32,000 nucleotides of DNA, from assembly GCA_030614005.1 (NCBI GenBank), contig JAUWKS010000026.1, forward strand, positions 11,682 through 43,681. The letters are read 5' to 3'. This DNA comes from Candidatus Heimdallarchaeota archaeon. GTDB lineage: Archaea; Asgardarchaeota; Heimdallarchaeia; JABLTI01. The position numbers were made by a program, and so were the translations under genes. Of this stretch, positions 1 to 32,000 are shown piece by piece. The notes beneath the pieces are model-generated. The model saw nothing but the letters and a program-made list of their open reading frames with translations, did not search any database and was not told the DNA's origin. Every line of letters begins with the position of its first letter. Position 1 is the first letter of the stretch.

Positions 1-818
1 ATTTTAATCAACATATCCTGTCGTGCAACCTCGCGTGCTGCAAGGTCAACAAAAGTGCTTAAATCTTGCACTCCCTTTAGCTCTACCCGGTGACCTCCTC
101 TGATGCTAATATTTACATCTTGTCTTACAACCCCAAGACCTCGTTTACCTATTCCACTTAATCTAAGGGTTAATCCGATATACTCCGCGGCTCGTTGAAG
201 GTCTTGTGGATTATCACAATCATTATGGTCAGTAATAACTTCTACAAGAGGCATTCCCAAACGATCTAGATTATAATATACTGTCCTACCAAAATTCTCA
301 GTTTTGATTTTTCTTGCAGAATCTTCTTCAACAGTAAGATTAGAGATGCGTAATTTTTTCCCTCTAATAGGAACCCAACCATCACGTGCTACAATCATTG
401 TTCTCTGAAAACCTGTGGTGATGGATCCATCAAGATATTGTTTTCTCGAGACAACTACTTCGTCCACTAATGCAGAGAAATTTAACCAATGGGCCAGTTC
501 GAATCCCAGATAAATAGCTTCATTATCAGGCCAAAAGGGTGGTTGCTCATCTTGCTCATAAACACAGACCGAATCCTCATAAGCATGATAGATGACTCGA
601 TATCCTTTTTCATATTCGATTAGCATTCCTTCGTCGAAATCACCCATCTCACCTAATACTGGTCGGAAATATCGTTCAAAACGATAGTCAGGTTCTCCAT
701 GACTGAGAACGGGTTTACAATGACAGAATAACTTTCTTTTTGTGTTTATTTGATGATGAACTTCAATGCCTGCTCTAAAGCCCATTTTCTTAAAATCTAT
801 TTTAGTTAGGTCTAGCAT
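1..818 (-). CDS. gatE: Glu-tRNA(Gln) amidotransferase subunit E (5' part; runs off the left edge of the window)
   Basis: Not in the ORF track. Manual reverse-strand translation from ATG at 818 gives MLDLTKIDFKKMGFRAGIEVHHQINTKRKLFCHC...RKQYLDGSITTGFQRT...EEDSARK...LDRLGMPLVEVIT...RQDVNISIRGG.RVELKGVQ, which carries the GatE/GatB motifs (G.E.HQ, RK...DGS..TGFQRT, LDRLG.PL.E, RQDVN.SI). GTGAG SD upstream. Confidence 0.95.
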   Translation of the reverse strand, partial: MLDLTKIDFKKMGFRAGIEVHHQINTKRKLFCHCKPVLSHGEPDYRFERYFRPVLGEMGDFDEGMLIEYEKGYRVIYHAYEDSVCVYEQDEQPPFWPDNEAIYLGFELAHWLNFSALVDEVVVSRKQYLDGSITTGFQRTMIVARDGWVPIRGKKLRISNLTVEEDSARKIKTENFGRTVYYNLDRLGMPLVEVITDHNDCDNPQDLQRAAEYIGLTLRLSGIGKRGLGVVRQDVNISIRGGHRVELKGVQDLSTFVDLAAREVARQDMLIK

Positions 819-1050
819 ATAATCTCACTGTTTCAATTGTGCTATTTACTGGTTGAAGAATCCCTTCAAATACTGACTAAATTAACTTTTCTGTAATCAA
901 AATCAGTAGTACAAGCCTTTGATTAAAAAATCTTTATTTTAATTAACAAATAAATCACCTAAAACCCAAATTGTTTTTTATAGGAATACGAATGCTAATA
1001 CTGGGAATATTTTTTTATATGAAAAACGGAACTTTAAATAATCGTGAGTA

Positions 1051-2214
1051 GTGTTTTCTATGTCGGCTCATAAATCTAAAAAAATGGAAAATATAAAAAC
1101 AGAAATACTTGTTGAAAAAGCAGATCCAAGTAAGGTACCACCTGTTATAATCGTCCATGGTGCCGGAAGCACAAAAATTGGTTTTGGTGGTGAACAATTT
1201 CCACGTTTTGTATTTCCAAGACAAAGCACCATTTTAAGCGACCGATTAAAACGCTTTCCACTTCAAGGTAGCTATACAACAAATGAAGAATGGTTGAAGG
1301 CTTATTGGCAAGCAATGATAATGAAATTAAGCACTGACCTCTCAGAGAGAAGAGTATTACTTAGCCTACCAACTGCTAATTTAACCGAATGCCCTTTTAG
1401 GGAATTGGCTCAAGAGTTCTTTTATGAAGACCTTCAAGCAAATCAGGTGGCTTTTGTATCAGATCCGTTTTTATCTTTAGTAGGTTATATCCCAAAAACA
1501 AAAAGTTTGACAGCACTAATAGTTGATATAGGTTTTTCACAAATCAGAATTGTACCTATTTATCAGTCAACAATTCTAGAAGACAAAATAGCCCAAATAT
1601 CATTTGGAGGATTTGACCTCACAAAAACTTTGGGGTTGTGGTTAAAAAATAAGGGATATGAAGGATCTCTGGATGCACTTTTCTTACGAGATATAAAAGA
1701 GAATTTTTGTTTAGTAAGACCATTTAAGCAGACGATGCCCGACACGGAAACTGAATCGTTTACGTATTCCATAGACAAATACAACTTTCAACTTACATCA
1801 GAACTCTGGAAATTAGCTGAATTATTTTTCTTTAAGGATTATTTTTCAAAGAAAGTAGAGATGTGTCCAAGAAGTACTTTTGAGGGAGAAAGATTCCCAC
1901 TAGATGAAATAACATTACCAAAAGCAATAGGTTTTGTTGTAAATAGTGTTGATGCAGAAATCTCTTCAAAACTAGTACAGAATATTTGTTTTACAGGTGG
2001 GGGTACAAAATTTAATGGAATTTATGAACGAATTCTTGAAGAATTCAAATTCCATTTTCCTGAATATAAATCTGAAGTTAAAATACATACACAATCTAAT
2101 AATGATCTCGTTCCTTACATCGGCGCGTCGAAATTATCAACTCTACCTTCCTTCCAAAATCATTGGCGAAACGCAGAAGAGTATGATGAAGGGTTATTTG
2201 ATTTATTTCTCTAA
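1051..2214 (+). CDS. Divergent actin-related protein (actin/Arp family)
   Basis: Actin-fold motifs in order: HGAGSTKIGFGGEQFPRFVFP (actin DNGSGxxKAGFAGDDAPRAVFP), LIVDIG..IRIVPIY, FGGFDLT, LRDIKENFC, CFTGGGTKFNG, YIGASKLSTLPSFQNHW...EEYDEG. Start uncertain (GTG 1051, ATG 1060 or ATG 1084). Confidence 0.9.
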   Translation: MFSMSAHKSKKMENIKTEILVEKADPSKVPPVIIVHGAGSTKIGFGGEQFPRFVFPRQSTILSDRLKRFPLQGSYTTNEEWLKAYWQAMIMKLSTDLSERRVLLSLPTANLTECPFRELAQEFFYEDLQANQVAFVSDPFLSLVGYIPKTKSLTALIVDIGFSQIRIVPIYQSTILEDKIAQISFGGFDLTKTLGLWLKNKGYEGSLDALFLRDIKENFCLVRPFKQTMPDTETESFTYSIDKYNFQLTSELWKLAELFFFKDYFSKKVEMCPRSTFEGERFPLDEITLPKAIGFVVNSVDAEISSKLVQNICFTGGGTKFNGIYERILEEFKFHFPEYKSEVKIHTQSNNDLVPYIGASKLSTLPSFQNHWRNAEEYDEGLFDLFL

Positions 2215-2966
2215 CTTTTCTTGGGTTGTTTTTTTCCATTACTATCAAATATAACAGGAATAATTTTACCATCTTCTATAGCAAAAATCTTATCTGCTTT
2301 TTTTGCTACGTCTAAATTGTGAGTCACAACCATAATTGTTATACTAAATTCTCTTTGTAAATCTCTCATAAGTTTGATAATTTTTTCACCTGTTTCTGAA
2401 TCCAAATTACCGGTTGGTTGATCTGCCAAAATGAGTTTCGGTTCATTAGCTAACGCTCGAGCAATTCCTACTCTTTGCTTCTCACCACTGGAAAGCTGTG
2501 TTGGAATGTGCTTTTTTCTTTTACTTAAACCAACTTTTTCTATTAGCTCATTTACTCGACGAACTCTTGATAATTTTTTTAAATTTTCTGCATAGATCAT
2601 TGGAAGCTCTATGTTCTGTTCAACTGTTAAAACTGAATGAAGATTTATATCTTGGAAAATAATGCCAACTTTTCTTCGAAATAACACTCTTTCTTCCTCG
2701 GTGAGAGATGAAATATCTTCACCATCATACCATATTTTTCCGCTCGTTGGTTTATCTAATCCTCCAATCAAATTCAATAATGTAGTTTTACCACTCCCTG
2801 AAGAACCAATTATTGCGATAAATTCATTTTCCATTACAATGAGATTTATTCCTTGAAGAGCTTCAACAGATGTCGATCTATCATCATAAGTTTTAGTTAG
2901 CTCTTCAATTAGAATGAGTATTTTTTGAGGAATACACAATGAAGGTGTATTTGTCATTTTAGGCAC
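2211..2966 (-). CDS. ABC transporter ATP-binding protein (LolD/MacB/FtsE-like), Walker-B E->Q
   Basis: Walker A GSSGSGKT, Q-loop IFQ, signature LSSGEKQRV, Walker B ILADQPTGNLD, H-loop VTH. Its TAG stop overlaps the convergent actin gene stop by 4 bp. Confidence 0.93.
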   Translation of the reverse strand: MPKMTNTPSLCIPQKILILIEELTKTYDDRSTSVEALQGINLIVMENEFIAIIGSSGSGKTTLLNLIGGLDKPTSGKIWYDGEDISSLTEEERVLFRRKVGIIFQDINLHSVLTVEQNIELPMIYAENLKKLSRVRRVNELIEKVGLSKRKKHIPTQLSSGEKQRVGIARALANEPKLILADQPTGNLDSETGEKIIKLMRDLQREFSITIMVVTHNLDVAKKADKIFAIEDGKIIPVIFDSNGKKQPKKS

Positions 2967-3675
2967 CCTCTTCTTTTTGAAAGTTTGTCAGTACAGAAGT
3001 AATTTTGCCATCTTCTAGGCCAAATGCTTGATCAGTAGCTTCTATGAACTGCCTCTTGTGTGAAACAATTATCATCGTTGTACCAAAATCTTCAGAAAGG
3101 GATTTCAAGTGATTGACTACCTCAACACTCGTAGATGTATCCAATTCTCCTGTTATTTGATCACCTAAGAGAATTTTTGGCTTATTTGCAATAGCGATTG
3201 CTAAACCAACTCTTTGTGCTTCTCCACCGGAAATTTGGTTTGGCTTGTGATTTTTTCGATGTGACAGTCCAAATCTATCTAATAGCTCGTACGCAATTTT
3301 CTTTTGCTCTTCCCTAGGTTTATTAGCAATTTGTAATGGAAGCATAACATTTTGCAAAACAGTATTTCCACTGATCAGATTATCTTTAGGTAGTTGCCAG
3401 AGATATCCTACCTGCTCTCTTCTAAATTTGATTAATTCCTTGTAAGTGAGATGAGTAATTTCTTTGTCATTAATTATAACGTAACCTGAACTAGGATTAA
3501 GTAAGCCGCCAAGTATTGAGAGCAAAGTAGTTTTTCCTGCACCACTCGGTCCAAATATCCCAACAAAATCACCTTCTTCTATTGTAAAACTGACACCATT
3601 GAGTGCGGAAATACCAAGTCTACTCACAGGGTTCACATAGACTTTCACTAAATCTACTACTTCAATTAGGGACAT
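2959..3675 (-). CDS. ABC transporter ATP-binding protein (LolD/MacB/FtsE-like), Walker-B E->Q
   Basis: Walker A GPSGAGKT, signature ISGGEAQRV, Walker B LLGDQITGELD, H-loop VSH. Confidence 0.93.
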   Translation of the reverse strand: MSLIEVVDLVKVYVNPVSRLGISALNGVSFTIEEGDFVGIFGPSGAGKTTLLSILGGLLNPSSGYVIINDKEITHLTYKELIKFRREQVGYLWQLPKDNLISGNTVLQNVMLPLQIANKPREEQKKIAYELLDRFGLSHRKNHKPNQISGGEAQRVGLAIAIANKPKILLGDQITGELDTSTSVEVVNHLKSLSEDFGTTMIIVSHKRQFIEATDQAFGLEDGKITSVLTNFQKEEGA

Positions 3676-3684
3676 TCTTTCACC

Positions 3685-6540
3685 TCAAGTTGCTCTCGCT
3701 AAGTCATTTATTTCCTTTTTAATTGTGTAATATGCTGGAATCATAGCGCTAATAGCAGCAATGACTAATGCTAATATTAGAATTATCAATAAAGACAACC
3801 AAGGAACATCTATAGTCAAAGGAGGCACTTGATTTCTACTATTGATAATATTTGAAATAATAGCTGAAACTGCGATGCCTAATGGCAAACCAATGCCAAT
3901 ACCAATTCCCATAATCAATAATGTCTCATACATAAAGGAATAGTATATCTCTTTGTTTCTCGCTCCTAATGCCCGAGTAATAGCTAATTCTTTCGACCTG
4001 TCAAATAGTATGAGAAGAGAATAAATGCTAATACCTGCGATGGTACAAATCATTGTTGTTAAGAAGGATGAATTAAGCATAGCATAAGTTGATAATCTTG
4101 CAGGCATTTCAAGATTACCAGCAGCACCATCTTCTGACACAACAATTTGGACAGATGGATATTTATCTTGAATCATTGCTGCAATTGCTACACCGGTATT
4201 CGGTTTTTTTTGTTTAATATACAGAGATTTAACGTAATACGAACATTGATAGTCATCTAGCAATCGATCAACTGTTAAAATGCTCCCAACGATATATTTC
4301 TGCGATGAAACCGATTCTGATAAGTCAGAACCAATTACAGTATTGGGGAAATATTTGAATTTTCCAATGATATTATAATGATTTCCTAGATGAGAAACAA
4401 AACTATTACCCACTCTTAAACCTGCATCTCTCAAGTTATCCTTTTGAACAAGAATATTACCCGGAGTTTTTAATTTCTTGATCAACGTCTTTAATGGTAA
4501 ATTGAAACCATACCTTAATGGTTGCATAAAGCCAGCATCCTGAAAAGTATCCGGATTAATGCCAAGCATAGTGGTAGTTGTTTTACCCCATCCTAAATTT
4601 ATTTCTGATTCTTCTACTGATATTATGTTTGAAACACTTGCAACACTATCCAAACTTTTTACATAATCTGCTATCTCATCTAGATTCAAATAATCGGTTA
4701 CAACAATGTCTGCACCTAAAACATAATCCCATCTTTGATGAGTGTTAAAATCGATAGTTGAAGGAACAACAGCACTAACTATACCAAAAGATAATGTAAC
4801 AATGATTAGAATCACTGCTCGAGAAGTTTGCTTTTTTTGATGAGTGAGATTTTTTAATGAAAGCGCAAAAGTTCCACCGCCTTTTGCCCAGAGTTTATCA
4901 CCAAGTTTTCTTATTGCAGGAGTGAAACCACGACTGATAAGCAAGCTTACTCCAACAACTATTGCAACAGGTGCGGTAACGCCAAAAATTAGTATCATTG
5001 TGGTTTGAATATCACCAGAAGTAAACTCAATTGCTATGAAATACATTGCTACGCTGAACACTGCATATATTCCGATTATTCTATCAAATCGAAATTCTTC
5101 CCAAATGGGTTTTTTCTTCCTTTCTTCTTCTCCAGCAACATTTTTCACTTTCAACCGGCTCAAACCAATAATTCTTGGAAGATTTATTATCAATGACAAA
5201 GTTATGCCTGAAGTTAGAATGATTATTATTAAAGCCCAAATAGCCGTATAACCATAATCTGCAACAGGCAAATCACTCTTAAACTCCATAAAACCACTTG
5301 TTTTTCCGATCAATTGCAATAATGGTATTCCTAAGAGTGAACCTAAAATTAACGAAATAGTAGTTGAAACACCCATCTCTAATAATAGTGCATAAAGAAC
5401 TTGTCTATTTGTTGCCCCTCTGGCTTTCAATAAATTAATGTGGTGAACATTTTGAGAGCGAACGATATTGAATGAGAAATTTATCATAAAGAATGCAATG
5501 GCAATTGGTGGAAAAGTTAGTACAAGAATAATTGTTTGAATGTAATTAAAGTCATCATAAAAGAGTTTCAAATTATAATTTATTCTACTGTAAACGAAAG
5601 TGAAATATGTATTTGTAGATTGTAGAACATTCGATTGAAGCGTATTTTCAAAATTAGCGTTTTTCAAATAGTCCTTGTTTTCTGAAAAAACTCCATAATG
5701 TGAATAGTCTACATCAATATTAACATAATATTTCTGCACCAAGCTTGCTGTTTCAACACCCATATCCTCTAATAAACCACCCACACCATCCAAGGTAGAT
5801 ATCATAATAATACTAGGCACTTTAACCAATGAATAACCGAATCTTCTCAAAAATTGATTGTAAACTGATCGGTAGTTAAACTCTAACGCGTAATAATCAA
5901 AAGGAATTCCACCAGCCAAAGTGATTTCATGATTGCCCGGTGCTAAATTACTTGAAATATTGAATTTGGAATCTTCAGGAACATAGATGTTATTTGTCCT
6001 ATGTAATCGAGTATAAATAATCAGTTGATGTGTACTATTCACTTCTGAAAAACCTATCGGTGAAATATATCTTAAGAATTGAATATCTTTTTCAGAAAGT
6101 CCGATGAGCGTTACATCACTTTCTACTATAGTGCCTGTTGATGTTCTTCTGTGATGAAGTGTAATATCTGTAACCGAACAAACTCTTGAGCTACCAATAA
6201 AATCATTGTAACCATTATCTGAAGCAATTTTTAGAAGATCTTTTTCTATAGCTTGATCAAATTCATTTGTAGGGTACCCATTATCATAAATTACTCCTTC
6301 AAAATCAGGACCAATATCAATTGCAATCGCTTCATCACTAATTACACCACCAAATAATCCTTTACTATATTGACCAGATAGAAAAGTTCCTAATAATGCT
6401 CCTTTGCTGCCTATAAGAAAAAGGATCATTTGAAACGAAACAGAGAGTGCAATAGTTAAACCAATAGTCGTTAGAAGTAATGACTTTTTGTTAGATCTAA
6501 GAGAAGATATGGCAATTTTCCAATTATTCCTAAGAGACAT
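3685..6540 (-). CDS. FtsX/MacB-like ABC permease with two FtsX-type halves
   Basis: 951 aa; N-terminal TM helix, two large extracytoplasmic domains, and two TM bundles preceded by the typical motifs LKARGATNRQV and RSKELAITRALGA. Confidence 0.9.
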   Translation of the reverse strand: MSLRNNWKIAISSLRSNKKSLLLTTIGLTIALSVSFQMILFLIGSKGALLGTFLSGQYSKGLFGGVISDEAIAIDIGPDFEGVIYDNGYPTNEFDQAIEKDLLKIASDNGYNDFIGSSRVCSVTDITLHHRRTSTGTIVESDVTLIGLSEKDIQFLRYISPIGFSEVNSTHQLIIYTRLHRTNNIYVPEDSKFNISSNLAPGNHEITLAGGIPFDYYALEFNYRSVYNQFLRRFGYSLVKVPSIIMISTLDGVGGLLEDMGVETASLVQKYYVNIDVDYSHYGVFSENKDYLKNANFENTLQSNVLQSTNTYFTFVYSRINYNLKLFYDDFNYIQTIILVLTFPPIAIAFFMINFSFNIVRSQNVHHINLLKARGATNRQVLYALLLEMGVSTTISLILGSLLGIPLLQLIGKTSGFMEFKSDLPVADYGYTAIWALIIIILTSGITLSLIINLPRIIGLSRLKVKNVAGEEERKKKPIWEEFRFDRIIGIYAVFSVAMYFIAIEFTSGDIQTTMILIFGVTAPVAIVVGVSLLISRGFTPAIRKLGDKLWAKGGGTFALSLKNLTHQKKQTSRAVILIIVTLSFGIVSAVVPSTIDFNTHQRWDYVLGADIVVTDYLNLDEIADYVKSLDSVASVSNIISVEESEINLGWGKTTTTMLGINPDTFQDAGFMQPLRYGFNLPLKTLIKKLKTPGNILVQKDNLRDAGLRVGNSFVSHLGNHYNIIGKFKYFPNTVIGSDLSESVSSQKYIVGSILTVDRLLDDYQCSYYVKSLYIKQKKPNTGVAIAAMIQDKYPSVQIVVSEDGAAGNLEMPARLSTYAMLNSSFLTTMICTIAGISIYSLLILFDRSKELAITRALGARNKEIYYSFMYETLLIMGIGIGIGLPLGIAVSAIISNIINSRNQVPPLTIDVPWLSLLIILILALVIAAISAMIPAYYTIKKEINDLARAT

Positions 6541-6945
6541 TCAACTCACCCTTCTTGTTTTTCAATTTAGATTATTAACTGAAAATCATAAATTAAAGTA
6601 AATCCCAATAATAATAACCAAGTTTGTATGGGGTAAAATTGCTTTTATATGTATTCAATTTTCTCATCTTCTTTTATTCAAAGAGATTGCTAAATAAATG
6701 GTAACTGTGAAAAAAAAGTCTTTTTGGATAAAAAAAGCTATTTTTGTCGCGACTTTTTGCCTATTTCGTAAATGACTTATATAGCTAACCTTGTTTTAAT
6801 CTATTACAATAATTTAGATTAAAAATCGACTAAAGTAATGCATTATTGTAAGAAATAGATTGTAGAGGATATCGAATTACCTAAAGAAAATAATAAGTTG
6901 TATAGGAATTTGTGCTTAAGAACTAGAGAATGCCGGTGAGAAATC

Positions 6946-7809
6946 TTGGTTGAACGAGGAATCAAAGAAATAGAAAACCCAGAGGAATTGCTCCAGTTGG
7001 GACTAGTATCCGGTATTAGAAGCGGTAAATTTTCAAATGCAGTAGAATTTTTCGAAAGAGCAATATTATTACAACCTAGCAATTGTAGAGCCTGGTTCTT
7101 ACTTGGTTTAGCTAATGATTGTCAAGAAAATCACGATAAGGGTATTGATTGTTATTTAAGAGCAATTGAACTTAATCCCGATTATGCTGAAGCTTTGGTT
7201 AATTTAGGAACAAATTACACAAAATTAGGGAAATTCGATATTGCCGTTTCATGTTTCAATGATGCATTAGATATAAAACCTGATTATTATGAAGCAATGA
7301 TTAACTTAGGATTATGTTATCTTGACAGAAGTGAACTGGAAAAAACAATAGACGTTTGCCAGAGAGCATTACTTTTCACTTCAACCTATCCTCTTGCATA
7401 CATTACTATGGGAAGAGCCTATCTAGAGCTTAACCAGTACGATAAATCATTAGAATTTTTCCAGAAAGCAAACGAAATAGATTCAGTAAATCATGAAACA
7501 TATAATTTTATTGGGTTAGTCTATATCAATATGAAAAATTTCAAAGAAGCTTTACACAATTTACTAAAGTCAATAAAATTAAATCCAGAATATTATGAGG
7601 CCTATAATAATTTAGGCGTAACACATGCTATGATGGGGAATCTCAAAAAAGCAATTATTTATTTCGAAAAAGCAGTTGGTATTCACCCTAATTATTATGA
7701 AGCTCTTCACAACTTAGCATCTGCATTTGAAGAATCAGGTGATTTCGATAAAGCAAATGAATATGGAGAGAGAGCTTATGATTGTGAAGAAAATCAAATT
7801 GATTACTAA
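6946..7809 (+). CDS. Tetratricopeptide repeat (TPR) protein
   Basis: About 7-8 tandem 34-aa repeats (e.g. AIELNPDYAEALVNLG, ALDIKPDYYEAMINLG, SIKLNPEYYEAYNNLG); TTG start with GGTGAG SD. Confidence 0.93.
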   Translation: MVERGIKEIENPEELLQLGLVSGIRSGKFSNAVEFFERAILLQPSNCRAWFLLGLANDCQENHDKGIDCYLRAIELNPDYAEALVNLGTNYTKLGKFDIAVSCFNDALDIKPDYYEAMINLGLCYLDRSELEKTIDVCQRALLFTSTYPLAYITMGRAYLELNQYDKSLEFFQKANEIDSVNHETYNFIGLVYINMKNFKEALHNLLKSIKLNPEYYEAYNNLGVTHAMMGNLKKAIIYFEKAVGIHPNYYEALHNLASAFEESGDFDKANEYGERAYDCEENQIDY

Positions 7810-7875
7810 ATTTACTCTTAATTGTTATTTGCTTTAATTATTTTTCTTTGATTTTACTAGTATCTGAAAAAACAA

Positions 7876-8034
7876 TTATTTCCATTCATATAAGCAATCA
7901 GTGCATCTGTTAGTTTTATGTTTTACAGCATTATTGATCCTTAAATCCATCCCGCTGCATGTTCTGCCAAGAGCTTGTTGGTTTGTTATTCTAGCTTCAA
8001 TATTTTCGGATTGGCATTTTGGGCATTTCATCAT
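7876..8034 (-). CDS. Small zinc-ribbon protein (52 aa), not in the ORF track
   Basis: Manual translation MMKCPKCQSENIEARITNQQALGRTCSGMDLRINNAVKHKTNRCTDCLYEWK; CxxC...CxxC pairs at the two termini. Confidence 0.7.
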   Translation of the reverse strand: MMKCPKCQSENIEARITNQQALGRTCSGMDLRINNAVKHKTNRCTDCLYEWK

Positions 8035-8155
8035 TATCTAATAAACAATTCAAATTAGTATTAAATTAATTTGTACAAATCTAAATTTTGTTTTAGTAGG
8101 TTTAAATAGAGAATTACACCAATTAACATAAGATGAAATCAATGGAGATTTTTGA

Positions 8156-8335
8156 ATAACCACAGTATTTGGATGGATTGTCGTTTGTGGAATTGCATCA
8201 TTAGTTGTTGTTGCAATACTTGGCATCATTCAATATATAATCAAACAAACGAATCGCGAAGTTTTGACTGCAGATTATGCTTCAAATTTGGAAATAGCTG
8301 GTCAGCAATCTCACCGATTAAAAGATTCAAAATAA
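8156..8335 (+). CDS. Small single-pass membrane protein (59 aa), probable ATA start
   Basis: Frame not in the ORF track: (I/M)TTVFGWIVVCGIASLVVVAILGIIQYIIKQTNREVLTADYASNLEIAGQQSHRLKDSK. One clean TM helix, GGAG at 8144-8147 (8 nt before ATA), and a downstream hairpin. Confidence 0.5.
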   Translation: MTTVFGWIVVCGIASLVVVAILGIIQYIIKQTNREVLTADYASNLEIAGQQSHRLKDSK

Positions 8336-8347
8336 ACTTCAAAGAAG

Positions 8348-8377
8348 AAAAGCTAAGAAAATTCTTTTCTAGCTTTT
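8348..8377. terminator. Candidate hairpin terminator between convergent ORFs
   Basis: AAAAGCTA(A)GAAAA-TTC-TTTTCTAGCTTTT: 13-bp stem with one bulge, just after the TAA at 8333-8335. Confidence 0.4.
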
Positions 8378-8439
8378 TCTAAGATTTTTAAAAATAATGC
8401 TTTAGAATGTTCTGATTGAAAAAGAAAAAAAGAGAAAAA

Positions 8440-8850
8440 TTAGAGGTTTATATATGGGTCACTGAGAATGACTATAAAGAAAATTGTACCATAAGTATGT
8501 AGAATAACCCCTATCGAGTTGAAAACTAATCCAATAATAGCTCTTTTTCTTCTTCCTTTTTTAACACTCATCGCTCCCAGGATAACTCCAACCACAACGA
8601 AAAATAAGAAAACACTATTGAATATTATCCAACCAAGCAAACCTCCAAACCAAGGGTGGAATGAATCAAAGAATATCACAAACCAGGAAAAAAGACCAAT
8701 CTCAAAACAACCGATTACCAAAGATATAGTTGAAAGAAGAGGGTAATGAGTATCGAGTTGGTTTACTCGAGGAGTGGTTTCACCACAAGAGGGACAAGTA
8801 GTACTCTCTTGATCAACATTCTCACCACAATTAATACATTTTCTTTTCAT
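8440..8850 (-). CDS. Zinc-ribbon domain membrane protein
   Basis: CINCG..CPSCG ribbon followed by three hydrophobic helices. Start moved from 8889 to ATG 8850, which has an AGGTGAT SD. Confidence 0.75.
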   Translation of the reverse strand: MKRKCINCGENVDQESTTCPSCGETTPRVNQLDTHYPLLSTISLVIGCFEIGLFSWFVIFFDSFHPWFGGLLGWIIFNSVFLFFVVVGVILGAMSVKKGRRKRAIIGLVFNSIGVILHTYGTIFFIVILSDPYINL

Positions 8851-8902
8851 ATAATCACCTATTTCTTCTAAATAGTTCTTTTTTTTCATTATTAATTTAT
8901 TG

Positions 8903-9151
8903 TTATTTTACCATTGAAGTAAAAAAATCAAGGTCCCAAAATGAAAACGGAGGTACTATTTTCTCATATATTTTTGCTCTTAATTCTTCTTCTTTTTCAA
9001 ATCTCAATAATTCTTTAATTATTGGTACAAATCCTTCACACTCTTCCAAATCATCAATATCATCATCTGACAAGAACTTAATTATCTCTTTTCTTTTTTC
9101 AGAGTTTTTTGATAAATCAAAGGTTTTTATTTCATCAACATATCCTTCCAT
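8903..9151 (-). CDS. Hypothetical small acidic protein
   Basis: 82-aa ORF with an ATG start, codirectional with the next gene; no recognised motif. Confidence 0.55.
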   Translation of the reverse strand: MEGYVDEIKTFDLSKNSEKRKEIIKFLSDDDIDDLEECEGFVPIIKELLRFEKEEELRAKIYEKIVPPFSFWDLDFFTSMVK

Positions 9152-9310
9152 TTAAAACCCACCAATTTTTTCAGATATTTGTATTTGGTTCTTTAATATA
9201 ATTCTATTGTTATCATCATATACATCATTAATATATAAGAGTCATAAAGAAAATGAGTAAGCTTTTTTTAGATAAAGTACTTAACTAAAGTATAAACGGA
9301 GAAATATGAA

Positions 9311-10054
9311 TTGACAAAGCATATCGGCCATATTTTTATGGAAATGACAAAATACAAACATCTCTCTGAATCTGATCAGAGAAAACGGGTATCTCATCCA
9401 CCCGTTGAACTTGACTATGATAAATCAAAAAAACCTATTGATTTACCAAAACCAGAAAAACTTAACATCCCAGAAATTGATTTGAAAAAAGCAATTGAAG
9501 AGAGAAAAAGTGTTAGAAAGTATGCAGATAAACCTCTAACTTTGGAAGAATTATCTTGGCTCCTCTGGGCTACTCAAGGAGTTAAAAAAACTAACCCACC
9601 TTACACATTAAGAACTGTTCCTTCAGCAGGTGCAAGACATGCTTTTGAAACATTGGTTCTTGTTAACAATGTTGAAGGATTAAAACCTGGATTGTACAGA
9701 TACTTGGCTCTCGAACACAAATTACTAGAATATATTATGGATGAAGGTATTAGAGAAAAATTAGTTGAAGCATCTTATGGTCAAAAAATGGTAATGGAAG
9801 GGAATGCTACATTCATTTGGGTTGCAGTTCCATATCGTATTGAATGGAGATATAGCGAAAGAAGTTATCGATATTTACACTTAGATGTAGGGCATGTTTG
9901 TCAGAATCTCTATTTAGCAGCAGAAAGTATTGATTCGGGTGTATGTGCAATAGCTGCATTTTATGACGACAAGATCAATGAAGCCGTTGATTTAGATGGT
10001 GAAACTCTATTCGTAATCTATCTCGCATCATTGGGTAAAAAAATAAGTGAATAA
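9311..10054 (+). CDS. SagB/ThcOx-family nitroreductase-like dehydrogenase (FMN-binding)
   Basis: RKSVRKY, LSWLLWATQG, RTVPSAGARH.FE, YRYLHLDVGHVCQNLYLAAE, CAIAAFYD motifs. Confidence 0.9.
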   Translation: MTKHIGHIFMEMTKYKHLSESDQRKRVSHPPVELDYDKSKKPIDLPKPEKLNIPEIDLKKAIEERKSVRKYADKPLTLEELSWLLWATQGVKKTNPPYTLRTVPSAGARHAFETLVLVNNVEGLKPGLYRYLALEHKLLEYIMDEGIREKLVEASYGQKMVMEGNATFIWVAVPYRIEWRYSERSYRYLHLDVGHVCQNLYLAAESIDSGVCAIAAFYDDKINEAVDLDGETLFVIYLASLGKKISE

Positions 10055-10077
10055 TTGGAACTAATTTATAGTTCCAA
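10055..10077. terminator. Bidirectional hairpin at a convergent gene junction
   Basis: Perfect 9-bp stem TTGGAACTA / TAGTTCCAA with a 5-nt loop, immediately after the TAA at 10052-10054 and followed by T-rich sequence. Confidence 0.55.
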
Positions 10078-10080
10078 ATT

Positions 10081-10263
10081 TTATTTCTTTTCAAATTCCA
10101 AAAAGAAGGTTTGACCTTGTTGTTCTTTTAGTAAGCCTATAACACCTTCTCCACCGGCACAGATATCTAATATCCAACCTTCTGCTTCGAAGTCTTTCAC
10201 TTTCACTACTTGCTGTTCCAGAACATGGAACTTTTCTAAATCTGGTCCTTCGCTCATTTTCAT
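10081..10263 (-). pseudogene. Truncated class I SAM-dependent methyltransferase fragment
   Basis: ILDICAGGEGVIGLLK resembles SAM-binding motif I, but the ORF ends about 15 residues later (60 aa total) against the convergent gene. Confidence 0.55.
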
Positions 10264-10270
10264 TCATCCT

Positions 10271-10846
10271 TTATGGTAATTTTTTAAACATAAATACTGA
10301 ATTATTGACTTGTACATTAATTGAAGAATTGGAATCATGTTTTGGCAAAACTATAATTGGATTTTCTATTTCGAGAGAAGTGATTTCATAATTGCGTTCA
10401 AAGTTTTCACTTTTATATAGATTGATTGCCTTAACATTGTTAGAATGAACTTTCAAATAGACTTGCTTCAAGTTATATTTGTGAGCTTGCTCTACCGCGT
10501 GGTTGAATAATTTTCTAGCAAATCCTTGTCTACGATATTCGGGGTGGGTCATTACGTTGCTAATTGTGCCTTGTGTTCTGTTTATTGTAAGTGATGATGC
10601 ACTCACAATTTTATCCTCAACCTTGATGAGATAGGTATTCATTCTATTTCCAAAAAATCTCATTCGTATTTTATAGCTTGGTTTGATGAGTTTTCTTAAA
10701 GTACACCTTACTTGATGATAATCTATACTTTGCGATTCAATACAATGAATAAAGCAAAGCTCCATTAATTCAAGAAATTCGTTTATATCTCCCTTTTTTA
10801 ACTGAGTAATTTCTTGTTTTGGATGGCGTTTAATGATATACTTCAT
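10271..10846 (-). CDS. GNAT-family N-acetyltransferase
   Basis: Acetyl-CoA motif VMTHPEYRRQGFARKL and V..NN..AINLY...F. Confidence 0.88.
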   Translation of the reverse strand: MKYIIKRHPKQEITQLKKGDINEFLELMELCFIHCIESQSIDYHQVRCTLRKLIKPSYKIRMRFFGNRMNTYLIKVEDKIVSASSLTINRTQGTISNVMTHPEYRRQGFARKLFNHAVEQAHKYNLKQVYLKVHSNNVKAINLYKSENFERNYEITSLEIENPIIVLPKHDSNSSINVQVNNSVFMFKKLP

Positions 10847-11026
10847 ACTTTCTCAAGTAAGATTATGTACTGGGCAGTTTTAATGAAGTTACTGGGTAGA
10901 AGTGGTCAGTGAAAGAATTTTAATTCCATTTCTAGGTTGTAGATAATTTTTTTATATTTTTGTTTGCATTAAATTAATTGCTCAATCAATAATTATATTG
11001 GGTATCTTAAAACCTGGGGAATATTC

Positions 11027-12217
11027 ATGAAAGGTAAAATCAGTAAACTCGTGGATTCAAATAAAAGAGAAATAGTTTGTTTATTACAAAAATTAATACA
11101 GATTCCATCAACAACAGGAAATGAAGGTGAAATAATAAAATTTCTCGAAAAAGAAATGAAAATAATTGGTTTTAAAGAAGTAACTGTTGATAAAATGGGA
11201 AATCTAATTGGCAGGATTGGGAATGGTCCTCGAATTCTTGCAATAGATGGGCATGTAGATACTGTAGAGATAGGCAAACAGAGCTATTGGAAATTTGATC
11301 CTCTTGGCGGAACGGAGTATAATGATAACATCTATGGTCGAGGAGCTTGTGATCAAAAAGGTGGAATTGCTTCAGCATTAATGGCAGTGAAAATTCTCAA
11401 GGAAATAGGTATACCAGATGAATTAACGATTTATTTTGTGGCTAGCGTTCATGAAGAACCTTATGAAGGAGCAAATTGGCAATTTATACTCGAAAATTCC
11501 GAAATGCATCCTCATGCAGTACTCTTAACTGAGCCTTCTAATTTAATGATAAGTATTGGACAACGGGGAAGAGTTGAATTCAAAATAAAAGTCAAAGGAC
11601 TCTCGAGTCATGGTGCAGAACCAGATGCTGGAATAAATGCCATTTACAAGATGAACCCTATAATAACTGAACTTGAAAAATTTCACGAAAATATGGCAAT
11701 AGATCCCATATTTGGAAAAGGGACATTGACAATAACTGAAATAAAATCAACTTCTGTGTCTCTAAATGCAGTAGCTGATAGCTGTACAATACATATAGAT
11801 AGACGACTGGGTTCAGAAGAAACTCTAGACAAAGTCATTAATGAGATTAAAAATCTGAAAAGTGTAATAGATGCAGAAGCTGATGTGTTTGTACCAGAGT
11901 ACGCTGTGAAATCGTACAAAAATCATTCATTTGAAGTGATCAGTTTTTATCCATCATGGATACAGGACAAATCACATGAATTAGTACAGAGTGCAAAAAG
12001 CGCTTTTGAGTACCAATTTGGGGATCCACCACAAATTGGTACATGGCGTTTTTCAACAAATGGTGTTGCAACAAAAGGAAGGAACAATATCCCAACAATA
12101 GGTTTTGGACCCGGAGAGGAGAGATTTGCACATACCTATGAAGAACATGTGCCAATAGAACATTTATTGAAAGCATGTGAATTCTATACTGCATTTATGC
12201 TAGAGTATGCAAAATAA
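11027..12217 (+). CDS. M20-family metallohydrolase, YgeY-like (ArgE/DapE group)
   Basis: DGHVDTV, GRGACDQKGG, VHEE, EPS..GQRGR.E, SSHGAEP, STNGV, IPTIGFGPG.E..AH motifs. Confidence 0.88.
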   Translation: MKGKISKLVDSNKREIVCLLQKLIQIPSTTGNEGEIIKFLEKEMKIIGFKEVTVDKMGNLIGRIGNGPRILAIDGHVDTVEIGKQSYWKFDPLGGTEYNDNIYGRGACDQKGGIASALMAVKILKEIGIPDELTIYFVASVHEEPYEGANWQFILENSEMHPHAVLLTEPSNLMISIGQRGRVEFKIKVKGLSSHGAEPDAGINAIYKMNPIITELEKFHENMAIDPIFGKGTLTITEIKSTSVSLNAVADSCTIHIDRRLGSEETLDKVINEIKNLKSVIDAEADVFVPEYAVKSYKNHSFEVISFYPSWIQDKSHELVQSAKSAFEYQFGDPPQIGTWRFSTNGVATKGRNNIPTIGFGPGEERFAHTYEEHVPIEHLLKACEFYTAFMLEYAK

Positions 12218-12369
12218 AAAAAGAAAATTCTCTAAACTTTCTTCTTGAAGAATTAATATTAGAGTACAAATTACTATTTTCTCTAGAAAAAAAATGTTTT
12301 TTATTTTTGTCGATAAAATAAACTTTATATTTCAATATTCGAGATAGTATTTCGGATTATATACAAAAG

Positions 12370-12879
12370 ATGGTGGTCATAATTATTAAACCGTTGAGTT
12401 TATGTTTAGTTCAAATGGGTAAAAAAGGATTAGAACTTGTTAAAACACATCCCAAAGTTTTACCAGATGAAGTTCTAAGTGAGATTACTTACAAAAGCAT
12501 GCCAATGGGTGCAAAATCTGGCGATTTTTCATCAGCAGGTATTGGTAGTTTTTATTATTCCAGTTATGTTTTCAAACTTCCTCAAGATGAAGGGAGAGAT
12601 AACATAGGAACAATAGTTGCTATTTTTCCTAACATGGATTATGATATAGATGGAATAAGGAAACTCTTCACAGTGATTGTAAAAGAGCTTGAAGGAAAAG
12701 CTTTTCTTAGAATGGAGATTATGAAAGAAATACTACCAAACCTCTATGATGGTTTTAGTAAAGGTAGAATTAACATTAAAATTAGTTCCTCAACCTCAAT
12801 CTCTATTGATTTTTCTGATGAAAATGAAGAAAAGGTTGTTGATGAGTCAAAGGCTTTTTCAGATGATTTATGGAAATAA
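12370..12879 (+). CDS. Longin/uDENN-like domain protein
   Basis: Beta-alpha-beta-alpha pattern LSLCLVQMGKKGLELVKTHP...EITYKSMPMGAKSGDF...YSSYVF...IVAIF, resembling the N-termini of the 21374-22627 and 26930-27652 proteins; first gene of an operon with an Arf-like GTPase. Confidence 0.6.
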   Translation: MVVIIIKPLSLCLVQMGKKGLELVKTHPKVLPDEVLSEITYKSMPMGAKSGDFSSAGIGSFYYSSYVFKLPQDEGRDNIGTIVAIFPNMDYDIDGIRKLFTVIVKELEGKAFLRMEIMKEILPNLYDGFSKGRINIKISSSTSISIDFSDENEEKVVDESKAFSDDLWK

Positions 12880-12883
12880 CTAG

Positions 12884-13435
12884 GTGGAAAACTACAACAT
12901 GTCATTCTTACTTAATCTTTTTAGAAGCAAGAACAGAGAAGTAGACGTCACAATCTGCGGTTTAGACAATGCAGGGAAAACTACTATTGTCAAGTACCTG
13001 GAAACAGGGGAATTCGTTGAAACACAACCAACAATGGGCATAAATAGAGGCGAATCTATACACTCAGGAAAAATAGAGATAAATGTTTTCGATTTAGGTG
13101 GACAGGAGGATTTCAGGCAGCTTTGGTCAGAAGTAAACGAAAAATCTGATGGTATTGTCTATGTAGTGGATAAGACCGATGTTATGCGTTTTGAAGAATC
13201 ATACAACGTCTTTCATAATGTGCTTAAAAGCCAACTCCATAAGGATATAAAAATACTTGTTCTTTTACACAAAAGTGACGAACCTGAAGGTTTAGAGAGA
13301 AATAGATTCATAAAAGAATTTGGTTTGCTTGAAATGCCCTTTCAATGGGCTTGTTATGAAACATCTGCAAAAACAGGCGAAAACATCTATGAAGCTTTCA
13401 AATGGTTTGTAGAGTCACTAAAGGAGGTCAGCTGA
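12884..13435 (+). CDS. Arf/Arl-family small GTPase
   Basis: G1 GLDNAGKT, G2 PTMG, G3 DLGGQ, G4 variant HKSD, G5 TSAK. Likely start is ATG 12899 (AGGTGG SD), giving an amphipathic N-terminus MSFLLNLFR with no Gly2. Confidence 0.92.
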   Translation: MENYNMSFLLNLFRSKNREVDVTICGLDNAGKTTIVKYLETGEFVETQPTMGINRGESIHSGKIEINVFDLGGQEDFRQLWSEVNEKSDGIVYVVDKTDVMRFEESYNVFHNVLKSQLHKDIKILVLLHKSDEPEGLERNRFIKEFGLLEMPFQWACYETSAKTGENIYEAFKWFVESLKEVS

Positions 13436-13436
13436 C

Positions 13437-14252
13437 TTGGTTTTAGAAACTGTTTCGTTGTTTTATGTTGTTGTTTCTTGGTTACTAACTGGAGTTATTT
13501 TCACCTTAGTTATTGCCCTTCTTACTAATTTCCTGAAAAAGAAAACAACAGGAACGCTTCTGCTTGCTATCATCTATATTATCTTTTTTATCTCTAGACT
13601 CTCCATAACCATGAGTTATCAATTACAACTATTGGGATTAAAAGAAAGTAAAGTTACTTTAATTATTCTTGCAATAGCAACTACAACTGCATTAGCTGCT
13701 GTTACTTTTCTGTATATCTTCTCTTGCAGGCACCTCTTGAAGGATGGCGAAGTACTTAAATTAGTAACGTTTTTCCTTTTAGCAGCGTATTGGGCAGCTC
13801 TTCTTACAATATCTGTATCTGATGTTTTGCTTCCTGTAGATGAACGTTGGGCAATTCGTATTACTGATTTTACACTCGATCTTCAGAACATTTCATTTGT
13901 ATCTGTTTTAATTGTTTTTCAAGTAGTTATTCAGTCAATAATCTTTTTGAGAATTATTATTCGTGCATTCATCATAGCCAAACGAACAGATGAGATAACA
14001 AGAAAAAGAGGATTGCAAATGATTGGATGGGGGTTATTAGTGTACTTTATAGGCGGTTTGATAGGTGGTATCTTTTACGCTTTACAGGTAGAAAGTGGTG
14101 CCTTAGCCTTCACTCTATGGGCATTTAGAAGTTTAATATTATTAACAGCATATATTATGATGTATATTGGATGGCTTCTCCCAGATTGGTTCCGTAAAAG
14201 AGTTAGAAAGAAAACTTGGTTTGAACAAAAGTTAATTGTTGATTCAAGTTAA
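13437..14252 (+). CDS. Stand-alone 7TM membrane protein (receptor-like)
   Basis: Seven hydrophobic segments (approx. aa 6-29, 40-59, 73-97, 107-127, 152-175, 192-216, 223-248); basic loops after TM1, TM3, TM5 and TM7; TTG start with GGAGGT SD, 1 nt after the GTPase stop. Confidence 0.85.
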   Translation: MVLETVSLFYVVVSWLLTGVIFTLVIALLTNFLKKKTTGTLLLAIIYIIFFISRLSITMSYQLQLLGLKESKVTLIILAIATTTALAAVTFLYIFSCRHLLKDGEVLKLVTFFLLAAYWAALLTISVSDVLLPVDERWAIRITDFTLDLQNISFVSVLIVFQVVIQSIIFLRIIIRAFIIAKRTDEITRKRGLQMIGWGLLVYFIGGLIGGIFYALQVESGALAFTLWAFRSLILLTAYIMMYIGWLLPDWFRKRVRKKTWFEQKLIVDSS

Positions 14253-14287
14253 TTTGAGGAGTATTTGCTCCTCCAAATAATTTTTTT
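14252..14287 (+). terminator. Hairpin plus T-tract terminator of the longin-GTPase-7TM operon
   Basis: GAGGAG-TATTTG-CTCCTC stem (extends to TTTG/CAAA with one bulge), followed by a T run at 14281-14287. Confidence 0.55.
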
Positions 14288-14501
14288 AAATGTGCTAATT
14301 TGTGCTCAATCTTTGGTAGCTATTGTAAAACTACTTGACATAGTAGATTTATCAATCTCTTTTTGTGGAATTTCTGTAATCTACTTTCTATCATTTATTT
14401 ATACTTTATTGTTTCTTCTTGGAAGAATTTTTTTTGCCGTTTGTGCAAGAAGGGTCTATAAGACCAAATATCTTTGTAAATAGTATAATAGAAAAATATG
14501 A

Positions 14502-15104
14502 GTGAAACAAAAATTGGTAAATACCCTCAAAAAAGATCAATTAAAAATTCTGATTAATTTAAGAGAGGTATTAAGACAAGAGATACCGCTCGAGATAGAT
14601 TTCCCTACTGATAAGAAAGTGTACTTTGTTGAAAGTGAAGGTTTTATCGTTACATTAACACTAAACGATTTAAATTTAAAATCCCTTCCTGAAGAGCTAG
14701 CTGAACTAAAAGAAATCGTTGTCCTAAATTTAGCAAATAATAATTTTAAGAGAGTACCAGAGGTGATTCAAAAAATAACTAAATTATCAATTTTGGATAT
14801 GGCTTTTAATCAATTGAATGAAATTCCTAAATGGTTAGGAGAACTGGGAAATCTAAGAGAGCTCCGATTAAACAACAATCAGTTATATTCCCTTCCAAGT
14901 TCAATTGGAGGTTTAACCATTCTGAGGCGCCTTTGTCTGCAATCCAATAGTATTCACTCTCTACCTTTTGAAATTTTGGAATTACAACTTTTAGAAGAAA
15001 TTCATCTGGATTTTAGGTCAACTATTAGAAAGTCAATGAAGATGATTCTTAGCAACTTAGAAAGTAATGGTTGTGTAATTAGAAATAATTATAATAGACG
15101 GTAA
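14502..15104 (+). CDS. Leucine-rich repeat protein
   Basis: About 5 LRRs (LxxLxLxxNxLxxLP), e.g. LRELRLNNNQLYSLP, LRRLCLQSNSIHSLP. Confidence 0.9.
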   Translation: MKQKLVNTLKKDQLKILINLREVLRQEIPLEIDFPTDKKVYFVESEGFIVTLTLNDLNLKSLPEELAELKEIVVLNLANNNFKRVPEVIQKITKLSILDMAFNQLNEIPKWLGELGNLRELRLNNNQLYSLPSSIGGLTILRRLCLQSNSIHSLPFEILELQLLEEIHLDFRSTIRKSMKMILSNLESNGCVIRNNYNRR

Positions 15105-15322
15105 AAAAGAAGTGATATTGGAGAAACTTGTTGCAAGATCTCTAATAGGGTTCATCTACTTCTTAGCAAACGAAATTTTGAATTTTGTTCATAAAAATGG
15201 TTAATTACGGTATTTGTAGAATAAAGTCTACTTTTATAATATTAATTGACAATCAATATATTGAGAGGATGGGGATTCATTGGTGAAACACAGGGCATCA
15301 AAATTAATTCTTGTTATACTTG

Positions 15323-16312
15323 TTATATCTTGTCTTTCTTTTTGGAGTTCCTTCTCCATTCTTTATAATAGCGTGATTGTTTCAATAAATAGCTCTTAGC
15401 AATAGGCCTGAACAATTTGGCGAAGAAACTTACTGTTCTTGTTTTACTCTTCATTTCAGAAATAATATCTTCAAATGAATAATGTTGATATTGTAATAGC
15501 TCTTGACTTTCATCAGTATCCATGAAAGCACAGTGAAAGTCATTGTTTCCAAAAGCTATTTCTGGTAGTTTTCCTATACCCATTGTTGTTAACATCGCAC
15601 TAATAAATTCCTTATACGTTAATCTGCAACTTTCTCCACCGGCAATGTGCCAAACTTTATTCCAAATCTCAACTTTCTCGAGAGCATTTACAACTGCTAG
15701 TGCTGCATCTTTTAAATGAATGAGCTCCATATTTGTATCAAGAGGAACATCAAACATCATCGGATCCATTTTTAGATTGTCTATATTGGGCATAAAACCA
15801 AAACGAAAGATAGACCATTGTAATGATGATTTCAAAATTATTTCTTCAGCTAAAACCTTTTGTTGGGCATAGATGTCATCTGAATTTGGATTTGGAGGTT
15901 CATCAGGAGATAAAATGCAAGTACCTCTTTTTCTTACATCACCATAGACAGCAACAGATGATGGAAAAATCAATTTTGTATTCTGATCTGATTGTTTAAT
16001 AGCCTCCACAATATTATCTGTTCCACATACATTGACCTCTCGAGAGTAATCTAAAGAAATAGAATTAAATTTAGGAGGAACAATGGCTGCTAAATGTAAA
16101 ACCAAATCCTGATTATGAACTGCCTTGACTACATCATCAAAATTTCGTATGTCCCCAAATAATATTTCAATTTGATTTCGATATTTTTTAGCAACTTGTT
16201 TCGACTTGCGACTGTTTGTTGAAAAGCACGTTATTATATGATCTGACTTAACTAGTAAATCAAGTATATGTGAACCTAAACTACCAAAAGCTCCAGTAAC
16301 CAATATTTTCAT
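15323..16312 (-). CDS. NAD(P)-dependent epimerase/dehydratase (extended SDR), paralog 1
   Basis: TGAFGSLG, HLAA, VNVCGT, SSVAVYG, YAQQK (YxxxK). Confidence 0.9.
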   Translation of the reverse strand: MKILVTGAFGSLGSHILDLLVKSDHIITCFSTNSRKSKQVAKKYRNQIEILFGDIRNFDDVVKAVHNQDLVLHLAAIVPPKFNSISLDYSREVNVCGTDNIVEAIKQSDQNTKLIFPSSVAVYGDVRKRGTCILSPDEPPNPNSDDIYAQQKVLAEEIILKSSLQWSIFRFGFMPNIDNLKMDPMMFDVPLDTNMELIHLKDAALAVVNALEKVEIWNKVWHIAGGESCRLTYKEFISAMLTTMGIGKLPEIAFGNNDFHCAFMDTDESQELLQYQHYSFEDIISEMKSKTRTVSFFAKLFRPIAKSYLLKQSRYYKEWRRNSKKKDKI

Positions 16313-17280
16313 TCTTTGTCCTCTTGTTTTTTAAGATTTTTTTTATAATACGGTGATTGATGTAATATAAATCTATGAATAATAGGTCTAAGTAATTTAG
16401 TAATTGATATTACGAGTTTATTATATTTTCTCATATCAGAAATTATATCATCATAAGAATGGTGCTGATAATTTAGTAACTCATTGCTTTCTTCAGAACT
16501 CAAAAAGGAGCTATGATAAATACTACCACCAAAAGCTTCATCAGGAATTGTCCCAATGCCCATTGCTTTCATTGTTGAATTAACAAAATTGTGATAATTT
16601 AACCTGCAATTTGGTCCTCCAGCAATATGCAATGTTTTATTCCAGATTTTTTCATTGGTTAAACCATTCGCAAATGCTAAACCAACATCAGAAGGATGTA
16701 GTAATTCGATATATGTATCAATTGGCACATCAAACATTTTTGCATCATACATTAACTCCTTTACAGGTGGGATTACTCCGAGAACAAATATCGAATAAGT
16801 GAGATCTGATTGTTTTATTAAATTCATACATTCAACTTTATGTTTTGAGTAATCATCAACTGGGTTTGGTTTTTCATTGGTTCTGATTGGTTGATGCTTA
16901 TCCCTTGTATCTCCGAATATTGCAACTGAAGATGCGAAAATAAGTTTAGGAGGTGTCGCTAGATTTCTTGCTGATTCAATAATATTTTTTGTTCCTGTTA
17001 CATTTACCTCTGTTGCTTCCTTTCTGTTTTTATCATTTATTGGTGGCAAAAAATAAGCCAAGTGTATTATCAAATCTATATCCACAACTGCTTTTGAAAC
17101 ATCCTCTTTTTTACAAATATCTCCCCAAACAATATCAAATTTTTTTCTAAACCGCTTGGAGTTTTTTTTAGTTTTCTTTGTTTTAATATCAAAACATCGT
17201 ACATTAAAACCCCTATTTTCTAGTGACTCCAATATACTGGAACCAATTAAACCGAAGGCACCAGTTATTAATACATTCAT
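16309..17280 (-). CDS. NAD(P)-dependent epimerase/dehydratase (extended SDR), paralog 2
   Basis: TGAFGLIG, VNVTGT, SSVAIFG, YSKHK; ATGA stop/start overlap with paralog 1. Confidence 0.9.
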   Translation of the reverse strand: MNVLITGAFGLIGSSILESLENRGFNVRCFDIKTKKTKKNSKRFRKKFDIVWGDICKKEDVSKAVVDIDLIIHLAYFLPPINDKNRKEATEVNVTGTKNIIESARNLATPPKLIFASSVAIFGDTRDKHQPIRTNEKPNPVDDYSKHKVECMNLIKQSDLTYSIFVLGVIPPVKELMYDAKMFDVPIDTYIELLHPSDVGLAFANGLTNEKIWNKTLHIAGGPNCRLNYHNFVNSTMKAMGIGTIPDEAFGGSIYHSSFLSSEESNELLNYQHHSYDDIISDMRKYNKLVISITKLLRPIIHRFILHQSPYYKKNLKKQEDKE

Positions 17281-17439
17281 TATAATCCCGGTTTGAATAG
17301 ATATTCTAATGTATTCCTCTATTTAGCTTAAAGGTATATTGGAAATTAATCAATTAAATTCATTTTCTCTTTTTGAGTGGGTTTAAATAATCGATTAAAC
17401 CGTTATTATTTACTACTAGGGTAGTAACTAAAATATTCG

Positions 17440-18225
17440 GTGAAAAAAATGAGTCAAAGTTTTTGTATAAAATGTGGAAATAAACAAAATATCAATACGC
17501 AATTCTGCCGCAAATGTGGCATAGAGGTTCAAAATGACGAACAAAGAAAAGTAACTCAAGTTCAACCAAGAGTTGTTCAAGAACGACATCCATTATTAGA
17601 AGTAAGTTTTTTTGGAGTGTACAAAGATGGAAGAACGTATTTGAATTTACTTTACTTGATACTATTATTCCCATTAGGAATCACATATTTCGTTTATTCA
17701 GTAACATGTTTCTCAACTTTCGTAGGGTTAATCCCAATAATAGTCGGGATCCTTCTTTTGTATTTCTTTCTCATAAGTTTGCCATATCTAATGAATGTTC
17801 AATCATGGCTTACAAAAACATTAGTTGGAATTAATAGTCCAATGCAACAAATACACTTTGCTAAAGAAGGAACGACAACAGAAAAAGCTCAGGCATCTCT
17901 GAAAAATAAATCGATTTACAAGTCATTGCTTTACTTTTTGCTTTTAGCTATGCCATTAGGAATCATCACTTTTACTGTTGCAGTAACATTGATTTCTACA
18001 TCTCTAGGATTGATGTTTTCATGGTCGGCATTGATTGTTGAATATGTATTAGAAGGGCAACTCATTACTGTTGACTGGTATCCTATTTTACCCAATTGGA
18101 TTTGGATTGCGGCACACATAATAATTCCATTTATTGGTTTCTATCTGTTAACCGTTTCATTACATATTCTAAACAGAATGGCAATCTTTCATGGAAAACT
18201 AGTAAGTAAAATTTTATCTGAATAA
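17440..18225 (+). CDS. Zinc-ribbon plus 'putative sensor'-type membrane domain protein
   Basis: N-terminal FCIKCG...FCRKCG ribbon, then a 4-TM region (LLYLILLFPLGITYF...LLYFLLLAMPLGIITF) resembling the sensor domain found N-terminal to actinobacterial histidine kinases. Likely start ATG 17449. Confidence 0.75.
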   Translation: MKKMSQSFCIKCGNKQNINTQFCRKCGIEVQNDEQRKVTQVQPRVVQERHPLLEVSFFGVYKDGRTYLNLLYLILLFPLGITYFVYSVTCFSTFVGLIPIIVGILLLYFFLISLPYLMNVQSWLTKTLVGINSPMQQIHFAKEGTTTEKAQASLKNKSIYKSLLYFLLLAMPLGIITFTVAVTLISTSLGLMFSWSALIVEYVLEGQLITVDWYPILPNWIWIAAHIIIPFIGFYLLTVSLHILNRMAIFHGKLVSKILSE

Positions 18226-18230
18226 TGTGT

Positions 18231-18253
18231 GAGTAATTGATTACCAATTACTC
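18231..18253. terminator. Bidirectional hairpin at a convergent gene junction
   Basis: Perfect 9-bp stem GAGTAATTG / CAATTACTC with a 5-nt loop, between the TAA at 18223-18225 and overlapping the opposite-strand stop at 18248-18250. Confidence 0.55.
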
Positions 18254-19231
18254 TTCTTTTTTCTTCCTTCGTTTATTCTTTTTGTAATAAGGAGACAAAG
18301 CTAGTAAAGCTGGTTTTACAAAAGGTTTGAACATTATTGCTAATCGTCGTTGACTTTGAGCATTAGAGACCATTTCTTGGAGTAGATCATCAAAGGTATG
18401 ATTTTGGAATTGTAATAACTCGTTAAGTTTTACTGTATCGTAGTAACAACAATGAAATGGCTCATCACTAAAAGCTTCATCCGGTAGCATTTCGATACCC
18501 ATTAAAGGAAGCATTTTTATTAAATAATCTTTGTAGATGAATTGACACTTTGCTCCTCCACCTAAATTGAAGGTTTTTCCCCACACTTTTTTGACTTCAA
18601 TAGCATTTGCTAATGCTAAACCGGTATCTTCTGTATGAGTAAACTCTACTGGAGTATCTAAAGGCATCTTAAACATTAAGGGTGTAAGTTTGATTTTCTG
18701 TGAATTTGGAATGTAACTTAATCTGAAAATAGTATACTCCACTCCTGATTCCTTTATGTATTTCTCTGCGTTTAATTTTGTTACCGCATAATGATCTCCA
18801 GGGCTTGGATTGTGTTCTAAATCTTCTTTAACAATAGGTGAGTCCTTATTCCGTACATCTCCATAAATCGCAACAGAAGATGTATAGATTAACTTAGGAG
18901 GGTTCTTTTGTACTTTAATAGCATCAACAATATTTTTCGTTCCACCAAAATTAACTTGCATTGTATACTCGTTGTTTCGGTTAGCTTTTGGAGGAATTAT
19001 CGCAGCAACATGCATCACTAAGTCTTGATCTTGAACGGCTTTCTAATCATTTTTTTTATTTCTGATGTCTGACCAAATGATTCTGATATTACTTTTTTTG
19101 AAACGTCTTGCAGTTTGTCGTGTTTCAAAAGTGCTTTTATCAAAACAAGTTATTTCATATTCTCTTTCTAGAAGGTACTTTAATGTGCTAGCACCAACAT
19201 TTCCAAATGCGCCTGTTAGTAGAATTTTCAT
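18248..19231 (-). pseudogene. Extended SDR paralog 3 interrupted by an in-frame TAG (pseudogene, sequence error or readthrough)
   Basis: ORFs 19043-19231 (TGAFGNVG) and 18248-19018 (SSVAIYG, YAVTK) are in the same frame, joined by DIRNKKND*KAVQDQDLVMHVAA. The combined 327 codons match the 329- and 323-aa paralogs. Confidence 0.8.
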
Positions 19232-19479
19232 TTTTAGTAAATCCTAATAGTTGTAATAGTTATGATGGATTTATTGAACGAATACTGATTTTTTAATATT
19301 ATCGCTTTTTTCTAGTAAGATAAAGTAATGAAGAAATTATTGAAAAAAACAGCAAGCTAAATAAAATTAGTAAAAATCTAAGAAAAGGTTTTCCAATTTC
19401 TAAGTGTTAGTATTTATGTTTACTTTCTTAGAAAGAATATTTAATACATACCAAGAGAAGAGCATTTAGGGGGATTAAT

Positions 19480-20715
19480 ATGACAAAGAATAAAATTAGA
19501 ATTTTGGATGTAACAAATAGAGATGGAGTACAAACTAGTAGATTGGGTTTGTCAAAATTACAAAAAACAATGATAAACATGCTCTTGAATAAAGTAGGCG
19601 TTTATCAATCCGAATTTGGTTTTCCAACAACTAAACACGAAACTAATTACTTGAATGCAAATATCGAGCTCGCTAAATTAGGTGCACTTTCACCTATGAT
19701 ACTTGAAGGATGGATACGAGCGATAAAAGATGATGTTCTTTTAGCTACAGAACTGACTAAAGTAGAACATCTTAACCTTTCAATTTCTACTTCTAAACAA
19801 ATGACTGAAGGTAAATTTCGAGGTAGAGTGTCTCGAGAGGGTATTATCGATATGATGGTTGAAGCGGTAGAAACAGCCAAGGAAAAAGGAATCAAAACAA
19901 TAGGTGTTAACGCAGAAGATTCTTCTCGAACGGATATGGACTATTTATTACAATTTGCTCAAGCTGCAAAAGAAGCAGGTGCAGTACGAATAAGATATTG
20001 CGATACTTTGGGCTATGACTCTCCTTCACGCATTCGAAAACGATGCCAAACTCTTGCAGAAGAAATACAACTACCAATTGAAACGCATTGTCACAATGAC
20101 CTTGGAATGGCTGTAGCAAATTCAATAGAGGGTGCACTTGGTATCATTGATGGTGGACAAGATGCGTATATCAATACAACAGTGAATGGTATGGGTGAAC
20201 GTGCTGGAAATGCAGATTTAGTTTCATGCATTCTTGGAATAAAATATGCGGCAGAACTCGAAGATAGAGATATTCTAGATCCCAATATTAAATTAGACCA
20301 AACCTGGAGAATTGCTAAATATTCTGCTTATGCTTTTGATGTTCCAATACCAATAAACCAACCTGGAGTTGGAGCAAATGCTTTTGCACATGAATCTGGA
20401 ATACATGCTGATGGTGCTTTAAAAGATCGGAAGAATTATGAGCTATATGATTATGAAATTTTAGGCAGAGGTGAACCTGAAGTTATTGAAACAGGTAGAA
20501 GTATAACAACAGGAGAATACAGTGGTATCAAAGGTTTTCTACATGTTGCTGGAAAATATGACGTTGAATTTAAAGACGATAAAGATGCAAGATTTAAACT
20601 CGATCTGACAAGATTTGCAAATGTGGACACACAGAAGCCTCTAACCGAATGTGAATTGCTCTTTGTTTGTAATTATCCGGAAATTGCGAGAAAACTTCTA
20701 ACCAAAACACCATAA
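19480..20715 (+). CDS. DRE-TIM acyl-CoA condensing enzyme (homocitrate synthase / Re-citrate synthase family)
   Basis: DVTNRDGVQ, YCDTLG, HCHNDLGMAVAN, GMGERAGNA, AHESGIHADG motifs; no C-terminal regulatory domain. Confidence 0.88.
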   Translation: MTKNKIRILDVTNRDGVQTSRLGLSKLQKTMINMLLNKVGVYQSEFGFPTTKHETNYLNANIELAKLGALSPMILEGWIRAIKDDVLLATELTKVEHLNLSISTSKQMTEGKFRGRVSREGIIDMMVEAVETAKEKGIKTIGVNAEDSSRTDMDYLLQFAQAAKEAGAVRIRYCDTLGYDSPSRIRKRCQTLAEEIQLPIETHCHNDLGMAVANSIEGALGIIDGGQDAYINTTVNGMGERAGNADLVSCILGIKYAAELEDRDILDPNIKLDQTWRIAKYSAYAFDVPIPINQPGVGANAFAHESGIHADGALKDRKNYELYDYEILGRGEPEVIETGRSITTGEYSGIKGFLHVAGKYDVEFKDDKDARFKLDLTRFANVDTQKPLTECELLFVCNYPEIARKLLTKTP

Positions 20716-20999
20716 TCTTTCTCCTTTTTTTTTATCGAGTTTACAATGTTTATCTGTATGATTATTGCTATTTGATTGTTTGTGAATTGGTATATTTCTA
20801 TAAGAAATCCCTCTTAGAGATTGATACTAACAATCTTTGAATAAGCAATTTCTTTTTTTACTCGATTTATTTGTGAACTTAATTAGGTTATAGCAATTAT
20901 TGAAAAGAATAGTCTCCATTCAAAATATTTTTGAAATAGAAAACAATATTATATTTCAAAAGGTGAGTTGTTTAATGGAGTATCACAGGAGTTTCATTA

Positions 21000-21362
21000 A
21001 TGGCAAAAATAATGATTGTTGAAGATTTATCAATAATGCAGGAGATATTAAAAGAGGTTTTAGCATTAAATGGTCATTCAGTAATTTTCCAAGCAATTAA
21101 TGGTCAAGAAGCTATTGACTATTATTCAAATGAAGAAAACGTGCGACCTGACCTTGTTCTAATGGATCATCGAATGCCTGGAAAAGATGGTATATCAACT
21201 ATGCAAGAAATCTTCGAAATTGATGATGCAACCAATATTGTTTTTGTAAGTGCAGACCCATCTGCTCGCAAAAAAGCTTTAGAAATGGGCGCAGTTTATT
21301 ATCTAATAAAACCGATTTCAGTTAAGACATTCCTTGAAGTTGTGGAAAAATTTACTCAATAA
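21000..21362 (+). CDS. Stand-alone CheY-like response regulator receiver
   Basis: IVED, phosphoacceptor LVLMDHRMP, VSA, LIKP all intact. Confidence 0.93.
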   Translation: MAKIMIVEDLSIMQEILKEVLALNGHSVIFQAINGQEAIDYYSNEENVRPDLVLMDHRMPGKDGISTMQEIFEIDDATNIVFVSADPSARKKALEMGAVYYLIKPISVKTFLEVVEKFTQ

Positions 21363-21373
21363 GTAATTTATAT

Positions 21374-22627
21374 TTAGTTAAAATTTATATGCTTTTGCGA
21401 AAAATAAGAAAGAATTTTGTCTTTTAATTTTGGATTAAAGTCTTCGATTATTTTCAAAATGAATTGAATTTCTCCTTCCCCAATGTTCTCAAGGACAAGA
21501 TCAATTTCTGATGGTTTTATTTCTTCACCATGGAAAATTTCTCTTATTTGGTTTGTTTTTTCCAGTAACGAATTGATTTGTGTTTTAATAATTTGTTTAG
21601 ATTCATCAAAATCTAAATCTTTGATTTCATTCAAAAGGTTAACACAAAAACTGTTGGTCTCCCCACCAAAAACTTTGCCTTGATAAAAATCGATTACAAT
21701 TTTACTTGTTATGGGAAAATTGTTAAGAAATTCTGTAAAATCCACCTCTGAATACTCTAATGAACTTTCCATACGATCTCTTTCATCAGTGGTTAGAGTA
21801 CTATAGATTGATTCTTCCCGAAGGCCTAAAATATGCAAAGTAATTTTATTTTCAGTTTTTGAGTACAGTACTTCTGCGTCTGCCATTGGAATCATCATTG
21901 GATCATTGTATATTCTCTTGTGTGGAAGAAATTCTCTCAAAGTATACATTGTCATAATTATTTCATCATGTCTTCCAACAATTAAGATACGTTCGTTTAA
22001 TAACAAAGTATTGATAATCCGATCTAAACTTGCTGACATTTTCTGAAATAGAAAGTCAAAGCTCCCAATAAATTGATCACCATTTGTTTCAGTGATGAAT
22101 ACTGATTTTCCAGATGATTCTTCATCAGAAATTCTTTGTTTGATTAAATCAAGAGAACCTGTTGTATCTGAATATTCAACTTGAAGTTCTTCTATGTTCA
22201 TCAAATTTTCTAATTTTTTCTTGATATTCCTATCAAGCTTGCTTGAGGGATCTCCAACTTTAACAATTTCTTTTGCCAAATGTATAACATTAGCTGAAAT
22301 TTCAGGTATTGATTTGTAAAAAAACATTTGTTCTGTTTGCTCAACTAATAACACAATTCCAAAAGCTCGATTCCCACCTCTGGCATTTTTGTCCTCAATA
22401 TAAAAATAAGTAGAATAAGCAATATACTCTTCATCAGGGAAAGGAATTATTGAACTAAAGAAATCTTCTTGGGAAATTTCAGATTTTGCGACAAGGGAGA
22501 GAGTGCTTAAATGCGATTTCATAGCAATTTTTTTTTGAAATGCTTCATTAATATCTTTAGAATATATGCAACAAGGACCTATACGATCATCAAATCGGAC
22601 AAAGCATATTCCTCTCTTATTATTCAA
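21374..22627 (-). CDS. DENN-domain protein (uDENN-cDENN-dDENN-like)
   Basis: N-terminal GICFVRFDDRIGP...IPFP...YFYIEDKNARGGNRAFGIVLLV (longin/uDENN); central FLFQKM...IINTLLLNERILIVG...LREFLP (core DENN pattern); then IVIDFYQGKV...FCVNLLNEI. Confidence 0.75.
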   Translation of the reverse strand: MNNKRGICFVRFDDRIGPCCIYSKDINEAFQKKIAMKSHLSTLSLVAKSEISQEDFFSSIIPFPDEEYIAYSTYFYIEDKNARGGNRAFGIVLLVEQTEQMFFYKSIPEISANVIHLAKEIVKVGDPSSKLDRNIKKKLENLMNIEELQVEYSDTTGSLDLIKQRISDEESSGKSVFITETNGDQFIGSFDFLFQKMSASLDRIINTLLLNERILIVGRHDEIIMTMYTLREFLPHKRIYNDPMMIPMADAEVLYSKTENKITLHILGLREESIYSTLTTDERDRMESSLEYSEVDFTEFLNNFPITSKIVIDFYQGKVFGGETNSFCVNLLNEIKDLDFDESKQIIKTQINSLLEKTNQIREIFHGEEIKPSEIDLVLENIGEGEIQFILKIIEDFNPKLKDKILSYFSQKHINFN

Positions 22628-22828
22628 TGTAATACTATCCAGATTTATTTGTATAATTCTTTAACTTGATTTCATGAATTTCAATCATATAATGTGTCTT
22701 ATTCTTTCATACAGCATTTCGAATGTTTAAGTTATCCAGTACAAATATAATGTGTTCATTATTATTGTAGTATTTCAATGTAACACTTAGGGCAAATAAA
22801 TGAAAGAAAATAAAAAATTGATTTTAAA

Positions 22829-23176
22829 TTATGCTTGACAATAATCTTTGATTTTGTTGAGAAGTTCTTTATTTCTAATAGGTTTAGTTAAAACTTCCTT
22901 TGCTCCAGCTTTGAGTATTTCACTTGCACGTGAAGAATATGCTGTAATGGCAATGATAACTGTTTTTGGATCAATTATTAATATCTCTTTTGTAGCGGTT
23001 ATTCCATCCATCTCAGGCATTAAAATATCCATTAGAATAATGTTTGGTTGTTTTTCTTTAAAAACTTTAATTGCTTCAATTCCATTTTTTGCTTCGAAGA
23101 TTTGATATTCTTTTAAGATTAATTTAAAAATAGATCTCAATTTTTCATTATCATCCACAATTAAAACTTTAAGCAT
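22829..23176 (-). CDS. Stand-alone CheY-like response regulator receiver
   Basis: IVDD, IILMDILMPEMDG, ITA, LTKP all intact. Confidence 0.93.
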   Translation of the reverse strand: MLKVLIVDDNEKLRSIFKLILKEYQIFEAKNGIEAIKVFKEKQPNIILMDILMPEMDGITATKEILIIDPKTVIIAITAYSSRASEILKAGAKEVLTKPIRNKELLNKIKDYCQA

Positions 23177-23306
23177 ATATAATCACATTGTAAATTAAAA
23201 GGAAAATTTTATTCAAATATCTTTTGGAACGGGTAAAAAATATTTTTTTGCCCCAAGGATTTATCTTTTAAATACAGTTATTAATTATTATGTTATTAAT
23301 AATTGA

Positions 23307-24245
23307 GTGATTACAATGAAAAGAAAACCAATCGGCTGGCTCTCAAAAGGTCGTTCTGTTGTGCTAATGGGTCTAGATTATGCTGGAAAAACAACTTTAG
23401 TTGATCAATGGACCAAAGGAGTTATTGAAAAAACAACGACAACTATTGGCCTTGATATAGAGCACGTTGAAATTCGAGGAGAGAAATTTAATATGATCGA
23501 TCTTGGAGGTCAACAGCCATTTAGAATTACTATTTGGAAAACTTATGCTCAAATGGCCCAAGGAGTAATCTTTGTCTTTGATATTACAGATAAATTAAGA
23601 GTACAAGAGGCCGTTGAATGGTTTTGGAAAGTAGTTGAATGGTTGAGAGAAGATGCACCGATTATTTTCTGCGCAAACAAAATTGATTTAAGAGATAAAA
23701 AGAAAGAATCTGCGATGTCACTCGAAGAAATCATTAACAACTTCAACTTAGAGAAATTCAGTCAAGATAAATATGTTCAACATTCATTCAGAATTTTTGA
23801 AATATCTGCAAAGACAGGTGAGAATGTTGAAGAATCAATGGAATGGTTATTTGGTAAAGTAATAGGTTCTAAAGAGAAATCTAAAATTAAAGGTGTATTA
23901 ATTTACTCTAGTGAAAAAAAATCAACTATATTGGAAATACCTTTCGTAGATGAAGTTAAAGACTTCAGTAAACAGAAAAATATTGCTGAAATAATAGACT
24001 ATAATAGTAAATTACTCAATAAAAGTCAATCAACAATGCAATATTATGAACAAGATGATATGGATGTTTATGTTTTCGCTCAAGGAGGCTTCCTCTGTAT
24101 CATTATTACTGAAAAAGAAGCTGAATATAATTCTGTTAGAATTACCGGACAGAGTATTCTCAATGTGGTTTCTGTCTTGGACAGTGAAGGAGAATTAAAA
24201 ATAGATCAACTAAAATGGGTAATCAAAGAAAGTTTTGGAGCATAG
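23307..24245 (+). CDS. Arf-like small GTPase fused to a C-terminal longin/roadblock-like domain
   Basis: G1 GLDYAGKT, G2 TTIG, G3 DLGGQ, G4 NKID, G5 ISAK, then about 120 aa with KGVLIYS...VYVFAQGGFLCIIIT...(helix), an alpha/beta sandwich pattern. Confidence 0.88.
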   Translation: MITMKRKPIGWLSKGRSVVLMGLDYAGKTTLVDQWTKGVIEKTTTTIGLDIEHVEIRGEKFNMIDLGGQQPFRITIWKTYAQMAQGVIFVFDITDKLRVQEAVEWFWKVVEWLREDAPIIFCANKIDLRDKKKESAMSLEEIINNFNLEKFSQDKYVQHSFRIFEISAKTGENVEESMEWLFGKVIGSKEKSKIKGVLIYSSEKKSTILEIPFVDEVKDFSKQKNIAEIIDYNSKLLNKSQSTMQYYEQDDMDVYVFAQGGFLCIIITEKEAEYNSVRITGQSILNVVSVLDSEGELKIDQLKWVIKESFGA

Positions 24246-24283
24246 TGTAAATTATTTTTCTATTGCTTCAATTCCAACAATTT

Positions 24284-25393
24284 TTAATAAGATGGCAATA
24301 CAATAACCATCTTTGTTATTGTTTCATTTTTTATTTTTGAATCTTCTAGAAAAATTCGACCATTGAAATTATCAACTAAACTTTTCACTAAAAAGAATCC
24401 AAACCCATATTGTTGGTGAGTTGTATCAACAATCGAATTATCATCATCAGACATTGCACTATTTAAAGATGAACGTATATCAACTTCTATAGAGAGGATG
24501 TTGTTGCCTTCGGGATTTTCTAGTATCTCCGATTCTCGAATGAGAACTTCGATGCTCTTACATAAATCTGACATTGGCAAGCTCAATGAATAAAACACTT
24601 CAGTAAAAAGCATTACTAGCTCATCATAAACTGCTCTAACAAAATATTTCCCTGGTATTAGTTTTTTAGGAATCACCAGTTTACAGCTAGGGTTCTTACT
24701 TTTTATATCATTAATAATTTCAGATATTACTTCAACAATATCAATTTTTTTGAAATTAGCCGGTTGAGTCTCTCCTAGAGAGAGCAGATTATTGAATCGT
24801 TCAATCAATCGGGTATTATTAAAGAATAAATCATTTAAAATTTTCAAACTCTTCTCTTGAGAATCAGAAAGTTCAGATGATTGAAGTAAATCTATTACAA
24901 TATTTAATACTTCAGTATAATTCTCATAATCGTTACTAAGTATAGTAAGTAAAAATTCAATTTGATTATATGATTCGAATAAATCATCCAGTGTTCTCTG
25001 TGTTTCTAATTGAGTTTTATTTCGATTCAGTATGTCATCTAATAGCACAGCTAACCTAGTTTCATCTACAGGCTTTTCTAAGAATCCTGTTGCTGCATTT
25101 GTACTAGTTACCTGTTTAAGAATATCATAGTCAGTAAAATCAATCATAGCTATTCGTTCGGTTTCTGGTGAAAGAATCTTTATTTTCTCTAAAATTTCAA
25201 TCCCGGAAACATCCTGTAATACAGGATTAATAAGAGCTAGTTGAGGTCGATTTTTCTTAATAAGATTCAAAGCTATCTTACCATTTGGAGCGAGAATAAT
25301 ATCAAATCCTTTTTTTGACAATAAATTTCGCAATAAATCTCGATTTTTCTCATTATCATCAATAATGAGAATTTGTATTTGATTATTCAACAC
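24284..25393 (-). CDS. Pseudo-receiver plus degenerate histidine-kinase-like protein
   Basis: Receiver fold (IIDD...FLEKP) with Asn56 at the phosphoacceptor position; H-box-like segment ILSNDYENY with no His; C-terminal G2-like box YGFGFFLVKSLVDNFNGRI. Confidence 0.8.
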   Translation of the reverse strand: MLNNQIQILIIDDNEKNRDLLRNLLSKKGFDIILAPNGKIALNLIKKNRPQLALINPVLQDVSGIEILEKIKILSPETERIAMIDFTDYDILKQVTSTNAATGFLEKPVDETRLAVLLDDILNRNKTQLETQRTLDDLFESYNQIEFLLTILSNDYENYTEVLNIVIDLLQSSELSDSQEKSLKILNDLFFNNTRLIERFNNLLSLGETQPANFKKIDIVEVISEIINDIKSKNPSCKLVIPKKLIPGKYFVRAVYDELVMLFTEVFYSLSLPMSDLCKSIEVLIRESEILENPEGNNILSIEVDIRSSLNSAMSDDDNSIVDTTHQQYGFGFFLVKSLVDNFNGRIFLEDSKIKNETITKMVIVLPSY

Positions 25394-25549
25394 TTAATCC
25401 TTCCACAGATAGTAATTAACGAATTTTAAGATAAATTAGTTTTGTTTTCTGCAAATTGTAATAATGCATAAAAAAATAGAGCTTCAAACAGTATTTATAA
25501 GTTGTTGATATTATCGCTTAGAAAAAAATAGTTGACTTGAATAGGGGAT

Positions 25550-26215
25550 TTATTTTTCTTGCCAACAGGTTTCATAAGGTGTTCTTCGTATTGAATCTGC
25601 TAAGGTTTTCTCACTTTTAAAATAGGCAGAGACCAATGATTTGTATAAAAGCACAGCTTTGATTTTTTCTTCTATGCACGCTGAGATGTCGATTTTTATG
25701 GGTTTTAATGAAGACTCTTTGATGAGTGTAGATTCAGGATGAAAATTGGGAAAGTCCTCATAGTAATATATTTCAACATCTGTTGCTGTTAATCCAGTGA
25801 CTGCTTTTTTTACTAAAAGATGATCTATCTGATTCCTTTGAGCAAAAGGACAATATAATTCAGATATATCTTCTTCAATAATTAATTTAGCTATATCTGT
25901 TCGTAATTCTTCAACTAGTTTCTCTTCAATGGAATTTAATTTTTTATCAAATAAGTTCTCGATTTTTCTCCCACGTAGAAATGCTGATTTATATTTGCGA
26001 TAAATAATTTTGATATTAAATAACCGTTCAAAAGATTCTTCCTCTTGAAGCTTCTTTCTGTATTTCCTCACAATTTTCATTCTAAAACGATAGAATTTAC
26101 TTCTGGGAGGAAAGAGGGTTACAATAATTGAATCTTCTTTATTCTGAGCAATAAATCCACTACAAGACCAAGCAATATCCCCATAGTGCGGTTCTAAGAA
26201 TAATTTGTTTGACAT
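25550..26215 (-). CDS. PIG-L/LmbE-family deacetylase-like protein (degenerate metal site)
   Basis: LFLEPHYGD (canonical PHxDD), QIDH (canonical HxDH), YYYEDFP. Confidence 0.7.
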   Translation of the reverse strand: MSNKLFLEPHYGDIAWSCSGFIAQNKEDSIIVTLFPPRSKFYRFRMKIVRKYRKKLQEEESFERLFNIKIIYRKYKSAFLRGRKIENLFDKKLNSIEEKLVEELRTDIAKLIIEEDISELYCPFAQRNQIDHLLVKKAVTGLTATDVEIYYYEDFPNFHPESTLIKESSLKPIKIDISACIEEKIKAVLLYKSLVSAYFKSEKTLADSIRRTPYETCWQEK

Positions 26216-26292
26216 TTCAGCATCTCTATTGATAGTATAATAGAATAAAATTTACCTTGGTTTAAATATGTAAAGCTTTTCATTCAAGACTT

Positions 26293-26709
26293 TTATTTAT
26301 TTTTCTCAATAGTTTCAATATGAATTATTACTAAAGAAGAAGCATCTTTCTTTCTTTTTTCTCTACCAATTAATCCGATTGTCACATCATTGCCAATTTC
26401 ATTATCAGAAGGAGATTGATCTTCAAAATCTGTTGGTGAAACATAATTATGCATGTCCTCGTAAACATAATTTACAACCCATCCTGGATCATTGTCCAGA
26501 TGCTCAACTGAAAAATCACCTAAATTGGTTCCAGGGGCAACAGGACCCCATTTTTCCATAAGACTTTTTGCTTCCTTTTCTATATTTTCAATTTCCTCAT
26601 GAAAAATGATTATCGTGCCATTCTCAAATAGAACCCACTTGCCTTTTTTAAGAACGATAAGTTTCCTCCATTGTTCAATTAGAGGATTTTTATTTGTTGT
26701 GGACATCAT
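26293..26709 (-). CDS. Hypothetical protein
   Basis: Globular-looking ORF with WVLFENGT..GPVAPGT..GDF..GWVV. Start moved from 26793 to ATG 26709, which has a GAGGA SD. Confidence 0.7.
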   Translation of the reverse strand: MMSTTNKNPLIEQWRKLIVLKKGKWVLFENGTIIIFHEEIENIEKEAKSLMEKWGPVAPGTNLGDFSVEHLDNDPGWVVNYVYEDMHNYVSPTDFEDQSPSDNEIGNDVTIGLIGREKRKKDASSLVIIHIETIEKNK

Positions 26710-26914
26710 AATTCCTCGACATGTAACGTCAATTTCATTTGTATTATTAAAATATCTATTTAGACATTTTAACAATAATATACTAATAAGCATTATACTG
26801 CAATATGGAAAAAATAGTACAAAAAAATTGAATTTTAAATTAATTTAGCCAACAAAAAAAATATTGGTTAATACAAAAAACTAATTAGCACCAAACTAGA
26901 GATAGGTACATATT

Positions 26915-26925
26915 AGGAGGGGTGA
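26915..26925 (+). promoter_or_regulatory. Strong Shine-Dalgarno AGGAGGGGTGA preceding a probable ATA start
   Basis: Matches the archaeal GGAGGTGA consensus; no in-frame ATG/GTG/TTG until 27026. Confidence 0.6.
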
Positions 26926-26929
26926 AAAC

Positions 26930-27652
26930 ATAATCGGCATCTGTATCGGCACAATAGATGATAAAATAGGTGCAATTTCAATTTATCATAATGGAATTTC
27001 TCCAGAATTAGCTAAAAAAATAGTAATGAAAACGATGGTAAGTGCTTTATCATTTTTCAAATCTAAAAATAATCATCAGAATGCTAGTGAAGCAATAATT
27101 CCATTTCAAGATGAAGATATAATCACATTTTCTTACTTCTTTTCAAAGGATAATCCAAATGTTCGGGGAGGAAAACAAAACTATTCCATAACAGCTATTT
27201 TTAAGGAAAAAGATCGATTGAGAGTTTATGATGAAGCAAATAATCTTTCTGATTTATTGAAAAAAATAGGTCGTTTAATTGAAATTCATGTAGCAGAACA
27301 TAATATTATACCACTAGAGTTTATTGAAATTTGTGAAAGACTGTTAGCAGAATGTTCTAAATTTGATATCGATAAAGTAAATCATGAATATGTTACTTTC
27401 TATGCAACTTGTCCAATTTGTTCACACAAAGATAAAGTGAAATTAAAACAAAAAATAGAAGAATTGAAAATAGTTGAATATACAATTTACAGAAATGATT
27501 TGTGTTCTCATCAGTTCAGTGTATATGTAAATTCTAAATTTGAAATATTAGGTTATAAAGAACCTAAAATTGATATCCTAAAGCTAAAAGAATTAATCTG
27601 GAAAATTAAAACTCCATATGATTCTTTATTGGAGGGTAAAATAGCTGAATAA
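26930..27652 (+). CDS. uDENN/longin-like domain plus C-terminal Cys/His zinc-binding domain; start extended upstream of the ORF track
   Basis: The frame is open from 26906. IIGICIGTIDDKIGAISIYHNGISPELAKKIVMK aligns with KRGICFVRFDDRIGPCCIYSKDINEAFQKKIAMK of the DENN protein; also SKDNPNVRGGKQNYSI and C-terminal CPIC...CSHQFSVYVNSKFEILGY. Confidence 0.75.
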   Translation: MIGICIGTIDDKIGAISIYHNGISPELAKKIVMKTMVSALSFFKSKNNHQNASEAIIPFQDEDIITFSYFFSKDNPNVRGGKQNYSITAIFKEKDRLRVYDEANNLSDLLKKIGRLIEIHVAEHNIIPLEFIEICERLLAECSKFDIDKVNHEYVTFYATCPICSHKDKVKLKQKIEELKIVEYTIYRNDLCSHQFSVYVNSKFEILGYKEPKIDILKLKELIWKIKTPYDSLLEGKIAE

Positions 27653-27713
27653 AAAATCTGAAAATAGGAAAAAAGGCAAAAGATTTTTCGAAAATGAATT
27701 TGATGATTTTTTA

Positions 27714-28379
27714 GTGACCGTAGATGTTCCCGAAAATTTTCGGGATGAGTTTATAATTGCAGAAAAGAAGGTTGCAAATCATTTTGATTCTATAAATTGG
27801 GAACCAAAAAACGGTCGTATTTTAATTGGTGGAGAAAGATATATTCTAGTTAGAGCATCCTCAATGAGAATGGGAATTACTGAAACATTAGCTTCTATTC
27901 TTGATTTAGACGGTGGAATGAATAACCCTTATGCAATAAAATTAACCTATCATTTTGGTAAATCTTTAGGTAGACTAGATGCAAGTAAATTTCATTTGTC
28001 TATGGGTTTGGATGATCCGTTGGAAAAATTATCTACTGGTCCAGTTCATTTTGCATTTACGGGATGGGCAAAAGTAAATATTAAACCAGAATCAAACCCT
28101 ACCCCCGATGAGAATTACTTTCTCTTATATACACATCCTCAATCATTTGAAGCTGACACATATATTCTTTCTAAAGGTAGCAATTCAATTCTACCAACCT
28201 GTATTTTGAATGCAGGTTATTCAGCAGGATGGTGTAGTGAAAGTTTTGGCATTGATCTTTGTGCTAGAGAGATCACTTGTAGAGCAAAAGGAGATAAAGA
28301 ATGTTTATTCATTATGGCTCCTCTCGATAAAATCGAAGATAAAATCAAAGAATATTTAGAGAAAATGAATCAAGAATAA
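27714..28379 (+). CDS. Stand-alone V4R-domain protein (XylR_N/V4R-type ligand-binding domain)
   Basis: GERYILVRA, GPVHFAFTGWA, SFEA, C.LNAGYSAGWCSESFG...EITCRAKGDKECLF motifs. Confidence 0.85.
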   Translation: MTVDVPENFRDEFIIAEKKVANHFDSINWEPKNGRILIGGERYILVRASSMRMGITETLASILDLDGGMNNPYAIKLTYHFGKSLGRLDASKFHLSMGLDDPLEKLSTGPVHFAFTGWAKVNIKPESNPTPDENYFLLYTHPQSFEADTYILSKGSNSILPTCILNAGYSAGWCSESFGIDLCAREITCRAKGDKECLFIMAPLDKIEDKIKEYLEKMNQE

Positions 28380-28399
28380 TCTTATACTCAATTTCTTCT

Positions 28400-28720
28400 C
28401 TATTTATAATCTTCACGAACAGGATAGAAAACATCGATTAGTTTGCTATCTGTTATGGCTTTTCCGGAATGCAGTACATTCGATGGAACAATAATTGCTG
28501 TGCCTGGTTGAACAGTTTTTGTTTTACCATTCATTGTGAATTCAAAAGTTCCTTCAAGTAGATTAACAATTTGTTCATGTGGATGCTTGTGTTCTGGAAG
28601 AGAACTTCCAGCAGTAATTCTCCAATAAGCTAAGGTAATATTATCTGAATGAACAAATTTACCAAAAATCCCGGGAACTACTTCTTTTTCTTCAATTTGG
28701 TTTAGATCAATATGTGACAT
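28400..28720 (-). CDS. Cupin-domain protein
   Basis: PEHKHPHEQ...GTFEF...PSNVLHSG. Likely start ATG 28720 (the ORF track gives 28762). Confidence 0.9.
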   Translation of the reverse strand: MSHIDLNQIEEKEVVPGIFGKFVHSDNITLAYWRITAGSSLPEHKHPHEQIVNLLEGTFEFTMNGKTKTVQPGTAIIVPSNVLHSGKAITDSKLIDVFYPVREDYK

Positions 28721-28796
28721 AGATAAATTGTACATACTTTCATATTTAAAATTGATATGCATTGAATTATAGCGAAATCAGGAAAGGAAAAATATA

Positions 28797-29888
28797 CTAA
28801 ACAATATCCCTTTCAAAGAATTCGAATAAAGGTGGTGTTTTATCGGAAGTAGTAAGCGCAAGTTCGTGAAGAAGAACACCTAAAATTCTTTCTCTTTCGG
28901 ATTCATCTATACCAAAGTGAAAGAATTGACCATTTGGTAATTCTTCAGCAAATCGTGGATAGTCTTTTGCTTTGTGCACTCTATCATTCGTTCCACTTAT
29001 TACTAATACTTCTTCATCAATAGTAGAAAGTTTACCGAACAACTCAAACTTCCCTGCAGCAACACCTGCTTTTTTCCATTTCCAACCAACTCCCTCCTTC
29101 ATTGTAAGCTCCATACGATATTTCTGGGTTTTCGCTTTTTCACCAATAAAAATAATGTTAGCAAGTGTTTTCATTAATATATGAATAACAAAACTTGGTA
29201 TAAGGGGGATAAAGAATTTGAGGAAGAATTTATTGAACCAAAGTTTATGCATAGGCGAAAAAGTAACAATAGTTGGCGCTTTCAGAACCCCATCTAATAA
29301 GCCTTGATAAATGATAGCAGCTCCCCAGCAAGTGCCAAATAAAACAAAATCCTTGCCTTGAAGATTAAAAAAATCAAGAACCGCTTGAATATCCTTGGCT
29401 TTTTGGGAAAGTGAAAGATCAGCTTTTCTACGACGAATCCTGCTAGAAGCTTTTTCTCGGGTTTCAATGAAATAGATATCTACTCGATCAAGAAGGATAT
29501 TGTATAGATCAGCAAATTGGTAGGGCATTGTTTGCCAACCAGAAATAAATACCACAGGTCTTAATCCTACTGGATTTTTAGGTTTAGTTCGTAAAACACG
29601 TATTTCGCCACCATCAACAGGTATCCAATGGATTTTTGAAATCGGTTCTTCCCAGAACAGTGGTGTGACATCTTGAACTAATTCATCCATTTTTGATTGG
29701 ATTATTTGAGTTTGTTCATCTGTCATTACAAGAAAAGGTGAATAATCTTTGAACTCATCTGAATTCTTTTTTTTCTTTTCAGTTTTTAAAATAGCCTTTT
29801 CTTTATTTTTTTGAGTAGTCATAGTAATTACGCCTGAATATGAGTCCAATAATAAAATGTTAGGTAAGAGCCAAGTTGAAAGTAGCAT
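28797..29888 (-). CDS. Alpha/beta-hydrolase fold protein with a Cys nucleophile elbow
   Basis: VVFISGW, FVLFGTCWGA (GxCxG), LVISGTNDRVH. Start may be ATG 29822. Confidence 0.8.
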   Translation of the reverse strand: MLLSTWLLPNILLLDSYSGVITMTTQKNKEKAILKTEKKKKNSDEFKDYSPFLVMTDEQTQIIQSKMDELVQDVTPLFWEEPISKIHWIPVDGGEIRVLRTKPKNPVGLRPVVFISGWQTMPYQFADLYNILLDRVDIYFIETREKASSRIRRRKADLSLSQKAKDIQAVLDFFNLQGKDFVLFGTCWGAAIIYQGLLDGVLKAPTIVTFSPMHKLWFNKFFLKFFIPLIPSFVIHILMKTLANIIFIGEKAKTQKYRMELTMKEGVGWKWKKAGVAAGKFELFGKLSTIDEEVLVISGTNDRVHKAKDYPRFAEELPNGQFFHFGIDESERERILGVLLHELALTTSDKTPPLFEFFERDIV

Positions 29889-29965
29889 TCTCTTTTATAT
29901 CTGTTACGATGATAATTTTTGTCGTTAAAAGTTAAGAGGAATAAAAAAATGAATTTAATAACAGA

Positions 29966-30691
29966 TCAAGGTCTATCTGCACCTATTTGAACGTCAAATG
30001 GAGCGTCAACAAATGCTTTAACAAGCTTAATTTTGAAGTCTTGTGAGATTAGCTCGCTAGTATCAGTTGCTTCAAAAGTTATAAGATAATTGTCAGGGTG
30101 CAATTTTTGAAGATAGCTTTTCATAGCAGAAATAGATTGGTCTGAATCGTTAAAATCTTTTAATAAGACGGTGTTCACCCAAAAACGACCATTGTAGTTT
30201 TCTCGAAAATGCAACAAATTTTGAAGTAAAACCTCGAGATTAATTTTCTCGAGTGGTTGATTTATCTTTTGGAATTCTTCATTGAGAACACTGTCAAGAC
30301 CTGCGATAACTAAATCAACTTTACTCAATTCATTAAAAATATCTTCACGATCAACCATAGAACAATTAGTACAAGTAGCGATTTTAATATCAGGATGAGC
30401 TGCGCGAATCTCTTTATTCAATTTGCCAAATAAAACATAAAGAGTAGGATCCCCTCTGTGAGAATATTTGATGTAATCAACTTTGCCAAATCTCTCTATG
30501 TTATCATTTACTTCTTTGAGAATTTTATTAACTGGATAAATAAACACCCGTTGAGGTATTTGATTTTTTGTCGGACCTGCTCGACAATGAATGCAATTAA
30601 AAGTGCAAGTTTTAATTTTAAACAAATCAATCTGCAAGTAAGTTCCAAAATGCTCGCTATCTTCTATTCTCTTAATATGTTTATATTCCAA
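29966..30691 (-). CDS. Radical SAM domain protein
   Basis: CTFNCIHC (CxxxCxxC), RGDPTLY, F.KINQP, LLKDFNDS; TTG start with AGGAGG SD. Confidence 0.82.
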   Translation of the reverse strand: MEYKHIKRIEDSEHFGTYLQIDLFKIKTCTFNCIHCRAGPTKNQIPQRVFIYPVNKILKEVNDNIERFGKVDYIKYSHRGDPTLYVLFGKLNKEIRAAHPDIKIATCTNCSMVDREDIFNELSKVDLVIAGLDSVLNEEFQKINQPLEKINLEVLLQNLLHFRENYNGRFWVNTVLLKDFNDSDQSISAMKSYLQKLHPDNYLITFEATDTSELISQDFKIKLVKAFVDAPFDVQIGADRP

Positions 30692-30946
30692 TTTGCCCCC
30701 TCCTAAGAAATTTGATTGGAAATTAGCTTAGTACATTTATACAATATATTATCTTATTTCTTAATTAATAATATGTAATATTTACATGTTTTTTTAGATA
30801 AATTTTAGTCTAAATTATTTTACTCTAATAAAACTAAATTAGCTATCTTTAAAAATGAGATTAACTTGTAATCAAATATGATAGTGGAATTGGAATATAA
30901 GGGAAAGCTAAAATATAAAGAATGAATAAAACGGAGAGCGGTAACG

Positions 30947-31837
30947 ATGTTTCCTGAACTAGTGTATAAAGGAGAGACAGAGGGGAAAATTTGTTCTATA
31001 TGTAAACTGACTTTTAATGATAATGAGACTATCCTCTTCTGTTCTACATGTGGATCATTATTTCATGAAGAACATTTGCTAGAATGGTTATCAAATGACA
31101 ATGAATGTGCAGTTTGTAAAAGAGATTTTTCCATAGAAATTAAGAAGTACAAATTAAGAGAAGAAAAAGTAGAGAAAACAGATAGAGATACTTCTAGAAT
31201 TAGCCCCAATAGAAAAAAGCTAACTATAGATAATCCTATTGCTAAAGAAAGTTATAACGCACTTAAAGGAGTATCGATATTTTTTGGATTGATTTTAGCT
31301 TTAGTACCAACAGTAGTAATTGCACTGCTTGTACCTTTTCCAATAGTAATTGCAGTAATGATTGTTAGTTATATTTTTTATTTTGGAGGTATGGTTATAT
31401 TTAACCTAGCAAGAACCAATTATCGTTTCTATTGGGATAAAATTACTTTTTCAAAAAAAGGCATAATTGTAAGTACATCTGGAACCTCTTCAAGAACAAT
31501 TACACCTGAGAAAATTAAAGACATAAAGCTGAAGATATCTGAATCAAGTGACGATAATAATCGAAATAAGGAGTATCATATTGCACTTGAAATATTTACA
31601 GGGAAAAAACTGTTTCAATTTGGAGAGATTTCTTCTTCAAAAAATTATGAAGATATTCAAGTATTAAGCGGGAGAATAGATGATCAAGTAAAGAAACTTT
31701 ATAGTATAAACCCAAGTTATCCAAGTTTCAATATTAATGACTATTTGTTTGAAAATCGTATTTTCATACTCATTTCTGGTGTAGTTTTTATTGTTTTGAA
31801 CGCAATTCTCATTCCAATAGGTTATTTCCTTATCTAG
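30947..31837 (+). CDS. RING-like zinc finger membrane protein
   Basis: CSIC-x12-CSTC-x4-H-x2-H-x10-CAVC with LEWL before the last Cys pair; two TM helices, a beta-rich soluble domain, and a C-terminal TM helix. Confidence 0.8.
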   Translation: MFPELVYKGETEGKICSICKLTFNDNETILFCSTCGSLFHEEHLLEWLSNDNECAVCKRDFSIEIKKYKLREEKVEKTDRDTSRISPNRKKLTIDNPIAKESYNALKGVSIFFGLILALVPTVVIALLVPFPIVIAVMIVSYIFYFGGMVIFNLARTNYRFYWDKITFSKKGIIVSTSGTSSRTITPEKIKDIKLKISESSDDNNRNKEYHIALEIFTGKKLFQFGEISSSKNYEDIQVLSGRIDDQVKKLYSINPSYPSFNINDYLFENRIFILISGVVFIVLNAILIPIGYFLI

Positions 31838-32000
31838 AAAAATTTGAATGGTAAAAAAATGATTAATTTGCGATAAACAAATCAAAAGTAAAAAGGAGTT
31901 ATTGGTATGATTTCTTGATTATTTTCTAGAACATTACTAATCTTCTCTAACCTTTAAAAAACATTTATTGAACCTGATACCAGAAAGAATTGGTAGACCC

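Follow-up and report, generated by a model that had tools for sequence, protein, structure and literature searches.

What becomes of an actin that has lost both a metal-binding aspartate of its nucleotide site and the loop that makes the main longitudinal contact in filaments? The locus described here raises this question. It lies in a window of 32,000 nucleotides (the whole stretch of Candidatus Heimdallarchaeota DNA that was analysed), in which the open reading frame list contains, as claimed in a first-pass annotation, a frame at 1051-2214 on the plus strand. That annotation read the product as a non-polymerising, possibly hydrolysis-impaired Arp-like scaffold or capping subunit. We find that the gene encodes a lineage-restricted, fast-evolving Asgard actin paralog with a complete actin fold minus the D-loop hairpin. 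The earlier interpretation seems plausible in outline, but the conservation pattern does not favour its impaired-scaffold part.

The real start of the gene is most likely ATG 1060 rather than GTG 1051, which is improbable because the database protein P0002 and all homologues begin at ATG 1060. This start gives a protein of 384 aa. The gene and its immediate surroundings are laid out as follows.

3-818, minus strand: 5′ part of gatE (Glu-tRNA amidotransferase subunit E), with a Pfam GatB_N match
819-1059, no strand: AT-rich intergenic region, common to the paralog gene and the divergently transcribed gatE, read from the sequence
1060-2214, plus strand: divergent actin paralog, coding sequence for 384 aa, in a frame extendable to GTG 1051
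1060-1140, plus strand: charged N-terminal tail, about 27 residues long, with predicted disorder and little conservation in the family alignment

The paralog gene stands alone, preceded by a 240-bp AT-rich spacer, because gatE is divergent and the genes downstream, two ABC ATPases and an FtsX-type permease, lie on the opposite strand. A TATA-like TTTTTTTATAT about 40 nt upstream of ATG 1060 may be a promoter element of the gene. The gatD-gatE / ARP order occurs in 9/9 genomes examined, and gatE is a conserved divergent neighbour without functional link. A CoA-binding protein gene is a conserved neighbour in five genomes, and the ABC transporter is inserted beside the paralog only in the window's own assembly (G000) and genome G234. 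No cytoskeletal partner was found among these neighbours (gatE/gatD, the CoA-binding protein, the ABC transporter) in the 9 genomes, and operon context was rejected as a functional clue, the conserved ones being only gatE/gatD and, in five genomes, the CoA-binding protein. As a separate observation, both ABC ATPases (2211-2966 and 2959-3675, minus strand) carry a Walker-B D-Q in place of D-E (LADQPTGNLD, LGDQITGELD), and both sit upstream of a 951-aa FtsX-type permease.

The paralog is a real conserved gene and not a chance frame, because it matches Pfam Actin (PF00022) at 121.7 bits against a cut-off of 27 (E 3.9e-35), has orthologues in nine other genomes, and shows a dN/dS of 0.10-0.25. A word-indexed search returned 29 close relatives with 48-100% identity, annotated as hypothetical or 'actin-related protein'; wherever a source is named, it is a Heimdallarchaeota or 'Asgard group' MAG. 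Aligning 25 homologues (47-88% identity) gave 70 invariant columns, and all the odd residues are among them. The substitutions, the D-loop deletion, the inserts and the short C-terminus described below are invariant or nearly so in these 25 proteins.

The gene is under purifying selection, yet it evolves much faster than actin. In unsaturated pairs its ω is 0.10-0.25, compared with 0.02-0.04 for canonical actin in those genome pairs; the dN of the paralog is 5-10 times that of canonical actin. Protein identity within the genus is 48-92% for the paralog and 95-98% for canonical actin. Together with a narrow distribution, the very long stem of the family in our trees (about 1.9 substitutions per site) is what a decaying duplicate or an annotation artefact without function would be expected to show. 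Yet an intact frame was seen in 9 genomes, besides one contig-end fragment, and the ω values, the 70 invariant columns, the conserved synteny and a confident fold prediction all speak against decay. The selection and conservation data refute this explanation and leave it with almost no probability.

The family is confined to one genus. In a library of 1.84 billion protein representatives it forms one 50% cluster plus a fragment, after which the score drops from 654 to 186 bits. The next proteins, from Anaeramoeba (146-186 bits), were rejected as eukaryotic relatives, their score being the sum of tandem actin domains; single Anaeramoeba actin domains score about 110-115 bits and are without the family's deletion and inserts. 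We also scanned 300 Asgard genomes from 30 families and 70 genera. Scores of 594-681 bits occurred only in the window's own genus, in 8 genomes and, as a partial copy at a contig end, in a ninth, and everything outside the family scored at most 121 bits (up to 143 bits with full ORFs scored). With one further member of the genus added, the paralog family is present in 10/11 genomes of one Heimdallarchaeia genus, and none was found in the roughly 290 other Asgard genomes sampled. The one congener in which the gene was not found, G288, is 86% complete. Its gatE and gatD share only 35-46% identity with the congeners' copies and are arranged divergently (G288:C52:64500-73500), which suggests that the amidotransferase locus may have been replaced in this genome. 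In the only sister-genus genome, the contig ends exactly upstream of gatE, so the paralog site falls outside it.

The predicted structure is that of an actin. An AlphaFold2 model built from 114 sequences (alignment A2) reached pLDDT 91.4 and pTM 0.89, superseding an earlier, mediocre model from 25 family sequences only (pLDDT 74.6, with the phosphate-1 region below 50). Aligned to G-actin chains with VIA-align, the model gives Z 38 and an rmsd of 2.2-2.6 Å over 325-335 residues at 24-27% identity. The four-subdomain actin fold is present, with subdomain 2 cut to 12 residues, and residues 1-20 are disordered in the model (pLDDT 45-56). The features that set the protein apart are these.

1144-1176, plus strand: phosphate-1 loop V32-K42 (VIIVHGAGSTK); D11 replaced by V/I, N12 by H and S14 by A, with G13 and K18 kept
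1219-1254, plus strand: subdomain 2 remnant R57-R68, 12 residues; the counterpart of the actin 33-55 hairpin is lost at the 1218/1219 junction
1462-1464, plus strand: D138 at the actin Q137 position, within an invariant SDP motif
1486-1497, plus strand: 4-residue insert Y146-K149 after SLxG, at the base of the subdomain 1/3 cleft
1522-1557, plus strand: phosphate-2 loop V158-P169 (VDIGFSQIRIVP); D154 and G156 kept, D157 replaced by F, G158 by S and H161 by R
1855-1905, plus strand: 17-residue insert at the hydrophobic-plug position, about V269-D285, a gap in all canonical actins aligned
1981-2019, plus strand: adenosine motif N311-G323 (NICFTGGGTKFNG), with GGG and F321 invariant

The first-pass annotation had most of subdomain 2 and the D-loop missing, and both the alignment gap and the confident model overlaid on G-actin bear this out. 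Its count of about 13 residues between PRFVFP and FPLQG, against about 38 in actin, needs a small correction: the deletion is real, and the exact numbers are 12 residues (57-68) in the paralog and 36 (33-68) in actin, a net deletion of 24. Against 17 canonical Asgard actins the deletion spans 25 columns (MAFFT). The segment has 12 residues in 25/25 family members, and its median length among the 89 nearest actin-family representatives is 35, as counted from MAFFT alignment A2; a count by hmmalign misaligned the N-terminal third and was dropped. Representatives with a short subdomain 2 were considered as a known family, but proved to be mixed unnamed metagenomic proteins and probable truncated eukaryotic gene models. 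After the PRFVFP strand, the model has only coil or a short strand (pLDDT 90-93). The D-loop hairpin of canonical actin and Lokiactin is absent in both the alignment and the confident model, and canonical D-loop-mediated F-actin contacts are therefore impossible for this protein.

Several other surfaces are remodelled. The 4-residue insert lengthens its segment to 11 residues from a median of 7 in the other representatives, and lies at the foot of the target-binding cleft. The plug insert lengthens its segment to 28 residues from a median of 11 and carries the motif CPRSxFEG, with P273-R274-S275 and G279 invariant; it is modelled as ordered strands (pLDDT 97-98). The hydrophobic plug mediates cross-strand contacts in F-actin. 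The C-terminus is 3-4 residues shorter than actin's and ends in an invariant FL. Because it has no D-loop, a 17-residue plug insert and a remodelled subdomain 1/3 cleft, the paralog would be unable to form a canonical F-actin polymer by itself.

The missing D-loop is no proof of a monomer, because MreB and ParM, with small or different IB subdomains, do polymerise. The paralog might instead be a self-polymerising, non-canonical actin that builds its own filament type through new contacts, such as the plug insert and the C-terminal FL. Crenactin uses an enlarged plug, and MreB, ParM and crenactin polymerise through divergent interfaces. An ordered and conserved plug insert would suit such a filament, a conserved nucleotide cleft is expected of a dynamic polymer, and among polymerising actin-fold proteins no part varies more than subdomain IB/2. 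But the D-loop, the main longitudinal contact, is lost, the paralog is confined to one genus, and an evolutionary rate 5-10 times that of the co-resident actin is unusual among cytomotive filaments, which make many self-contacts. We consider a filament of its own possible but rather unlikely.

The nucleotide cleft is altered in a different way. In HMMER and MAFFT alignments, VIIVHGAGSTK in the paralog corresponds to VVIDNGSGxxK in actin, which puts V35-H36-G37-A38 at D11-N12-G13-S14. The earlier reading of a V-H-G-A phosphate-1 loop without the Asp11 equivalent was thus reproduced, by HMMER against Arp1 and actin and by MAFFT against 17 Asgard actins. The D11 column holds V, I or A in 25/25 family members and no acidic residue, whereas among the 89 nearest representatives, 86 of which have a residue there, it is Asp in 81/86 and Glu in 3/86. 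By this comparison the lack of an acid at the D11 column is truly unusual. H36, at the actin N12 position, is invariant in the family. The columns of Q137, D157, G158 and H161 vary widely among the same 89 representatives.

The Asp that had been placed at the Q137 position is D138 in both alignments, in FVS-DPFLSL against F/YISMQAVLSL of actin. An acidic residue at this position is the rule in most other actin-superfamily ATPases, and the change restores the acid typical of them. In the phosphate-2 loop, VDIGFSQIR stands against LDSGDGVTH. The earlier reading of DIGFSQ for DSGDG was right about the substitutions S155I, D157F and G158S, but D154 itself is retained, as D159, and H161 is replaced by Arg. 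R166 (actin H161) and D138 (actin Q137) are invariant, and the catalytic Q137 and H161 pair of canonical actin is absent. Also invariant in the family are D159, G161, G316-G318, K42, K216 and E217, which provide the phosphate-2 DxG, the adenosine GG motif, K18 and K213/E214. The actin Y306 position is Phe, and K336 is lost. The first-pass annotation had missed H161 to Arg, G158 to Ser, the loss of K336, the 4- and 17-residue inserts and the shorter C-terminus.

A site that lacks the D11 carboxylate could be unable to bind Mg-ATP. The paralog would then be a nucleotide-free pseudo-ATPase, a scaffold or cap like yeast Arp7/Arp9, which is the earlier interpretation in its strongest form. The absence of D11 in 25/25 members, where 84/86 of the nearest relatives have Asp or Glu, is in line with this explanation, as are S14A, D157F/G158S and the loss of K336, all of which touch phosphate or adenine contacts. 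If the pocket were disused, however, it should drift in a protein that changes half its residues within the genus, and it does not. We scored 28 cleft positions (actin 11-18, 137, 154-161, 210/213/214, 301-306 and 335/336), chosen from established knowledge of actin structure. At least 90% conservation within the family is seen at 23/28 of these and at 105/329 other positions, with an odds ratio of 9.8 and a nominal p of 2e-7 that is indicative only, as the sequences are related to each other. The strong conservation of the cleft glycines is partly a fold constraint. The conserved side chains also include H36, S40, T41, K42, D138, D159, S163, Q164, R166, K216, E217, K320 and F321. This pattern argues for a cleft that has been rewired rather than one that is decayed or dead, and because the cleft is the best-conserved part of the family we regard it as probably still used. 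The earlier view of an impaired-site scaffold is disfavoured by these counts, and a nucleotide-free protein is unlikely.

A rewired cleft could also serve something other than a cytoskeleton. The paralog might be a neofunctionalised, non-cytoskeletal actin-fold enzyme or sensor in which His36, Asp138, Arg166 and Ser163 handle a different ligand. The substituted residues do not vary in the family and lie along the catalytic cleft, and the gene neighbourhood is without cytoskeletal genes. Precedent exists, as the actin superfamily includes kinases and chaperones (PMC5597319). Against this, G-actin itself is the nearest structure overall, a likeness that extends to subdomains 3 and 4 and the adenosine motif, and no search returned any sugar kinase or Hsp70 similarity. 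We think such a function very unlikely.

Where does the family come from? In trees of Asgard and eukaryotic representatives, which did not include named Arp2-10 references, it is an isolated clade at the end of its long stem. Both FastTree and IQ-TREE (C20 PMSF, quick) join the family only to a second aberrant actin-fold protein of the window's own assembly, the C82 actin, as two long branches (SH-aLRT 75-91). Without the C82 row the family has no sister group, and the C82 actin was rejected as a sister, the pairing being one of long branches only. The family profile scores canonical Asgard actins highest (122-143 bits), above eukaryotic actin and Arp1 (108-117) and other Asgard ARPs (69-120), and its best solved chain is HC1 actin (PDB 9wc4, 133 bits). 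This ranking is compatible with a lineage-specific duplication of actin, but is not proof of one, because among the relatives of a divergent protein it is always the slowly evolving ones that score best.

The C82 actin gene merits description in its own right. Located at G000:C82:36769-38073 (plus strand), it encodes 435 aa that are 28-31% identical to Asgard actin, with the phosphate-1 Asp kept and a degenerate phosphate-2 loop. Two genes that lie side by side in the closest relative are here separated by the insertion of about 1.45 kb that carries it, and no orthologue was found among 82 Heimdallarchaeia genomes.

Compared with canonical Asgard and eukaryotic actin, the paralog has the same fold and domain order, with K18, D154, G156, K213, E214, the GG adenosine motif and W356 in common. 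It is only 24-31% identical to them (24-27% to solved actins, 26-31% to Asgard actins). It differs in the replacement of D11, N12, S14, Q137, D157, G158, H161 and K336, in lacking the D-loop hairpin, in its 17-residue plug insert and 4-residue cleft insert, and in its 5-10 times faster evolution. More distant members of the superfamily, crenactin, MreB, MamK and ParM, have the fold in common with it, and crenactin also has an enlarged plug. The paralog scores 24.6 bits against a cut-off of 630 for crenactin, 25.4 against 400 for MamK and 18.1 against 27 for MreB. It fits only the descriptive label of an Asgard actin-related protein, because it lacks the features that define canonical actin, crenactin, MreB and MamK.

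Asgard ARPs are likewise divergent actin paralogs beside a conserved actin (PMC9834061, PMC8850707, PMC7444086). Every Asgard phylum has them, with functions that are not known (PMC7444086); Ca. Lokiarchaeum ossiferum has three besides Lokiactin (PMC9834061), and Asgard actins have been divided into five clades, 'asgardactins 1-5' (PMC8850707). Our literature search found no description of a D-loop-less, Asp11-less Asgard actin clade. The paralog grouped with none of the sampled ARPs, which included a 374-aa type from one other Asgard family, four Heimdallarchaeia types and zinc-ribbon fusions. The phosphate-1 Asp is kept in 6/8 of the sampled types, most have a long subdomain 2, and unlike them the paralog is confined to one genus. 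It is a lineage-specific variant within a known class of Asgard actin-related proteins. We also observed that other Heimdallarchaeia encode actin-fold proteins of 490-526 aa with an N-terminal zinc ribbon (CGK...C..C) and a large subdomain 2 insert (P0031-P0033), which form a well-supported clade of their own. A further genome (G304:C66:88500-92700) has tandem divergent ARP genes whose products have 393 aa and 463 aa, the longer one with an N-terminus resembling a zinc ribbon; neither product has the phosphate-1 Asp (MEFGT, IINGSS).

Among eukaryotic proteins, Arp10/Arp11 (the dynactin pointed-end subunit) and Arp7/Arp9 have an altered or short subdomain 2 and/or degenerate nucleotide sites, and are non-polymerising terminal or scaffold subunits. 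The ESM Atlas feature neighbours of the paralog include Arp10 and Arp7 clusters, though Atlas matches carry no alignment or E-value. No alignment-based tool confirmed these Arp10 and Arp7 leads, and actins or Arp1 make up all of the 60 best solved chains listed. These Arps offer a functional analogy only, with no evidence of orthology, and any likeness would be convergent because the paralog family is archaeal and genus-specific.

The paralog does not replace canonical actin. Nine other genomes of its GTDB family encode, alongside the paralog, a canonical actin that is 77-79% identical to reference Asgard actin (one of the nine copies is cut at a contig end); for sister genomes within the genus the identity is 77-78%. 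This coexistence of both genes in sister genomes upholds the earlier distinction between the paralog and the filament-forming Asgard actin. The assembly to which the window belongs is 90% complete, and no canonical, Lokiactin-type actin turned up in it. The likely cause is an assembly gap, because the genes that flank canonical actin in the sister genomes are missing too. The same assembly encodes a two-domain gelsolin (G000:C31:6643-7188). A Pfam profilin search returned no match in this genome, but control genomes were equally silent.

Taken with this context, canonical actin in the sister genomes and gelsolin in its own, the paralog has about an even chance of being a non-filamentous, nucleotide-binding partner of the canonical actin system. 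Binding of an adenine nucleotide would most likely persist, with metal coordination and hydrolysis kinetics both altered. K213, E214, G302 and Y306 (as Phe), which contact ribose and adenine, are retained, as are K18, D154 and the loop glycines. The metal-ligand Asp of phosphate-1 has given way to Val or Ile followed by the invariant His, with Gln137 to Asp, His161 to Arg and Asp157-Gly158 to Phe-Ser as the accompanying changes. The protein may act as a monomeric or terminal partner of canonical actin, for example as an end-binding or regulatory subunit. A more specific version, in which a genus-invented, Arp-type accessory subunit uses His36, Asp138 and Arg166 as a nucleotide switch while capping or nucleating the canonical Asgard actin filament, is decidedly unlikely. 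If true, it would be a convergent analogue of Arp11 or of Arp2/3-type end binding, without eukaryotic counterpart.

Being confined to one genus and not demonstrably linked to eukaryotic Arps, the family has little bearing on the ancestry of Arp2/3 or the nuclear Arps. What it does show is that an actin paralog can arise and undergo radical remodelling inside one archaeal genus. The combination of D-loop loss and a rewired catalytic cleft parallels the specialisation of eukaryotic Arps. Among the Asgard ARPs, none of which has a known function, this family is a clean and compact test case, and it provides a natural experiment in nucleotide binding and hydrolysis by an actin fold without the phosphate-1 aspartate.

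Follow-up and report, generated by a model that had tools for sequence, protein, structure and literature searches.

A conserved Asgard operon encoding a longin protein, an Arf-family GTPase and a receptor-shaped seven-transmembrane protein

Results

Layout of the Operon

The window analyzed here is a stretch of 32,000 nucleotides from a Candidatus Heimdallarchaeota genome (contig JAUWKS010000026.1). Three co-directional open reading frames (ORFs) lie within it at 12370-12879 (169 aa), 12884-13435, and 13437-14252 (271 aa, TTG start), encoding a longin protein, an Arf-family GTPase, and a seven-transmembrane (7TM) protein. The features of the unit, with the basis of each assignment, are as follows.

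12370..12879, + strand: longin gene (NPRL2-type, stand-alone, 169 aa); from predicted fold and homologs
12595..12597, + strand: Arg76 codon, RDN motif in the β4-β5 loop, candidate arginine finger; from conservation
12862..12876, + strand: DDLWK C-terminal tail, candidate docking motif for the 7TM protein; disordered acidic tail, from conservation
12883..12887, + strand: SD-like GGTGG before the GTPase gene, 11 nt upstream of ATG 12899; read from the sequence
12899..13435, + strand: Arf-family GTPase gene, 178 aa from the conserved MSFL start (longest ORF from GTG 12884)
13103..13105, + strand: switch II glutamine codon (Gln69, DLGGQ); read from sequence and alignment
13421..13428, + strand: SD AAGGAGGT of the 7TM gene, within the end of the GTPase gene, 8 nt upstream of TTG 13437; read from the sequence
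13437..14252, + strand: 7TM gene (orphan, stand-alone, 271 aa, predicted N-out/C-in); from model and family alignment
14253..14287, + strand: hairpin and T7 tract, terminator-like, ending the unit; from RNA fold and sequence

The original prediction had the genes nearly abutting, with gaps of 4 and 1 nt. The 1-nt gap between the GTPase stop and the 7TM start is borne out, but the longin-GTPase gap is more likely 19 nt than 4 nt, judged from the alignment, because the conserved GTPase N terminus, MSFLxxLF in 25 homologs, begins in the window at the ATG at 12899. The predicted SD motifs before the second and third genes are both present, as is the predicted hairpin closing the unit, which lies 3′ of the 7TM stop with a GAGGAG/CTCCTC core (−12.5 kcal/mol, z −3.05) and is directly followed by seven T at 14281-14287. 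The LRR gene downstream and the GNAT and M20 genes upstream were ruled out as members of the unit, these neighbors not being conserved at public MAG loci.

Conservation of Gene Order across Asgard Genomes

In a sample of 300 Asgard genomes, 35 strong 7TM loci were found in 16 genomes from two families. The longin gene is directly upstream of the 7TM gene and on the same strand at every one of these loci, and 27 of them have a GTPase-sized gap (548-608 nt) between the two, occupied by an intact GTPase gene in 25 and by a broken one in 2. At the remaining 8 loci the GTPase gene is absent, and its loss represents at least two independent events. Identical gene order is present at five public MAG loci with unrelated flanks, one genome contributing two copies. 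Because the longin-7TM order is kept at 35/35 loci, with dN/dS values of 0.06 (longin), 0.06 (GTPase), and 0.19 (7TM) against the orthologous locus in a congener (dS about 0.62), the gene order is beyond chance. All three genes are genuine and constitute a single compact unit subject to purifying selection, and conservation of the triad's order across Asgard genomes, proposed as a check of the original prediction, was found also in paralogous copies.

The genome of the window carries three triads, two longin-7TM pairs, and one orphan longin gene, and sampled Asgard genomes encode up to seven copies of the 7TM family. The unit has duplicated and diverged as a block. Pairwise-identity matrices of the three proteins correlate (r 0.81-0.90), and this covariation between paralogs is in part shared descent. 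That the genes are neighbors by descent only, without shared function, is very improbable. Part of the synteny conservation is inherited, strong copies being limited to two related families; however, the order is kept in paralogs at 20-40% identity with unrelated flanks, intergenic gaps span 1-30 nt and an SD lies within the gene before, and distant longin and 7TM relatives are adjacent again in other families. Longin genes beside genes for polytopic membrane proteins and Arf or Ras GTPases are a recurrent theme in other Asgard families. The membrane proteins of about 215 aa beside distant longin relatives have no detectable kinship to the 7TM family (hhalign probability about 1%).

Since the longin gene is present at all 35 loci and the GTPase gene is missing or broken at some, the invariant pair is longin and 7TM, not GTPase and 7TM. 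This weakens the proposal that the 7TM protein signals through the co-encoded GTPase. The GTPase may be an accessory rather than the output of the unit, because the longin-7TM pair persists at 8 loci without a cis-encoded GTPase. An exhaustive profile search covering all lengths detected no fusion of the 7TM protein to a longin, GTPase, or output domain among 105 representatives of the family, in agreement with the original prediction of a 7TM protein lacking a fused output domain. A longin-profile search for longer proteins likewise found no longin fusions, although this is weak evidence. We found no published description of a longin-Arf GTPase-7TM operon.

The Second Gene Encodes an Arf-Family GTPase

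The Arf-like identity anticipated for the second gene product was upheld by a match to Pfam Arf (PF00025; 1.6e-40, 138.9 bits with a cut-off of 22.3) and by its closest solved relatives, Arl1 (5e-29) and then Arf1 and Arf6. A match to the Pfam G-alpha family was weak and below cut-off. Across 25 GTPase copies the conserved elements are MSFLxxLF, the P-loop GLDxAGKT, DLGGQ, N/HKxD, and TSAKTG; the window's protein has MSFLLNLF, GLDNAGKT, DLGGQ, HKSD (NKxD in most paralogs), and TSAKTG. By its motifs, gene 2 encodes a complete Arf-family GTPase. The conservation of MSFLxxLF in all 25 copies is in keeping with the amphipathic N terminus predicted for it, and the retained Gln69 would suit a GTPase that hydrolyzes GTP with the help of a GAP.

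The First Gene Encodes a Longin Whose Closest Structural Match Is NPRL2

The 169-aa protein matched no Pfam family, and its 72 homologs are all from Asgard MAGs. Its structural model (pLDDT 80) has the topology β1-β2-α1-β3-β4-β5-α2-α3 followed by a β6-β7 hairpin (DSSP). The best PDB matches are NPRL2 chains, with a Foldseek E value of 6.8e-7; compared with the longin model (VIA), these chains gave Z scores of 12.7-15.2 (best 15.2) and rmsd values of 2.8-3.7 Å over 143-148 aligned residues. The match spans the whole longin, extra hairpin included, model residues 6-154 corresponding to chain residues 5-165. Lower scores were obtained with FLCN and SMCR8 (Z 10-12), DENND1A (10), and generic longins (8-10). 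Of the longin/uDENN-like assignment made for this protein, the longin fold stands and the uDENN part does not, NPRL2 reaching Z 15 vs. 10 for DENND1A. Searching the PDB with a sequence profile of the longin alignment recovered no longin and no detectable sequence homology.

NPRL2 is the catalytic GAP subunit of GATOR1 and the bearer of its arginine finger. Because the best structural match is a GAP subunit, the exchange-factor (GEF) activity suggested for the longin in the original prediction is not favored, and on the modeled fold the protein is more likely a GAP than a GEF. The candidate finger is Arg76, which is conserved in at least 90% of 46 homologs and retained in distant longin relatives of other Asgard families; by linear position it is a putative equivalent of NPRL2 Arg78. 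Eukaryotic GAP longins are marked by a Gly-Pro motif located at the start of β2 or before it (PMC12290439). Half of that motif is present in the operon longin family: in the 46-homolog alignment an invariant Gly20 has Leu and not Pro after it, and an invariant Pro lies at position 28, after β2.

It is possible, although on the present structural matches unlikely, that the longin is instead an exchange factor or GTPase-binding platform in the style of Mon1-Ccz1, TRAPP, DENN, or Ragulator, recruited by the 7TM protein to switch on the GTPase at a particular place on the membrane. GEFs and scaffolds make up the majority of the longin and roadblock proteins that regulate small GTPases, the structural matches include DENND1A/B, Mon1-Ccz1, and TRAPP subunits (Z 8-10), and the incomplete Gly-Pro motif (PMC12290439) points the same way. 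However, NPRL2 scores clearly higher (Z 13-15, with full-length coverage), the β4-β5 loop carries the conserved Arg, and the GTPase has kept its catalytic Gln. The longin possibly forms a homodimer.

The longin C-terminal tail is disordered in the model, with Trp168 invariant and Asp166 nearly invariant in the 46-homolog alignment. Of 32 longins beside strong 7TM loci, 30 have an acidic C terminus ending in a hydrophobic residue and Trp, as do all five longins upstream of distant 7TM relatives, but none of 11 longin relatives away from the 7TM family, those beside other membrane proteins included, has it at the terminus. The link between this tail and 7TM adjacency extends to small longin-like proteins missed by the longin profile. 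The longin tail covaries with the 7TM family.

The Third Gene Encodes a Stand-Alone 7TM Protein Predicted to Fold Like a Receptor

The AlphaFold model of the 7TM protein (pLDDT 83.5, pTM 0.81) has seven helices, a β hairpin in ECL2, and a short helix 8. The protein matched no Pfam family, and none ties it to any receptor; its own family is small, with 105 representatives among 1.84 billion proteins. Cytoplasmic segments contain 17 Lys and Arg residues vs. 4 in external segments, and the N-out/C-in, positive-inside topology described previously is accordingly also the one predicted here. TM7 (residues 221-247) contains no Lys, as had been noted, and so lacks the retinal-binding Lys by which type-1 rhodopsins are recognized. 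Conserved motifs at the cytoplasmic side are KKKTTGT in ICL1, YxFxxRHxLxD at the end of TM3 and in ICL2, RKRG in ICL3, and GWxxPxW...RxKxW at the end of TM7 and in helix 8. Conservation is 0.525 in the cytoplasmic half vs. 0.354 in the outer half, with 42 vs. 5 well-conserved columns, a difference reached in 0 of 5,000 shuffles.

The best 50 solved neighbors of the model are all GPCRs (Z 14-16), superposing with an rmsd of about 4 Å over about 230 residues, helix 8 included; such fold scores are inflated, helical bundles reaching Z of about 14 without known kinship. HisKA_7TM and 7TMR-DISM modules matched with TM scores of 0.62-0.70 and rmsd values of 2.9-3.8 Å over 213-230 residues, predicted models being compared on both sides, and the matched prokaryotic sensor modules carry fused kinases or GGDEF/EAL, STAS, or MEDS domains. 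The predicted fold resembles that of GPCRs and appears closer to bacterial and archaeal 7TM sensor modules. No Pfam 7tm family matched the protein, and the DRY, CWxP, and NPxxY motifs are absent from the family alignment, where CRH closes TM3 and GWxxPxW comes after TM7; the GPCR resemblance, as modeled, is one of fold only. None of 17 members of the family matched PF16927 or PF07695 at E values up to 1, and a distant 248-aa relative matched 7TMR-DISM at 0.0055, below the cut-off. The comparison of HisKA_7TM and GPCR folds that had been suggested for this protein finds that both match by fold and neither by sequence profile; the description as a stand-alone 7TM protein whose predicted fold is receptor-like holds. 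One of the 17 members, the 7TM protein of the window, matched Yip1 (E 0.003, below cut-off), which we regard as chance.

The 7TM protein might sense nothing and be a passive anchor or cargo-like partner, the unit acting in membrane remodeling or vesicle formation as eukaryotic Arf and Sar do. No ligand-binding domain is recognizable in the 7TM protein, the GTPase has an amphipathic N terminus, and Asgard Arfs bind membranes in a nucleotide-dependent manner and deform them in heterologous cells (PMC11914678). We nevertheless consider this reading rather doubtful: sensor modules of signaling proteins are its nearest counterparts among predicted structures, and a family with up to seven copies per genome, variable in its outer half and conserved in its inner half, is typical of receptors.

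Coupling of the GPCR kind, in which a ligand-activated 7TM protein would be the direct exchange factor of the Arf-like GTPase with the longin as an accessory, is quite improbable. Besides the GPCR neighbors in the fold search, an invariant Arg at the cytoplasmic end of TM3 and the sub-cut-off G-alpha match of the GTPase speak for it, as does the helix 8/tail motif of the 7TM protein, which is partly degraded at loci that have lost the GTPase gene. However, it is the longin gene and not the GTPase gene that always adjoins the 7TM gene, 8 of 35 loci lacking the GTPase gene and 2 having a broken one through at least two losses; the 7TM protein has none of the three classical motifs and no sequence relation to GPCRs; and the prokaryotic sensor modules fit at least as well.

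Discussion

A Proposed Membrane-Anchored Small-GTPase Switch

The reading that we prefer, with a probability of about 0.5, is that the unit is a membrane-anchored small-GTPase switch in which the 7TM protein tethers a longin whose activity is more likely that of a GAP than that of a GEF. The 7TM protein would serve as a platform in the membrane, shaped like a receptor, its outer half variable and its cytoplasmic face conserved and strongly basic, and the NPRL2-type longin would be its constant partner, probably held on that face by the flexible acidic tail ending in a hydrophobic residue and Trp. Regulation of the Arf-family GTPase by the longin would more likely be that of a GAP, with Arg76 as its arginine finger, than that of a GEF, and the GTP-bound GTPase would bind the membrane by its N-terminal amphipathic helix. 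The place or time at which the GTPase is switched off or on would then depend on the state of the 7TM protein. Physical contacts within the unit, GAP activity, and ligand sensing are all inferred. When the 7TM protein and the longin were modeled as a complex, the median score was 0.19, compared with a mark of 0.32 (runs of 0.44, 0.19, and 0.19), which weighs neither for nor against a contact.

A more far-reaching version, which we regard as a long shot, is a receptor-coupled switch built on, and possibly related to, the eukaryotic logic of GPCR-like protein, GATOR1, and small GTPase, in which a ligand-sensing 7TM protein holds a GAP by its inserted tail and gates the Arf. The acidic hydrophobic-Trp C terminus of the longin would enter a basic cavity of the 7TM protein, as the G-alpha C terminus does in a GPCR, and this contact would gate the nucleotide state and membrane binding of the GTPase.

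Comparison with Known Systems

GATOR1 (NPRL2-NPRL3-DEPDC5, acting on RagA/B) is similar to the preferred switch in that the operon longin finds its best structural match in NPRL2 and carries a conserved Arg whose linear position is similar. LYCHOS/GPR155, a membrane protein, has been described as binding GATOR1 and containing a GPCR-like domain (10.1101/2024.11.21.624772; PMC11525196), and on that account eukaryotes would offer a precedent for joint action of a GPCR-like protein, an NPRL2-type GAP, and a small GTPase. In contrast to these systems, the single longin of the operon is 169 aa long, lacks the NPRL2 C-terminal domain, and has neither NPRL3 nor DEPDC5 as a partner; its Gly-Pro motif is incomplete and its sequence homology undetectable. 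The operon GTPase is of the Arf and not the Rag type, and the operon 7TM protein is without a transporter domain.

C9orf72-SMCR8 and FLCN-FNIP also contain longin domains acting as GAPs, the former on Arf1. However, these are longin-DENN fusions in heterodimers, eukaryotic longin GAPs being heterodimers of two longin proteins, whereas the operon encodes one bare longin beside its candidate client and a membrane protein. Heimdall longins with the GP motif and an arginine finger have been described, and the same study asks whether the ArfR or Rag GTPases of Asgards are clients of Asgard GAP-like longins (PMC12290439); it contains no analysis of gene neighborhoods.

The operon GTPase is of the same kind as the Asgard ArfR/AArf proteins (bioRxiv 10.1101/2024.02.28.582541; PMC11914678), being of the Arf family with an amphipathic N terminus. 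Asgard Arf GTPases are nucleotide-dependent membrane switches, and their native regulators (GEFs and GAPs) and cellular context are, according to the same report, still to be established (PMC11914678). In a term search, neither paper mentioned operons, gene neighborhoods, or transmembrane partners, and we propose the longin and 7TM partners as additions to the published picture. The operon nominates one longin and one membrane protein for one Arf subfamily, as candidates for native archaeal Arf partners. Several diverged, matched copies per genome provide natural specificity controls, and Arg76, Trp168, and the 7TM cytoplasmic motifs are targets for point mutation; because specific partners, matched copies, and mutation targets are all available, a direct test with recombinant proteins is feasible. 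If the 7TM protein is a sensor, coupling of a receptor to a Ras-superfamily GTPase through a longin regulator would already exist in the archaeal relatives of eukaryotes.

Prokaryotic parallels include operons combining a membrane sensor, a regulator of the roadblock/longin class, and a small GTPase, as in MglA-MglB and the Streptomyces conservon, which comprises the membrane sensor kinase CvnA, the roadblock protein CvnB, CvnC, and the Ras-like GTPase CvnD and has been likened to G-protein-coupled systems. The conservon differs in having a histidine-kinase-like sensor rather than a 7TM protein, a roadblock rather than a longin, an MglA/Ras-like rather than an Arf GTPase, and bacterial hosts. 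Among Asgards, an operon of Roadblock (LAMTOR1-like), Rab-like GTPase, and DENN proteins is known, and NPRL2-like longin domains are abundant and often fused to two-component signaling domains (bioRxiv 10.1101/2020.10.19.343400). That conserved operon similarly joins a small GTPase to longin/roadblock-type regulators, but the GTPase family and the regulator are different ones and it has no membrane protein; a term search of the same preprint found no mention of a transmembrane partner.

HisKA_7TM (PF16927) and 7TMR-DISM modules, the nearest predicted structures to the operon 7TM protein, are fused to kinase, GGDEF/EAL, STAS, or MEDS outputs, unlike the 7TM family, which is always stand-alone. 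The Haloferax ArvABC system (PMC10927574) is another archaeal operon around an Arf/Sar-like GTPase, with two co-conserved partner genes proposed to encode a GEF and a GAP; the two partner proteins, one SepF-like (DUF2073) and the other a zinc-ribbon protein, include no longin and no membrane protein. The operon in the window was ruled out as an ArvABC system, the partner proteins being different. The ArvABC family occurs in 8 of 183 Asgard genomes (PMC10927574).

The Locus and Its Arf-Family GTPase

The locus comprises a longin gene (gene 1), an Arf-family GTPase gene (gene 2), and a gene for a seven-transmembrane (7TM) protein (gene 3), together termed the triad when found in this order, in AT-rich surroundings (~32% G+C). 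Positions in the window are as follows.

12370–12879, + strand: gene 1, longin, ORF of 169 aa
12884–13435, + strand: gene 2, GTPase, longest reading of this ORF
13271–13282: G4 motif HKSD of the GTPase
13437–14252, + strand: gene 3, 7TM protein, 271 aa, TTG start

The layout described in the original prediction, three ORFs, the second and third with Shine–Dalgarno (SD) motifs, closed by a hairpin and T-tract, holds, apart from the length of the first gap. The true GTPase start is most likely the ATG at 12899 because MSFLxxLF opens 25 homologs, and the longin–GTPase gap would therefore be 19 nt; the GTPase and 7TM genes are 1 nt apart. The sequence 5′ of the GTPase start contains an SD-like GGTGG, and a strong SD, AAGGAGGT, is located 8 nt 5′ of the gene 3 TTG, within the 3′ end of the GTPase gene. 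RNA folding detected a hairpin 3′ of gene 3 (−12.5 kcal/mol, z −3.05) with a T7 run next to it. A hydrophobic ORF of 72 aa (14265–14483, + strand) that overlaps this terminator-like hairpin has no Pfam match and is probably not a gene. Further 3′ is a 200-aa leucine-rich repeat (LRR) protein (14502–15104, + strand; Pfam LRR_14 at 6.6e-14), whose gene is not kept beside the triad in other genomes. Tandem paralogous genes at 15323–17280 (− strand) encode proteins of 329 and 323 aa with an N-terminal GAFGxxGS Rossmann-type motif, which by eye look like NAD-dependent epimerase/dehydratase-like proteins.

By its motifs and matches, gene 2 encodes a full Arf-family GTPase (Pfam Arf, 1.6e-40), with Arl1 (5e-29), Arf1, and Arf6 as its best solved relatives. 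The P-loop, switch II DLGGQ, TSAKTG, and the amphipathic N terminus are kept in all 25 intact GTPase copies sampled. The G4 motif reads HKSD in two subclades, the window's and one more (loci L048 and L049), and NKxD in most of the rest; because the Asn of NKxD normally contacts the guanine base, the nucleotide affinity or specificity of the HKSD copies may differ.

The Longin and 7TM Genes Are the Fixed Pair

Five public MAG loci, a single genome contributing two of them, repeat the triad order between flanks that are unrelated. Strong 7TM loci (profile E below 1e-40) number 35 across an evenly drawn set of 300 Asgard genomes; the 16 genomes that carry them fall in two families within a single class and have as many as seven copies each. 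A longin gene lies upstream on the same strand at all 35. The three-gene order is kept at 27 of the 35, where a GTPase gene occupies a longin–7TM gap of 548–608 nt and is intact in 25; the other eight lack a GTPase gene and have a gap of 45–162 nt. The GTPase gene is broken by a stop in the P-loop at L031 (G252:C212) and decayed at L034 (G228:C60), where the P-loop Gly is replaced by Val, the Gln is lost, and a stop is present. In addition, the longin and 7TM genes at L043 (G228:C49) carry one TGA each and the 7TM gene at L047 (G258:C55) two TAA. Either true pseudogenization or faulty assembly may account for these four decaying copies. In trees of the longin and of the 7TM protein, the GTPase-less pairs require at least two origins, and L031 groups as sister to one of the pair clades.

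Matrices of pairwise identity, one for each of the three proteins, correlate at r 0.81–0.90 across 22 triads, which shows that duplication and divergence affect the unit as a whole. In comparison with the orthologous locus in a congener (dS about 0.62), dN/dS was 0.06 for the longin, 0.06 for the GTPase, and 0.19 for the 7TM protein. The window's genome (G000; 3.6 Mb, 90% complete) encodes five 7TM and six longin copies: triads on contigs C26, C74 (the window), and C18, GTPase-less pairs on C10 and C16, and an orphan longin on C21. The same genome encodes two more stand-alone Arf-like GTPases (G000:C9:70311-70925 and G000:C73:19161-19700). They are the next-best matches to the profile of the triad GTPase, at 182 and 147 bits vs. 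285–299 for triad copies, have no longin or 7TM gene among their neighbors, and could serve the two GTPase-less pairs.

The original prediction had the 7TM protein signaling through the co-encoded GTPase in a way functionally analogous to a GPCR. Direct action of this kind on the GTPase is less likely, since the gene that the unit can do without is that of the GTPase, absent at eight of the 35 loci and broken at two.

Gene 1 Is an NPRL2-Like Longin

No Pfam family matched the gene 1 protein, and its 72 detected homologs are all from Asgard MAGs, mostly labeled Heimdallarchaeota, with several per genome. A model built from an alignment of 46 sequences (pLDDT 80, pTM 0.75) has the longin order β1-β2-α1-β3-β4-β5-α2-α3 with an extra β-hairpin and a disordered acidic tail. 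Its matches are to NPRL2 chains of the GAP complex GATOR1 (Foldseek E 6.8e-7, TM 0.66; VIA-align Z 15.2, rmsd 2.8–3.7 Å over 143–148 residues, model 6–154 on chain 5–165), yeast SEA complex chains (VIA-align Z 13.4–13.9), a Lokiarchaeal longin (Z 13.3), FLCN-complex chains (Z 11–12), DENND1A (Z 10), and SNARE, adaptor, and TRAPP longins (Z 8–10). Topology and matches thus bear out the predicted longin fold, whereas the predicted uDENN type gives way to NPRL2 (Z 15.2 vs. 10 for DENND1A). The abundance of NPRL2-like longins in Asgards was noted earlier by Liu et al. (bioRxiv 10.1101/2020.10.19.343400).

Arg76, in an RDN motif of the β4–β5 loop, is shared by ≥90% of family members and also by distant longin relatives of other Asgard families. 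From the longin sheet order, this loop would neighbor the β1–β2 turn with its invariant Gly17/Gly20. A Gly-Pro motif at that turn, beside the arginine finger, is described as specific to GAP longins (PMC12290439); in gene 1 the Gly is retained and the Pro is absent. We tentatively favor a GAP role for the longin over a GEF role because of its likeness to NPRL2, the conservation of Arg76, and the catalytic Gln that the GTPase keeps; the incomplete Gly-Pro motif and the lack of a second longin temper this preference.

The 7TM Protein Is Conserved on Its Cytoplasmic Face

The confident gene 3 model (pLDDT 83.5, pTM 0.81) has seven helices plus a short helix 8, and its second outer loop forms a beta hairpin. 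Lys+Arg number 17 in cytoplasmic vs. four in outer segments, and there is no Lys in TM7. All of its top 50 solved-structure neighbors are GPCRs (Foldseek best E 7.5e-4, TM about 0.5), with VIA Z of 14–16 (rmsd about 4 Å, about 230 residues), values that helical bundles reach without known kinship. The nearest predicted structures are the prokaryotic sensor modules HisKA_7TM and 7TMR-DISM (TM 0.62–0.70, rmsd about 3 Å), the matches being fused to histidine kinase, GGDEF/EAL, STAS, protein kinase, or MEDS outputs. An exhaustive profile search of 1.84 billion proteins gave 105 representatives of the 7TM family, none above 398 aa or with a recognizable extra domain. No Pfam family matched the 7TM family; a Yip1 match of the window's protein was rejected as a one-off.

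Well-conserved columns number 42 in the cytoplasmic half vs. five in the outer half, and mean conservation is 0.525 vs. 0.354 (0 of 5,000 shuffles as extreme). Conserved motifs are KKKTTGT after TM1, YxFxxRHxLxD ending TM3, RKRG before TM6, and GWxxPxW...RxKxW after TM7, and two conserved arginines are inside TM5 and TM7. GTPase-less pairs keep the three loop motifs and show partial decay of the one at helix 8, which hints weakly at a possible link between helix 8 and the GTPase.

A Putative Membrane-Anchored Switch

Of 32 longins adjacent to a strong 7TM gene, 30 end in an acidic stretch followed by Leu/Val/Ile/Met and then Trp as the last or second-last residue. In other Asgard families, five proteins whose genes precede that of a distant 7TM relative also end in SLW/ALW; three of these are small and missed by the longin profile, two of the three giving weak sub-threshold longin Pfam matches. 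The hydrophobic-Trp ending is absent from 11 longin relatives that are orphans or lie beside a pair of ~215-aa membrane proteins, and these have GSF/GMF ends or extensions past the Trp. Together with the basic, conserved cytoplasmic face of the 7TM protein, the way this ending tracks 7TM adjacency, among proteins that are not mutually independent, is the best available hint of docking between the longin tail and the 7TM protein.

The most likely reading of the unit is a membrane-anchored switch. The 7TM protein would mark the location and might also supply the signal, with the longin as its fixed partner. The longin would regulate the Arf GTPase, and the GTPase would cycle on and off the membrane.

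Among the nearest known systems is the actinobacterial conservon. Others are GATOR1–Rag with the GPCR-like LYCHOS (10.1101/2024.11.21.624772; PMC11525196) and an Asgard roadblock, Rab, and DENN operon (Liu et al., bioRxiv 10.1101/2020.10.19.343400). The parts of the unit are of known kinds: Asgard Arf GTPases (bioRxiv 10.1101/2024.02.28.582541; PMC11914678), NPRL2-like Asgard longins (Liu et al.), GAP-like Heimdall longins (PMC12290439), and GPCR-like Asgard 7TM clusters. Searches of these papers by term, and of the literature library, turned up no account of a longin–Arf–7TM operon or of a membrane partner for Asgard Arf proteins.

Related Clusters in Other Asgard Families

Other Asgard families hold clusters that join a longin to a polytopic membrane protein and a small GTPase, and such linkage is therefore recurrent and not confined to one lineage. 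Distant longin relatives there are clustered with a ~300-aa Arf-family GTPase and two polytopic membrane proteins at loci L058–L063 (genomes G230, G215, G003, G263, G287, and G065), which looks like a second longin, Arf, and membrane-protein module, apparently undescribed. Its GTPase carries about 130 aa C-terminal to the Arf domain; the tandem membrane proteins (about 215 aa, 5–7 TM helices) have no Pfam family and no kinship to the 7TM family by hhalign (probability about 1%). Loci L052 (G074), L054 (G054), L055 (G159), L056 (G016), and L057 (G146) encode distant 7TM relatives, about 245 aa long, with profile E of 1e-12 to 1e-22. Some are directly downstream of 147–191-aa proteins ending in SLW, others adjoin Ras-family small GTPases, and L054 and L055 carry tandem 7TM copies.
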